Under the pieces are notes generated by a model. It was not told the origin of the DNA. It saw only the letters and a list, made by a program, of their open reading frames with translations, and made no database searches. The translations under genes were made by a program, and so were the position numbers. Below, one piece after another: positions 1 through 64,000 of a stretch of 64,000 nucleotides of DNA (positions are counted from its first letter, which is position 1; the number at the start of each line of letters is the position of its first letter). Source of the DNA: a virus; the IMG/VR virus record IMGVR_UViG_3300009320_000008, positions 16,339 through 80,338 of that record; one strand, written 5' to 3'.

Positions 1-5
1 ATTAA

Positions 6-2636
6 TCATAATTTATATTCCTTTGTTTCATACCAACTTGCGTTTATAGGGGCTACCTCATGTTCTATCTCCAAAGGTACGTTGATCCACGGAAAAACTT
101 TTCTGACCTCTACGGTCCCAAAATGATCGATAGTTTCTATCACCCGTTTTAATTCTGACGGATGTGTATTATGTATCATACAGTCATGTATTTGTCCCAT
201 CAACTTACTTTTCCATGATTCTTCTTTGGCAGTTCTAACAACCTGTATAATAGTCCACAGAAGAATATGGAATGCCGTTCCCTGTGTTTGATAGTTCGTA
301 CATTGGTTATAGGTCATATAGCCTTGGAATCTGAATCCCATATGACTATCGATGAATCCCATTGACCTGTATTCTTCGTTGATCTCGTCTTTCCATTTAT
401 TATACGTAGGAAAGCGTTCGTTCCAAAATTTGTTTTCGTACTTTTGGCAGTGGTCTACAAATGAATCAAAGCTTACAATTCGCATCCGAGTCATATGGTC
501 TTTGACTCTGTATCCCTCCCGAATTTCAAGATCCATACAGTTTTCCCACAATGTTTTGGCGCATTCTTTATACCATGATCCATAAAACTGTGGGAATACC
601 CAACAATTCTTACTATAAAATCGGATCATCTTTGTAACTTCGTCCAAAGCGAGAATCCAAATGTCGGATGCTGTATCTCTATGCATGTCGGTATTGGGAT
701 CTGTTACATATTTGATAAGGGCAGGGTCTTTATGGTAGCAACAACTCGTGCCGACCTCTACTCCACTGAAATCACTCTCTACAATTTGAAATCCTTCATA
801 AGGCATGATGCCGGATCGTGTTAGTTTCTTTGCTTCTGGATCACGTTTTGGAATGTTTTGTTGATTCGGGTCATAACTTGAGGATCGAAAGCTGACCGGG
901 ATATTTAGGGCTATTGATGGGTGCATGACACCATTTATGGATGCTTCCAAGAATTGATTGGGATAGGATATAACCTTACCCCATCTCCTTAGCCTTAAAA
1001 CATTCCGTGTAAATTTGATGTTGATCTTTTTTAGGACTTCCTCATCGATTGACCAGTTCCCCTTATCTGTCTCCTTTGTTGGGGTGTGTTTAAGAATGTC
1101 GAACAGGATGATTTTCAAATGAGTTGGAGATATATCTTTCTCAACCTTTAAATTTTTTCCCGTATGCTCGTAGAAAAGAATTGCTTCCTCACTTTCCTCA
1201 AGGTCTTTTTTTACCTTCTTCATCTTTTCCACAAGATCGAGAATGGTTTTTGAATAGTATTCCGTGTCAGTAGGAATTCCGTTCATTTCCACGTCTGCGA
1301 GGGCAAGCGTACCTTCATGAAACAAGTCGTATGCCTCATAAAAGCCGGGGTTTTGCTCAAATATTGGAGTTTGACGATCAGCTAACCACAATTCATAGAG
1401 AGAATCCTTTCCCCCATACTTTAGTAATGAGTCAAGAGGACAGTCCATAATTGTATTGAACGCTTCTCCTGACTTAGCTTTCAGATAGGGATTTACAATT
1501 TGATTGTATGGAAACAATCCAAAGTTTAACATGATTTGAAAGTCAAGGGAGGTGATGCCTGATCTGTTGTCAATGATATGGGAGGCCAACATTGTATCCC
1601 ACTCCCATTCTTGAACTTCAACATCGAGGATCATCTTACTCCAAATATGTTCGAACTTGATATTTTGAGCTATCTTGGAAATATTTTTGGCTTCAAGGAT
1701 TTGACACCACAGGTCTTTAATTTGGTTTTGCTCATCCTGTGTGAAATGTCCTGCGTATTGATATGGAAATGACCATGCTGTTTTTTCGCCATTCGTTCCA
1801 GTGCAAGCAACACTTATGGTTGCTATTTTATGTCCTGGAATGTATGGTTTTATTCCAGTAGTCTCATAATCGAAAACAATCTCCGATTTATACCATAAAA
1901 TATGATTAAGGATATCTATGACTTCATCGAATTTGTATAGGATACGAATGTCTTCCTCTGGCAGTTCTGGAATCTTATCTCCCTTTCTTACAAAGTCAAG
2001 GGCATAGTCCAGATCCCTTTCGAAAACTGACAGAAGGTTTTTGTTATTTTCATCACGAGAAGGATAAGAAGGATGAAACAAGGGCATTACCCATGCATTA
2101 AAACGTTTGTCGGGAATACGAAACCCTCTCCATTTTGTGATATTAAGATGCTTCCCTTCCATTTCTTCTGCATACAGGGATTTTAAAGCTACACCTCCAA
2201 ACACAAATATATATTCCGGTTTTAGCTTTTCTATTGTGTCAAACACTTTGGGACGGCAACAGGCTATTTCGTTATCGGTAGGAGTTCGATTCTTTTTCGT
2301 ACCTGGAGTTTTGCCTTCCTCCCAAGGCCAGCAACTAATTGCATTGACTTTCCAGAAATCTTTGTCCAGATTGTAACCCCTCATCCTGAGCTTCTTTCTG
2401 AACCATTGTCCTATCTCTCCTTTCAACTGTTCTCCGAGTTCGTCTTCCGTTCCACCACTTGCTTCGAGAAGGATTAAAGTCTTTAGTTTTCCTTCACCTG
2501 TTACTTCCATTTTTGGGGAGAAGCATGTTCTATACAGACCACATTCAAGGCACTTCGGCCCGTCACTTGTAGCCCGAAAGTCAACACGGGTCTGGTCTTG
2601 CATTTCTTCAAGATCAAAGAATCCGGATTGTTTCAT
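6..2636 (-). CDS. polA: Family A DNA polymerase with N-terminal family-4 uracil-DNA-glycosylase-like domain and 3'-5' exonuclease (SPO1-type architecture)
   Basis: UDG-F4 Fe-S Cys pattern (CLECGL..., ISCWP, NRTP..EIACC, FHPSY); exonuclease DYETTG; polymerase motifs DFSGVE, RFYSK..FPQFYG and QIHD. Confidence 0.95.
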   Translation of the reverse strand: MKQSGFFDLEEMQDQTRVDFRATSDGPKCLECGLYRTCFSPKMEVTGEGKLKTLILLEASGGTEDELGEQLKGEIGQWFRKKLRMRGYNLDKDFWKVNAISCWPWEEGKTPGTKKNRTPTDNEIACCRPKVFDTIEKLKPEYIFVFGGVALKSLYAEEMEGKHLNITKWRGFRIPDKRFNAWVMPLFHPSYPSRDENNKNLLSVFERDLDYALDFVRKGDKIPELPEEDIRILYKFDEVIDILNHILWYKSEIVFDYETTGIKPYIPGHKIATISVACTGTNGEKTAWSFPYQYAGHFTQDEQNQIKDLWCQILEAKNISKIAQNIKFEHIWSKMILDVEVQEWEWDTMLASHIIDNRSGITSLDFQIMLNFGLFPYNQIVNPYLKAKSGEAFNTIMDCPLDSLLKYGGKDSLYELWLADRQTPIFEQNPGFYEAYDLFHEGTLALADVEMNGIPTDTEYYSKTILDLVEKMKKVKKDLEESEEAILFYEHTGKNLKVEKDISPTHLKIILFDILKHTPTKETDKGNWSIDEEVLKKINIKFTRNVLRLRRWGKVISYPNQFLEASINGVMHPSIALNIPVSFRSSSYDPNQQNIPKRDPEAKKLTRSGIMPYEGFQIVESDFSGVEVGTSCCYHKDPALIKYVTDPNTDMHRDTASDIWILALDEVTKMIRFYSKNCWVFPQFYGSWYKECAKTLWENCMDLEIREGYRVKDHMTRMRIVSFDSFVDHCQKYENKFWNERFPTYNKWKDEINEEYRSMGFIDSHMGFRFQGYMTYNQCTNYQTQGTAFHILLWTIIQVVRTAKEESWKSKLMGQIHDCMIHNTHPSELKRVIETIDHFGTVEVRKVFPWINVPLEIEHEVAPINASWYETKEYKL

Positions 2637-2887
2637 ATTGTTTTCCTTGCATTGAATCCAAATCCAAAATGTTTTCTCGTATTTGTTTTAATCACTTTTA
2701 TTCCCATATATGAATATGGGGGAATTGGTAGTTGAGGATACCCGCCTTGGGCTTTTAGTCGCTTAAGCCATGGAACGAAAATATTGTATTCGACTTCTCC
2801 TAAGTATATAATTTCCGGAGTTCCATTAACTTTCATAGCTTCCGCTATTTTTTCAACAAATGCCAATTCCTTATTGGTTTGTTTCAT
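2633..2887 (-). CDS. hypothetical protein
   Basis: Tiles with neighbours via 4-nt overlaps. Confidence 0.6.
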   Translation of the reverse strand: MKQTNKELAFVEKIAEAMKVNGTPEIIYLGEVEYNIFVPWLKRLKAQGGYPQLPIPPYSYMGIKVIKTNTRKHFGFGFNARKTI

Positions 2888-3177
2888 ATCTCACCTGTGT
2901 CTACAAACTTTTGGAGGATCGGAATCAGTTCTTTTACTTGATCTCTGGATAAATGCATACGTGTAGTCAAAAGAACGTCTTTTGGGATTGTGTATTTTGC
3001 CCATCCCGTCCCATTTGGTATGATTTTTGATGCCATAATTTGAGGATTGGCATCATCGATTCCAAACCATATTGCATCTTCAGTGGCAAGACTGCTTTTT
3101 TGAAGGGAATAGTTATTCTCATACAAGTCCACCATTTCGTAAAGAGCAAATCCTCTTTCCGTGTATTTCTTTTTCAT
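2884..3177 (-). CDS. hypothetical protein
   Basis: GGAG RBS before MKKKYTERGF; overlaps flanking genes by 4 nt. Confidence 0.6.
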   Translation of the reverse strand: MKKKYTERGFALYEMVDLYENNYSLQKSSLATEDAIWFGIDDANPQIMASKIIPNGTGWAKYTIPKDVLLTTRMHLSRDQVKELIPILQKFVDTGEI

Positions 3178-3665
3178 ACTATACACTCCCTTTGTGACCA
3201 TAGAAAAGGCTTGGTGTCTTTTGATAAATATAATGGATGATGGGGATGTCCATTTTTTGTTTCAGCCAAACAATATATATCAAGATTAAGAAGGTCTAAT
3301 ACTTGTTCATCCCGATCCATATGCTCTCCATTTGTTCCCCATGCTGCTATTACAAGATCGGAAGTCATGCATACACTTTGCAAGATGATATCATTATCTG
3401 GACCTATTGGATCAGGTTCTTTCATCATGCCTTCAGGTTTAGTGGACCTAAATGCAAACAGATTTACCATAGCGATTTCGTTGTACCCCCATGCTTTAGC
3501 AAATCCAATACAGACACTAATGGTATTATCGTCAATATTTTCATCGGCTTTACTTGGATTTAATCCAATAAAGGTCACTCTTTTTGTAGGAAAGAGACTT
3601 TCCCACCGGCGGTGAAGAACGTACCTATACTTCCTATCTGGAGAGAAGCTTGCAGATTTATGCAT
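3174..3665 (-). CDS. DUF1643 family protein
   Basis: YRYVLHRRW, FIGLNPSKAD, NLFAFRST, AAWG, PHHPLY motifs. Confidence 0.9.
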   Translation of the reverse strand: MHKSASFSPDRKYRYVLHRRWESLFPTKRVTFIGLNPSKADENIDDNTISVCIGFAKAWGYNEIAMVNLFAFRSTKPEGMMKEPDPIGPDNDIILQSVCMTSDLVIAAWGTNGEHMDRDEQVLDLLNLDIYCLAETKNGHPHHPLYLSKDTKPFLWSQRECIV

Positions 3666-3915
3666 CCTCCACCTTCAGTCCTGGAAGTTTGTACATGTCA
3701 ATACCGTGAGGAAGAACGAGGATTTTACAATCCTCTGGCAGAACACCTTTCCATTGATCTGTTATCATGGTCCTTTGTTCGTCTTCCATTTCGATAAAAT
3801 GGTTATATAAATCGTGGTCTTTGAATTTTACAACAACCACATCCCCCGGCTTCGCCATCAAACGTTTTACTTGAATGACCACGTCCTCAATCGCTTTTTG
3901 TTTGTCCATCAGCAA
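3658..3915 (-). CDS. hypothetical protein
   Basis: Operon tiling. Confidence 0.55.
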   Translation of the reverse strand: MLMDKQKAIEDVVIQVKRLMAKPGDVVVVKFKDHDLYNHFIEMEDEQRTMITDQWKGVLPEDCKILVLPHGIDMYKLPGLKVEDA

Positions 3916-4174
3916 TTTCCTTTAATTTAAATAGGTATGCGTAATCATCTCCCATTTTACGTGTCATAATTTTTGCACATTCGGAACATAAAGACATAGC
4001 TCCTATTCCTAATCCCTTATGCATTTCTTTTTTTTCGACAGCGAAATACACAGGGGAATTTTCACAACGTTTCATAGGACGAGGACCGAGAGTCATAAAT
4101 GATCCCATACGTTGTTCGGCTTGACATTGTTCTGGATCAATAGGTTCAACTTCTTGGATATTTAAGTCTTCCAT
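3887..4174 (-). CDS. hypothetical protein (Cys-containing)
   Basis: Operon tiling. Confidence 0.55.
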   Translation of the reverse strand: MEDLNIQEVEPIDPEQCQAEQRMGSFMTLGPRPMKRCENSPVYFAVEKKEMHKGLGIGAMSLCSECAKIMTRKMGDDYAYLFKLKEIADGQTKSD

Positions 4175-4175
4175 T

Positions 4176-5204
4176 TTACCCTACCATTGCCATAAGTATG
4201 TGTTTGAAATTGTCGGATTGAAACAGAACACGTTTTCGATCAGGAGAAATAATAACCTCCACGGCTTTTTCGAGTACTTGAGAAAGGAATTCGGCATTCA
4301 TTCCGACTTCAATTGCCTCCCCTTTATAATCGATATCCAATTCTTTCTCGATCCACTCCCTTCTTTCATTTGTTGTGTACGAACAAATAAGTTTTCCCTC
4401 TGCCAATTTTATAATCACTCCCTTTGGATCATCTTCTCTCTTTATGATCGTAACGGTTTTGATCGCCTCCTTCAATTCTTTCCCCGGCAGAAGAAGTTTG
4501 TCTCCTTCAAACGATTTGAAGAATGGAGAATAGTCAGGGAACTGACCGACTATTTTCCGTGTACTGAAGTTCAATCCGTCCTCTGTTCTAAAATGAATCC
4601 ACGATTTGGATTGTGACACTTCGGTCACATAGTAGTTTGATATGTCCGGAGCAACAATGGCTTTGAGGAAGAAAGACTCCGTAATCTCTTTTGTCATCCT
4701 GAATTGGCTTACTCTCGTTCGATCCCCGGCATAAAGCATGTTGCCGATAGCATAAACACAGGTGGCGGTACCAAGTGACGCGTCCGAAGATGCCGAGAAT
4801 GAACTGAGAAAAGCTCCTTCAACAAAGTCCTCTGGCAGAGGATGCCATTCTCCTTCGGCGGCCTGGTCTTTTATGGTCTGGATGCTTTCTGCGAGTTCAT
4901 CTTCCTGCATCGTTCTGATTCCGGCTTTGATCGCTTTTCCTTCGATCTTGATACTTTTGCCGTCTTGTTTGACTTCGATAGTAGGAGAAGACATGTTCGA
5001 CACCAGTCCGAAAAACTTATCGGCGGATATGCTGAAACCGAAATCAGTTTCGTATGGAAATGAAACCAGAACTTTGTCATTGAAAGTGACAACATCCTTT
5101 CCTGTGAACATAAAGTGGGACATCTGTTCGACCACTTTGGTTTTGGCAAGCCCGGGTTTAAGGGCTGTTAGTATGTCCTTTAGCTCCTGCCGTATTAGTA
5201 GCAT
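4176..5204 (-). CDS. dnaN: DNA polymerase III beta-like sliding clamp
   Basis: About 340 aa; GQFPDYSPFF and EVGMNAEFL motifs; C-terminal HILMAM; start moved to ATG at 5204 behind GGAGG. Confidence 0.85.
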   Translation of the reverse strand: MLLIRQELKDILTALKPGLAKTKVVEQMSHFMFTGKDVVTFNDKVLVSFPYETDFGFSISADKFFGLVSNMSSPTIEVKQDGKSIKIEGKAIKAGIRTMQEDELAESIQTIKDQAAEGEWHPLPEDFVEGAFLSSFSASSDASLGTATCVYAIGNMLYAGDRTRVSQFRMTKEITESFFLKAIVAPDISNYYVTEVSQSKSWIHFRTEDGLNFSTRKIVGQFPDYSPFFKSFEGDKLLLPGKELKEAIKTVTIIKREDDPKGVIIKLAEGKLICSYTTNERREWIEKELDIDYKGEAIEVGMNAEFLSQVLEKAVEVIISPDRKRVLFQSDNFKHILMAMVG

Positions 5205-6204
5205 TCTCCGCCTCCTTCTCTTTAAATACATTTCTGTATTCACTTTTGTGGTAATAAGAAACCATTCGTAACCATTCTATATTATGCTCATTATAAAGAG
5301 CATTTATTTCATTGTTGCGGACCCCTACCCCTGCACTGTACAACTTCATAGTGTCAGTACCACCAGATTTTATCATTGATACAGGTTTGGGAGGGGGAGC
5401 GAATAAATCATATGATTGAGGGATTGTAAAGGAAAAGGGCCACGGATCAAGATTTATCATAACCGCTATAAAATATCTTGAATTGAGTTTGTCCCTCAAA
5501 TAGAAGTTATTACACAGTCCTTCCTTGACTTTCGTTTCCTCATCATCTTCCCATGTCGATTCGCCTATTTCAAATCCGCATGACTCGAAATAAGCCGTTA
5601 CTCTTTCCCGTTCCATGGGGGATAATGTTTCATAGTGTCCAAAGTCTTCTTTTTTATGGGGGGAGCGTGATGATATTTCGATTCTAACAGGAGCTTTTTT
5701 GTAATCGAACCTTCCATCTACGCATCTGGGAGTTAAAATGATGCCCATCCTACTTGTTGTCAACCATGTTGAACTGTCAACCGACCACCATGGATAACGC
5801 ATAATTAATTCCGTGGTTGTGAATCCCATGCCGTGGAACTTGGCAATGGGCATTCCATCATCATCTGTGAGAAAGTCTGACCAAATCATATCAAGGTTTT
5901 TAATTCTTACGGATGTTGAAAGCTCAGTCAAAGCTCCAATACCTACATAATCCGAATCGGCAAGATACTTGGCAAGGTACTTGATAGGAGAAGCCGCATG
6001 ATATACAGGCATGGGATCAAGTCCTGCTTCCTTCATGATCCTGAAGTTTTGCCAACTGGCTTCTCCATCTCCTATAACATCTAAGCTAACGTAATCGTCC
6101 AACAGATGTTTATGGTCGTGAAGGAATTGAATATAAACATCAAGGTCAAGGGTCTCACCTTTCCGCCATGCAGAATAAGCCCCGGAATCAAGCATAACCT
6201 TCAT
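5158..6204 (-). CDS. dpdA: DpdA-like deazaguanine DNA transglycosylase (TGT-like fold)
   Basis: LDSGAYS, LDVIGD, PVYH, YVGIG, KFHGMG and WSVDSSTW motifs; adjacent to que genes. Confidence 0.85.
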   Translation of the reverse strand: MKVMLDSGAYSAWRKGETLDLDVYIQFLHDHKHLLDDYVSLDVIGDGEASWQNFRIMKEAGLDPMPVYHAASPIKYLAKYLADSDYVGIGALTELSTSVRIKNLDMIWSDFLTDDDGMPIAKFHGMGFTTTELIMRYPWWSVDSSTWLTTSRMGIILTPRCVDGRFDYKKAPVRIEISSRSPHKKEDFGHYETLSPMERERVTAYFESCGFEIGESTWEDDEETKVKEGLCNNFYLRDKLNSRYFIAVMINLDPWPFSFTIPQSYDLFAPPPKPVSMIKSGGTDTMKLYSAGVGVRNNEINALYNEHNIEWLRMVSYYHKSEYRNVFKEKEAENATNTAGAKGHTNSP

Positions 6205-6206
6205 AG

Positions 6207-6416
6207 TTACCTCTTATCTTGTAATTCATTATGGAGATTAATTCCGGGGTTTGGGCAGTCCCCATTGTTTCTAATGTCAGCCCATGACCATGGTTCCTCT
6301 CCGGTCACATGAAGAAGAAATCTTATCTCCCCTTCTGGTAATTCAAGATGGTTTGTGTCTCTAAGAATCTTTTGGACCTTGTCTGAAATATCTCTTTTTT
6401 GTGCTACAGAAAACAT
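6207..6416 (-). CDS. hypothetical protein
   Basis: GAGGGGG RBS; operon tiling. Confidence 0.6.
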   Translation of the reverse strand: MFSVAQKRDISDKVQKILRDTNHLELPEGEIRFLLHVTGEEPWSWADIRNNGDCPNPGINLHNELQDKR

Positions 6417-6486
6417 GTTGCCCCCTCATGTTGTTCATATTAGCATATTATAGCGATTACCGGCCATATAAGACAGTAAATAACGA

Positions 6487-6548
6487 CTCGAAACAAAAAC
6501 GCATAGTAAGGCATGCCCTAAAATTCGAACGTCTTAAAACGCACTACA
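6487..6548. repeat. Dispersed repeat; near-identical copy at about 26031-26090
   Basis: catagtaag(g/a)catgccctaaaattcgaacgtcttaaa is shared by both copies. Confidence 0.85.
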
Positions 6549-6777
6549 GAAGCTTTTTTCCATGCTCACATAAAGTTGGAATGTTTTTACTTATATCAAG
6601 TAAGGATGTTGATGTCTGATCGAAAGCTTTAAAAAGAACAGGAGAAATCTTTGAATCAGGATCTATCATTCGTATCCCCAAATACATCCGAAGGAGTCTT
6701 AACGCTTCCTGATCAATTGAATTGATTACATTCTCCATTTGCTCGTAAACATTCTCGTCGGTTATTTCTTCTGTCAT
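6544..6777 (-). CDS. hypothetical protein
   Basis: GGAGGA RBS before MTEEI; TAATG coupling. Confidence 0.55.
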   Translation of the reverse strand: MTEEITDENVYEQMENVINSIDQEALRLLRMYLGIRMIDPDSKISPVLFKAFDQTSTSLLDISKNIPTLCEHGKKLL

Positions 6778-7040
6778 TATTCCTCCAATTTTTGTTCGGC
6801 CATAATCCTGCAAGCGCAGATTAATACCATTGCAATAATGACATCCTCATGAACTATTTTTCGTCCTTTTTCAATATCGCAAACCTCACTGGGCTTTAGG
6901 CCAACAGCCCCTCCTAATTTACGAAAGGTAATCCTTGCTTTTGTTCTTGCAGCTTTTAGGACTGCCTTAGGATCGTTTTCTTCTCCAGGAGACAATTCAT
7001 CTCCAATATCGTCAATTATTATTTCAAGTTGGTCTGTCAT
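6777..7040 (-). CDS. XRE-family helix-turn-helix protein
   Basis: LKAARTKARITFRKLGGAVGLKPSEVCDIEKG. Confidence 0.75.
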   Translation of the reverse strand: MTDQLEIIIDDIGDELSPGEENDPKAVLKAARTKARITFRKLGGAVGLKPSEVCDIEKGRKIVHEDVIIAMVLICACRIMAEQKLEE

Positions 7041-7048
7041 TATTCCTC

Positions 7049-7720
7049 CTATAATTTATACCCGTGTTTCATCAAGGCCCGAAAAGTTTCCATCCGGCGT
7101 TGTTCGTCATACCCTCCCGCTAACATCTTTTCCAGATAAACAGGAATCTTATCGTATTCAAGGATCGGGTTTTCATACTCCTCAACGATGTCATTGTTAG
7201 TCAATGCTACCCACCGTCTGAAACAGGCAGTACACTGTCCGCAAGGCTTTTCAGTTTCAGCATAACAGCTACGGGTAGACAGGAGTTTTTCGTAACGAGG
7301 ATCGTGAACGTTGTCACAGTACCATTTTACCATGTTTGTTTTGGTCATTTCAGTGAATGGAGAATATACCTTAAAATCGAACATAAAACTCATTTGGGTC
7401 ATGAATCTGTGTGTCCTGTCGGGAATGTCCATCTCCCCTTTTTGGACAACGAGAACAACAACAGGAGCAGTATCTTTAACAGCATGTTTTGCTGCAATGA
7501 GGACAAGAAAGGCGTTCCTGTATGGGATGTTTGCGTCCGGCTCTTCCCAATCGCCGAGAAACAAACGATCCTCAATTATCGTATCGGGAACAAGACGTAT
7601 CACCTGATCGTGTTCAAATTTGGCATACCGATGCCCTATATCCACGTAAATGGTCTGAGGCTTTTCAAGGTAGTGCCATGCAATGTAGCTGTCCAGTCCT
7701 CCACTGAATAAAAGTATCAT
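7049..7720 (-). CDS. queC: QueC-like 7-cyano-7-deazaguanine synthase (stand-alone)
   Basis: PP-loop SGGLDS, IPYRN, and Zn site SCY...PCGQCTAC. Confidence 0.85.
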   Translation of the reverse strand: MILLFSGGLDSYIAWHYLEKPQTIYVDIGHRYAKFEHDQVIRLVPDTIIEDRLFLGDWEEPDANIPYRNAFLVLIAAKHAVKDTAPVVVLVVQKGEMDIPDRTHRFMTQMSFMFDFKVYSPFTEMTKTNMVKWYCDNVHDPRYEKLLSTRSCYAETEKPCGQCTACFRRWVALTNNDIVEEYENPILEYDKIPVYLEKMLAGGYDEQRRMETFRALMKHGYKL

Positions 7721-7968
7721 GATTCCCCCTTGGGTATAAATATGTAATTTTCAGGAACAAACAAAAACGGATGATCATTAGGATGTTCTCGGCATAGTAT
7801 CACCGCATAGAATTCGCAAGGACCATCAACAAGTCCAGGACGCTTGCCTTCCTTTAACATCTGACAGGCCTCCTCAAATATTTTCCACAATTCTTCTTTT
7901 TTGGTATGATAATGACCTTCTGAATAGTACTTTCCAGACTGTTTGAAATAGGTTATTGAAACTTTCAT
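7717..7968 (-). CDS. hypothetical protein
   Basis: RBS; operon tiling. Confidence 0.6.
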   Translation of the reverse strand: MKVSITYFKQSGKYYSEGHYHTKKEELWKIFEEACQMLKEGKRPGLVDGPCEFYAVILCREHPNDHPFLFVPENYIFIPKGES

Positions 7969-7970
7969 AA

Positions 7971-8309
7971 TTATTCCTCTATAAAATCCACAAGTCTTTT
8001 TTCACTTCCGTCAGGGAATTTCACCCACAGAAACTTTAAAAAACTATAGTAGGCATCCACATTCCCACCACAATCAAAGTATTCATTAGGATATTCCCAA
8101 ATGTCTCTACAAACATCTTTAACCTGATCCATTGAAACTATCTTTTCAAATGTGATCTCCGATCCAAATATCTGACATTCATTCTGCTTTTTAATTGGTC
8201 GGATTTCAAAGAGTAAACCACCATAGTAATCGGCTATCTCCGAGATACCTGCGTCTTCACCTGCGGGACTTCCATCCAATATATGATAGTTTAAAATTTG
8301 GTTGCTCAT
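7971..8309 (-). CDS. hypothetical protein
   Basis: GGAGGAGG RBS before MSNQI. Confidence 0.55.
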   Translation of the reverse strand: MSNQILNYHILDGSPAGEDAGISEIADYYGGLLFEIRPIKKQNECQIFGSEITFEKIVSMDQVKDVCRDIWEYPNEYFDCGGNVDAYYSFLKFLWVKFPDGSEKRLVDFIEE

Positions 8310-8623
8310 ACCTCCTCCATCCTGCATGAGTCATTATCAATATAAAGATCGGCTCGAAACTTTCCCATAATTAGGTAATGAAACATGACTTCGTGTTCCA
8401 TAAGCCATTCTAAGGTCGATTTATATCCCTCCCAAGGACGGGCGGTATAAATGACAACATTATTGTATTTGGCAAGGTTGTTAACCTTGTCTATATTCTC
8501 TTTGATTGGAATCATTTTTGGATAGTATAAATGAAAGTCCATCCATTCTATTATTCCTTCTGGAGCTGTGCATAGGGTTTCGTCCAGATCAACAGCTATG
8601 CTTTTTCCTTTTATTTCATCCAC
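8306..8623 (-). CDS. Small HAD-superfamily phosphatase
   Basis: AVDLDETL (DxD), YTAR, GK..ADLYIDND motifs. Confidence 0.85.
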   Translation of the reverse strand: MDEIKGKSIAVDLDETLCTAPEGIIEWMDFHLYYPKMIPIKENIDKVNNLAKYNNVVIYTARPWEGYKSTLEWLMEHEVMFHYLIMGKFRADLYIDNDSCRMEEV

Positions 8624-10229
8624 TGTTTAATTCCTTCACGAATGATAATAGCTTTTCCTTTGCACTGTCGGGTAATTCAAGACGGGAGATAATATTGCTG
8701 ACTGAAGCAGTTTTAACCTTCTCTGCCATCTTGGGACGTTCCCTCAGTATTCCTCCAACATCTGCAAACTTTCGTTTGTCCTCAACTCCGGCTCTATCTG
8801 CGGCAATCATGGACAGTTTGGTACTACCACAATATGTGCAAAGGATATGATGTGAGTAAAATGTTACAGGATTGTCACAACTGATTGTATGTTCAAATGG
8901 AAATATCATTGCATCCCCAAGCACCCATGCCTCTGTCTTGGTAATGTTTCGCATGACCGGCAGGAATTTGATATACTCCCCTGTAATCGTCCCGTACTTT
9001 CGCATCATATCTATGGCCTCCGCGAATTGAAAGGAGTTGTCAGGGTAGCCTCCCGTCTCCTCTGACAACTGCGCCCAACCAGCGGCAATATATACCTCAT
9101 TTACATTTTGGGATATAAGGTACGTCTCCGCACAGGCCAATAGATACGATGTGAAAATGGCATTCCTGGCTGGAACCCATGCAATTGTGGACTTGATATT
9201 ATCTCCTCCGCTGTCAATCTTTATGTCTGAATCTGTAAGCATTCCATTCCCTGAGAAATGCATGAACTGGTCTGTCAAATCAAATTCAAACATCTGGATG
9301 CGGAGTGCTCCACTCAGAGTTTGTGCTGCCCACCTTTCTGCTGATTCTGCTTTTTGTCCGTATCTGAAGTGTATCATAACAGGTTCATATCCAGAATGCT
9401 TCAATATGTAAGCTGTTAATCCACTATCGATGCCTCCAGAAGCAGAAACGAACACCCGTTTTTTCTTGGCGGGTTGAGGATTTTTGAATGTGGGATGAAT
9501 GAAATTGGGGGAGTAGGTTTGCTTGTGCTGCATTCCACTGTCTAAATCGGTTTCGATGATGGTGTATCCTTCAACGTAATGATGATACCAGTTCTCCCAT
9601 ACGTTCATCCCGTCTTTGCGGCATCCGGTCATGCTATACAGGGCTTCTTCCAATGCATCATTGTCCGAATGCATGAAGTATCCAACACCTTTTACATACA
9701 TATGAGCAAGAGGATTGAAAGATGTTACCGCATACATCTTATTTTTGTTTCGATCTATCATGACAAAGGCAAACGAACCACTTAGATATTCCATGGTTCG
9801 TTTCATGTCCCTACCCTGCTGTTCGTATGCAGCAAGGATAATCTCGGAGTCGATTTCAGTAGCATAATTAAAAGATAATATACGAACGGATTCTGTCACT
9901 CCTCCATTATGAATAAGGAATTTGCCGTCACTAAAGATGGGTTGTAGCATACTCTTATTCGTAGATTTTTCAGTTTCGGGAGTAGCTCTGCTACAGAACA
10001 AAAGGACATCCCCAACGTTCATGTATTCTTTTATCCATAATATAATTTCTTCCACTTCTATCTTTTTTGGATTTAAGATCCAATGGGAGGAAGGAATCCC
10101 ATCTCCATCACATACTATGCAAGCCCCAAATCCATCTTGTCCTCTCTTACCTGCCTCTAAAATAAGAGTTTCAAGGGTTTTAAAATTTGGGATTGATTCC
10201 CTTGCCCAGAACGCAAATATTCCACACAT
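8616..10229 (-). CDS. gat-queC: Gat-QueC fusion (class II glutamine amidotransferase + QueC)
   Basis: N-terminal MCGIF, RG.DG.G, HNG, IDSE; QueC half SGGIDS, WVPARN, GYPDN. Confidence 0.9.
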   Translation of the reverse strand: MCGIFAFWARESIPNFKTLETLILEAGKRGQDGFGACIVCDGDGIPSSHWILNPKKIEVEEIILWIKEYMNVGDVLLFCSRATPETEKSTNKSMLQPIFSDGKFLIHNGGVTESVRILSFNYATEIDSEIILAAYEQQGRDMKRTMEYLSGSFAFVMIDRNKNKMYAVTSFNPLAHMYVKGVGYFMHSDNDALEEALYSMTGCRKDGMNVWENWYHHYVEGYTIIETDLDSGMQHKQTYSPNFIHPTFKNPQPAKKKRVFVSASGGIDSGLTAYILKHSGYEPVMIHFRYGQKAESAERWAAQTLSGALRIQMFEFDLTDQFMHFSGNGMLTDSDIKIDSGGDNIKSTIAWVPARNAIFTSYLLACAETYLISQNVNEVYIAAGWAQLSEETGGYPDNSFQFAEAIDMMRKYGTITGEYIKFLPVMRNITKTEAWVLGDAMIFPFEHTISCDNPVTFYSHHILCTYCGSTKLSMIAADRAGVEDKRKFADVGGILRERPKMAEKVKTASVSNIISRLELPDSAKEKLLSFVKELNSG

Positions 10230-10232
10230 AAT

Positions 10233-10433
10233 TCACCCCTCCAACAATCTTTTAAAATTAGTACACGATATAGGATCTGGGATTCCTTTAAGAATTAAAT
10301 CTGGAAGTGTGGGGTGATCGTCTGTGCCAATAATTTCATACACCTTATTCTTTTCAAGGCATGACATTAAAGGTAAAAATCCGCATTGCTGAACGAAATC
10401 CCCTTTCTTCATCAAATTATATTCATTACTCAT
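10233..10433 (-). CDS. hypothetical protein
   Basis: GAGGA RBS before MSNEY; 4-nt overlap with upstream gene. Confidence 0.5.
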   Translation of the reverse strand: MSNEYNLMKKGDFVQQCGFLPLMSCLEKNKVYEIIGTDDHPTLPDLILKGIPDPISCTNFKRLLEG

Positions 10434-11458
10434 TTTATTATCCTCTCTGACCATTTTTGTTTAGGAATATGTTTTCCGGCATGTGACGAAAAGATTTTCT
10501 TTCCAAACTTTGGTTCTCTTTTCTTCCAATAATCATACATCCATGGATATGACCATCCGCATCTTGGGCATTGCATGGCATCGTCAAACACACTAAGCCT
10601 CCACTTCTCCCATTTGTCAGGCAAATCGAATATCGACATTTGGGAAGTGAGTTCTCCCTTTCTGTATCCACAAACACGCAGAGAACCATCCGCGTCGATG
10701 GTAGGACCTCCATATGGATTGCCTAAACAATGCCAATTCATACTAATAAGGTGTGAATAGTCTCCAAAAAACATTTCCCGATTTTGAATGAGATTATTCC
10801 TTGAGCTTATGGCTTTGTGGATTTCATATTTGAGTGCGGGGTGATCGGATTCTCTAAAAAGCAGATCTTCAATTTTGTATCCTTCAGGAAAAAAGTCAAA
10901 TCCTCCGCCTTTGTTCCAATGAATGAAATTTATTCCCACATTGATACCGAGTTTAGATAGTTCCTTCACCGTATCCGAAACAAATTCATAATTTCCTTTA
11001 TGAACTGTTATTGTGCCTTGGCAGTCTATGTGTGGATAGTTCTTTCTGGTAAACATTAAAGCTTTCCATCCATTATAAGACTTCTGCTCGTCATGGGACA
11101 TCATATCCCATTTCAAATACTTCAAGTGTGAAATGGGCCAATCAATTCCGCATGACAGGTTATCTAACCCTGCATTGAAATTATTATAATACCATTTTTC
11201 AAATAGTTCAGGGGGAGCTGAGGTATATAAGGCATAGGGCACCTTATTCGCCTTGATGATATATCTTAAATCGTTTCCCAATAACCATGTTTCATTTCCA
11301 AGGATCAGATTGAAGTCAACACCCATTTTATGTAGGATATCAAAAACCTCTATCCATTGTTTTGCATTGAGTTCTGGATTTTCTAAGTTGGAATCTCGGA
11401 GTCGGCAGTAGTCACATTTCCTTGGGCATCGTCTTGTCAGGTAAGTTAATGAATTCAT
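10430..11458 (-). CDS. Radical SAM protein with C-terminal SPASM/twitch-like Cys motifs, function unknown
   Basis: CPRKCDYC; C...IDADGSLRVC...CPRC. Confidence 0.9.
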   Translation of the reverse strand: MNSLTYLTRRCPRKCDYCRLRDSNLENPELNAKQWIEVFDILHKMGVDFNLILGNETWLLGNDLRYIIKANKVPYALYTSAPPELFEKWYYNNFNAGLDNLSCGIDWPISHLKYLKWDMMSHDEQKSYNGWKALMFTRKNYPHIDCQGTITVHKGNYEFVSDTVKELSKLGINVGINFIHWNKGGGFDFFPEGYKIEDLLFRESDHPALKYEIHKAISSRNNLIQNREMFFGDYSHLISMNWHCLGNPYGGPTIDADGSLRVCGYRKGELTSQMSIFDLPDKWEKWRLSVFDDAMQCPRCGWSYPWMYDYWKKREPKFGKKIFSSHAGKHIPKQKWSERIIK

Positions 11459-12114
11459 GCCGTTAATCCCCCATCAACAACGATGTTTGCCCCTGTCAGA
11501 GAAGGTGAAGTAAGGATATAAAAAACTATGTTGGCGATTTCTTTGGGTTGAATCTCCCTTTTGAGGGGAACCAATTCTCTTAGATGTTTGGGAAGTCTTC
11601 CAGGAACAAGGTTTGTGTTTGTAAATCCGGGGCTGATGCAGTTCACTCTGATTCTTTTTGGAGCGTAAAGTTTGGCGAAGGATTTTGTCATGTGGATCAT
11701 GGCGGCTTTTGCAGCTCCATACATGGGCTCCTCCGGGCTTGCTTCTATTCCAGAAGTTGAAGCAATGTTAATAATATTTCCCCCGTTTTTTATTCGGAGA
11801 TTTTTGGCGATCATGAAAGGGGAAAGAAAGTTCAGCTTTAGAAGCTCCAGCTCAATAAAATTTTCATTGAATCGCAAAGCTCCGGCATTGTTCACCAGAA
11901 GATCAACCTTTCTTCTTCCTATCCTTTTATGGATACGTCTGACAGCAGTGTAATAATTCCTGCGTTTGGAAAGGTCAACATCGGACTTTGAAATACCGAC
12001 TATTGACCACATACCCATTGGAGAGAATACTCCCTCTTTTTTTAATAGGTCGGCTATTGCCTTCCCAATACCAGAAGAATGACCTGTTATAACGGCAATG
12101 TTTTCCCTGAGCAT
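11455..12114 (-). CDS. Short-chain dehydrogenase/reductase (SDR)
   Basis: TGHSSGIG, NNAG, YGAAK, RVNCISPG, VDGG. Confidence 0.95.
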   Translation of the reverse strand: MLRENIAVITGHSSGIGKAIADLLKKEGVFSPMGMWSIVGISKSDVDLSKRRNYYTAVRRIHKRIGRRKVDLLVNNAGALRFNENFIELELLKLNFLSPFMIAKNLRIKNGGNIINIASTSGIEASPEEPMYGAAKAAMIHMTKSFAKLYAPKRIRVNCISPGFTNTNLVPGRLPKHLRELVPLKREIQPKEIANIVFYILTSPSLTGANIVVDGGLTA

Positions 12115-12117
12115 TTT

Positions 12118-12696
12118 TTATCCCCTTTGTGATAATTCGATAAGCTGTAATGCTTCCATTTTTACCTCTTGCTCATAGAATATCCCATTTATGGCGGAGG
12201 TTGTCATTCCGGATCTATTACTTTGTCTTACTCCACGGCATTGCATGCAACCATGGGAAGCTCTCATTACAATCATAGCTCCTTGGGGTTTTAATTCTTT
12301 AACAAAAGCATTTAATACTTCCCTACCGAGATTTTCTTGTATCTGAGGACGTCTTGCATAATGGTGAATTAGTCTGGCACATTTTGAGGCACCGATCAGT
12401 TTATCTTGTGGGATGTATAATACCCAAGCAAGACCAATGAAAGGTAAGAAGTGATGGGAACATGTGGAAGTAAAGTCGATGTTATCCAACATTACTATTT
12501 GATTGTCTTTTGAAGAATTGGGAAATGATTTGAATCCATCAAACTTTTTCCCAACCCTTGAAAAGAGTTCTTTACAATACATTTTAGAAACTCTTTTCGG
12601 AGTATCTTTGAGATTAGGGTCGTTGATATCGAGTCCCAAACCCTTTGTGATTATCTCCGAAAAGAGTTTTTCAATGAGATCCTTGTCCATTGTCAA
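12118..12696 (-). CDS. folE: GTP cyclohydrolase I
   Basis: TPKRV, CSHHFLPF, RRPQIQE, HGCMQCRG. Confidence 0.95.
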   Translation of the reverse strand: MTMDKDLIEKLFSEIITKGLGLDINDPNLKDTPKRVSKMYCKELFSRVGKKFDGFKSFPNSSKDNQIVMLDNIDFTSTCSHHFLPFIGLAWVLYIPQDKLIGASKCARLIHHYARRPQIQENLGREVLNAFVKELKPQGAMIVMRASHGCMQCRGVRQSNRSGMTTSAINGIFYEQEVKMEALQLIELSQRG

Positions 12697-12697
12697 T

Positions 12698-13291
12698 CTA
12701 CTTCTTGTCCGATGTCGGGGGATTCACCGCAGTGATGATGGCGGTGGCCGCTTCCTTTTCCCCTTGCTCATTGAAGACCCATCCCCACTTCTTTTTGCAG
12801 TAGCCGATGTGTCCTTTGAGTTGGGCCAGGTTCCATTCCTTTACCTGGAGGCCTTTTTCCTTGGTGAAGGCATTGGCCCCGGCAACGATGTCCACCAGTT
12901 TGTTCCCTTCGACCAACATGGCGTTGACTTTTTGGGTGGTGGTTTTGGGATCGGCCACGGTCTTTTTCAATTCGTCCAGGGACTTGCCGAGAGAAGATCC
13001 GATTTTCAATCCCTTTGGCCGTCCCTGCCCACCCGATTTTTTGGCATTGGGATCGGGGGCCGGGTCCTTGGCCTCGTCCGACAGATTGTCATTGTAGAAC
13101 TGAATGCAGATTTCCGGAATTTCTGCTTCCGCTTCGTGCATTTTGACCAGGTTGGCCTCAAAGGTCTCGATCATGACCGTTTTGGCGACGCCGACAGTCC
13201 GCATGGGTGGCTCAATTTTACATCCATCATTCAATGCCACAATAGCAGCCTTCAATTCTCCAAAAACAATGTTTGGTGCGGTTTTAGCCAT
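12698..13291 (-). CDS. hypothetical Lys/Ala-rich protein, probably highly expressed
   Basis: AAGGAGG RBS; GC3-biased codons; own extended -10 (TGCTATAGT) upstream near 13357-13365. Confidence 0.8.
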   Translation of the reverse strand: MAKTAPNIVFGELKAAIVALNDGCKIEPPMRTVGVAKTVMIETFEANLVKMHEAEAEIPEICIQFYNDNLSDEAKDPAPDPNAKKSGGQGRPKGLKIGSSLGKSLDELKKTVADPKTTTQKVNAMLVEGNKLVDIVAGANAFTKEKGLQVKEWNLAQLKGHIGYCKKKWGWVFNEQGEKEAATAIITAVNPPTSDKK

Positions 13292-13444
13292 TTGCGTTCC
13301 TCCTTTTCGTTGTGCGTTAATTTGTGGGACTGTACCCTGTCTAAACGTTCAATAGTACTATAGCATACTTTTGGGTTAGCCGCCCAGGAAAAATGAAAAT
13401 TTTTTCACATTTTTTCGAAACTTGCATTTTTCCTCAAGAACGAT

Positions 13445-15052
13445 CTATTTGACTTCTTTCAGATCGATAAGTTTATGGAGCTGTGTGTTAATAACCACCT
13501 CGTGGAGATTGTGTTTATTCAGCTCTTTTAGGATGTCAGGAACGCTGATATCCGCAAATCCCGTATTTACCGGAGATATTGCCATCCTCGCCGCAAGTCC
13601 CATCCCATTAAACATTTTTATTTTATTGATGGCAAAATCAAGGTCATTATTCCCATCTACTACAAATTTAACGAAATCCTTATAGTTTAGTTTCCTGACG
13701 AAATTTAACCTGCCTATTACATAATGAGCCATTCCAGAACTTGGACATTTATAATCTACCACCCAATTGGCAGCTAATGTGGGAGGAATCCATGTTCCAT
13801 TTGTTTCAATTGTGACCACAATATTTTGTCCCGCAAGTTTTGAAACAAGATGTGCGACCTCATCGATTTGAAGGAGAGGCTCACCTCCTGTTATAGTCAC
13901 TTTGGCCGTTCCAAGTTGCATGATTTGATCAAAGACCTTTTTTACAGGGGTTTCGGTTCCTGAATCAGGAGATTGTGCGTACTTGGTGTCGCAGTTATGC
14001 ACCCACATATAATCTACAAGATAAGAATTATATGGAAAGCATGATATGTTCCACACTTTTAGTGGTTTTGGGCGGGTTGAAGGCGGATAATCATTTCTAT
14101 CTATATGTTTTATTTCTTCTACTTTATACCCGTTTAATGCTGTCAGTCTGTTTCTACTTTTGACGGAAAGGTTCTTTCCGTCTTTTCTTTCTCCCCTCCA
14201 AAAACTATATCCTCTTTTATGAATCTTGTTATGACAAGGATAACAAGAAATAAGGAGGTTCTCCCAATCATCATTTTTCTTATCTGCGTCTTTATGATGG
14301 ACACAACATTTTATATTGGTCTTCCCACACTCTTTACATGTATTTATTATTCCTTTCTTGCACAGATTTTTTAGGTAATTATAATTTGTATTTATTCCCC
14401 CTCTCCAATTCGGATTTTTATCACCCATCATTTTAAGAGATAATTTCTTTTTTGTTTCCTTATACTTCCTCTCAGATAAAGTACTAAAGGGATGTAAATA
14501 AATGCCTTGTTCCTGTTTTTTCTTAATGCTTGATGATATTTTTATACCTATTTTTTTATAATCTTTTCCCTTCCCTGATTTCCGTGCCACTCTGGGATCT
14601 TTCATTGGGTTTCTTTCGCCCATTTTTGAGAATGATGCTTTTTGATTTGGGGATGAATGAAGGATCATATCTCCTATTTTTAAATTTTTGGTTTTAATCA
14701 TTCCCTTAGTTGTGAAAAACGGATGCTCCTCCGTCACAAAGTAGGACACACCATTTATTTTCAACCTAAACCAAGAATTGACCTCTCTCGTAATTACCTC
14801 TTTTACTTCTGTTTCAACAAGGTTTTTGTTTTCATCAAAAGTCATTAACCAATCCCCAACTTTCATATCCATCAATTTTTTATTGGGAACTCTTGACGTT
14901 ATTATTCTTGGAATTTTTCTTCCATTTATAATTCCAAAACAATAGGCGCATTTGATGTTACATCCCGCAAGTCTTACAAATACAGTTTGCGTTCCTTGTC
15001 CATACCAATTAACTTCCCCATCTATCGATTTGAAAATGCTGAAAACGTTCAT
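13445..15052 (-). CDS. queE: 7-carboxy-7-deazaguanine synthase (radical SAM) interrupted by an intein
   Basis: SIDGE..G..VFVRLAGCNIKCAY|...|CDTKY, ITGGEP, IETNG, DYKCPSSG, QLHK. Confidence 0.95.
   Translation of the reverse strand: MNVFSIFKSIDGEVNWYGQGTQTVFVRLAGCNIKCAYCFGIINGRKIPRIITSRVPNKKLMDMKVGDWLMTFDENKNLVETEVKEVITREVNSWFRLKINGVSYFVTEEHPFFTTKGMIKTKNLKIGDMILHSSPNQKASFSKMGERNPMKDPRVARKSGKGKDYKKIGIKISSSIKKKQEQGIYLHPFSTLSERKYKETKKKLSLKMMGDKNPNWRGGINTNYNYLKNLCKKGIINTCKECGKTNIKCCVHHKDADKKNDDWENLLISCYPCHNKIHKRGYSFWRGERKDGKNLSVKSRNRLTALNGYKVEEIKHIDRNDYPPSTRPKPLKVWNISCFPYNSYLVDYMWVHNCDTKYAQSPDSGTETPVKKVFDQIMQLGTAKVTITGGEPLLQIDEVAHLVSKLAGQNIVVTIETNGTWIPPTLAANWVVDYKCPSSGMAHYVIGRLNFVRKLNYKDFVKFVVDGNNDLDFAINKIKMFNGMGLAARMAISPVNTGFADISVPDILKELNKHNLHEVVINTQLHKLIDLKEVK
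13994..14941 (-). mobile_element. 316-aa intein with HNH homing endonuclease
   Basis: Starts CFG; block B VTEEHPF; HNH CKEC...VHHKD...NL...CYPCHNKIH; ends WVHN followed by extein Cys. Confidence 0.93.
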
Positions 15053-15064
15053 TCCTGGTCCTCC

Positions 15065-15469
15065 TTAAAAATATTGATCTTCTCTTCTCCACTCGGCGTA
15101 ACAGGTTTCGGTTTCCCACAGACGAACACGGGAGACACTTCTGAAACTTGAAAAGGGCTTTGTTCCTCCTTCTTTCGGTTCTTCCAGTTTTTCCCGAAGG
15201 ATTGAAACTATATACAAAATCATATGCTCGGCGGTGGGGTTACCGAAGGTGTCATTTAACAGTTCGTGATCAAATTTTTCCACCACAGGTCGCACTATTT
15301 CTTTCAGGTCAGCAAAATCCATCACCATACCAGAAACAGTAGAAATCGTACCTTTTATTTCGACTTCCAGTTTATAACTATGCCCATGGAGGTTTTGGCA
15401 TTTCCCCACATGTAAAGGCAGCCGGTGGGCAGCTTCAAATGTAAACCTCTTACATATTCTTATCAGCAT
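15065..15469 (-). CDS. queD: 6-carboxy-5,6,7,8-tetrahydropterin synthase
   Basis: FEAAHRL, CQNLHGHSY, GMVMDF, DHELLN, PTAE, WET. Confidence 0.95.
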   Translation of the reverse strand: MLIRICKRFTFEAAHRLPLHVGKCQNLHGHSYKLEVEIKGTISTVSGMVMDFADLKEIVRPVVEKFDHELLNDTFGNPTAEHMILYIVSILREKLEEPKEGGTKPFSSFRSVSRVRLWETETCYAEWRREDQYF

Positions 15470-15677
15470 TTTTTACCTCCTTTAGTGAGGACAACATAAT
15501 GATTATCCCCTGTATGATTCGTTCTCCTTCGTCTGTTTCTCCAGGAACGATGGATGTAATTATCCATATCAAAAATATACAGACCAACAATCGCAATCTA
15601 TCCCAGACTCGTTTCCAACCAACAAGAACGCCTGTCCATTTGATCTCAGAAGTTTGGTGTGTCATTAAGTTTTTCAT
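15450..15677 (-). CDS. small membrane protein
   Basis: GGAGGG RBS; hydrophobic segment. Confidence 0.5.
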   Translation of the reverse strand: MKNLMTHQTSEIKWTGVLVGWKRVWDRLRLLVCIFLIWIITSIVPGETDEGERIIQGIIIMLSSLKEVKNADKNM

Positions 15678-15778
15678 TAAACTCCCTCCATTGTGTGTCT
15701 TTGATATGCATTATTGGGAATAAGGGGATTTTATTTCCCTCAAAAGAAAGATCCTCTGGTGATCTATATAAATTGCAT

Positions 15779-16492
15779 TCATAGTTTTTTTGAGGAAAGA
15801 CCAAAGCCAAGAATAACGTCTGTTGGATCAGTTAAAAATCTGTTGCAGGTTGTGGACGGTAAATCTGAACATCCTAACCAACTATTGGCATGTGCCTTTT
15901 GGATAATACCTCCACTCACCCACATTTGAAATACTATAGAGAAGGGGACACATATAGCCGCTGATGTTCTCTTTGAAAGTTCTTTGAACAATTCAGGTTC
16001 CGTTCCAATGAATTTGTGAATCCCAACTAATGAATGCCTCCAGAATACCCAATAAAGCTTATGAGCAGGACGTTCTATCAACCATTGTTTGTGTTTTGTT
16101 ACCTGGAAATTATACAAGTTACAATGATTTCCATTACATACAGATTTGCTTTCATATCCTTCCTTTTTTCTCTTACTATACACATCCATTTTAACGCCTG
16201 TTACTTTGGATATCGTTCCACTTCTCTCTCGTGCATAGGGAATGATATGATTGGAATTTTTTATTGGGAATAGCCTTGTATGGATCAATCCTCCGAATAT
16301 TCCCGCTGTAAGACATTCGAAGAACAATCCCATTTTTACATGTGCGGTTTTAGGTTTAAATCTTTTGTGAGGCATTCCTGGAATTAAGCATTGCTTCATT
16401 CTTCCCCGGGTCGATCCAATAACCGTGATATTTTTCTTCCAAGATTTGTAGGTTTTAGTTCCTATTAGCATTTGTGGAAATGGGGAGGGCAT
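15779..16492 (-). CDS. hypothetical basic protein
   Basis: GGAG RBS before MPSPF, directly after helicase stop. Confidence 0.55.
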   Translation of the reverse strand: MPSPFPQMLIGTKTYKSWKKNITVIGSTRGRMKQCLIPGMPHKRFKPKTAHVKMGLFFECLTAGIFGGLIHTRLFPIKNSNHIIPYARERSGTISKVTGVKMDVYSKRKKEGYESKSVCNGNHCNLYNFQVTKHKQWLIERPAHKLYWVFWRHSLVGIHKFIGTEPELFKELSKRTSAAICVPFSIVFQMWVSGGIIQKAHANSWLGCSDLPSTTCNRFLTDPTDVILGFGLSSKKL

Positions 16493-16493
16493 T

Positions 16494-18008
16494 CTATCTC
16501 CATTCGCTGTCAACGACCATCTGTCCAGCGTCCAGATTTTGCAGTACCATACATGTCTCGTCTCCACAATCTCTATGACGATGGAGGAGTGTACTGATCC
16601 GTATAACATTGGCTCTTTTCTCTGCTTCGGTTTGACTCATGGCAAGCATAGCGTCCACATGCCCAAGCTTACCTACCCATTTTGCCGTGTGAGATTGTCT
16701 GACTTGCACGGCGTCCAAAGCATCTTTGTTTACCTGTGTGGGAGTAACCACCAAAGATTTCTTCTCTGCTGCTAATTGGGAGAGGGCTATCCATGTTCTG
16801 TCTTCTTTTTCTACACCTATAAGCCCTGCTTGTTCTGGTTTTAGGATGTCGGCATAGTCGATTACTATGATATCCGGGAGAAACCCTTCGGTTTTCTCAA
16901 GGAGATATAAATCCTGTTTAATGTCAGATATATTTGCTGTAAAACGGGGGTAGGGCATAAATCGAAAGTTATCCCCATACATTTCTTCGATAGACATTAC
17001 TTGCTTTGTGACCAAAGAGCTTTCCATTTTGGGACGGTCTAACATTTCATACCATACGTCCTTTTTGAATTGCTCTCGCCAATCCTTTTCGGGATGATTT
17101 CGACAGAACGTACAAGGTTTGTATCTATTTTCAAGATCGAAATCAGGTTTACGTCCTTCGTCGTCAAACAGCTTGATATGGTTTTCTCTTTGATGCATTG
17201 TGCAAGTATCATCTTGGTTTAACAAGCAATCGAAAAGTGGGTATCTTAACTCCCCTCCTTTATCCCATGTGCCTGTCAATCGTTTGTAAAGACGTTCCTC
17301 TGTAGATTCTTCGCTCATTTCCAAAGAGAAAAAAGCAACTTTTAAGTGATTTAAAAATCCAAGGATGGCGAATTCTTGAGCAAACCAAGTTTTACCCCGT
17401 TTGAAGGGAGCAGATATTCCAATAAGCCACCCTCTTTTGTAATCGCCCAAGAACTCTCCTAATGCTCCAGGGAATTGAAAGAACACCTCATCGGGAAATT
17501 GAAAGAACTTGGAAATAGATCGCTCGGAAAAAGGATTTACCCATTGTGACGTGGTTTTGGAGACTTTGTTGAATCCAAGCACCCTGTCTTCAGCTTCTTT
17601 AACTTTATCCGTGCTTAACAAATACCTTAGTTCGGCGTTTAGTAAAGACAGGGATTGCTTTTTGAAGTACATTGTGGTATCATCATACAAAAGAGGAATG
17701 TTGATTCCCTGCTCATTTTCGAATTTCTTGGAGGCATCTGTAAGTATCCGGCTGATCAGTGTTAGCTGATCGGGTTCAATATTATCCCTGTTAGCCAAAA
17801 ATATATCCTGTATACTCTCCATTGGAGCTTTTTCGTAGGTCTCAAAATGTTCCATACACCACTTCGCAATTGTCTCGTGGTATTCGTTTTGGAAGTACTC
17901 AAGACGAAACATGTCCTTTATTTTGATGATGTAATCTGTGGAGACTATCAGCCCAATTACAATCCGCTTCTCAAGTGTAGTTTCAACTGTCTCTCGTGTG
18001 AATCCCAA
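16494..18008 (-). CDS. dnaB: DnaB-like replicative helicase
   Basis: Walker A APFKRGKT, FSLEMSE, Walker B VIDYAD, TPTQVN. Confidence 0.9.
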   Translation of the reverse strand: MGFTRETVETTLEKRIVIGLIVSTDYIIKIKDMFRLEYFQNEYHETIAKWCMEHFETYEKAPMESIQDIFLANRDNIEPDQLTLISRILTDASKKFENEQGINIPLLYDDTTMYFKKQSLSLLNAELRYLLSTDKVKEAEDRVLGFNKVSKTTSQWVNPFSERSISKFFQFPDEVFFQFPGALGEFLGDYKRGWLIGISAPFKRGKTWFAQEFAILGFLNHLKVAFFSLEMSEESTEERLYKRLTGTWDKGGELRYPLFDCLLNQDDTCTMHQRENHIKLFDDEGRKPDFDLENRYKPCTFCRNHPEKDWREQFKKDVWYEMLDRPKMESSLVTKQVMSIEEMYGDNFRFMPYPRFTANISDIKQDLYLLEKTEGFLPDIIVIDYADILKPEQAGLIGVEKEDRTWIALSQLAAEKKSLVVTPTQVNKDALDAVQVRQSHTAKWVGKLGHVDAMLAMSQTEAEKRANVIRISTLLHRHRDCGDETCMVLQNLDAGQMVVDSEWR

Positions 18009-18017
18009 TTAGCTCTC

Positions 18018-18854
18018 CTATATTGAATTCCCCTGTGTAAAAAGTCCTGCTTTGTTAATTGCTTCGGGAACACGTTCAAACACCCAGTCCCCGGCCATCC
18101 AATGTATGTTTATCTTACTCCTGTTGCCATAAGCGGCTTCCAATGCTGCATCAAATAGGACATCAGCCATTACTCCGGGACGACTTGTGATGCCTGGTAA
18201 CATTCTGCCGTTGTTTAATCGGAATATATTCATTAGGAGGAAGGATGATTTGCGGAATACGTTTTCCTCTCGTACTGAGAAGTCACGTTTAATTCCTCCT
18301 TGGCATTCTTTGATATATTTCTTTTTGATGGAATTGGTAAGAGCGGGACATCGATCATCGATCAGTGGTATAAGGAGTTCGGGGCGATTCTCGTGGAAGT
18401 GTAAAAACCAGCTTTTTTTCACTGCGTATTTGTTGTATAGGAAGGTGGGTAAGGACAGACCAGAAAGGAGTTTCTTGTTCTTTGGTTTATAAAGGGGACT
18501 TAATGAAGAATTTAATCTGTCCACGGATGTCATAAAATCTTCGGGGGTGAATTTGGTGTCGGTATATTTGGGATCAATTCCCTCCAGCCCCCTGTAGAAC
18601 CCTTTTCTGAATAGCTTTTGCAAACCAGACACGCATTTTTCATGGGTAAGGGTTCCCTTTCGATGTGTAGTACCCCCGAATTTGTTCCAGTAAAGAAATG
18701 CCTCTTCCACCTCGTTTTTGATAAAGTGGGTTTTCTTGGCGGCGATTTTTAACTTGGGTTTCTTGGGTTGAAGTTCCTCCCTTTCTCTGAAGGTAATGCT
18801 TCCATTTGCTTTTTTGTTGGTAAGGATTGCTTTCTTTGACAGATTCAACTCCAT
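18018..18854 (-). CDS. hypothetical protein, possible replication initiator/helicase loader partner
   Basis: GGAGGT RBS; lies between primase and helicase. Confidence 0.6.
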   Translation of the reverse strand: MELNLSKKAILTNKKANGSITFREREELQPKKPKLKIAAKKTHFIKNEVEEAFLYWNKFGGTTHRKGTLTHEKCVSGLQKLFRKGFYRGLEGIDPKYTDTKFTPEDFMTSVDRLNSSLSPLYKPKNKKLLSGLSLPTFLYNKYAVKKSWFLHFHENRPELLIPLIDDRCPALTNSIKKKYIKECQGGIKRDFSVREENVFRKSSFLLMNIFRLNNGRMLPGITSRPGVMADVLFDAALEAAYGNRSKINIHWMAGDWVFERVPEAINKAGLFTQGNSI

Positions 18855-19221
18855 ACTTGTTACCTCCCAATGCATTTGCAAGCCGAAACACAGTCGGGTT
18901 AAAAAAACCCGACTTAGATACTACTTGAAGGACAAAGGGATATACGAAGTATATCACTTTATCCAAGAGTAGTATAATATATATTTTTTTATTTTTTATT
19001 TTCTCTTTTTTCTTTGGTTCTTTCTTTTTTCTCTTTTCTTTTTTGTTTTTTTGGGATGATGGGAAAATCTCGGGGAGAAATGGTATGAAACCAGCGTATG
19101 TCCCGGTCATGTGAGAATGGGATGGGATGCTTATATGTTCAGAACCGGTAAAGAGGGGGGAATCGGTTGATACGATCAGGTTGGTCAGGGCGACCAAAGG
19201 AAGGAAGTTTTGAAACTTCAT
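18640..19221 (-). CDS. hypothetical protein with Lys/Glu low-complexity tract (replication-protein-like)
   Basis: AAGGAGGG RBS; overlaps the next gene by about 215 nt. Confidence 0.4.
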   Translation of the reverse strand: MKFQNFLPLVALTNLIVSTDSPLFTGSEHISIPSHSHMTGTYAGFIPFLPEIFPSSQKNKKEKRKKKEPKKKEKIKNKKIYIILLLDKVIYFVYPFVLQVVSKSGFFNPTVFRLANALGGNKYGVESVKESNPYQQKSKWKHYLQRKGGTSTQETQVKNRRQENPLYQKRGGRGISLLEQIRGYYTSKGNPYP

Positions 19222-19344
19222 ATTCCCTCCTTACCAGTTCTGAACATATAAACAAACATAAAAACACCTCATTTTCGTAGTGTCTCAAGTTTTACAGGGC
19301 GTTGCACCCTGATCACATCGCTTCAATTCCCATAGAGTGTTTGA

Positions 19345-19373
19345 ATCGTTGCATAAAATAAAATCTTTGTCAA
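19345..19373 (-). promoter_or_regulatory. candidate sigma70 promoter
   Basis: TTGACA-17nt-AACGAT with TG extension. Confidence 0.45.
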
Positions 19374-19381
19374 GAACTTTT

Positions 19382-20326
19382 TTATTTTCCAAACACCAAG
19401 CTTCGTAAATGTTTGATATCCTCGGGGTTCATATCGCCCGGATCGCCTTCGTCCAAAGTTATTTTTTCTACATGATTTACTAAGGATGATAAATTGGATG
19501 CAAGTTTTCTGGCTAATCTTTGGGCTTCATCCTCAGCATCCAACATGATAAAAACCCGTTTATATTGAGACAGAAGAAGCACCTGTTTTTGGGTATATTT
19601 CATGCCACAAAGTGCCACACACCCATCCCCAATTCTCCACACATCTGTTGGTCCTTCCACAACGATAATTGTGTCCCTTGCGTTGTCTGTATTGTACAGT
19701 TCTGATTTTGGGTGGGTCTGGCTTTCGTCCACCGGCTGATGTAGATAGGGAATATTGTTAGTTCCTGTTATATCCCTTGCTGTGAATGTTACTTTCTTTC
19801 CATGCTGATAAAACGGGACCACGATCCTGTGGTGATACTTGCCGATTGATCCCCCGCAATATAGACCATACTTTTTTATCAAGACAACAGGATCGAAATT
19901 CCTTCCTACAATATACTCAACATATTCGGGGAATAAATCAGGGCTTATCATTTCATCTGAGAATACACTATCAACAGATTTAAAATCCCTGAGCATACCG
20001 GCCTGTGGCTGTTCAAAATGTGGGTTGTCATAGTCATGTATAGTACGATATGCCTTGAAATCTGAAAGCGTTTTAAGGGCATTTGAGAAGCCGCAACCAT
20101 CAATTTTCATAGCCAATGTAATGATGGTGCCTTTGGCGGGACATCGCCAACAGTTGAAGCCTCCAGTAGGACTAATACCAAGATGGTTGGAACGATCATC
20201 ACAAAAGAGACAACGGATATTAGTCCAACCGTCTTTTACGTTCTTTCCTTCTGTATAGATTGTGATGTTTCGTGATTTCAGGTAGTCGGAAATGCTGACT
20301 AATGATAGGTCGAGTTGATCAGACAT
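19382..20326 (-). CDS. DNA primase (Zn finger + TOPRIM)
   Basis: CLFCDD..HLG...CWRC, VEGPTD, LDAED, GDPGDM. Confidence 0.92.
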   Translation of the reverse strand: MSDQLDLSLVSISDYLKSRNITIYTEGKNVKDGWTNIRCLFCDDRSNHLGISPTGGFNCWRCPAKGTIITLAMKIDGCGFSNALKTLSDFKAYRTIHDYDNPHFEQPQAGMLRDFKSVDSVFSDEMISPDLFPEYVEYIVGRNFDPVVLIKKYGLYCGGSIGKYHHRIVVPFYQHGKKVTFTARDITGTNNIPYLHQPVDESQTHPKSELYNTDNARDTIIVVEGPTDVWRIGDGCVALCGMKYTQKQVLLLSQYKRVFIMLDAEDEAQRLARKLASNLSSLVNHVEKITLDEGDPGDMNPEDIKHLRSLVFGK

Positions 20327-20328
20327 AA

Positions 20329-20535
20329 TCAAGTCACCATACTCATAATCGTGCAAATCAGGTCTTTGAGATCCACTTCGGATTTGTGTGGAGGGTTTAT
20401 CATCATTTGTTCTGAGTAAAACGATTCTTCGCATACCTGACATACTTCTTCGTAGGTATTTGGATCGTAGGTCCCAAACAGATGAAACTTGTCGCTACAC
20501 TTCCCACAAACGATTAACGGAATTTTTATTTCCAT
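20329..20535 (-). CDS. small Zn-ribbon protein
   Basis: CGKC...CQVC; AGGA RBS. Confidence 0.5.
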   Translation of the reverse strand: MEIKIPLIVCGKCSDKFHLFGTYDPNTYEEVCQVCEESFYSEQMMINPPHKSEVDLKDLICTIMSMVT

Positions 20536-20707
20536 AATTATATTATTCCTTTCGATACTAACACTGCAACAATAATTCCTGCAATGATTATTCCGGATAT
20601 GGTGCATATAAAACCATCAAGAAGACCTCTTTTGTAAAGGTCTTTGTTATCCTTTTCAAGTTTCTTCATGAGTTCTATGAATTCGTCTTGGTTCATTTCT
20701 TTTTCCT

Positions 20708-21091
20708 TTAAAACAACGTGGTTTGTTTGTTCATGATTTTAGGGTTGGCGGAGTCGGGATTCGAACCCGTAGAGTTGCGCTCCCCTACCGATGAGGACCG
20801 ACTCTCCGCCGAAAGTTTTAGCTTTAATTTCGGCTTTTTATCATCTTTCTTTGGAGAAAGCAACAGCCTTTGTTTTGTGTTTCCTTCAACTTTTGGATGA
20901 TTAAAATAATAACGACATTTCTTGGCATATTCTACATCCCCATTCATTTTGTTGCAGCATATACAAATCCCGATTCGTTGGATGTTGAACATATATTTAA
21001 AATTTGGACAACCAACACATCCTGGAGGAATTGATCCCTGCAAATGCTTGAATTTTCTATGGAGGTATTCTCTGGTTTTTATTTCATCCAT
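20708..21091 (-). CDS. hypothetical Cys-rich protein ending in a clamp-binding-like QTTLF
   Basis: Operon tiling; C-terminal motif. Confidence 0.55.
   Translation of the reverse strand: MDEIKTREYLHRKFKHLQGSIPPGCVGCPNFKYMFNIQRIGICICCNKMNGDVEYAKKCRYYFNHPKVEGNTKQRLLLSPKKDDKKPKLKLKLSAESRSSSVGERNSTGSNPDSANPKIMNKQTTLF
20746..20810 (-). ncRNA. 65-nt tRNA-like element (degenerate or shortened)
   Basis: Acceptor GGCGGAG/CTCCGCC+A and T-arm CGGG-TTCGAAT-CCCG; no canonical D/anticodon arms. Confidence 0.55.
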
Positions 21092-21093
21092 TT

Positions 21094-21873
21094 TTAGTTT
21101 AGACTCAAATAATAATGTTCTGCCAGAAGTTCGGTCAATTTTAACGTATCATCATGATTTAATTCATCTGGTATAATTTCGTGTAGGGTTTGACTTTCTG
21201 CTTCTCCCCTTCCTTGTTCTTCATATGCTTCGTGAATGTCCTCAAACTCATCTTCCCAATCACGTACATATTCTGGTTTCAGTTCGTTAATCCTTTCGTA
21301 AATCTCGTCTTCTGGATTATTGGAAACTATTTTGTCGAATAAGGTTTTTATTTTATCCATTTCTTCCTCCTCTTTCAGACCACATCGAATGATCGTGAAG
21401 TCGAAATTTTCAAGGATAGTTTGCATGTCTCCGGCCCCGACAACTGATCCTTCAACCACAGGCTTTATCAATTGAATTGTAGGGCAAGCAAAATAACGAT
21501 GGTCGGATTTCTCTGGTTTTTTATAGGTGATCGCCATTTCGTTTTCGAATCGGATGTCTAAATCATATTCCTTAAACATGATTCGGCAAGCTTCATAGGC
21601 TTCCACGTCATAGCAATAAATATCAACATCACCGGGAGGGGCAGGGGATTGGGTAGGGGAGGCCATGTACCGGACGTAACCACCACAGATGAAGGTGTTT
21701 TTGTCTTCCAGATCCATCAAGAGGCATTTGATTTCGTACAATCCCCTTCGAATCATCACGGTTTCAAATCCATCTTTTGAAACGTAGGATGGTTTGATTG
21801 GTTCGTTCTTTTCATCCGCGGTTGCTTCTTCATATTGCCGGAGATTATTTTCCGTCGATTTCTTTTTCGCCAT
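21094..21873 (-). CDS. Nucleotidyltransferase (CCA/polyA-polymerase head-like) fused to an acidic C-terminal segment
   Basis: ICGGYVR...GDVDIY, IQLI, ENFDFTI. Confidence 0.75.
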   Translation of the reverse strand: MAKKKSTENNLRQYEEATADEKNEPIKPSYVSKDGFETVMIRRGLYEIKCLLMDLEDKNTFICGGYVRYMASPTQSPAPPGDVDIYCYDVEAYEACRIMFKEYDLDIRFENEMAITYKKPEKSDHRYFACPTIQLIKPVVEGSVVGAGDMQTILENFDFTIIRCGLKEEEEMDKIKTLFDKIVSNNPEDEIYERINELKPEYVRDWEDEFEDIHEAYEEQGRGEAESQTLHEIIPDELNHDDTLKLTELLAEHYYLSLN

Positions 21874-22093
21874 TGTTATTTACCTCCATCACGTTTTTGA
21901 ATACCTGATCTACGAAATGAGTATCAGGAAAATTATTGGTGTGAACTTCTGTCACTTGCGGTTTTATTTCGGATAGTTGCGTGTGGATTTTAATCAGGGT
22001 AATTGTGCATATAATTATAAGTCCCAATATTGTTCCTCTCCAAAGGAAAAGGAAAATATAATCTAATATTTTTCCTACAGTCCCTTCTCTCAT
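21845..22093 (-). CDS. small membrane protein
   Basis: TM segment; 4-nt overlap. Confidence 0.5.
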   Translation of the reverse strand: MREGTVGKILDYIFLFLWRGTILGLIIICTITLIKIHTQLSEIKPQVTEVHTNNFPDTHFVDQVFKNVMEVNNNGEKEIDGK

Positions 22094-22302
22094 TTCTTTT
22101 TCCTCAGCATGAGTTTTTGTGGAAATAACTCGTCCATTATTTGGGCTTGTTCGCAGGTGTTGTCGCATAGACCACAACTATTCACCAATCTTCTTCCTCT
22201 GCACATTTCGGGGGTTAGGGGATGTGCGTATGCCTTGCAGAAAAATTGGTTTCCTTTAACATCATATAATCGTTGTTTCTCTCTGGATATTTTTAGTTTC
22301 AT
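22090..22302 (-). CDS. small Cys-rich protein
   Basis: Operon tiling. Confidence 0.5.
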   Translation of the reverse strand: MKLKISREKQRLYDVKGNQFFCKAYAHPLTPEMCRGRRLVNSCGLCDNTCEQAQIMDELFPQKLMLRKKK

Positions 22303-22505
22303 TCCCAAAGTTCATCCTCCTCCCAAGATTCATCATCGTACCAACAATGGGTAGAATCCCATGTGAAAACGGGGAAATCTTCACACTCCTTAATAATTTT
22401 TTTTACTAAGGTTTCCCGTTTTTCGGCCTCTACAATCATGTCTGTGGTAATCTCTCGTCTATCAGATTGATTAACAACACATTGCAATGTTTGGTTAACT
22501 ATCAT
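22299..22505 (-). CDS. hypothetical protein
   Basis: GGAGG RBS. Confidence 0.5.
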   Translation of the reverse strand: MIVNQTLQCVVNQSDRREITTDMIVEAEKRETLVKKIIKECEDFPVFTWDSTHCWYDDESWEEDELWE

Positions 22506-22514
22506 TTTTGCCTC

Positions 22515-23885
22515 CTATAACCATCCATTCTCTGTATAGATTGACACACGTTCTCCAAATTGATCGATAAGAAAGCGGTGGCATGGATCAAAGAAATCGA
22601 TAATTACACCCTGTGTTTTCCCTTCGGATTTTCTGAGCGTTCGTCCTACGATTTGGAGAGTGGCAATGAATGACTTCCCACCACCTCCAATAATTGCTCC
22701 GCCGAGTGTGGGAACATCAATACCTTCCCTCCATATTGTTGTGACCACGCACATAATATCCTTTTTAATCATGGCGTGTCTGATCTCCGCCCGAATATCG
22801 CCAGATGAATCACCTCTTACAAACTTGGCTTTTACACCATGTTGGTCAGCACACCTCATAAGATTGTCACCATGCTCTATTCGGGAAATCATAACGACAA
22901 GTGACATTCCTTTATTGTTGTATTCTTTTACGATCCTCATAATCTGATTGTTCCTGGGTTCGTTATCTATTACCGCGCGTCTGTAGACCTCGTTATAATC
23001 CGTCACCGATCTGATTTTTAGAACCCCTTCAGATTTGAATATGCGAACCTTTGGGGGAACGATGATTCCAGCTTCGATTGCTTCATCTATGGAAAACGTA
23101 CCGATCATGCCTCCAACGAATGCTTCAATTGCCAGAATTTGTTCCCACTCATCCGGCAATGTTGCTGTGAATCCGAAACGTGTAGGAGCATAGCATTGTC
23201 CAAGAACTCTGGCATAAAAGCCTGTGAATTTGGAAACATGGTGAGTCTCGTCCACTATTACAATGTCAAATTCATTCCTATACACTTCGGGGTCCATTCT
23301 GTACATTGTTTGGACTGTAGCCACATTGATTCTTCCGAATGTTCCTTTAAATGGCTTTCCTCCTCCAATTTGCAGAACATCGTCAAATTTGTATTTCTCG
23401 AAATCCTCTCGTATTTGGATTACGAGGTCTGTAGTGTGAACGAGGATGAGAATCCTTGCTTTCGGAAAACATGAAAGGATTCCCAAAAAGGTAACAGTTT
23501 TGCCAAATGCGGTAGCGGCTTGAATCACACCCTGTCCCATATGCATAGCATCCTCTATAAACTCAAGCTGTTTGTCATGGAATACTATGCCGGGAAGATA
23601 TGGATCTTCGGTAGGAATAGCCCTGATCCTTTCGGGCCGAGTCACTTTGCACTTGATTCCCTTTTCATCACAGTAGTCAAGGATTCGGTCAATGTGTCCT
23701 GTATAAAAACTGACTCGTTTTCTGACCTTGTTGATATAGCAGGTCGCTTCGTATTCTTCCTCCGTTTTATGATGTCTCCCTTTTCTCCAATACGTTTTGG
23801 TGTATGTAAGGCAGGGTTCAATCAGATTGAAATCCTTGGAAGACATGTGGCTAATTATTAGGTTAATAACTTTGATTTTAATCAT
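22515..23885 (-). CDS. Superfamily 2 DNA helicase (UvsW/ResIII-like)
   Basis: ATAFGKT, DETHH, FTAT, EGIDVP, QIVGRTLR. Confidence 0.93.
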   Translation of the reverse strand: MIKIKVINLIISHMSSKDFNLIEPCLTYTKTYWRKGRHHKTEEEYEATCYINKVRKRVSFYTGHIDRILDYCDEKGIKCKVTRPERIRAIPTEDPYLPGIVFHDKQLEFIEDAMHMGQGVIQAATAFGKTVTFLGILSCFPKARILILVHTTDLVIQIREDFEKYKFDDVLQIGGGKPFKGTFGRINVATVQTMYRMDPEVYRNEFDIVIVDETHHVSKFTGFYARVLGQCYAPTRFGFTATLPDEWEQILAIEAFVGGMIGTFSIDEAIEAGIIVPPKVRIFKSEGVLKIRSVTDYNEVYRRAVIDNEPRNNQIMRIVKEYNNKGMSLVVMISRIEHGDNLMRCADQHGVKAKFVRGDSSGDIRAEIRHAMIKKDIMCVVTTIWREGIDVPTLGGAIIGGGGKSFIATLQIVGRTLRKSEGKTQGVIIDFFDPCHRFLIDQFGERVSIYTENGWL

Positions 23886-24011
23886 CTGGACTGCCTCCAA
23901 GTGCTATATATATTTCTTTGGCTATTCCCTTTCCGAAAGATTCGCAGTGGGATTCAAATGCACTCCAATTTGTAGATATAAAATCAAAAATTATATCCAT
24001 CATCCATTGTT

Positions 24012-24410
24012 TTACCATGAATCACTCCTTAACACATCCCGTATCTCGTTTATGCTTTGTTGGGTTCTTTTTCGTGTCCAACCTAATTTCCCTGTCATAT
24101 ACCGTTTGATTCTGGCAAGAGTCAGAGCTTTGTCGGATGAGTTCATTACTATTTGGGTGAGATCGGAGGGAGTATCAAAGATTATTTTGAGGACAGTTTT
24201 AGCGGAAGAAGAAAGGTCGAGTAACGCTTCACGAAACCCGATTTCTCGGATAATATTTCTATCTGTTGTTAAAGGACAATCTTCACAGGGAAGATAATTA
24301 TGCTGTTGGTATACTTCTAAGGCGGAGAGGAGGTTTCCTTCCCCCTTTTTTTCTATCATTTTCGCTACTTCCAGAAACTCCTGTCGTGCTTTTGTGTTTC
24401 TTGGGGACAT
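24012..24410 (-). CDS. hypothetical protein with possible C-terminal sigma-region-4-like HTH
   Basis: AAGGAG RBS; LSSSAKTVLKIIF...LGWTRKR pattern; function weakly supported. Confidence 0.5.
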   Translation of the reverse strand: MSPRNTKARQEFLEVAKMIEKKGEGNLLSALEVYQQHNYLPCEDCPLTTDRNIIREIGFREALLDLSSSAKTVLKIIFDTPSDLTQIVMNSSDKALTLARIKRYMTGKLGWTRKRTQQSINEIRDVLRSDSW

Positions 24411-24534
24411 GTTTTGTCTCCTTTTCTAAGATTCCGTTTAGCCAATTTGAGAAGCTCCGGTTCTGTTCTTTCGCTATCTTCTTTGCGGTTTTGTGAAGAT
24501 CAGGATCAATGTAAATGGTGGTTCTAATGTTCAT
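24298..24534 (-). CDS. Ribbon-helix-helix DNA-binding protein
   Basis: RTTIYIDPDLHKTAKKIAKEQNRSFSNWLNGIL. Confidence 0.8.
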   Translation of the reverse strand: MNIRTTIYIDPDLHKTAKKIAKEQNRSFSNWLNGILEKETKHVPKKHKSTTGVSGSSENDRKKGGRKPPLRLRSIPTA

Positions 24535-24546
24535 ACGCTCTCCTGT

Positions 24547-24813
24547 TTATTGTTTCCAGAGAATATTTCGGATGTCTTGTAACATAGCAATGTAGTACTC
24601 CTCGGCATGATCTCCCAAATTAGCTTCATTTTTCTGTTTTATCGCCATGTCAATGAAGTCCGTTGCTTCTTGAATCCGCCTGAGTGCGGCGATCCTGTTT
24701 TGGGAAAAGTTCCGATGCTTGAAAGCGGTCTTGAGATTTTCCATGATACTGTGGGTGTTGCGAACTGCCTCCTCAAGTTTTTCTGACATGTATTGTTCAG
24801 TTTCTTTGTCCAT
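24547..24813 (-). CDS. hypothetical protein
   Basis: GGAG RBS. Confidence 0.55.
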   Translation of the reverse strand: MDKETEQYMSEKLEEAVRNTHSIMENLKTAFKHRNFSQNRIAALRRIQEATDFIDMAIKQKNEANLGDHAEEYYIAMLQDIRNILWKQ

Positions 24814-25030
24814 TTAATTTCTCCATAATCTCTTTGGCAGCAGAAGGTTTTCTTTTTCCATGTTGATTTAAGATCAATATAGCTTTTCTCCAATTCCGCT
24901 TGCTGAGATAAAGCCTTATTTTATTGTAATGATAAGGACCTACTCCTGGATAGATATATTGTTTGGGTGTCTTGGAAAATATAATTCCAAGTTCTTGTTC
25001 TGTCTGATTGTAGAACGTTATTTGGAGCAT
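24797..25030 (-). CDS. hypothetical protein
   Basis: RBS; operon tiling. Confidence 0.55.
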   Translation of the reverse strand: MLQITFYNQTEQELGIIFSKTPKQYIYPGVGPYHYNKIRLYLSKRNWRKAILILNQHGKRKPSAAKEIMEKLNGQRN

Positions 25031-25260
25031 GGTGTTTCCTTTGATAGGAATGTTAATGGACGAACATCGCTAATGATAGGAAAGGATAGATTTATTCCAA
25101 TTCGTTTTAACTTCTGTTTGAATTCGGAAAGAAAAATGGTTAATGCTTCTTCTTTGTTATTTGCTTTCACCACTGTTTCAGATAAAACAATAGTATCAGT
25201 GGCAAAAGATTTATGGATTACAACGAACATGGAGCTGTCTTCCGAATAATATGTTTTCAT
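25018..25260 (-). CDS. hypothetical protein
   Basis: AGGAG RBS. Confidence 0.55.
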   Translation of the reverse strand: MKTYYSEDSSMFVVIHKSFATDTIVLSETVVKANNKEEALTIFLSEFKQKLKRIGINLSFPIISDVRPLTFLSKETPCSK

Positions 25261-25362
25261 TTCATCTCCTATAAATTAGGGGCCAGGACGCTTGGTGGAG
25301 GTAAGCTTTCAGACCAAACGCCCCGACCCCTCCCCAACTGTGTTGTTATGTCATTATTAATA

Positions 25363-25392
25363 ATAGTAGCATAACTTTTTGCTAACCGTCAA
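25363..25392 (-). promoter_or_regulatory. sigma70 promoter for the middle/replication operon
   Basis: TTGACG-18nt-TACTAT with TG extension. Confidence 0.65.
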
Positions 25393-25402
25393 CACTTATT
25401 TT

Positions 25403-25903
25403 TCAAGTCCTGAAAATATTTGTATTTCTGTCCATATAGAACTCATGACCGATGTATTCGGCCCATTTTGGAATACGTCCTGCCAATGCCATTGGCGTTC
25501 GTCCTTTTAGAATGGGTCCTATCTCATCACATGTATCCAATCCTTTTAGAACTACACCAGGGAGGCTGAGATCATGTACCAGTCTATGTCCTTTTGGACT
25601 TCGTTCCTCAATCCACGCATGAAACTCAAAGGGAGGGTGATATTCGAACCCATAGGTAGCGGTGTGTTCGGCGTCCCACACTTTCATTTCTCCGAAAACC
25701 AAGACTCCCCTGTTGATGTGTTTCCACACCAACATGGCTTTTTTCTCGCAATCCCAATTTAGCTTTAGTCCTTTGCATTGTTCCAGCAGAGATTCAATTT
25801 CTTTCTTAGGGATACCCCACCCGAGAATTGGGTATCTCTCTTTCCCGGTCATAATGGGCTCCCCAGGTGTCATAGAGTTTGTAACAACGGAAGGTTTTGT
25901 CAC
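25403..25903 (-). CDS. hypothetical protein
   Basis: AAGGAG RBS; GTG start. Confidence 0.55.
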   Translation of the reverse strand: MTKPSVVTNSMTPGEPIMTGKERYPILGWGIPKKEIESLLEQCKGLKLNWDCEKKAMLVWKHINRGVLVFGEMKVWDAEHTATYGFEYHPPFEFHAWIEERSPKGHRLVHDLSLPGVVLKGLDTCDEIGPILKGRTPMALAGRIPKWAEYIGHEFYMDRNTNIFRT

Positions 25904-26030
25904 TTTTAGCTCCTTTCTTTGTTTTTAGGGTACTCATTTCTTACTTACCCCCGTCATTTTATCTATCGGGGGCTATAGTATAGCCGTTTCTCCCTGATTC
26001 TGGCTTGCTGAGAGCGGGTAGGCGGCGTTC

Positions 26031-26090
26031 AAAATAAAAAGACATAGTAAGACATGCCCTAAAATTCGAACGTCTTAAACCCAGTCTACA
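26031..26090. repeat. Second copy of the 6487-6548 dispersed repeat
   Basis: Direct sequence match. Confidence 0.85.
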
Positions 26091-26097
26091 TTGAATT

Positions 26098-26328
26098 TTA
26101 TCCACCTGCTTTGACTTCCATCATTAAAGAACTCAGTATTTCGAATCCGGCTTCCTCGCTTACTTCTCCCTTTTTTATGGAATCAGTGATTACGGTAGAC
26201 AATTCCCCCAATGTTTGTGCTCCAAGATAAAAAACACCTTTGCAAAGCATTATCTCTTTATAGGAGCATCCTCCTTTTTCCAATCCTGCCGCAGCTATCT
26301 TCCATCGACTTTCAAATAGGGGAGACAT
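26098..26328 (-). CDS. hypothetical early protein
   Basis: GGAGGTAAGAAAATG leader. Confidence 0.65.
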   Translation of the reverse strand: MSPLFESRWKIAAAGLEKGGCSYKEIMLCKGVFYLGAQTLGELSTVITDSIKKGEVSEEAGFEILSSLMMEVKAGG

Positions 26329-26331
26329 TTC

Positions 26332-27135
26332 TTACCTCCCTTCCATGTAGGCATCACAGGCTTTTTTGATTTCCGAATGTCCGATTTCTTTTAGTGATTC
26401 GGCCACCGCTTTTCTGTCAGCTTCCGCATATGATGTATCATAAATACGGTCTGCCAGAAAACTGTAAAGCTCGTCCACATCATTATAGAGGTACTCTGAA
26501 AGCCAGGATGAATGGTCATACTTGTCCCAATGTGGATTTTCTTTCTTCATTTGGTTGGACTTTTCTTGATACTGTCCACAGTCGTCGCATTCGATCATTC
26601 CAAGTGCGGCATCTCCACAAGCATCATCTAACCAGGACAAAAGTTCCCGGGCCTGATTTCCTGCCCACCCATCATCGTTGGATTTGAGAACCACCACTCT
26701 GCCAAATCGAACGATTGAATTAACCATACCTTTTATATATTGCGATGCATTATGGGTTCTCATTTTAGGAGGAAAACACCCCTTTAAGAACTTCCCCAAA
26801 TTTTCGGGCATATATCCACATCCAGTGAACAGGCAAAGTTCATCCTCTCTTTTGTCTATCCCTTCTACTTTGATGATTTCGGCGTTGAACATGATTCCAT
26901 TGTTCCGGACAAACTCCTCGGCTGTTTTCAAACTATTTAAGCAGAAGATTCCTGGTGTGTTGGGAACGGACTGGACTATTTCCCCATTTAAGTACTTAGG
27001 GAAAAACTCCGGATGTTTTGAAATAAAGGTTCTGCTCTCTCCCGGCCCGGACATTCCATATTTCATGAGGATTGCAATGTTGGATCCTTGCCGGGTCTTC
27101 TCATCGATTACTTTCCAAACAACTTCTCGTTTCAT
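26332..27135 (-). CDS. hypothetical early protein
   Basis: Conserved leader. Confidence 0.7.
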   Translation of the reverse strand: MKREVVWKVIDEKTRQGSNIAILMKYGMSGPGESRTFISKHPEFFPKYLNGEIVQSVPNTPGIFCLNSLKTAEEFVRNNGIMFNAEIIKVEGIDKREDELCLFTGCGYMPENLGKFLKGCFPPKMRTHNASQYIKGMVNSIVRFGRVVVLKSNDDGWAGNQARELLSWLDDACGDAALGMIECDDCGQYQEKSNQMKKENPHWDKYDHSSWLSEYLYNDVDELYSFLADRIYDTSYAEADRKAVAESLKEIGHSEIKKACDAYMEGR

Positions 27136-27161
27136 TTCTTACCTCCTTATGTGGTTGGGGT

Positions 27162-27596
27162 TTAGCTTAATACAACAGGGCGAATTTCAATGGTTCGTAC
27201 AATCCAAATTTCCTCTCCCAATTTCATCTTTTGGTCGTGTATTCGTTTTTCCAATTCAGCCAAAGAAAAAACATCCTTAAATTTTCCATCTTTGCTAACG
27301 TGAACAGCAAATTTTTTCATCCCTTCACGTTTCTTTCCCGGCTTTTTTCTGGGATGTTGCACAACGAAATTATCGAATTTTGGATTCATCCTATATAACG
27401 AATGTCCGTCTTTATCTCTGATAACAGCTCCTTTGCTTACAAGGTTGGCTAATGCTGTGTACATATATCCTATAGGCTCATTGACCTCATGGGCTATTTC
27501 ACGAGGTGTCATCCAGCCCCTATTTTTCCTAAGGAGCTTGAATACATTATACACAATGGTCTCCTCATAGAAACAGACCGAATTTTCGTTTGTCAT
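27162..27596 (-). CDS. winged-helix DNA-binding protein
   Basis: MTPREIAHEVNEP...LANLVSKGAV...YRMNP. Confidence 0.7.
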   Translation of the reverse strand: MTNENSVCFYEETIVYNVFKLLRKNRGWMTPREIAHEVNEPIGYMYTALANLVSKGAVIRDKDGHSLYRMNPKFDNFVVQHPRKKPGKKREGMKKFAVHVSKDGKFKDVFSLAELEKRIHDQKMKLGEEIWIVRTIEIRPVVLS

Positions 27597-27804
27597 TTCC
27601 TACCTCCTTGGTTGGTTGGGGTTAACTTCCCACTACACACGATTTTTTAATCATGTGTAGGAGGCTGTTAATCTTTAGTTTCGTAGTCTCCCCTAATGAT
27701 TCCAGCAGCAACTTTGCAAATGCATAGGAATAGAACAACAGGAAGCAAACAAAATATTCCTTTCAGAACAAACGACAGAACAGTTACCATTAAGTCTTCC
27801 ATAT

Positions 27805-28212
27805 CTACCCCCATACCAAATGGGCACCACCTAAATCCGACACCCGTTTTACAATAGCTGTTACCAAAGGAGCATCGTCCTCTACACCTGTGTATTCTTT
27901 TCGATCACGTTCTCCCACCATACGGATAAGTTCTAAGTCAATAGAGGGAATAACATAAGCGTATTCAAATGTGTGGATCTTCTGTCCTTCGTATTTTTTG
28001 AGTATGGAGAGATGTCGGTTATGATCATACAGGTTTATATTCCCGAGCCATATCTCCGAATGAAATTTATCGTATAGGTGGATCAGGGCGATGGAGCACA
28101 TGTTAACATATTCCAAATCACTTTCATTTGGACATCCCCATTCTGGATCTACTGACCCCATAATATTGTCCATAATTTTCTTTCGTGATTTTTCAAACTC
28201 CTCTCTTGTCAT
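27805..28212 (-). CDS. hypothetical early protein
   Basis: Conserved leader. Confidence 0.7.
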   Translation of the reverse strand: MTREEFEKSRKKIMDNIMGSVDPEWGCPNESDLEYVNMCSIALIHLYDKFHSEIWLGNINLYDHNRHLSILKKYEGQKIHTFEYAYVIPSIDLELIRMVGERDRKEYTGVEDDAPLVTAIVKRVSDLGGAHLVWG

Positions 28213-28235
28213 TTCTTACCTCCTTGTTTGGGGGT

Positions 28236-28685
28236 TTAAATCATCCAGCTTCCGTTTTTGTCAATGTACTTGATCCAGTCACGCTTGTTCCATGCAACTG
28301 CGGGAACCGCCGGGGGAGTGAAAGTAAAGTTGTTTCGGTCGAACAACATCATTTTCGTTCGGTCGTCCAGAGGGTACAATCCATCGTAGATGTACTCCTT
28401 GAACACAGGCGTTACCAGAATGTTGATAGTAACAGGATCATTCCTGTTATTGGGATGGCATCGATGGCGGAACGAATGATACCATTTACCAACGTCAAGG
28501 CTCCACGTTCCCATGTACTGCCAATTTTCTCCGTTGTTGTAGCAGACGGTAGGAGAAGGATTGTCTTTGTTTATGTCTTCCTCTCCAAGTAATGCCCACA
28601 TCTTGTCCCATTCAACATCGGGACGCCCCACCATGAAATACACTGTCCCGTCTTCCATGATGTGTTTAGTCGTTGAAGGACTCAT
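28236..28685 (-). CDS. hypothetical early protein
   Basis: GGAGGT RBS. Confidence 0.65.
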   Translation of the reverse strand: MSPSTTKHIMEDGTVYFMVGRPDVEWDKMWALLGEEDINKDNPSPTVCYNNGENWQYMGTWSLDVGKWYHSFRHRCHPNNRNDPVTINILVTPVFKEYIYDGLYPLDDRTKMMLFDRNNFTFTPPAVPAVAWNKRDWIKYIDKNGSWMI

Positions 28686-29355
28686 AGTCACCTCCCGTTA
28701 TTTTTCGGATTCGGCCACACCAATCCAAAACATCATTCCACCATCCATCCAGGGCCAACTGGATGAACCGGCCCATGATTCTGGGGAGTCCCATGTTTTT
28801 ACAGGCAAGCTCCGCCGCTTCTTCTTTCGAGTAGTGGTAGAACCTTTGGGGGTCAGCCCACATTCCCCAATGGCTTTTTTCTGATCCGTACATCCTTATG
28901 AAATTTCTCTTAGAAGACTCCACCTCCAAACTGTACGCCTCCTTGTTCCAACATTCTTCGTGGATTTCTGCGGCTTTGGTTATTACCTTAGCCAGTTTTT
29001 CCACGTTGAACTCGGCGGAGAAAGGTGTATAGTCTTTTATTTCCTCGAAAGACATAGGCCAAAACCCATAGTTAGAACCATCTCCCGGATGGGAGCCGAA
29101 ATACACCGATTCAGGGGCGATGTTTTCCATAAGATCAAACAGCTCTTCCCACACCGTCATGGCCTTTTCTTCATCGTTCATTTCATCCCATTCTTTTCGA
29201 ATGGATTTAAGAAGTTCCTGATCACTGAGAGATAATTGCCTTTCTATCCCAATTTCCTCAATGAACTCAAGGATGGCGTCCTTTACATCATCCTCAATCA
29301 TCGTGGCATGGGACACGGAGATTCCTATGTACCCGCATGTCAATTTAAAGCTCAT
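28666..29355 (-). CDS. hypothetical acidic early protein
   Basis: Conserved leader; FGSHPGDGSNYGFW motif. Confidence 0.7.
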   Translation of the reverse strand: MSFKLTCGYIGISVSHATMIEDDVKDAILEFIEEIGIERQLSLSDQELLKSIRKEWDEMNDEEKAMTVWEELFDLMENIAPESVYFGSHPGDGSNYGFWPMSFEEIKDYTPFSAEFNVEKLAKVITKAAEIHEECWNKEAYSLEVESSKRNFIRMYGSEKSHWGMWADPQRFYHYSKEEAAELACKNMGLPRIMGRFIQLALDGWWNDVLDWCGRIRKITGGDYESFND

Positions 29356-29377
29356 TTCCTACCTCCTTTGTTGTGGG

Positions 29378-29746
29378 TTATATGTTATCTACATCCGTTC
29401 TGTATTTGCAGAATAAATTTGTCATGAATTTTCCGAATAAATTTGTCATGAATCTGTGGCAGTATCGGACATAGGGGGAGCATTCTGAAACATTCAACCT
29501 GGTGAAATGGCAAAATATTTGAGATACAATCCGGTCATCAACTTTCATATCAAAACTTCCGCACCACAGAGGCAAACACGAAAAATCAAGATCAGCTCCC
29601 CGAAGATCAGCTCTCCGAAGATCAGCTCCCCGAAGATTAGCTCCCCGAAGATCAGCTCCCCGAAGATCAGCTCTCTTTCCTATTGGCCTATTATCCAACC
29701 ACATTTTGTGATCAGATAAAATGGTTTGCAAAGACTCCTTTTTCAT
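29378..29746 (-). CDS. Pentapeptide repeat protein
   Basis: Tandem ADLRG repeats; LPLWCGS. Confidence 0.9.
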   Translation of the reverse strand: MKKESLQTILSDHKMWLDNRPIGKRADLRGADLRGANLRGADLRRADLRGADLDFSCLPLWCGSFDMKVDDRIVSQIFCHFTRLNVSECSPYVRYCHRFMTNLFGKFMTNLFCKYRTDVDNI

Positions 29747-29816
29747 TTCTTACCTCCTTATGGTTAATAAAACCTTCGTAGGAGAGAAGTTCTCAAGTTT
29801 CTCCCCTCTAAAGGAT

Positions 29817-30440
29817 TTATGTGTGTACGGACACACGGCCATTTTGCACCAACAGCCCACCGGCGTAGGCCCATTGACTGGTGTTGTTCCCATGCCAGTT
29901 GATTGCCCCATCGACCCGTTCCTTTGCCCGGTCGAACAAAGTAAACTCCGCAATGTTCTGGGAGCCGTGTTGGACAAACGGAGTGAAGATGGCCTCCGGC
30001 TTTATCGTATTCCGGCTGCAGGTGTCCATCAATGTCACGATACCAAGGTAACGATCCATGATGTCTTCCTTGACTTTATCGGCCTCCTCTTCACCGATCA
30101 GCTTTTCCAGGGATTCGATCAGTCCCTGATACGAAATGACCTTGTTGAGATTCAACACGATGTCCATATTCTCGCCGTTCCGCCATGTCGGGGGGATACA
30201 AGCGACCCGAAAATTTCTCGGCATTAGGGGGATCAGAATCCTCCAGATGTCCGAGAAGTTATTGATTCCGAACAGCATCAGGGTAGACACGATACCGATG
30301 AGAACACCTTTGGCACGGTCGATTGATGCCCCGCTTGCCGGATCGAGATAGTACAAGGCGTCCTGAACTCTTGCCCATGCGGGATCTTTGGGATTGATGA
30401 AGATTCCATGCTTGCCGTCCTTCGTTAGGATGTGATTCAT
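29817..30440 (-). CDS. hypothetical early protein
   Basis: Conserved leader. Confidence 0.7.
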   Translation of the reverse strand: MNHILTKDGKHGIFINPKDPAWARVQDALYYLDPASGASIDRAKGVLIGIVSTLMLFGINNFSDIWRILIPLMPRNFRVACIPPTWRNGENMDIVLNLNKVISYQGLIESLEKLIGEEEADKVKEDIMDRYLGIVTLMDTCSRNTIKPEAIFTPFVQHGSQNIAEFTLFDRAKERVDGAINWHGNNTSQWAYAGGLLVQNGRVSVHT

Positions 30441-30478
30441 TTCTTACCTCCTTTAAACGTTGTGGGGTTGGGGTTTTA

Positions 30479-30835
30479 CTACGTGATTTCGGGTTTCAAG
30501 ATGCGTTGATGTTCCACGAAGCCTTGCTCCCCCGTCCAGATATGTATCTCATCTGTGTCGTCCAACAGGTCGGGGAACTCCGCTCTGTCTCTGTCCGTGA
30601 CATAGAATATGTCAATGGGAATGCCGCAGGTCTTACCATCGATCAGCAAGTCCCCTGTGTCGTCCTGCATCCCGTCCATCATCATGTCGTGAAAGTACGG
30701 AACGAAAATCGGCTCCCCTTGGAACTTGCCGGGGTGGATGCAGAATTCCTCGTTTTCATCCGTCCCGTATTGTTCGATGATTTTCTTCCGCTTTTTGCCG
30801 ATGTCCTTCATAAAAGCCTCCTTAAAAAGTATCAA
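30479..30835 (-). CDS. hypothetical acidic protein
   Basis: PGKFQGEP motif; likely start about 30811 behind AAGGAGG. Confidence 0.65.
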   Translation of the reverse strand: MILFKEAFMKDIGKKRKKIIEQYGTDENEEFCIHPGKFQGEPIFVPYFHDMMMDGMQDDTGDLLIDGKTCGIPIDIFYVTDRDRAEFPDLLDDTDEIHIWTGEQGFVEHQRILKPEIT

Positions 30836-31070
30836 TCCTTATGATTTCGATTTCGGAAAGATGATGGAATGCAACCCCCCCATCTTCAAAATGAACCAAG
30901 AAGGGAGTGTCCTCTTTGATTGGTCCTATAGTAATTAGGGTGTCAATCAATTGGGTTGGATTTATGGAACCAACCTCCTCTCCTGCCTTAACTTGAATGT
31001 AGTATGATTCCATAGGCCAATCTGCATTGGTGCAGACCTTCACCGCTTCGTACAACTCTTGTGGACTCAT
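30822..31070 (-). CDS. hypothetical early protein
   Basis: Conserved leader. Confidence 0.65.
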   Translation of the reverse strand: MSPQELYEAVKVCTNADWPMESYYIQVKAGEEVGSINPTQLIDTLITIGPIKEDTPFLVHFEDGGVAFHHLSEIEIIRIDTF

Positions 31071-31148
31071 TCTTACCTCCTTTGTTGTGGGTTAGTAATA
31101 CTCGAAACGACACGGGTCTCCAATCCATGTCGTTTAAAGAACCACTAA

Positions 31149-31892
31149 CTAATGCACCTGATCTCTATTGCTGGACAGATGCACATGTTTCCCGGCGTTT
31201 ACTCCGTTGAGGTAATGTTCGTCAAACCTGATTCTTGGTCCTCCTTTTGCTCTTTTAGTAATGGGGAACTCCAGATCCCTTCTGTTCTTTGCCAGATCCT
31301 TGTTGTACAAGGCAATCTCCAAGCAGTCGGAGGGCAGATTCTCCTTCACCCGTTTGTATAGTTCTCTAAGTCGAAGGAGGATACGTCCAACCATGCCCAT
31401 TGCGAATGTGTGCTGGACCTTAATCCTTTTGTCGTAGATCTCACAGGCTCTCCCAATCTCGTTCTGGCAATAGTCAAAGAAATAGACCACCAATGCCACA
31501 TCCTCGGGAACTCCCATGAATGCCATTTTGGGGTCACAATCGTACTTTTTTGACCTGGGATTCACATACCACTTTCCCCAAGTTTGAATGCACTCGACCT
31601 CGAAAATTGGAGCAATGCCCCATGCCAGGTTAAACTCCCAATTGCTGTGGCCTTTGGAGTAGAAGAAGCAATCGGCATCCTCTCTATCGGTCATTTCGTC
31701 TACGCTTCTGGTGGTCTTGCGCTTTGCCTGAACCTCAGCCATTTCGATCTTGTATTTCTCCATGATCTTGGTGGCCCGGTACATGGCAAGTTCAGCCTCC
31801 GCAGAAGTGGCTCCCTTGTCATTCGCCAATGCCATAAGTTTGGAGACTTTGGCAATGGTGTTCTCTCGGACTTGCTGATTCATTTCCTGCAT
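31149..31892 (-). CDS. DUF2786-domain protein
   Basis: IAKVSKLMALA...EAELAM..ATKIMEKY. Confidence 0.85.
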   Translation of the reverse strand: MQEMNQQVRENTIAKVSKLMALANDKGATSAEAELAMYRATKIMEKYKIEMAEVQAKRKTTRSVDEMTDREDADCFFYSKGHSNWEFNLAWGIAPIFEVECIQTWGKWYVNPRSKKYDCDPKMAFMGVPEDVALVVYFFDYCQNEIGRACEIYDKRIKVQHTFAMGMVGRILLRLRELYKRVKENLPSDCLEIALYNKDLAKNRRDLEFPITKRAKGGPRIRFDEHYLNGVNAGKHVHLSSNRDQVH

Positions 31893-31974
31893 TTCTTACC
31901 TCCTATGTGGTTTGGGGTTAAACATTCACGGGTTGGGACGATAAGCTCGTCCCTCACCGTCAAGGTTTAATCCT

Positions 31975-32325
31975 TCACACAGCTTCCATCTCAATCAATT
32001 CCCAAATCCCGAATGTGACGTATCCTCCATCGATTCCCTCTGCTACTTTCTTGAACAGCCCGGTGGCGAAACATTCCTCATTGACCAACAATCCTTCACT
32101 GTATTCCTTGACGAAGAATTGGTTCTTCTTGAGGGGAGCTGGGAGCATTTCTTCCAATTCGGGGTGATTGACAGACAAATTGCCAACGGGATTGCCTTGA
32201 TTGGCATTCCCAATCATAATAGCACAATGACCGTCAAAATACTCTCCCCGGTACAGATGTCCTTTGCAGTCTCTGACTTGGGGAAAACTGACTCTCTCCT
32301 CTGTGATTCTTACGGGTTCTTTCAT
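31975..32325 (-). CDS. hypothetical protein (DUF4313-like)
   Basis: LSVN...FFVKEYSE...TGLF..GGYV. Confidence 0.6.
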   Translation of the reverse strand: MKEPVRITEERVSFPQVRDCKGHLYRGEYFDGHCAIMIGNANQGNPVGNLSVNHPELEEMLPAPLKKNQFFVKEYSEGLLVNEECFATGLFKKVAEGIDGGYVTFGIWELIEMEAV

Positions 32326-32399
32326 TTCTTACCTCCTTGTTTGGGTTAGTACAATCTCGGAGGGGCAGGAGCCTCCTTGTTTCCTGCCCTACCGGCATT

Positions 32400-32543
32400 T
32401 TACTCTCCCAACACTTCGTATTCCACCTTGCGCTCCCATGCTTCGTAGTACGTGCCTTTCAGCAGGTGCTTGTTACCGAGCTTGCACACCCAGTAGTTAC
32501 CGGGGCCGATGTACTTGAGTTTTGCGACCTTGGGTTTTTTCAT
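32400..32543 (-). CDS. 47-aa protein not in the ORF track
   Basis: Conserved leader; MKKPKVAKLKYIGPGNYW... Confidence 0.6.
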   Translation of the reverse strand: MKKPKVAKLKYIGPGNYWVCKLGNKHLLKGTYYEAWERKVEYEVLGE

Positions 32544-32662
32544 TTCCTACCTCCTTTTGGTTATGGGCTAAGTTATTCAAGGACAGGGCGGGCTGACCAT
32601 TACCACGTTCCCTGTCCTTTGATAACCTAACTCATGTTCTCACCTCCTTTCATCCATGTACT

Positions 32663-33097
32663 CTAAGCCTCCCCGATCAGTGTGAAGCCGACCCGATCAA
32701 CGGCATAGTATTTGGTAGGACGATTCAAGCCACCTCTGCTAATCACGTCCCCGACAGATGTGGAACGTGTTTTAGTTTTCACCACGTGGAGATCGTTATT
32801 ATCCCACCAGGGATTCTCAAAGGAGTTGGTCATAACATATGCCTCCTCCAGATGGAATCCACCAACGGCAGCAGCAACCAGTTCAAAGTCACTCCGTTTG
32901 AATGCTTTAGCCACGGTCCAGAAATCAGTCTGCCGTTTGTGGTACACAAACAGGACATCCGTGATCGAAACATCGGTGCAAGCACGAGCGATTTCGGGAT
33001 TGTTGCTCCTGCAACAAATACAGACGACCTCGCTCGTGGGATTGCCGAAGCAACCTACACCCTTTTTGCATTTCTCTTCCAGTTCTCTCAAACTCAT
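32663..33097 (-). CDS. hypothetical protein with YodL-like C-terminus
   Basis: RSTSVGDVI...YYAVDRVGF. Confidence 0.65.
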   Translation of the reverse strand: MSLRELEEKCKKGVGCFGNPTSEVVCICCRSNNPEIARACTDVSITDVLFVYHKRQTDFWTVAKAFKRSDFELVAAAVGGFHLEEAYVMTNSFENPWWDNNDLHVVKTKTRSTSVGDVISRGGLNRPTKYYAVDRVGFTLIGEA

Positions 33098-33197
33098 ATC
33101 TTACCTCCTTTGTTGGGGTTCATCTCCTATCATAGTTACACATTGAGATATGTAACTATGAAGGAAGACGAAAATTTCTCGTCTCCTCCAGCGAGTC

Positions 33198-34109
33198 CTA
33201 AGCCGCTTTCAGATAGTGTTCATGGTTGTGAAAGATACGGGCCACCTTCTGGGCCTTTTCAACCCGCACCATGTCCGATTCGATCTCATGGGACAGAAAC
33301 TGGGTAGCGACATTGTGGAAGGCCATTTTGTTGACCTTGTCTGCGGCCATCCACTGATTCAGTGTTTCCTGCGTTGATTTCTCCGGCAGGGCAAGAATCT
33401 CGTCGGTGTGGCGATTCCCAAATGGCAGGGCGTCCACGAGCTTCTCCGTTTGAAGTGCTGTGAACTCCGTCTCCGCCCATGCTCCCCATATGGCGACCTG
33501 TTCATCGAATCTGTCCAGTGTGGGAATCACATGTTCGTTGATCTCGTCCACATCCAGCGTCTGTCGATGTTTTTTGTTCATCTGGGATTCGATCTGGTAG
33601 GCCACCATGCCGTTGGTGCACACCAGGCGAATGGCTCCGATGAACGTAGCGTATTCCCAACACATGTCCAGACTTGACTTGAAGCCACACCGGGGTGAAA
33701 TATCCTGGCCGACCTTGGGTCCATTCTCTCTGACAGGCTTTACCATTTCAGGGAAATCCACGTTGCACAGAAAACGGCCACCGTCTTTGGGAAAGGCAAA
33801 GTCAAACAGCGGTTTGCCAAAGGCTCCTTCGTAACGATCAATGACTTCCTCGAACTTCTTCGTGAGGACTTCATACCGGATGAACTTGTATTCATCCGAA
33901 CGGACGCCGACAACTCGGGGAGTGTCTTCCATCGTTTCGGGGTCCTTCTCCCAGATCACATTTGCCACCCTACCGGGAATGGCGGGCATGTCATGCCATC
34001 CTGCCAGTTGCAGCTTCTCCGCGCTGACTTCCGGCCATGCGACATCGGGATAACGTTCGCGGATCTCTGCCACCATGTCTTTCTCCTCTTCCTTGGATAC
34101 ATTACACAT
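33198..34109 (-). CDS. DUF932-family protein
   Basis: VGVRSDEYK, DGGR, IRLVCTNGM, KKH. Confidence 0.8.
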   Translation of the reverse strand: MCNVSKEEEKDMVAEIRERYPDVAWPEVSAEKLQLAGWHDMPAIPGRVANVIWEKDPETMEDTPRVVGVRSDEYKFIRYEVLTKKFEEVIDRYEGAFGKPLFDFAFPKDGGRFLCNVDFPEMVKPVRENGPKVGQDISPRCGFKSSLDMCWEYATFIGAIRLVCTNGMVAYQIESQMNKKHRQTLDVDEINEHVIPTLDRFDEQVAIWGAWAETEFTALQTEKLVDALPFGNRHTDEILALPEKSTQETLNQWMAADKVNKMAFHNVATQFLSHEIESDMVRVEKAQKVARIFHNHEHYLKAA

Positions 34110-34554
34110 GTCTTACCTCCTATTTGTGGGGTTGTCGAGCAAACTGCTCCTTGGTGGTACAAGCCCATGTCCGGGGCAGCTAACCCTTAGACTTGTACCA
34201 CCTCAGCGCACAGTGCGCGTCCTACTTATCATCGCCTACAATTCTACGGAAGTAACGCATTACTCTCCAGTACAAGATGCGATCCGAACGTCCGGATACA
34301 TACTTGTAATTGTTCTTGAGGTAATGGTAGTCTTCGGGTTTGATCTCATAGATTTTGGGATTGTCTGCCCGATTCAAATTGAGTTTGTAGACCTTCAAGA
34401 CTTCCCCCAGAAGTCTTCCTCGCCCTCAGGTGGGCCAGGAGCGAATTCTGGATACATTTCAGGGGCTTCCTCTGTACAGACCATAACATATTGTCTGTCA
34501 AAGTAGTCCACACCAATGTGAATGGTACTGATTTCCTCATTCATGACTTCTCCT

Positions 34555-34749
34555 TTACCTTGTCACAGTGCCATCCGGGGCAACATAATGTCCTTTGGTG
34601 ATTACCTCGTTGTATGATCTCCGCAATTGAATGTTTTCCCATGTTGCGTGAAGCAACAGGTTTTCTAACCGTTCAAGATACGACCTCTTGACAATGACGG
34701 TTTGTTCTTCCGCAGGATACGGAATCACCTTCGCGGCTTTATTCATCAT
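34555..34749 (-). CDS. hypothetical early protein
   Basis: Conserved leader. Confidence 0.65.
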   Translation of the reverse strand: MMNKAAKVIPYPAEEQTVIVKRSYLERLENLLLHATWENIQLRRSYNEVITKGHYVAPDGTVTR

Positions 34750-34834
34750 ATCTTACCTCCTTTTGGTTTGGGGTTTGTACTGTGAGGGACATAAACCCTC
34801 CTTCGCTTATGTCCCTACCAGTGAAAACTCCAGT

Positions 34835-35608
34835 TTACGCGGCTTTCTTCTCCTCTTCCGGGGCCGCTTTTTCGACTTCCATCACGGTGAACTTACCGGC
34901 TTTCTTGCCGATCAGCCCTACCGCTTTGTAATGATCGCCGGTGACTTGCACTTCCAGGCCGACAACGTTCACCCGATGTTTAATGAACGCCTTGCAGGAG
35001 CCCTTCGTGCGGAACTCCTTGTGATCTTTCCAATCCGGCTCACTGTCCCGCAGGGCTTTTATGAAGTCGACCATTTCCTGCAGGGTGTGTCCCTGAATGA
35101 GCAGACGGTCCATGGTGGCAGTGAAAGGCACGACCACGTGGCTGTTCTCCGTCAGCCATGCAACCCGCTGATCAAACGTATTGAACTTGGGCGGATTGAC
35201 GTGTCCCTTGAATCGAACGAAGCGATTTCCACGGGCTACCGTTGCCGTAGAGGGATCCAGGGGCTTGTCCTTCTTCGCCGCTCCGGCCGCTTTGATGGCA
35301 TCGGAGCAGGCTCCGTAGGTGTCGACCTGTGTCTTGAAACACTTTTCACACAGCTTGGAGTCCTGATCCTTGCCGAATGCTTTGGTCAGGCACAGTTTGC
35401 CGTGATCAACCTTCGGCTCGTCCTTCGTGCTGTCCCCGTTCCCCGCATCGTCCTCAGTCTCCTCGGACGTGATGGGGGCCGGTTGGGCCTTGAGGGCTTC
35501 CAGCTTGTCTTTCAATCCTGGCACTTTCCAGCCTTTGGGATCGAAGTTCGGATCGAGTTCCGCAATCGCCTTTACCAGTTCCTTTCTCTCTTTACTTTGC
35601 TTACCCAT
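34835..35608 (-). CDS. hypothetical Lys-rich protein with Cys cluster; paralog of 39082-39498
   Basis: Conserved leader; GC3-biased codons. Confidence 0.8.
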   Translation of the reverse strand: MGKQSKERKELVKAIAELDPNFDPKGWKVPGLKDKLEALKAQPAPITSEETEDDAGNGDSTKDEPKVDHGKLCLTKAFGKDQDSKLCEKCFKTQVDTYGACSDAIKAAGAAKKDKPLDPSTATVARGNRFVRFKGHVNPPKFNTFDQRVAWLTENSHVVVPFTATMDRLLIQGHTLQEMVDFIKALRDSEPDWKDHKEFRTKGSCKAFIKHRVNVVGLEVQVTGDHYKAVGLIGKKAGKFTVMEVEKAAPEEEKKAA

Positions 35609-35705
35609 TGTCTTACCTCCTTTAGTAATGTGGGTTGTTGGTTAATGGGCGAAATGCCCCGTGAAGGATCAAGATTTCTCTCAATCCCCCAAGGGGAACA
35701 ACGCA

Positions 35706-35936
35706 TTACCTCTTCCAGCCTCCTCTTTTGCTGATTTCTTTCTCCATTCTCATATGAAAGGCGCATAGACCAGACTTGTGGTCTGTCCTTTCTACTCTTG
35801 CCATGTAGCCTGTGGTCATATGTATTCCTTTAGTGAATACCCTCACCACATCTGCGCTGTCATTTGTCTCGGAAGCACATTTTTGATTGCACTGATATCC
35901 CAAGCTGTTAAGGTGCTTGCATCTTGCCATGTTCAT
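35706..35936 (-). CDS. small Zn-finger-like protein
   Basis: RCKH...QC...LCAFH; AGGAGG RBS. Confidence 0.55.
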   Translation of the reverse strand: MNMARCKHLNSLGYQCNQKCASETNDSADVVRVFTKGIHMTTGYMARVERTDHKSGLCAFHMRMEKEISKRGGWKR

Positions 35937-35940
35937 CCTC

Positions 35941-36117
35941 CTATGGGATCAGGTAGTCAAGTGCATTTACGGCAATCCCGCTTGCAACTACAACCGCGAG
36001 GCAGGGCCACCACATAGGCACAGGGCAAAGGAGAATGACAGCCGCCATTCCCGATCCAAACATCATGTAAATAAACATCCTTGCCATCACAATTTTAATG
36101 TAATCCAAATCCAGCAT
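35941..36117 (-). CDS. 58-aa membrane protein not in the ORF track
   Basis: Conserved leader; two hydrophobic segments. Confidence 0.6.
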   Translation of the reverse strand: MLDLDYIKIVMARMFIYMMFGSGMAAVILLCPVPMWWPCLAVVVASGIAVNALDYLIP

Positions 36118-36141
36118 TTCTTACCTCCTTGTTATGGGGTG

Positions 36142-36402
36142 TTAGTAAATGTCTCTCCTGCTTTCTCGCAGGGCAAGTATCAGCCGCCAGGTGTCGATCC
36201 GTGCCATTTCAAGCCATGCTTCAGGTGCGTCGTCGTAATCGACATCCATGAAGCACACCTGCATCAAGGCGTATGCTGTGGGCATTGGGGTATCAATACC
36301 TGTTGCATCAAAGACCTCAAAGCCAACGTGGTCGGGACTGCCATAAATGATCATCCCCGGCACTCGCATGCCCAATGAGGTGGGCGTACCTATTTTAATC
36401 AT
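36142..36402 (-). CDS. hypothetical early protein
   Basis: Conserved leader. Confidence 0.65.
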   Translation of the reverse strand: MIKIGTPTSLGMRVPGMIIYGSPDHVGFEVFDATGIDTPMPTAYALMQVCFMDVDYDDAPEAWLEMARIDTWRLILALRESRRDIY

Positions 36403-36475
36403 GTCTTACCTCCTTTGTTAGAGTAAATCCTCGTCATGGCGTATCCAAATAGGCATACGCCATCAAAAGGAGCTA

Positions 36476-36850
36476 CTATTTATCCCCGAAAACTTCGTTC
36501 TTGAACATGGTGAAATCTGCCAGAAACACGGTTAACAAACTCTGGCGGGCATTGAACAAGAATCCACAAATCACGCCCATCTCCTTGATGAACTCGGGAT
36601 TATGTCTATCATCATGATCAGGATCATAGTAAAAGGACTGAACTTCGTCATTGACGAGGAACAGCACGTTGATAGGATCCCAAGTCTCGGCATAAGCCAT
36701 AAGGATTTCAATGTCCGTCTCCTGAAATACTACACGCTTAACAAAAGTGGGATCAACAGCTTTGGGCATCGGGTCATTCAAATTGATGTGACCAAATTGC
36801 GCTTTAATTTCATCCCACAATACATCATCGATTCCTAATGCGTTGTACAT
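36476..36850 (-). CDS. acidic early protein (first gene of the cassette array)
   Basis: Conserved leader. Confidence 0.7.
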   Translation of the reverse strand: MYNALGIDDVLWDEIKAQFGHINLNDPMPKAVDPTFVKRVVFQETDIEILMAYAETWDPINVLFLVNDEVQSFYYDPDHDDRHNPEFIKEMGVICGFLFNARQSLLTVFLADFTMFKNEVFGDK

Positions 36851-36876
36851 GTCTTACCTCCTTTGTTTGGGGTTAG

Positions 36877-37790
36877 TCTTGCTTCTGGTCGCACAACATA
36901 TCAGGTTATACAGCCAGAAGCAAGACCAACATACTGTCTGGTCTCGCAAAATCCCACACCACGTGGCTACTGTTATTAGGCATAACAGGTCATAGCCACA
37001 TGATGTAAGACGGAGGTAAGTAAGAAATGAGTATCCTCGTCCTCGTGTTCTCGACTTGAAAAGCAGGTCTTGGCAGGGAGTCACACCCTGCTCGCTACGC
37101 CATCATGGTCGCACTTTATGGATTCGACTCGGCATTTCGAGTAAGAAGACGGATTATCGGGGCATCCTAATTTCTCTGCCAGAATGAGGGATTCTAACAG
37201 ATTTGGCATACCCTTTCATAACTACTCATCCGATATCAACTCAGGTTTTCTCAGATCAAAATTTCTCGGATTTTCGGCCAATCCACGCCAGACAGACTTT
37301 CACTGCCCGGTTGCGTGACATGCGGGGATTGGGGCAACCTGTCTTTCTGCACTCAGGGCGGGTGCTACAGGCCGCTGTTTTTCGGATTTTCTGCCATCTT
37401 GCACAGGCGTATCCTTGAACGCCTCAGATTGGGCTTACTTCCTAATGGGCTCCGTGGGCGGGCATACCTTCGCCACTAAGCATGATTCGTACCTCGCTAT
37501 CGCTCTCCGCACATTTCACGAGGGCTTCCTCATTGAGACTATCTGACCTGCAAGAGTCAGCGCACTGTATCCCGCATCGACGCGGCTTATTGGGGCAGTA
37601 GAAGGATTGCAGCAGATGCCCCTCATCCTCGGCCTTATTAATACTACAGGCCACCTCACCAGGCTTTTCAGCCAGTGCAAAACCTGCTCTGTCGCATCCG
37701 CCACACAGGCCGAATGAAACAGCAAAGCCCCTACGCGAATCCTTGGGGCTGTCAGTTTGAGGTTTTGCTATCATGTCTTTCTTACTCCTT
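36877..37790 (-). ncRNA. Long structured 5' leader / candidate ncRNA
   Basis: Several hairpins (36877-36925, 36963-36999, 37073-37091, about 37290-37345); little convincing coding. Confidence 0.4.
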
Positions 37791-37797
37791 GAACTAC

Positions 37798-37827
37798 ATT
37801 ATAACATTAAAAATAACATAAAGTCAA
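37798..37827 (-). promoter_or_regulatory. Strong sigma70 early promoter
   Basis: TTGACT-18nt-TATAAT with TG extended -10. Confidence 0.85.
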
Positions 37828-39013
37828 CATAAAAGTTATGTCATACCCATCTTTTCTATTCACTTCTCGGTAATTTTTCTAAGTTTCTGAATTAACTGCA
37901 CTTATTGGGATAAAACACAGTAAGAGGATTGATACAAACACGCTGAACTCCCTACTCCCACGCCTCTCCCAGATATTAAAAAACTATATCCCAAGGCATT
38001 ATACAACGGATATAAGGGATATTAACATCCAGCATAATAACACAGGATATATAAGGGAGATGTCAATCCCTCCAAGATAACGCCCAATCTCGGATACTAC
38101 ATCCTGCTATCCATGCACCTGACCTGATCAAGGAACAACAGATTCCCATTATCAGGAGACAATATCCCATACCCTAAGGTGCACTATAACCCCACTCCTT
38201 AATCAAGACCACTCTAATCAATCCTCAAAACATGTAGCATACGTCCTCAAATAATGAGGATGCATAATCCATAAGTCCAGGTAGCATACTACCTCACATG
38301 TCAGGTAGACAACAAATCAACTACATCCCTTACCAACATCCACTCTATCCGCAACCAATCCCCGACAATCAGGTAGTATAAATAACTATTAAGGTCTTTG
38401 GTCATAAGGATAGACATCCAATCCCAAGTCCTATCATACGGGGTTAACGACATCCCTACCGCAGTCCCTAACCGATCAACCTAATAAGATCCACGTCAAT
38501 CCCCGAATACGACCAATCCCTCTCCCAACTCACTGTCCAGTAAGACCCAGATAACAGCTCCACTCTATCCAAAGACCATCAACAATGCCTCCCTAACCAT
38601 ACCTGAAAGCAGATCGTATAGAGCCGGATTCAAGATAGCTAAGGATAACAAAGGCTGGGAGGTCACTCCCTATATGACAATAACCAAATACCTGCTCCTG
38701 ACCCCGCTAAAAACCCGATAGTAAGACCTCATCCCTAAAATCACCTTGAATCGATCTGCTTCCTCAAAACTTTGAAGTATGCCAAAATGGCACACCTGCA
38801 TATTTTGATGATATCACTTTGTGGCACTTTAAAAGTTTTAATACTCTATTTTGGCACATACCCCAAAATGGCATAGGCCATTTTAGACTATTAAACTTTT
38901 TAACACCGCCAATTTGGCATAGGCCAAAACGGCATAGTAGTTTTAGGGCATACTCTGCTATGGCTTTTTTATTTCACCCTGTTTTTAAAAGGCTACAGTT
39001 CGAATTCAGCCAC

Positions 39014-39050
39014 AAAAAATGCCCTACAGCTTTCGCCATAGGGCATTTTC
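39014..39050 (-). terminator. Intrinsic terminator
   Basis: AAAATGCCCTA...TAGGGCATTTT hairpin with U-tract on the minus strand. Confidence 0.8.
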
Positions 39051-39081
39051 AGTTTCAGCCTGTCAGATACAGGCCAGATTT

Positions 39082-39498
39082 TTACAGTTTGCCGATGAAA
39101 CTGTAACGTTCGTTTTCAAGGCAATTTTCGTCGAGCACGTAAGCCCGTTTCAAAGTAACAGTACGATGCCGAATAAAGGCTTTAATTTGCGATGGCCGTC
39201 TGAAATCTTTGAAGTGTTTTTTGCATGAGCCTGATTTGCCCATGCAAGCTGAAGCAACTGCCATCAATTCTTCAGCCGTAAGCCCGTCTGAAGTGTTAAT
39301 CAAGGCACGATCTAATGCCGCTGTAATGGGCCTGTTGACTTTCGCCCCGACGCCGTTCAGCCATTCTGAGGCTTCTTCAAACGTCTTGAACGATGGCACG
39401 TTCTTGACTGCCGTAGCGTAACGACAGTAACGCCCTCTGCGATCATTGCCTTTCTGTCGAATTACTTTCACTCTTTTTTTGTTAGCTGCTTTTGACAT
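39082..39498 (-). CDS. basic protein, paralog of the C-terminal domain of 34835-35608; stand-alone transcription unit
   Basis: ATG at 39498; flanked by sigma54 promoter and terminator. Confidence 0.75.
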   Translation of the reverse strand: MSKAANKKRVKVIRQKGNDRRGRYCRYATAVKNVPSFKTFEEASEWLNGVGAKVNRPITAALDRALINTSDGLTAEELMAVASACMGKSGSCKKHFKDFRRPSQIKAFIRHRTVTLKRAYVLDENCLENERYSFIGKL

Positions 39499-39570
39499 GT
39501 TGCCCTGCCTTTCGCCTCTTTTGAGGCTGCTATGTGTTTCTGCCCAGTACGGGCATTGCTTTCTTTTATA

Positions 39571-39586
39571 AGCAATTGTTGTGCCA
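39571..39586 (-). promoter_or_regulatory. sigma54 (-24/-12) promoter
   Basis: TGGCAC-AACAA-TTGCT, matching the TGGCAC-N5-TTGCW consensus. Confidence 0.8.
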
Positions 39587-39680
39587 AACATATAAAAGAC
39601 TTATCATTTCAGCGTGTTATGAAAGGCAGTTTATGGCAATGTTATGTTAGAATTATGTTATACTATTATAGTAAAATGCA

Positions 39681-39693
39681 TAACGTATTGATA
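39681..39693 (-). promoter_or_regulatory. IHF binding site
   Basis: TATCAATACGTTA matches WATCAANNNNTTR, in an AT-rich context between promoter and palindrome array. Confidence 0.65.
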
Positions 39694-39762
39694 TACTTAT
39701 ATATAAAAATTCAAGTAGCTACTATTTGTATACAATGTAGCTATACGAAAACGGGCATCCTG

Positions 39763-40163
39763 CTACAAACTATGTAGAAAAAACTACAAAAGATGTAGAC
39801 CACATAGTTTGTAGCATAAACATCATAGTATGTAGGGCAGCATGATTTGTACGTAGTGTTACGTTTCGATACAGCTACATATTATGAGGATGTTTTCGAC
39901 ATTTTGTGTAGTAGGGCTACAGAGTTTGGGAATTGATGACTTGTGCGTAGACATATGTTACATTTCGATACACTGTTTCATATCGTAACACATCCTCATA
40001 ATTTGTAGTATCTACATAGTTTGAGGTAACACAATTATATCATCTACATAGTTTGAGGTACAATGTCTGATAACATGTATTATGTAAACTTTTGCACTAT
40101 ATGTGCAGGGATATGCACAAATGATGCATCAAATAATGAGGATAGCCCCTACATATTATGAGG
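39763..40163. repeat. Array of about 13 15-bp quasi-palindromes C(T/C)(A/T)CA-N5-TG(T/A)(A/G)G
   Basis: Copies at 39763, 39784, 39800, 39821, 39838, 39875, 39897, 39917, 39994, 40012, 40044, 40127, 40149 (also 38223, 38245); some are degenerate. Confidence 0.85.
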
Positions 40164-40445
40164 TGGCCCCTCGATTTACTTTGAAGCCGCCCCTTTGTCG
40201 TCTGGCCGGGGGTACCCACCATAAAATTTTTTCCACACTTCTCCAGAAAGTGTTTTATCCCACCACCCATATAAAAACGGTACTTTAACCCCCTCCCTGA
40301 CTCATCAACGACATCCCCGCCTGTCAATAAGATTAAATGGACTACGGAGTGGGCAAATTAAAGAATACATAGTAATCCCCATTGTTTATCGTTTTAACCT
40401 ATCCATCACTTAGTAGAACTCTTACGGGGCGAAAATTAAAAGTAC

Positions 40446-40475
40446 TTGACAGGGATGTGTGGTTTTTGTTATGAA
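40446..40475 (+). promoter_or_regulatory. candidate sigma70 promoter for the packaging/late arm
   Basis: TTGACA-18nt-TATGAA with TG extension. Confidence 0.5.
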
Positions 40476-40561
40476 TTGTTATGTGGAAGTTATGTTGTTT
40501 TCCCGATTGTGGACTCATAATCTACTCGATGTACATCTTTTAAGGACAAGGAATTTTATCC

Positions 40562-41167
40562 ATGGCACATGTATTTCCCCCCAAATTTAGAGAGAACCAC
40601 GGGAAGTTAATGATAAGGAAGGGAGAGTTTTATACCATTAACAACCTGTTTAACACATGGGAGATTATACCGGATTGTACTGCGTTTCATCCAAATCCTT
40701 GTGTGGCAATGAATATGTGCCATCATGGTAAGGAGGTTGGAAGTAAGTGCGGAGTACAGACCGAGTATATGGAAGTAATCACCGAAATTATTATCAGGAA
40801 CTTCAAGGAGGAGCTGTCGGAGTCGGATTTGTACAGGGTAGGGATGCATCTTATCCCATTGTATAATGTCTTATGTAAGCTGAAGATTGCTATGGTAGGG
40901 GTGGAGCAGGTTACTGTCCACGGTCCTCGGGGAGGGATTGCTATGCATCCGATCTTTAAGGAGTTTCGGCAGCAGATCAAGATTATCGAGGATACGTGGA
41001 AGAGTATCGGTATATCGGAGTTCCCTGATCCTCATAGTCCTTTGGGACCACGTAAGAAGAAGGGTAAACGTCCGCCTTTGGGTATGAAGAAAGCGGGAGA
41101 TGGACACGTTACTTACTACTCCAAGATGGAGGCGGAGGCCTTGGGTAATGGAACTCCTTCTAAGTAA
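40562..41167 (+). CDS. putative terminase small subunit
   Basis: Directly upstream of TerL; G.RGG..MHP....RQ..K..ED.W..IG pattern. Confidence 0.7.
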   Translation: MAHVFPPKFRENHGKLMIRKGEFYTINNLFNTWEIIPDCTAFHPNPCVAMNMCHHGKEVGSKCGVQTEYMEVITEIIIRNFKEELSESDLYRVGMHLIPLYNVLCKLKIAMVGVEQVTVHGPRGGIAMHPIFKEFRQQIKIIEDTWKSIGISEFPDPHSPLGPRKKKGKRPPLGMKKAGDGHVTYYSKMEAEALGNGTPSK

Positions 41168-43046
41168 ACGGACTATAGAGGCCCATGCTCCAAGGGTTTA
41201 TGTTCCGGGAGATTATAGGGACGGGGCGGAGGGGATGATAGATTGGTGTAATACCCATGTCTGTGTTCCTATATATCCGATCAATGAGGATGGGAAAGCG
41301 TTGTATTCGGAATGGTGTTTGTTAGGGGAGTTGCCGGATACCTTACATCCTAAGACCAAAAAATCATATAAACAGATGTGGGAGGCGCAGCAGGAGATAC
41401 TCCGGGAAGCCTTACGAATGGAAGATGGAGAGTTCGTATACCGGTTGCTTATCTTCTGTTGGATGCGTGGTGAAGGGAAGTCGTTATTAGCGGTCTTAAT
41501 ACAATTGTGGAAGTTTTTCAACTGGCCGCGTCAACAGATCATGCTTGGTGCTAACTCGAAAGACCAGGTTAAGTTCGTTCACTTTGATATTATGAGGGAT
41601 ATTATCATCAACAGTCCCCGGTTGATGGAGATGGTCGGCCCTCGGGGGAATATACAGGAGAAGGAGATACGGCTGAAGGACGATTATGGGGACATTAAAT
41701 CCCTGATTCGCAGTATCTCATCTTTTAGTGGTATCGTGTCTAATATTACGGGGTATACGTTCTCCGAGATATTTGACATGAAGAAACCGAAATTCTTTAC
41801 TCAGCTTGATGGATCTATTCGTAACATTCCCAATGCCCTCGGTGTGATCGATTCTACGGTATCATCCAAACTGCATGTTTTGTACCGGTTGTATGAAAAC
41901 TTTACTTTAGGGAAGACCAAGGCGGTCTTCTTTTCATACCGGTGTTCGACTGATGCTGATTTATTGGATTATTGGAATCCCAATATGACGGAAGATCAGT
42001 TGTCAGATTATCAGGTTAAGTTTCCCTTTGGGGAGTTCGAACGGTACTTCCAGAATTTGTGGAGTGCAGGTATCGACCAAGTGTTTTCATCGGAGATGAT
42101 TGAGGAGATGGGGATACTTGGATGTGATGGAGGGATATTGAATCACTCTGATATTAGGGAGACATTGGTTGAGAGGAATAAGCTTGTAGAGGTGTTGGGG
42201 GAATTGAAGGGAAGGGGACTCAATACCAAGTTTAGGCGAATACAGGATGCTACATTCCGAGTAGATGCATATAATGATCGGTTGAAGTCTGTCGAGAATC
42301 TTTACCATATAAGCGAATTCAATGCTCCGTGTGTTCCGGACTTCTTATCGTTTCAGAATTTGACGGACGTGTTTGATACCCATTTTGCATTGATGGCTGG
42401 AGTTGACTTTGGGGATCCTTTTGCCCTTAACTCTCCTGCCAAGACGATACTGGTAGTCGTTGCCAAGGGACTACCGGGAAGTAGATCCTCCCCCTACCAA
42501 TTTGTGGCAGGGCAGTCCGATCCTCGTTATCTATACCTGGTATTATATGTTACCGCTATTAACAAGCACGATCATGGTCTTGTCAAACAGGAGCTGGATG
42601 TTATTCATACAGGGTTTGAAGGAGTGGACGTTCTTTGCTCGGAGCGTTACGGTGCTTGGGATATTCAAGGGTGGTGTGACGACCGGGGAATTGACTTCCA
42701 ACCTATACATCCTACGTATGATAAACAGAAGGAAGCTTTCAAAGCGGTTCTTGAGCCTGTAAGGGATGGGAGATACAAATGCCCCCCAACGGGAGTTCCT
42801 GGAGTTAAAAAGAGAGATATCATTCAGGAAGAGTTCGCTATGTTCAATCATGACGATAACAAGAAGTGGTTTGGAAGCACTGAAAAGGGAGAGAACGCTG
42901 GAGTGCAGGATGACTTCATGTTTGCTAATGCGTGGTGTATATATGGTGGACGAAATCTGTCTGTGGCTGATTTCCGCATCAGACAAGGCATATTGAACTT
43001 CGGTACGTTTGTTCCTGGAACTGGCCTGTTAGGAAATTACGCTTAA
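41148..43046 (+). CDS. terL: terminase large subunit
   Basis: Walker A RGEGKS, ANSKDQ, IDST; nuclease GVDFG...QDD. Confidence 0.9.
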   Translation: MELLLSKRTIEAHAPRVYVPGDYRDGAEGMIDWCNTHVCVPIYPINEDGKALYSEWCLLGELPDTLHPKTKKSYKQMWEAQQEILREALRMEDGEFVYRLLIFCWMRGEGKSLLAVLIQLWKFFNWPRQQIMLGANSKDQVKFVHFDIMRDIIINSPRLMEMVGPRGNIQEKEIRLKDDYGDIKSLIRSISSFSGIVSNITGYTFSEIFDMKKPKFFTQLDGSIRNIPNALGVIDSTVSSKLHVLYRLYENFTLGKTKAVFFSYRCSTDADLLDYWNPNMTEDQLSDYQVKFPFGEFERYFQNLWSAGIDQVFSSEMIEEMGILGCDGGILNHSDIRETLVERNKLVEVLGELKGRGLNTKFRRIQDATFRVDAYNDRLKSVENLYHISEFNAPCVPDFLSFQNLTDVFDTHFALMAGVDFGDPFALNSPAKTILVVVAKGLPGSRSSPYQFVAGQSDPRYLYLVLYVTAINKHDHGLVKQELDVIHTGFEGVDVLCSERYGAWDIQGWCDDRGIDFQPIHPTYDKQKEAFKAVLEPVRDGRYKCPPTGVPGVKKRDIIQEEFAMFNHDDNKKWFGSTEKGENAGVQDDFMFANAWCIYGGRNLSVADFRIRQGILNFGTFVPGTGLLGNYA

Positions 43047-43197
43047 AAATCATTTATTTATATTGGTATGCGTAACTAAGTGTTACGGAGTGCTGATTAG
43101 GACTATTGACTTTTACCTTGAAGTGTGTTTTCCTGGAATCATATTTATTCTTTTGCGTGTTTTGGGATCATACGATATGTAGTATAAAGGGCTTTAA

Positions 43198-44805
43198 ATG
43201 GACGCTTTAAAAGATTTCGATAAAAACCTGAATATGCTGAAAGAGGTTCCTGCCGAAGTTCTCCAAAGAATTTCTTTTACTATGCCGTGGCAACATGACC
43301 CAAACACCGGTGATTACGTTGATCCCGATGGGTTTTCACCTGTTTGGGATATAAATAAAGAAGAATCCGCCGCTGTTCGTGATCTTTTACAGGCAACTTG
43401 CTGGAATAAATTCCAAAGAAACCCCCAAATCAATACAGCAGTCCGTGGAATGATGGGCAGATTAACGGGATTTGGTTACGAATCCTCATCTGGGGAGTGG
43501 AAAGTCCAGCAAGCCATTGAGGAAATTGAGGAAGATCCTCGAAATCGCTTGTATACCTTCTGGCCCAAGTATGTTGGAAGGGCTTACGTAGAAGGTGAAT
43601 TGTTCCTTCTTCTCACATTACACCTGGATGGGTTTGTTGAAGTGGACTTTATCGACCCAAGGCTTGTTAAGGGAGGGGGAACAGACGATACAGGAATTAT
43701 CTTTCACTCTCGTAAACGAACTATGCCTTTATTCTATAACGTTGATTTTGATGGGAACGGGGAGTTTGAGCAGATTCCATCGATTTTCGTAGGCCGGTAC
43801 CCTTCTCTTGTGGCTGATGCACAGGCCCAAAAGAGCTTTGAAGGGAGTTATGATCGGAAACGACAGTCGGCAAGCCGGTCTTTAAAGCACAAATTCAGAC
43901 CGTTGGGAGGCTACAGGCGTTTCATGGTATCTTGGGATATGGGACTCATAACTCGGAGATCTGTCTCTTACCTCAGGACGACAATCCAATGGCTCAATCA
44001 TTATGAAAATCTTAAGCGGTATGAAATAGACCATAAAAAGTCGAGTGGAGCTTACGCATGGGTTTTTAGTTTTGAGGATGTGAAAGCTTTTCAAACTTGG
44101 TTATCCCTTACAGACGACCAAAGACGGAAAACAGGAATCGCTCAGAAGATGGTACCCGGTAGTAGACTTGTTCTTCCCCCTGGAATGACTGTCAAGGCCG
44201 AAAATCCCAATCTTACCTCCATTAAAGATCAAGATACGGATATTCTTCAGATGGTCATTAGCGGGCTGAACGAACCATCCGATGTTACTACCGGGAGCCC
44301 TTCTGGGCCATTCTCATCCGTTAAAGCGGCAAGGGGGCCGATGTCGGATAGAACATCCGATGAAATTTCCTATTTCGAGAATTTCCTCAGATTCGACTTT
44401 TGGGGGAGTATCTTCTTTCTGAAGAAAACAATTGGAACATTTCCTGAGTTCTTGAGAGTCAAAAAGGCTGTTGGGTGGGAAGAACAAGAACCCGTTTTTA
44501 AAAAGGTCCCACGCAGACCGGAGAAACTGATCGAATTTCAATTCCCGACTTCAGAGACAATCGATTCCGAAGGTAGGGCAAGGGCATTTCTTGGGGTTAA
44601 GCATGGTCCGATATCAGAAACGCTCGGAATTCCCAATAAGGAAGTGGCGAGAAGACTTGGTGTTGGTGGTTATGCTAAAGCTCGATTGGACAAAGCGACA
44701 GAGGATGATACGTATCCTGAACTTGTTTATACAGTTGATGCGGAGTCTTTGCAAGAAAGCACGGAAGGTGAACCTTCTAAAAATGATAAGAAAGAGAACG
44801 AATAA
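43198..44805 (+). CDS. portal protein
   Basis: Follows TerL; 535 aa; NPQI..AV, GELFL, FIDP. Confidence 0.85.
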   Translation: MDALKDFDKNLNMLKEVPAEVLQRISFTMPWQHDPNTGDYVDPDGFSPVWDINKEESAAVRDLLQATCWNKFQRNPQINTAVRGMMGRLTGFGYESSSGEWKVQQAIEEIEEDPRNRLYTFWPKYVGRAYVEGELFLLLTLHLDGFVEVDFIDPRLVKGGGTDDTGIIFHSRKRTMPLFYNVDFDGNGEFEQIPSIFVGRYPSLVADAQAQKSFEGSYDRKRQSASRSLKHKFRPLGGYRRFMVSWDMGLITRRSVSYLRTTIQWLNHYENLKRYEIDHKKSSGAYAWVFSFEDVKAFQTWLSLTDDQRRKTGIAQKMVPGSRLVLPPGMTVKAENPNLTSIKDQDTDILQMVISGLNEPSDVTTGSPSGPFSSVKAARGPMSDRTSDEISYFENFLRFDFWGSIFFLKKTIGTFPEFLRVKKAVGWEEQEPVFKKVPRRPEKLIEFQFPTSETIDSEGRARAFLGVKHGPISETLGIPNKEVARRLGVGGYAKARLDKATEDDTYPELVYTVDAESLQESTEGEPSKNDKKENE

Positions 44806-44825
44806 TTTTAACGGAGGATAGGAGG

Positions 44826-46013
44826 ATGGCTAAAAAACTGGAGAAAGTCCCGAATGGTGCATTAAGGCTTGTCGATGTTGGTTCTTCTGTTGCCTGTGCG
44901 TTTGCCGAAGACGGAGCCGATGGAAAAAAACTCCGTATGGTGGCGTATTCAGGGGGTATAATCAAGGACCATTGGTGGTGGGATGATCTGGCAATCGATG
45001 TTTCCGGAGTGAAGTTTGATCGTGCTAAGTTCCCGGTTTTGGAACAGCATGATACACGGAAGAAGGTTGCGTTCTCCAAGAAACCCCTCAAAGAAAACAA
45101 TCAGCTTGTTCTCAATCCAGATACGACTGTCTTTGTAGACACCCCTTTCAGTGAGGAGTTCCAAAAGCTGTCTCAACAGGGCTTTCCTTATCAGGCAAGT
45201 ATTTATGCCATTCCAACAAAGGTTGAGCGTATTTCGGAGGGATCAAAAGCTGAAGTGAATGGTTTTACGATGAAGGGTCCGGCAACGATTTGGCGTGAAT
45301 GTTTCTATCAGGAAGCATCTGTCTGTGTGTTCGGATGGGACAAGAAAACCGAGTCCCGGGCTTTTTCACGAGAGGAAAAGACCGAGCTTGAAATTGAGGA
45401 GCTTGGACTCAGCGTCGATGAGGACGTACAAGATGAATCTTCAACCCAGGAAGAGGAGGTGAATTCGATGGATCTCAAAGAGTTTAAAGAGAAATTTGCG
45501 GATGTGGCGGAGGAATTCGCTATGGAAATCAGGCTTGCCGTTACCAAGGAAAAGGACAAAGAGTTCGACAAGGAGCGTGAGACCTTTAACTCCCAGTTGG
45601 GCGATATGTCCAAGCGGCTGGATGAAAGCGATGAGCGGATTGCCAAATTCGAAAAATCGGAAACGATCCGGACCGAGAACGAACTCCGGGTGGAGGCCGA
45701 CAAGATTTGGGATGTTGCATTGGCGAAATCCGAACTCCGGGAAAGCCTGTATCCCAAGGTCCGCAAGCATGTTTCTTACTCCAAATTCGTGAATGAAAAC
45801 GTTTTGGACGTGGAGAAGTTTGCGGAGACCGTTGCTGGAGAGATTTCGGATTGGGAAGGCCGTACCAAATCTGAGGACGTGGTTCTTGGCACAGGAACCG
45901 GAGGCCGTTCCGCACTTGGTGCCGATGGGGCGGATGACGACAAGGAAAAACTCGCAAACAAGGAACGTACCAGTTCCCTGCTTGCCTTGGCGGGACACAA
46001 GGAGGACAAATAA
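44826..46013 (+). CDS. prohead protease fused to scaffold-like coiled coil
   Basis: AYSGG, PVLEQH, YQASI, EASVCVFGWD; acidic helical C-terminal half. Confidence 0.85.
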   Translation: MAKKLEKVPNGALRLVDVGSSVACAFAEDGADGKKLRMVAYSGGIIKDHWWWDDLAIDVSGVKFDRAKFPVLEQHDTRKKVAFSKKPLKENNQLVLNPDTTVFVDTPFSEEFQKLSQQGFPYQASIYAIPTKVERISEGSKAEVNGFTMKGPATIWRECFYQEASVCVFGWDKKTESRAFSREEKTELEIEELGLSVDEDVQDESSTQEEEVNSMDLKEFKEKFADVAEEFAMEIRLAVTKEKDKEFDKERETFNSQLGDMSKRLDESDERIAKFEKSETIRTENELRVEADKIWDVALAKSELRESLYPKVRKHVSYSKFVNENVLDVEKFAETVAGEISDWEGRTKSEDVVLGTGTGGRSALGADGADDDKEKLANKERTSSLLALAGHKEDK

Positions 46014-46075
46014 TATAGGCAAATCGTTTGTTGCAATTGGAATTAATTTAAAACCATTTGAGGAGGTGAAAACTT

Positions 46076-55900: not shown

Positions 55901-57810
55901 AATTTACTAAATCCATGTTGCGTTCTTTTACTGCTTCACTTGGGCAAATGGCTTCCAATTGGTTATTGTTCGGAGAGGCTACAAAGGGAGGAGTTGGGGG
56001 TGGCGGTGGAGCAGTTAGTGGCGGTGGGGGCATTCTTGGAAGTTTAATAGGAGGGGTTAAAAATAGCATCATTGGAGAAGTTCTGTCTCCTGTCACAGCT
56101 GGAATCAAGGATTTTGTTGGCGGAATTGGAACCAGTATTTCTTCTGCTTTGGGGTTTGGCGCATCTTCTGTTACTTCTTCGGCGGGTGCTGGACTTGCGG
56201 CTATGGAGGCTCTTACTACTGGGGGAGCTGTTGGCGGGGGAATAGCAAGTGGTGGCATAATGGCGGCTTTGGGACCCATAGGCATTGCCGCCGGACTTGG
56301 ACTTCTTGCATCAACCCTCTTGTCAGATGATGGACAAGAGTTTACTATGGACGAGTGGAACTCCCAACTCAACGATGCCCTTAAATACAAACCCGGACGG
56401 GGCATTGCCCCCCATGATATCCGACATGGCCCGGGAGGCAACGAGTGGTACGAACCTATCGCAAACAGCTACCTTGAGGGAATCGAATCCCTTACAAACA
56501 ATTTCAACGAGGAAGTTTTAGGCATTATTCAAACCCTTCCAGAGCAGTACAGAGAGGGATTCGAAGACCTTCTTTCTCAGGCCGATTTTACAGTGGATAG
56601 CATTGCACAGGGAACATATGCGGAGGAGGATGCTCAAGCTGTAATCCAGTCTATGTTGGAGCAGTATAGCGATAAACTTTCCACTGCCTTTTTCGAAGCA
56701 GCACAGGGAGAACTCGGAGACTTTATTCTTGGAGGGGGAACATATGGTGGATTCCTTCCTACAGAGTTTTTAGAAGGTCTCAGCATTGATACAGAGGAGG
56801 AATTAGCACGATCCCTTGAAAGTGTCCTTAAAGTTACTGATGCATTTGACCAATATATAGAGCAAGCAACGGAGCAGTATAGACAGTCCATAGAACAAGC
56901 TATAGAAGCGGCCATAACGGAAAACGAACGGGCCGTTGAAGCTTATAAGAAATTGGCGGACGCTACGGCATCTATGGCAGATTCCATTGTTGATACTATC
57001 CGAAGTCTTCAATATAGTGATCTTAATCCGCTTGCCACTCCAGCTACTCGATTTGCAATGGCACAGGCGGATTATAATGCATTTCTTTCTTCCGCAAAAG
57101 CGGGAGATGTTGCGTCTGCTGGAGATTTAAGAGGGTTTGCAAGTACCTTCCTTGGGTATGCAAAGGACATCCAAGATGCGGCAGTGTACCAAGAAACATT
57201 CAATAGGGTAACGTCTGATTTGCGGGAAGTAAAAACTGTAATGGACGACCAGACAACTTCTTACCTTGCTCAAATAGAAGTATTGAATGCGGATCTTCAG
57301 ATTAAGCTTGAAGATTTAAGGTTGGAATTGGAGAATATCGATACAACTATCATGGAACAATTTACTGAAATGATCGAACAAATTGGTCTTAGCAGCACTT
57401 CAAGTGCTGACAAGATTGTTGCGGCATTACAAAGCATTAATTTTTCTCCACAAGTTAATGTTAATATACCATTTGGGAGAGCATATGCAAAAGGCGGAGT
57501 AATTGATGAGGCTGTATCGGGAATAACGGCATCCGGGAAAGCAATTTCGATTGCTGAAAATGAACCGGAGGTGATCGCTCCTCTTTCTACCTTTCGAGAA
57601 CTTATACGCAATGGAATAGAAGGAATATCTATTCCTTCGATATCTCCCGCAAATATGATGCCAAATATCCCTACTCCTGTAGTTTATACCAACGTTAAGT
57701 TTATGCTTGGGGAGGAGGATCTTACTGACAGAGTAAAGGTTCTTATTGATGAATCATATGTGGACGCACAAAGGGCAGGGATTACTACTAACAGGAGGTT
57801 TATCCGATAA
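52978..57810 (+). CDS. tail tape measure protein (TP901-type core)
   Basis: 1610 aa; FDQAL....AIS.AT, LANNGLRAS.IGTGLR; Gly-rich segment. Confidence 0.95.
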   Translation: MPADRTLELGVLFTARANSAFTQNLRRLRSALMDLNNLMGKVEKTTRKVSRTTEQATKAQDKLAKSLKKVDDEAKRQTKSVSKLNMAWDSVLRSLKTVATYGAAGAVLFGITNSLRAGTQEIIEFDQALKNLQAISGATDAEIAVMGDTLERIATVTKFSTTELAKGMVLLTQAGFSASEAINSMDAVSTLATGTLSSLEMTTDLLTTTVRAFNLDAVESTRVSDVMANAINKSKLTIDKLRIAFNFVGATAAQANISLEETGAAMMTLANNGLRASTIGTGLRQVISRLLAPSRKLREAYEEYGIELDKISPATNGFSESIKNLAPLLMGTEKGTVDMAKAFRLFGLRGAQAAAILIKSYMSGDYENMLDKVREVGTAEEMAAKQAEGLQLQIKRLTDRAKVLALAIGKGGLRNVMMAFVKAISETILLIGQLANTWVAQAIMQFTAWTVAIGATSAALAFLGNYLWTTMIPGMIKLIGLMATNPFVIFAGLLTTIGVGYTHYTQRIVAAREETEKEVVEVNNLLNLLSVYGEVLDDLNEKRKEDSSLNKQYEATLKRFKSELEKLSDTYPELIKNLDLATTSHEELAESMIKVEKAAVRMNLQNSLDVLSGYVNEIARLKKHGDPTGALTAEQIKGMAEATDVLSLAMADALNQGKLTWGQIEGFINIFKAKGKDFASAAETLFNKTLEKYTNMLSVMDEQAQKIRDKFAELPEVFRNIKDSLDPEGLALWAKTINSMEAEIASFKKNTEDLLTSEEIAVGIAGIIKKKYRQLLHDLGETIRNVDKELEDFFKEIDKESEKLDKDELKRKKKAAKAGMKILWDSYKEQEKMLKSYMEEDEKATQLLLDNYIEYIEDKSKWDQEYWNGREKLLRLSINKEAREMRAAFAKEEEIIGMKRRRWKEFYDEQTESIGTWSEGFSLAMEKMGKDMESWAQQGTKQAQDLARNLETALGDTFYDMFRGNIKDLGEVWEEFTKSMLRSFTASLGQMASNWLLFGEATKGGVGGGGGAVSGGGGILGSLIGGVKNSIIGEVLSPVTAGIKDFVGGIGTSISSALGFGASSVTSSAGAGLAAMEALTTGGAVGGGIASGGIMAALGPIGIAAGLGLLASTLLSDDGQEFTMDEWNSQLNDALKYKPGRGIAPHDIRHGPGGNEWYEPIANSYLEGIESLTNNFNEEVLGIIQTLPEQYREGFEDLLSQADFTVDSIAQGTYAEEDAQAVIQSMLEQYSDKLSTAFFEAAQGELGDFILGGGTYGGFLPTEFLEGLSIDTEEELARSLESVLKVTDAFDQYIEQATEQYRQSIEQAIEAAITENERAVEAYKKLADATASMADSIVDTIRSLQYSDLNPLATPATRFAMAQADYNAFLSSAKAGDVASAGDLRGFASTFLGYAKDIQDAAVYQETFNRVTSDLREVKTVMDDQTTSYLAQIEVLNADLQIKLEDLRLELENIDTTIMEQFTEMIEQIGLSSTSSADKIVAALQSINFSPQVNVNIPFGRAYAKGGVIDEAVSGITASGKAISIAENEPEVIAPLSTFRELIRNGIEGISIPSISPANMMPNIPTPVVYTNVKFMLGEEDLTDRVKVLIDESYVDAQRAGITTNRRFIR

Positions 57811-58802
57811 TGTTATTGGTAGAAGCAACCATAGGGGGAACTCTTTATTATATATCTGATGGAACATATCATTTGACCCATCAATGGAAAGAGTTTGTCG
57901 GTAAGTTTGATCCTCCTCAATATGCGCTTAAGTCTGATCATGGTGGGCTTGCCAAGTTTAGATATGGGTCTATTCAATTTGATCCCGATTTGTTTGAAAG
58001 CACAAGCAACTTCCCTCCCCCTGTTGAAATATCTTTGACCATTTATCATAGTTCAACTACTGAGGAAGCCAAAGTCCAAGTATTTACAGGGACAGGATAT
58101 ATTCGTGAGTTTGGGATTGGGATTGTAATTTATGATTTGCATGGTCCGGATGATTATGATGAAACTGTGGCAGATTCTACGGCTTACAATGACGATTTGG
58201 AAACTGTTATAGATACCATCCTTACTGCCATTGCGGAGATAAGTACAGTTGATACCACATATGCTCGTGCGTCAAGTCCTAATGTGACTTATACAACAAG
58301 TGGGGAAAATCTTTCTATTGACCTGGCATCCAACATTGCTGAGTTTTATACGCATTGTATAGAGGTTGTAGGGTCTACGGCATATTTAATTGACATGCTT
58401 TTAAATAGAGGAATACAATCCTTTACTGAATTCCAATATTTTGAATTTGCTAAATATTGGTATAAAGTTCCTGTTGCCGAGGCAAAGGCAGGGGATTATT
58501 CCAGATATTCATCTTACGCATATGGGAATGTGTTATCTGTTACTCCATATCATACAACCGAGGCCAATATTAACACAGCTTTGGACAATATTATTACTGT
58601 TGAAAACAGTCCAAGGATGACAATTGGAATTCCTTTTGAATTGGGCATTTTCCCAGACTTGGGCCAAAAGGTTTCTTTTGCTGATACTGCTGTAGAAAGT
58701 GATTTGTCTTCTTGGTTTAGACAAAGAAGGCTTAGGTACGATTTGTTAGCGAAAGTTCCAACTTTATGGCTTGAAGGAGAAGGAGAAATAGCAAGTGGTT
58801 GA
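57810..58802 (+). CDS. tail tip / baseplate protein
   Basis: Follows TMP. Confidence 0.6.
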   Translation: MLLVEATIGGTLYYISDGTYHLTHQWKEFVGKFDPPQYALKSDHGGLAKFRYGSIQFDPDLFESTSNFPPPVEISLTIYHSSTTEEAKVQVFTGTGYIREFGIGIVIYDLHGPDDYDETVADSTAYNDDLETVIDTILTAIAEISTVDTTYARASSPNVTYTTSGENLSIDLASNIAEFYTHCIEVVGSTAYLIDMLLNRGIQSFTEFQYFEFAKYWYKVPVAEAKAGDYSRYSSYAYGNVLSVTPYHTTEANINTALDNIITVENSPRMTIGIPFELGIFPDLGQKVSFADTAVESDLSSWFRQRRLRYDLLAKVPTLWLEGEGEIASG

Positions 58803-59625
58803 TGGAATACAAAATATACATACACAGGACCATATAACGGGTGCTTCTTCTGAGGAGATAGATCCTAATTATCCTGCATCTAATGCTCTTGATGATCATC
58901 CTAAAAACATAGCAAGATCATTATATGATTGGATGAAAATGGATTTTACTGTAGCTGCAGGAGCGGAGGCGTTAGGTATTGCTGCCATAAGAGCGTCCAC
59001 GGTTTCTGTAAAAATAAGCAGTTCTGGATCCATAGCATTTTTATCAGGCACGGCTGGATCCTTGACCACTGTTTCCGGAGTGGGTGCTTTAAATCCATAT
59101 TCAGCTCCAGAAGACCCTTTGAATGAGATATTTGATTTGGATGAATCTGATCTTGGTGCTTTATGGGTTCAGTTTGATGCTCCATTGTCGGAATCAAAAA
59201 ATGTGCAAGTGTATTTGCAGGGTGCTGAAACTTATGCAGAAATAGGAACAGCGAAAGCCGGGTTGTTGAATACTTGGAGACAGGCAGTTCCAAATTTGGA
59301 AGAAGGATCCAAAGATTTGAGTTCTGTTAGACGTTTGAATAGTGGGGCATTATACATTACGGATAGGGACCTAATAAGAACTTTTGATTTTTCATTCCCT
59401 GCTTACAGGAATGCTACGGAAAATAACTATTCTGGATTTTGGGATTTTTTGTTATCTTTTAGAAGAAGACTTAAATCAAATCCTTGTTTTTGGAGATTAG
59501 ATGCAACTCGGGACGATGGGAACCTGGTAGTTTATGCCAGATTTCAAACAGATAAGTCTCCAGAAGGATCTATATCTTCTCCTAATACGGGGGAAATATC
59601 TGTGAGTTTAGAGGAGGTATTATAA
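58795..59625 (+). CDS. tail tip / distal tail protein
   Basis: YPASNALDD.P motif; synteny. Confidence 0.6.
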   Translation: MVDGIQNIHTQDHITGASSEEIDPNYPASNALDDHPKNIARSLYDWMKMDFTVAAGAEALGIAAIRASTVSVKISSSGSIAFLSGTAGSLTTVSGVGALNPYSAPEDPLNEIFDLDESDLGALWVQFDAPLSESKNVQVYLQGAETYAEIGTAKAGLLNTWRQAVPNLEEGSKDLSSVRRLNSGALYITDRDLIRTFDFSFPAYRNATENNYSGFWDFLLSFRRRLKSNPCFWRLDATRDDGNLVVYARFQTDKSPEGSISSPNTGEISVSLEEVL

Positions 59626-60617
59626 TGGCAAGTCCGCAAAATATTTGTCAGGCAAAGGGTTACATTGGTGGTGGGGCAGATGATCTTGACAACATAAAAT
59701 CAACGGGGGATGACGCTATTGGTCATGGTGATATTTGTATTGTGATCATAGATAAATCCACTTATACCATTCACGAATATGATTCTACCTCTGCTGCTGC
59801 CGAATCGTCCCCAAATGTGGTTATTCCCGATGATAATGTGTCTGGAACGGGTGCATGGTTATTGGTTGAAAGCACCGGCCTCCCCGAAAACTATCTTACT
59901 GGACTTATTCTATCGAATGATGCTGGTGATACAGACCACGATATCAATATCACGGCTGGAAGATGCCGTGATAGCGGCAATTCAGAAGACATGGTTCTCG
60001 CGTCCGAAACAACTAAACAAATTGATGCAGCTTTTGCTGCTGGAGACGATGCGGGTGGAATGTTTACGGGTTCTGTAGCTGCCGATACATGGTATCATGT
60101 CTTCTTGATTAGAAAAGATTCTGATGGAACTATTGATGCCGGTTTCGATACAAGTATTACTGCTGCAAATATTCCTTCAGGATATACCGAATATCGAAGA
60201 ATAGGATCGGTTCTTACCGATGGCTCCTCAAATATTTATCCGTTTTTACAAATAGGCGATTACTTCTTATGGACATCAGATGTTACGGACTTTACTACTG
60301 ACGTATTGACAAATGCCGCGACCCAATTTGCCATACGAGTTCCGCTTGGATTACGAATCCAAGCAACTTTATATGTTTATGGGGGAAGAGCAGCTTCAAT
60401 TGGAAATATCGTTGTACGTAGTCCAGATGAAGCCGATGCCGCGAGTAGTGATGCTAATGCTACATTGTCATGGGAAACTGCCGGAAATTGGGTCCATGCA
60501 ACTTTTGAAGTTTGGACCGATACTTCGAGTCAGATTGAAGCTCGTGGAGAGTATGCGACTGCTAATAAATTGCGGGGGAGAACAATTGGTTGGGTAGACA
60601 CAAGGGGGAAATTATGA
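59625..60617 (+). CDS. tail fibre / receptor-binding protein
   Basis: ITAGRCRDS...WYHVFLI...GYTEYRRIGSVLTD domain. Confidence 0.75.
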   Translation: MASPQNICQAKGYIGGGADDLDNIKSTGDDAIGHGDICIVIIDKSTYTIHEYDSTSAAAESSPNVVIPDDNVSGTGAWLLVESTGLPENYLTGLILSNDAGDTDHDINITAGRCRDSGNSEDMVLASETTKQIDAAFAAGDDAGGMFTGSVAADTWYHVFLIRKDSDGTIDAGFDTSITAANIPSGYTEYRRIGSVLTDGSSNIYPFLQIGDYFLWTSDVTDFTTDVLTNAATQFAIRVPLGLRIQATLYVYGGRAASIGNIVVRSPDEADAASSDANATLSWETAGNWVHATFEVWTDTSSQIEARGEYATANKLRGRTIGWVDTRGKL

Positions 60618-61072
60618 ATAATTATTGGGTAGACCGGGTTGATGGGAAGATTGTCGCTGTTTATGCTTGTAAACAAAAAGAGGCAAAAGAGAAACTTGCA
60701 GAAGATCATCCTGATATAATTGCTTTCCTCAAACCATCTGTGGATAGCTTTTTATTTCGGCTCGAAATAGACCTTCATCAATTAATTAATAAGTATTTCG
60801 ACGCCGGGACACAAGCTTCTCTTCTTGCTATTTTCGTTGATCCTGATACCCCTGAAGCAGTTAGAACAAGATTATTTGCGGTACGGGATTGGACCGATTC
60901 TGTGTTGGATTACTATTATGAGAAAAAGGAAGAAATTCAAATTGCGGAAGATCCGTCCAGCGTGGGTTGGGATTTTTTTCCTTTTGATGATACGGTTCCT
61001 GTTTTTGAAGATGGAGAAAAATCGTCTTTGAAGAAAATCCGCAAGGAGTTGAAAGAACTTAAGGTTCAATAA
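60614..61072 (+). CDS. putative tail fibre assembly protein
   Basis: Follows fibre; ATGA overlap. Confidence 0.55.
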   Translation: MNNYWVDRVDGKIVAVYACKQKEAKEKLAEDHPDIIAFLKPSVDSFLFRLEIDLHQLINKYFDAGTQASLLAIFVDPDTPEAVRTRLFAVRDWTDSVLDYYYEKKEEIQIAEDPSSVGWDFFPFDDTVPVFEDGEKSSLKKIRKELKELKVQ

Positions 61073-61105
61073 ATTACTCTCTTTCATCGGGGAAAAGGAG
61101 AAAAA

Positions 61106-61471
61106 ATGCCACCATCAAGGGAGGAAAGGTATCTTGAACTTCTCGAAAAAACTCATATATACAATGAAAGGTTTCATGGTTTTTTTGAAAGGCAGCAAGA
61201 CATAAGCGATGATTTTAAAAATCTTCTTCAACAATTAGTGGACAATCAAAAAGCATCCAACGATCAATTTATCCTCCATCACAAAACAGGTGATGCAATT
61301 CTGGAAGGGGTAGTGGAGATAAAAACAGAATTAATGGTTTGGATAAAAGAGATATTCAAAAAGGGAGCGAAAGTAATCGGCATCATTGCTTTTTTGTTAC
61401 TTCTTGCCGTTGGTGGAAATGCTTTGATTGAGAATGCATCGAAGGTGATTCCTAAATTGTTCGGGGGTTAA
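61106..61471 (+). CDS. membrane protein (holin/antiholin-like, coiled coil + C-terminal TM)
   Basis: AAGGAG RBS; single TM. Confidence 0.5.
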   Translation: MPPSREERYLELLEKTHIYNERFHGFFERQQDISDDFKNLLQQLVDNQKASNDQFILHHKTGDAILEGVVEIKTELMVWIKEIFKKGAKVIGIIAFLLLLAVGGNALIENASKVIPKLFGG

Positions 61472-61473
61472 TT

Positions 61474-61770
61474 ATGATGATTTGTTCTGCCGTCTTATAT
61501 ATATTGTCTTTATTTGGTCTTGTTCTGTTGGTTTTTAGTTATACTCTTGCTTACCGTCAACAGAAAAGGGTTCATACATTTTCTAATATTTGCTTTTTTA
61601 TTTCGGTATTTTTTGTTGCGATGGCAGCAACCAATGCTACAATATGTAGGGCGTTTGATCTTCCGAGAGTATTACTTCCATTCCCTGAAGTTCGAGCGGG
61701 ATTATTGTTATTATCTACTTTCTTTTTACTTTATACAACTTTCAGGAAAAACGATAGGATAAAAAAATAA
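61474..61770 (+). CDS. 3-TM membrane protein, holin candidate
   Basis: Three hydrophobic segments; basic C-terminus. Confidence 0.55.
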   Translation: MMICSAVLYILSLFGLVLLVFSYTLAYRQQKRVHTFSNICFFISVFFVAMAATNATICRAFDLPRVLLPFPEVRAGLLLLSTFFLLYTTFRKNDRIKK

Positions 61771-61771
61771 A

Positions 61772-63133
61772 ATGGGAGAACATATCTTTTATAAGAACTC
61801 CAAAACGGCAGAAAACCTTCAGGATATTAACGGAAGACTTTCTACGATGCCAAACGATACTCGATTTGTCTTCCCGCAACCGAAGACTTTGGACGGTTTA
61901 ATTCAGGTGTCCAAACCTTGTACTCTTTTTTTTGAGGATGGGGCAGAAAATATGTTCGTGGGAGATATAGGAGGAATACGTGTTAATAGCAATGATGTTC
62001 TGATTCGGCATCCACAAGTAAGAGGGAGTGGAAGTCATACAAGGATGCCGAATCAGATTGGCATTGCTGTCGGAGATCGACACAATCCTAATCTTAAAAC
62101 GAAGAACATTCGGATAGAAGATCCAGAGATAAGAGATTTTGGATTCGGAGGAATAATTCCAGCCTATGTTGACTTCTTTGAGGTTGAAAGGTTTAAAATA
62201 TCAAATATAGAGTATGCCGGGATAATGCTTTTGTCCTGTTCAAATTTTATGGTTTATGATGGAGAAGTATCTTCAGTTGGAACAAGACATCCTCAAGGAT
62301 CTTCTGAAAATGCTTATGGTGTTGTAGCTACCAGAATGACTACTTCTGATGTTTTTATTTCAAGGAGCAAACATGGTATAATCCAAAAGGTAAAATGTGT
62401 ATGGATACCAACGTGGGAAGCATATGACACGCATGGTGGTGAGGACATTATTTTTATTATGTGTCATGCGATAAATTGTAGCACTTGGATGATGATCGGT
62501 GGCGACGGAGAACGGGATGCTGCTAAAAATATCCGCATTGAATATTGTGAAGCAGAAGTAAATCATCCATATATCACTCCGAAACATGGACTTGCAATTG
62601 CAGGTTTAGACGTAGGGAATGCCCCTGTTGAAGAAGTAAAGTTAAATTCAGTGAAGTTAACCGGTTTCGGAGATCCAAATAACAGCTTGGGAGCATACTC
62701 GATTTACTGTCGGGATACACGCAAAATGTCCTTACAAAATTTGACAGTTAATAATGGTATTGGCTCTGCTGTTTTTTTATATTATGGAAACAATTTTGAT
62801 ATAGCAGGATTGTCAGTAAATGCAAACAGGCCGGACAGATTTAACTATGATTTTGCTGTTCAAATTAATAATAAGTTTCGTTCTAATTCTGGATCGATAG
62901 GGAAGATATTGGGAAGTACACAAGGGGTTTATAATAAAACGGAAGAAAATATAATCATCGATGGCCATACCCCATTGTCAAAACCCAAATACATTGATCC
63001 CCCTGTTAGACCATTTTCGGACGATCATCCATCGGTCTCAATATCTCTGCCATTAACTGGAAATGCTATTGTGAAAGATAAATTGATTGGAATTCGTAAC
63101 AATTTAAATGAGGTGATAAATGGAATATCCTAA
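61772..63133 (+). CDS. right-handed beta-helix (pectin-lyase-like) protein, possible depolymerase
   Basis: PbH1-like repeats (NIRIED, GI, YDTHGG). Confidence 0.7.
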   Translation: MGEHIFYKNSKTAENLQDINGRLSTMPNDTRFVFPQPKTLDGLIQVSKPCTLFFEDGAENMFVGDIGGIRVNSNDVLIRHPQVRGSGSHTRMPNQIGIAVGDRHNPNLKTKNIRIEDPEIRDFGFGGIIPAYVDFFEVERFKISNIEYAGIMLLSCSNFMVYDGEVSSVGTRHPQGSSENAYGVVATRMTTSDVFISRSKHGIIQKVKCVWIPTWEAYDTHGGEDIIFIMCHAINCSTWMMIGGDGERDAAKNIRIEYCEAEVNHPYITPKHGLAIAGLDVGNAPVEEVKLNSVKLTGFGDPNNSLGAYSIYCRDTRKMSLQNLTVNNGIGSAVFLYYGNNFDIAGLSVNANRPDRFNYDFAVQINNKFRSNSGSIGKILGSTQGVYNKTEENIIIDGHTPLSKPKYIDPPVRPFSDDHPSVSISLPLTGNAIVKDKLIGIRNNLNEVINGIS

Positions 63134-63479
63134 TATTGAAAAGGAAGAATTTGATTGTCCATGTTGTGGGAAGAATAATATGGATGAAGACTTTCTTTTT
63201 AAAATTATTGCCGCAAGAATAATTGCTGAAATTCCATTTGTGATTACTTCTGGATGTCGGTGTGTATTGCATAACTCTGATCCAAAAGTTGGCGGATCAC
63301 CAACGTCTTCTCATTTGAAGGGAATTGCAACAGATATTTATTGTGATGGAAGCAGAAGCAGGTATATTATTTTGAAAGTATTATTGGCGGTCGGTTTTCA
63401 TCGAATTAAAATAGGGAAGAATTTCATCCATGTTGACGATGATAAAACTAAATCGAAAAAAGTAATATGGTTGAAGTAA
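63120..63479 (+). CDS. peptidase M15A endolysin
   Basis: EFDCPCCG, ITSGCRC..HN..VGG...SSHLKG.ATD, FIHVD. Confidence 0.92.
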   Translation: MEYPNIEKEEFDCPCCGKNNMDEDFLFKIIAARIIAEIPFVITSGCRCVLHNSDPKVGGSPTSSHLKGIATDIYCDGSRSRYIILKVLLAVGFHRIKIGKNFIHVDDDKTKSKKVIWLK

Positions 63480-63576
63480 AGTTTGCGTGTGGGAAGGGAT
63501 CACAATTTAGCTGATTGTAGGGGTCAGGGTCGAATTGTCTACCCCCTTCCCACACGCATTTAAAAAAGGAGAAGTC

Positions 63577-63993
63577 ATGGATAAAAAAATCAGATACAGG
63601 GAAGGCTATAAGTACCAATTGGCTAAAGATTACCATGTTCTACTCCCGTTCAGGCACTTTTTTGAAGGTATTCATTCAGAATACATATCATTTTATTCGG
63701 ATGGGTCACTTACTATCAAAAGTGGCTATTCGTGGGACGGTTGCTCTGGCCCTACGATTGATACTACTTCTAATATGCGGGCTGGTCTTGTCCATGATGC
63801 TTTGTATCAGCTTATGCGTGAAGAATTTCTCCCCCAAACTTTTAGAAAAAATGCGGACAAAGTTTTCAAGCAGATTTTAAAAGAGGATGGAATGTCATGG
63901 TGGAGAATTTTTTATTACTACCGTGGAGTCAAACGTTTTGCTTCTTTTGCAGCGAAGCCGAAGAATAGGAAAGAAGTATTAATCGCTCCATAG
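63577..63993 (+). CDS. DUF1353 family protein
   Basis: GYSWDGCS.P, AGLVHDALY, RK.AD, GV..F. Confidence 0.85.
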   Translation: MDKKIRYREGYKYQLAKDYHVLLPFRHFFEGIHSEYISFYSDGSLTIKSGYSWDGCSGPTIDTTSNMRAGLVHDALYQLMREEFLPQTFRKNADKVFKQILKEDGMSWWRIFYYYRGVKRFASFAAKPKNRKEVLIAP

Positions 63994-64000
63994 AGGTGGA

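What the first reader, a model, noticed from the sequence alone, without database searches (positions are those of the whole stretch)
39082..40163. Phage gene under a full sigma54 promoter + IHF site + enhancer-like array
Seen on the minus strand, in textbook order: a consensus -24/-12 promoter TGGCAC-N5-TTGCT (39586-39571), an IHF consensus about 100 bp upstream (39681-39693), then about 13 15-bp quasi-palindromes CYWCA-N5-TGWRG. Many occur as pairs 21-22 bp apart (39763/39784, 39800/39821, 39875/39897, 40127/40149), i.e. on the same helical face. A second palindrome family TGTTWC-N5-GWWACA (39857, 39956, 39974) and TGCAC-N5-GTGCA (about 40093) are interspersed. The promoter drives one small terminated gene. 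Inference: the phage uses host enhancer-binding proteins to sense host state, or titrates them. This would be unusual for a phage and fits a sigma54-rich host such as a deltaproteobacterium.
Basis: partly seen in the sequence, partly recalled or inferred. Interest (0 to 1): 0.78.

Follow-up and report, generated by a model that had tools for sequence, protein, structure and literature searches.

The report
Phage promoter copying host pilin switch
An uncultured marine phage drives one small orphan gene from a sigma-54 promoter whose upstream sites match those found before bacterial pilus-fibre genes, so the gene is probably switched on by the host's pilus regulator (PilR type); only the sequence evidence exists so far.

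Summary
An exact TGGCAC-N5-TTGCT lies at 39586-39571(-), 62 nt before a real 138-aa gene that ends in a strong terminator. Two related phages keep the -24 and -12 boxes while the spacer differs. An IHF-consensus match lies between the promoter and 12 dyad sites; two more sites lie at 38223/38245.

I split the array into two classes.
- Class A, CTACA-N5-TGTAG: four promoter-proximal sites forming two pairs 21 bp apart, 184-242 bp upstream.
- Class B, CTACA-N5-TGAGG: distal, mostly one orientation, found only in this phage lineage. Its binder is unknown.

Outside this lineage, the class A pair sits beside exact sigma-54 consensus sites in two phages that share essentially no proteins with this one. 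In bacterial contigs it lies at the stop codon of an NtrC-family activator gene in type IV pilus clusters, and before sigma-54-driven prepilin genes. None of these phages encodes RpoN or an activator.

Best reading: a host-dependent, PilR-type enhancer and sigma-54 promoter. No RNA, binding or host data exist.

This scan reached the same reading earlier on other phage DNA. I found no paper on it. A 782-bp stretch free of GGA/GGT on both strands covers exactly this transcription unit and is unexplained.

The parts
39082..39498 (-). 138-aa orphan gene, the only gene of the sigma-54 unit
   Evidence: Open frame. Purifying selection against the L001 homologue: 44 synonymous and 18 non-synonymous codon changes. 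No Pfam, PHROG or NCBIfam match. One homologue in 5.8 billion proteins and no other clear relative among 1.84 billion representatives. Helical AF2 model, pLDDT 68, with no fold match.
39015..39075 (-). Intrinsic terminator: two hairpins and a U-run directly after the stop codon
   Evidence: RNA fold dG -35.1 kcal/mol, z -7.41; 0 of 200 shuffles fold as well.
39571..39586 (-). Sigma-54 promoter TGGCAC-AACAA-TTGCT (GG at 39585-39584, GC at 39573-39572); predicted start near 39560, leader about 62 nt
   Evidence: Exact consensus, unique in the 80-kb phage record. L001 keeps both boxes with all five spacer bases changed. L002 has TGGCAT-N5-TTGCA at the matching place.
39681..39693 (-). IHF-consensus match, about 101 bp upstream of the -24 box, midway to the first dyads
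   Evidence: One of 3 matches in 64 kb; 3.5% of spacer shuffles match. L001 keeps TCAA-N4-TTA with one core mismatch.
39715..39744 (.). Two GTAGCTAY octamers 22 bp apart (abutting half-sites), kept in L001 and L002
   Evidence: Read from the sequence and the alignments. Function not tested.
39763..39835 (.). Class A enhancer core: four CTACA-N5-TGTAG-type dyads (39763, 39784, 39800, 39821) as two pairs 21 bp apart, centres 184-242 bp upstream of the -24 box
   Evidence: All four are kept in L001 with changed spacers. L002 has the same pair 171/192 bp upstream. The same pair occurs at bacterial pilR/pilin loci.
39875..40163 (.). Distal array. Class B CTACA-N5-TGAGG sites at 39875, 40012, 40044, 40127, 40149 (+ orientation) and 39994 (reverse). 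Weak sites at 39897 and 39917. TGTTAC-type dyads at 39857, 39956, 39974. TGCAC dyad at 40094.
   Evidence: The asymmetry and orientation of class B are kept in L001. Absent from L002, where another repeat family fills the interval. No other phage has such an array.
38223..38259 (.). Outlying pair of class B-type dyads (CCTCA..TGTAG and CCTCA..TGAGG, 22 bp apart) in the non-coding stretch between the terminator and the early sigma-70-type promoter
   Evidence: Kept in L001 with changed spacers. No sigma-54-like site with up to 3 mismatches within about 500 bp on either strand in either phage.
40165..40235 (+). G+C-rich block conserved in L001 and L002, next to the packaging genes; candidate packaging (cos/pac) signal, not shown
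   Evidence: Alignment. Small DNA contigs of two marine runs read across it.
40562..41167 (+). 201-aa probable small terminase, first gene of the rightward structural operon
   Evidence: Position before TerL. Atlas neighbours carry Terminase_4 in 19-24% of members. Conserved in L001 (76%) and L002 (47%).
41100..43046 (+). Large terminase
   Evidence: PHROG 9 and 2, E 3e-12 and 3.5e-9.
38976..39758 (.). 782-bp stretch with no GGA, GGT, TCC or ACC; coextensive with terminator, gene, promoter and spacer
   Evidence: Mean gap 14.7 bp and next largest gap 100 bp. The same unit in L001 is free of these triplets over 1114 bp.

Best explanation
This is a host-dependent sigma-54 transcription unit that copies the control region of a bacterial type IV pilin gene.

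Proposed mechanism.
1. Host RNA polymerase with sigma-54 binds the -24/-12 promoter at 39586-39571(-) and forms a closed complex.
2. A host NtrC-family enhancer-binding protein of the PilR type binds as dimers to the four CTACA-N5-TGTAG dyads at 39763-39835. The dyads form two pairs two helical turns apart. The protein then assembles into the active ring.
3. A bend at the A+T-rich spacer, probably made by IHF at 39693-39681, brings the ring to the promoter.
4. ATP hydrolysis opens the DNA. A roughly 540-nt mRNA for one 138-aa protein of unknown function is made and ends at the terminator at 39044-39015.

The phage supplies neither sigma-54 nor the activator. Expression should therefore follow the activity of the host's pilus regulator.

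What is shown: the sequence elements, their conservation pattern, their recurrence in unrelated phages, and their match to bacterial pilR/pilin loci.

What is inferred: binding, sigma-54 dependence, the identity of the activator, and the host.

The distal asymmetric sites (class B, 39875-40163 and 38223-38259) are a separate, lineage-specific layer. They may be weaker sites for the same protein or sites for a phage protein.
For: 1. Promoter. It is an exact consensus and unique in the 80-kb phage record. L001 (TerL 87% identical) keeps TGGCAC and TTGCT while all 5 spacer bases differ. L002 (TerL 67%) has TGGCAT-N5-TTGCA in the same place.

2. Sites. Half-sites are 77.5% conserved against L001, spacers 58% and background 65% (p about 0.01). 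In L002 only three symmetric sites remain, centred 80, 171 and 192 bp upstream of the -24 box.

3. Recurrence in unrelated phages. A scan of viral contigs for the 21-bp-spaced pair gave 7 contigs.
- Two of them, G001 (68 kb, GC 53%) and G002 (43 kb, GC 55%), each carry two exact TGGCAC-N5-TTGCW sites, all within 1.6 kb of the pair.
- In both, the pair lies upstream of one of these promoters. The dyad occurs nowhere else in either genome.
- G000, G001 and G002 share no proteins, apart from one unrelated pair each for G000-G002 and G001-G002. A common phage-encoded binder is therefore unlikely.

4. No RpoN or Sigma54_activat protein is found in these phages. The one weak hit is a clamp loader carrying an intein.

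5. Bacterial counterparts from the metagenome scan.
- L106: histidine kinase, then a response-regulator activator, then the pair at that gene's stop codon, then TGGTAC-N5-TTGCA 100 bp on, then a pilin with an N_methyl domain.
- L121: PilB-like, PilC-like, then an activator with the pair over its stop codon.
- L170 and L151: the pair, then a sigma-54-like site 112-118 bp on, then a prepilin-type gene.
- Only these two of the 80 loci encode an activator within 3 kb. The two activators are 54% identical and have similar recognition helices.

6. The 5-N5-5 geometry with 2-3 sites within 500 bp of the promoter is what is published for NtrC-like regulators (NmpR, PMC11841059).

7. IHF match.
Against: - There are no RNA data. 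No RNA holder was listed, so sigma-54 dependence and the transcript start are untested.
- The host is unknown. TerL relatives sit in MAG contigs of three different phyla.
- Most metagenome contigs with the same pair have no sigma-54 site (4 of 90 pairs, no enrichment). Some phage contigs use GCTACA-N5-TGTAGC pairs before a small repressor-like gene without a sigma-54 promoter. The dyad is therefore not specific to one protein family.
- The published Pseudomonas aeruginosa PilR site is described differently, as TGT-N11-AGA plus GTCT elements (PMC6058289).
- The enhancer lies 184-242 bp from the -24 box, further than in the bacterial examples, where the centre of the pair lies 119-137 bp away.
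- The 38223/38245 pair has no sigma-54 site near it.
- Class B sites are directional and lineage-specific, which a simple enhancer does not explain.
Confidence: 0.6

Rival explanations
1. The array, above all the directional class B sites, is a phage DNA-handling element. It could be recognition sites for the small terminase next to a cos/pac site, or iterons of a replication origin beside the A+T-rich stretch. On this reading the sigma-54 promoter is a separate neighbour.
For: The array lies between the promoter and a conserved G+C-rich block just upstream of the probable terS/terL genes. In G001 and G002 the module also lies divergently upstream of terminase genes. Class B sites are asymmetric, mostly in one orientation and lineage-specific. 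In L002 the same interval is filled by a different repeat family. The adjacent stretch 39590-39760 is 73% A+T. Cumulative GC skew turns here. Lambda cosB also combines repeated sites with an IHF site (established knowledge).
Against: The symmetric pair recurs with sigma-54 promoters in phages whose terminases are unrelated, and at bacterial pilin loci. Class A is therefore not a terminase or initiator site. The TerS proteins of the window and L002 are 47% identical, with no obvious swap of a DNA-binding module. No initiator gene is adjacent. The GC-skew turn coincides with the switch of gene orientation. Genome ends were not mapped.
Confidence: 0.25
2. The promoter is sigma-54 dependent, but the activator is another host NtrC/NifA-family protein, for example a nitrogen regulator that uses CTACA/TGTAG boxes, rather than PilR.
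For: NtrC-like proteins in general use such dyads (PMC11841059). The published P. aeruginosa PilR site looks different (PMC6058289).
Against: All sites here have N5 spacing, not N4. Among 80 metagenome loci with the N5 pair, the only activator genes and the only sigma-54-driven genes next to the pair belong to type IV pilus or prepilin contexts.
Confidence: 0.12
3. The many sites act mainly as a sink. Replicating phage DNA with up to about 14 sites per copy draws the pilus regulator away from the host pilin promoter and lowers piliation, which would exclude further pilus-dependent phages. Transcription of the small gene would be secondary. This is not exclusive of the best explanation.
For: Site number, 12-13 plus 2, far exceeds the 2-3 of the bacterial and other phage examples. 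The sites are conserved in L001.
Against: Most surplus sites carry a TGAGG half-site not seen at the bacterial pilin promoters, so their affinity for the same protein is doubtful. Nothing shows that the phage uses pili, and no pilin-like gene is found in it. No binding data exist.
Confidence: 0.12
4. Chance resemblance: the promoter-like and dyad motifs have no regulatory role.
For: Short motifs; with up to 1 mismatch the promoter pattern is expected 1.55 times per window.
Against: Exact match in the right place and orientation. Box-specific conservation. Tenfold excess of dyads clustered in two intergenic spots. Half-site-specific conservation. Recurrence in unrelated phages.
Confidence: 0.03

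Closest known systems
PilS-PilR / sigma-54 control of the major type IV pilin gene (pilA of Pseudomonas aeruginosa, Myxococcus xanthus, Geobacter sulfurreducens)
   Same: A -24/-12 promoter with upstream sites for an NtrC-family response regulator. In the bacterial contigs L106 and L121 the very dyad pair used by the phage sits at the end of the pilR-like gene, and in L106 a pilin gene follows.
   Different: The phage unit drives an orphan 138-aa gene, not a pilin. It has no pilS/pilR of its own. Its enhancer is further from the promoter and is extended by a second class of sites. The published P. aeruginosa PilR site has another form (PMC6058289).
NtrC-like enhancers such as NmpR of M. xanthus (GCGCA-N5-TGCGC; PMC11841059) and NtrC at glnAp2
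   Same: 5-N5-5 dyads, several sites per promoter, cooperative binding, action from up to a few hundred bp.
   Different: Different half-site sequence. These are cellular regulons, not phage genes.
IHF-assisted sigma-54 promoters (nifH, Pu; Geobacter IHF study PMC7962754)
   Same: An IHF-consensus site between the enhancer and the promoter in an A+T-rich spacer.
   Different: The IHF site here rests on a consensus match only (p about 0.035) and is imperfectly kept in L001. Whether the host has IHF is unknown.
Lambda cosB (R sites plus IHF site I1) and iteron origins
   Same: Repeated protein sites plus an IHF site beside the terminase genes; an A+T-rich flank.
   Different: The symmetric sites recur with sigma-54 promoters in phages with unrelated terminases. 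The array lies on the far side of the conserved block from terS. No ends were mapped.
Phage-borne sigma-54 promoters with PilR-type sites noted earlier in this scan (e1-5344946, e1-5728833, e1-6058179 and others)
   Same: Same wiring: sigma-54 promoter, paired dyads like those at pilin promoters, orphan accessory genes, no phage activator.
   Different: Here there is a single one-gene unit, placed next to the packaging genes. It has a large extra array of asymmetric sites and a unit-wide absence of GGA/GGT. Those notes are unchecked AI notes, not publications.

Membership tests
Sigma-54 (-24/-12) promoter | GG and GC doublets exactly ten bases apart within TGGCAC-N5-TTGCW | tested here: met
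   Exact match at 39586-39571(-).
Sigma-54 (-24/-12) promoter | Boxes conserved in relatives while the spacer is free to vary | tested here: met
   L001 has all 5 spacer bases changed and the boxes intact. L002 has TGGCAT-N5-TTGCA.
Sigma-54 (-24/-12) promoter | Transcription starts about 12 nt after the GC and needs RpoN | not testable with these tools
   No RNA run was listed; the host is unknown.
Sigma-54 (-24/-12) promoter | Activator sites upstream within a few hundred bp | tested here: met
   Four symmetric dyads centred 184-242 bp upstream.
PilR-type enhancer of type IV pilin promoters | The same dyad pair found at bacterial pilR/pilin loci with a sigma-54 promoter | tested here: met
   L106, L121, L170 and L151.
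PilR-type enhancer of type IV pilin promoters | Bound and activated by PilR of the host | not testable with these tools
   No host genome and no binding data.
PilR-type enhancer of type IV pilin promoters | Downstream gene is a pilin | tested here: not met
   The 138-aa product has no prepilin motif or family match. The phage unit works like a pilin promoter but is not a pilin locus.
PilR-type enhancer of type IV pilin promoters | Agreement with the experimentally defined PilR site of P. aeruginosa | tested here: not met
   That site is described as TGT-N11-AGA plus GTCT elements (PMC6058289). Specificity must differ between lineages if the reading is right.
IHF-assisted looping | WATCAANNNNTTR between enhancer and promoter | tested here: met
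   39693-39681(-); 3.5% of shuffles match.
IHF-assisted looping | Site conserved in relatives | tested here: inconclusive
   L001 keeps TCAA-N4-TTA but has T for A in the core.
Terminase recognition array (cosB/pac-like) | Repeats next to the cut site and terS that vary together with the small terminase | tested here: inconclusive
   The array adjoins the conserved block and terS. L002 has other repeats, but its TerS is 47% identical with no clear module swap. Ends were not mapped.
Iteron replication origin | Direct repeats beside an A+T-rich unwinding element and an initiator gene | tested here: inconclusive
   Directional class B repeats and a 73% A+T flank are present. No initiator gene is adjacent. 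The GC-skew turn is confounded by gene orientation.

The most novel reading that the evidence does not exclude
The phage reads, and perhaps rewires, the host's pilus-sensing circuit. A PilR-type activator fires the orphan gene only in cells whose pilus regulator is active. The roughly 14 conserved sites per genome copy soak up that regulator as the phage replicates and shut off pilin synthesis. The whole unit is kept free of GGA/GGT on both strands, so that it escapes a phage-imposed DNA hypermodification (the phage carries a 7-deazaguanine cluster) or a sequence-specific nuclease that acts on the rest of the genome.
Probability: 0.15. Interest if true: 0.85.

Novelty: new variant of a known kind. 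Interest (0 to 1): 0.64.

Why it matters
Phage gene control is usually described through sigma-70 promoters, phage sigma factors, phage polymerases or phage activators. A phage promoter that needs host sigma-54 and a host two-component regulator would tie phage gene expression to a host signal. Here that signal is probably the state of the type IV pilus, a common phage receptor.

The same dyad pair beside exact sigma-54 sites in three phage lineages with essentially no shared proteins argues for repeated capture of this switch. It also offers a sequence handle for host prediction: hosts whose pilR/pilin locus uses CTACA-N5-TGTAG.

I found no publication on this in the held library. Earlier notes of this scan report the same wiring on other phage DNA.

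Tried and rejected
- blastn of the region against deposited phages: no match.
- Rfam and tRNA scans of the surroundings: nothing credible.
- Function of the 138-aa protein: no family, no homologue beyond L001, no fold match by Foldseek or VIA (best Z 5.2, within noise), atlas scores under 0.83.
- Sequencing runs: no RNA holder was listed. Two marine DNA runs gave only 150-440-nt contigs, which cannot show ends or transcripts.
- Host: the TerL scan of genomes hit three MAG contigs of different phyla. The pair pattern was absent from those MAGs and from the 401 genomes searched in the phylum of one of them.
- Scan for a single site plus promoter in viral contigs: 10 hits, about the chance level by my own estimate.
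- Scans for the pair plus TGGCA at set distances gave only chance TGGCA hits and the known L002 contig.
- Scan for a class B tandem: apart from L001's contig, nearly all hits look like coding repeats.
- Contig ends of TerL relatives often lie 0.2-4 kb upstream of terL. I could not tie them to the conserved block.
- The idea that all 13 sites are one enhancer was rejected after the class split.
- A phage-encoded activator was rejected.
- No integrase was found.
Full report
**Setting.** The window is bases 16339-80338 of an 80,338-bp IMG/VR virus record rated 93% complete. Genes left of about 39,500 run leftward. They include a primase, a DnaB-like helicase, a DEAD-box helicase and many small orphan genes. 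Genes right of 40,560 run rightward: a probable small terminase, the large terminase, the portal and structural genes. The finding lies in the divergent gap between the two blocks. No integrase was found.

**The observation.**
- On the minus strand, TGGCAC-AACAA-TTGCT occupies 39586-39571.
- It lies 62 nt before the ATG of a 138-aa open frame (39082-39498).
- That frame is under purifying selection against its only homologue: 75 identical codons, 44 synonymous and 18 non-synonymous changes.
- It ends in a strong two-hairpin terminator with a U-run, dG -35 kcal/mol and z -7.4.
- The IHF consensus matches at 39693-39681. This is one of three matches in 64 kb, and 3.5% of spacer shuffles give a match.
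- CYWCA-N5-TGWRG occurs exactly 10 times in the window against 0.96 expected. Eight lie in 39763-40163 and two at 38223/38245. Four or five one-mismatch copies lie in the main array.
- The stated pairs 21-22 bp apart are there. So are the TGTTWC and TGCAC dyads.

**Is the promoter real?**
- In the close relative L001 (TerL 87% identical) the two boxes are intact while all five spacer bases differ.
- In L002 (TerL 67%) the matching position has TGGCAT-N5-TTGCA.
- No other good sigma-54 match exists in the whole phage record.
- No sigma-70-type site scoring above 9 of 12 lies in front of the gene.
- This box-specific conservation is what a working -24/-12 promoter predicts. Transcription itself is untested.

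**Two classes of sites.**
- *Class A.* The four promoter-proximal sites (39763, 39784, 39800, 39821) have CTACA/TGTAG-type halves. They form two pairs 21 bp apart, centred 184-242 bp upstream of the -24 box.
- *Class B.* The distal sites are asymmetric (CTACA-N5-TGAGG) and mostly in one orientation. The outlying pair at 38223/38245 carries the same CCTCA/TGAGG half.
- *Conservation.* Against L001, half-sites are 77.5% conserved, spacers 58% and background 65% (p about 0.01). Eight or nine of the 12 sites persist, class B with its asymmetry intact.
- *L002.* It keeps only three symmetric sites, centred 80, 171 and 192 bp upstream. It fills the rest of the interval with a different repeat family.
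- *Other phages.* No other phage in the viral collection has a class B array.
- *Outlying pair.* It is conserved in L001 but has no sigma-54-like site within about 500 bp.
- I therefore treat class A as the enhancer and class B as a lineage-specific layer of unknown binder.

**Recurrence in unrelated phages.**
- A scan of viral contigs for two CTACA-N5-TGTAG sites 21 bp apart found seven contigs.
- Besides L002's contig, two are informative: G001 (68 kb, GC 53%) and G002 (43 kb, 100% complete, GC 55%).
- Each has two exact TGGCAC-N5-TTGCW sites on one strand, all within 1.6 kb of the pair.
- In both, the pair lies upstream of one promoter, and the dyad is found nowhere else in the genome.
- By my own estimate, an exact match within 400 bp of a given point has a chance of about 2 in 10,000.
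- G000, G001 and G002 share no proteins at E 1e-4, apart from one unrelated pair each for G000-G002 and G001-G002.
- None encodes a Sigma54_activat or RpoN domain. The one weak hit in this phage is a clamp loader with an intein.
- In all three, the module lies divergently upstream of the terminase genes and drives small orphan genes.
- A shared phage-encoded binder is thus unlikely. A host activator is the simplest reading.

**Which activator?**
- The same pattern in metagenome contigs gave 119 hits. Most have no sigma-54 site and are other uses of the motif: dispersed repeats and operators.
- The only two of 80 loci that encode an enhancer-binding protein within 3 kb are both pilus loci.
  - L106 reads: histidine kinase, response-regulator activator (Response_reg, Sigma54_activat, HTH_8), the pair at its stop codon, TGGTAC-N5-TTGCA 100 bp further, and a pilin with the N-terminal methylation motif.
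  - L121 reads: PilB-like ATPase, PilC-like platform protein, an activator with the pair over its stop codon, then the contig end.
  - The two activators are 54% identical, with similar recognition helices.
- L170 and L151 have the pair, a sigma-54-like site 112-118 bp on, and a prepilin-type gene.
- Of 8 prepilin-motif hits in 568 kb of six-frame translation, 3 stand next to the pair.
- The 5-N5-5 form with 2-3 sites is the published pattern for NtrC-like regulators (PMC11841059).
- Hence the PilR-type assignment, which I reached before I read the scan's earlier notes.
- *Caveats.* The P. aeruginosa PilR site is described differently (PMC6058289). The dyad also occurs before a repressor-like gene in other phages.

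**Confidence, step by step.**

| Step | Probability |
|---|---|
| The promoter is sigma-54 dependent | about 0.8 |
| It is activated through class A sites by a host activator | about 0.7 |
| That activator is the pilus regulator | about 0.55-0.6 |
| IHF assists | about 0.5 |

The function of the 138-aa protein is unknown.

**Rivals for the array.** Its place beside a conserved G+C-rich block (40165-40235) and the packaging genes, the directional class B repeats, the A+T-rich flank and the turn of GC skew fit a packaging or origin element. This cannot be excluded for class B. It is unlikely for class A, given the unrelated terminases of the other phages. A regulator-sink role for the surplus sites is possible but untested.

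**A linked oddity.** From 38976 to 39758 there is no GGA, GGT, TCC or ACC. This stretch is exactly the terminator, gene, promoter and spacer. The mean gap between such triplets is 14.7 bp and the next largest is 100 bp. In L001 the same unit is free of them over 1114 bp, despite 44 synonymous changes in the gene. It implies selection at the DNA level, or on both transcripts, that is specific to this unit. The phage's 7-deazaguanine cluster (e1-6074119, not checked here) is one candidate cause.

**Novelty.** Sigma-54 promoters, NtrC-type enhancers and PilR control of pilin are textbook. Their capture by phages to drive orphan genes is not in the papers I could search. This scan has reported it on other phage DNA. 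This window adds three things: a one-gene unit beside the packaging genes, the extra class B array, and the motif-free island.

Noticed in passing
window 38976-39758; L001 1966-3080: No GGA, GGT, TCC or ACC on either strand across exactly the sigma-54 unit (782 bp here, 1114 bp in L001; genome mean gap about 15 bp). It is conserved despite many synonymous changes. The cause is unknown; escape from a DNA modification or a nuclease is one idea.
   Followed up: partly
window 38223-38259: Two conserved dyads (CCTCA..TGTAG and the perfect 17-mer TCCTCAAATAATGAGGA) sit 22 bp apart. They lie about 400 bp upstream of the early sigma-70-type promoter (37827-37798, -) and about 1.5 kb from the main array, with no sigma-54 site nearby. 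DNA looping between the two clusters is conceivable.
   Followed up: partly
window 37830-39020: A 1.2-kb non-coding stretch that is G/T-rich on the minus strand (GC skew -0.31). It holds repeated GGATAGAGTGGA-like units and several TGCCA-N3-TGGCA-like motifs at 38800-38960. It is partly alignable to L001.
   Followed up: no
window 39956-39990; L001 aligned: Two adjacent TGTTAC-N5-GTAACA-type dyads inside the array are kept in L001 with changed spacers. They may be sites for a second dimeric DNA-binding protein.
   Followed up: partly
window 40067-40100 and 40165-40235; L002 833-990: Blocks conserved across three phages: GTCTGATAAC..TTATGT.AACTTTT, and a G+C-rich CCCCTCGATTT..GCCCC stretch. They lie just upstream of the packaging genes and are a candidate cos/pac region.
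   Followed up: partly
window 40447-40476 (+): TTGACA-N18-TATGAA before the probable small terminase gene is conserved in L001. It is a possible sigma-70-type promoter of the structural operon.
   Followed up: no
L002 270-830: A dense array of TGAAT/ATTCA-containing repeats replaces the class B array of the window, in the same interval between the enhancer and the conserved block.
   Followed up: partly
G001 54950-55090 (L098 14950-15090): Tandem GGGTAACGGGCCTCTGGCTACAATATAC and GCGGGCCTCTGTAT repeats lie between the sigma-54 module and GpA-type terminase genes in an unrelated phage.
   Followed up: no
L254 (viral contig, 31 kb): Three exact sigma-54 consensus sites lie within 500 bp on one strand. 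Three tandem CTACAAAAAATGTAG sites lie 3.3 kb away. This is another phage that may use sigma-54.
   Followed up: no
L251 and L256: GCTACA-N5-TGTAGC sites 22 bp apart lie before a 60-aa repressor-like gene and have no sigma-54 promoter. The same dyad therefore also serves other regulators.
   Followed up: no
ERZ827108 contigs (L100, L109, L130, L142 and others): One metagenome assembly (contigs at about 30-40x coverage) carries many dispersed copies of CTACA(A/T)G(G/C)C(A/T)TGTAG pairs. This looks like a repeat-element family.
   Followed up: no
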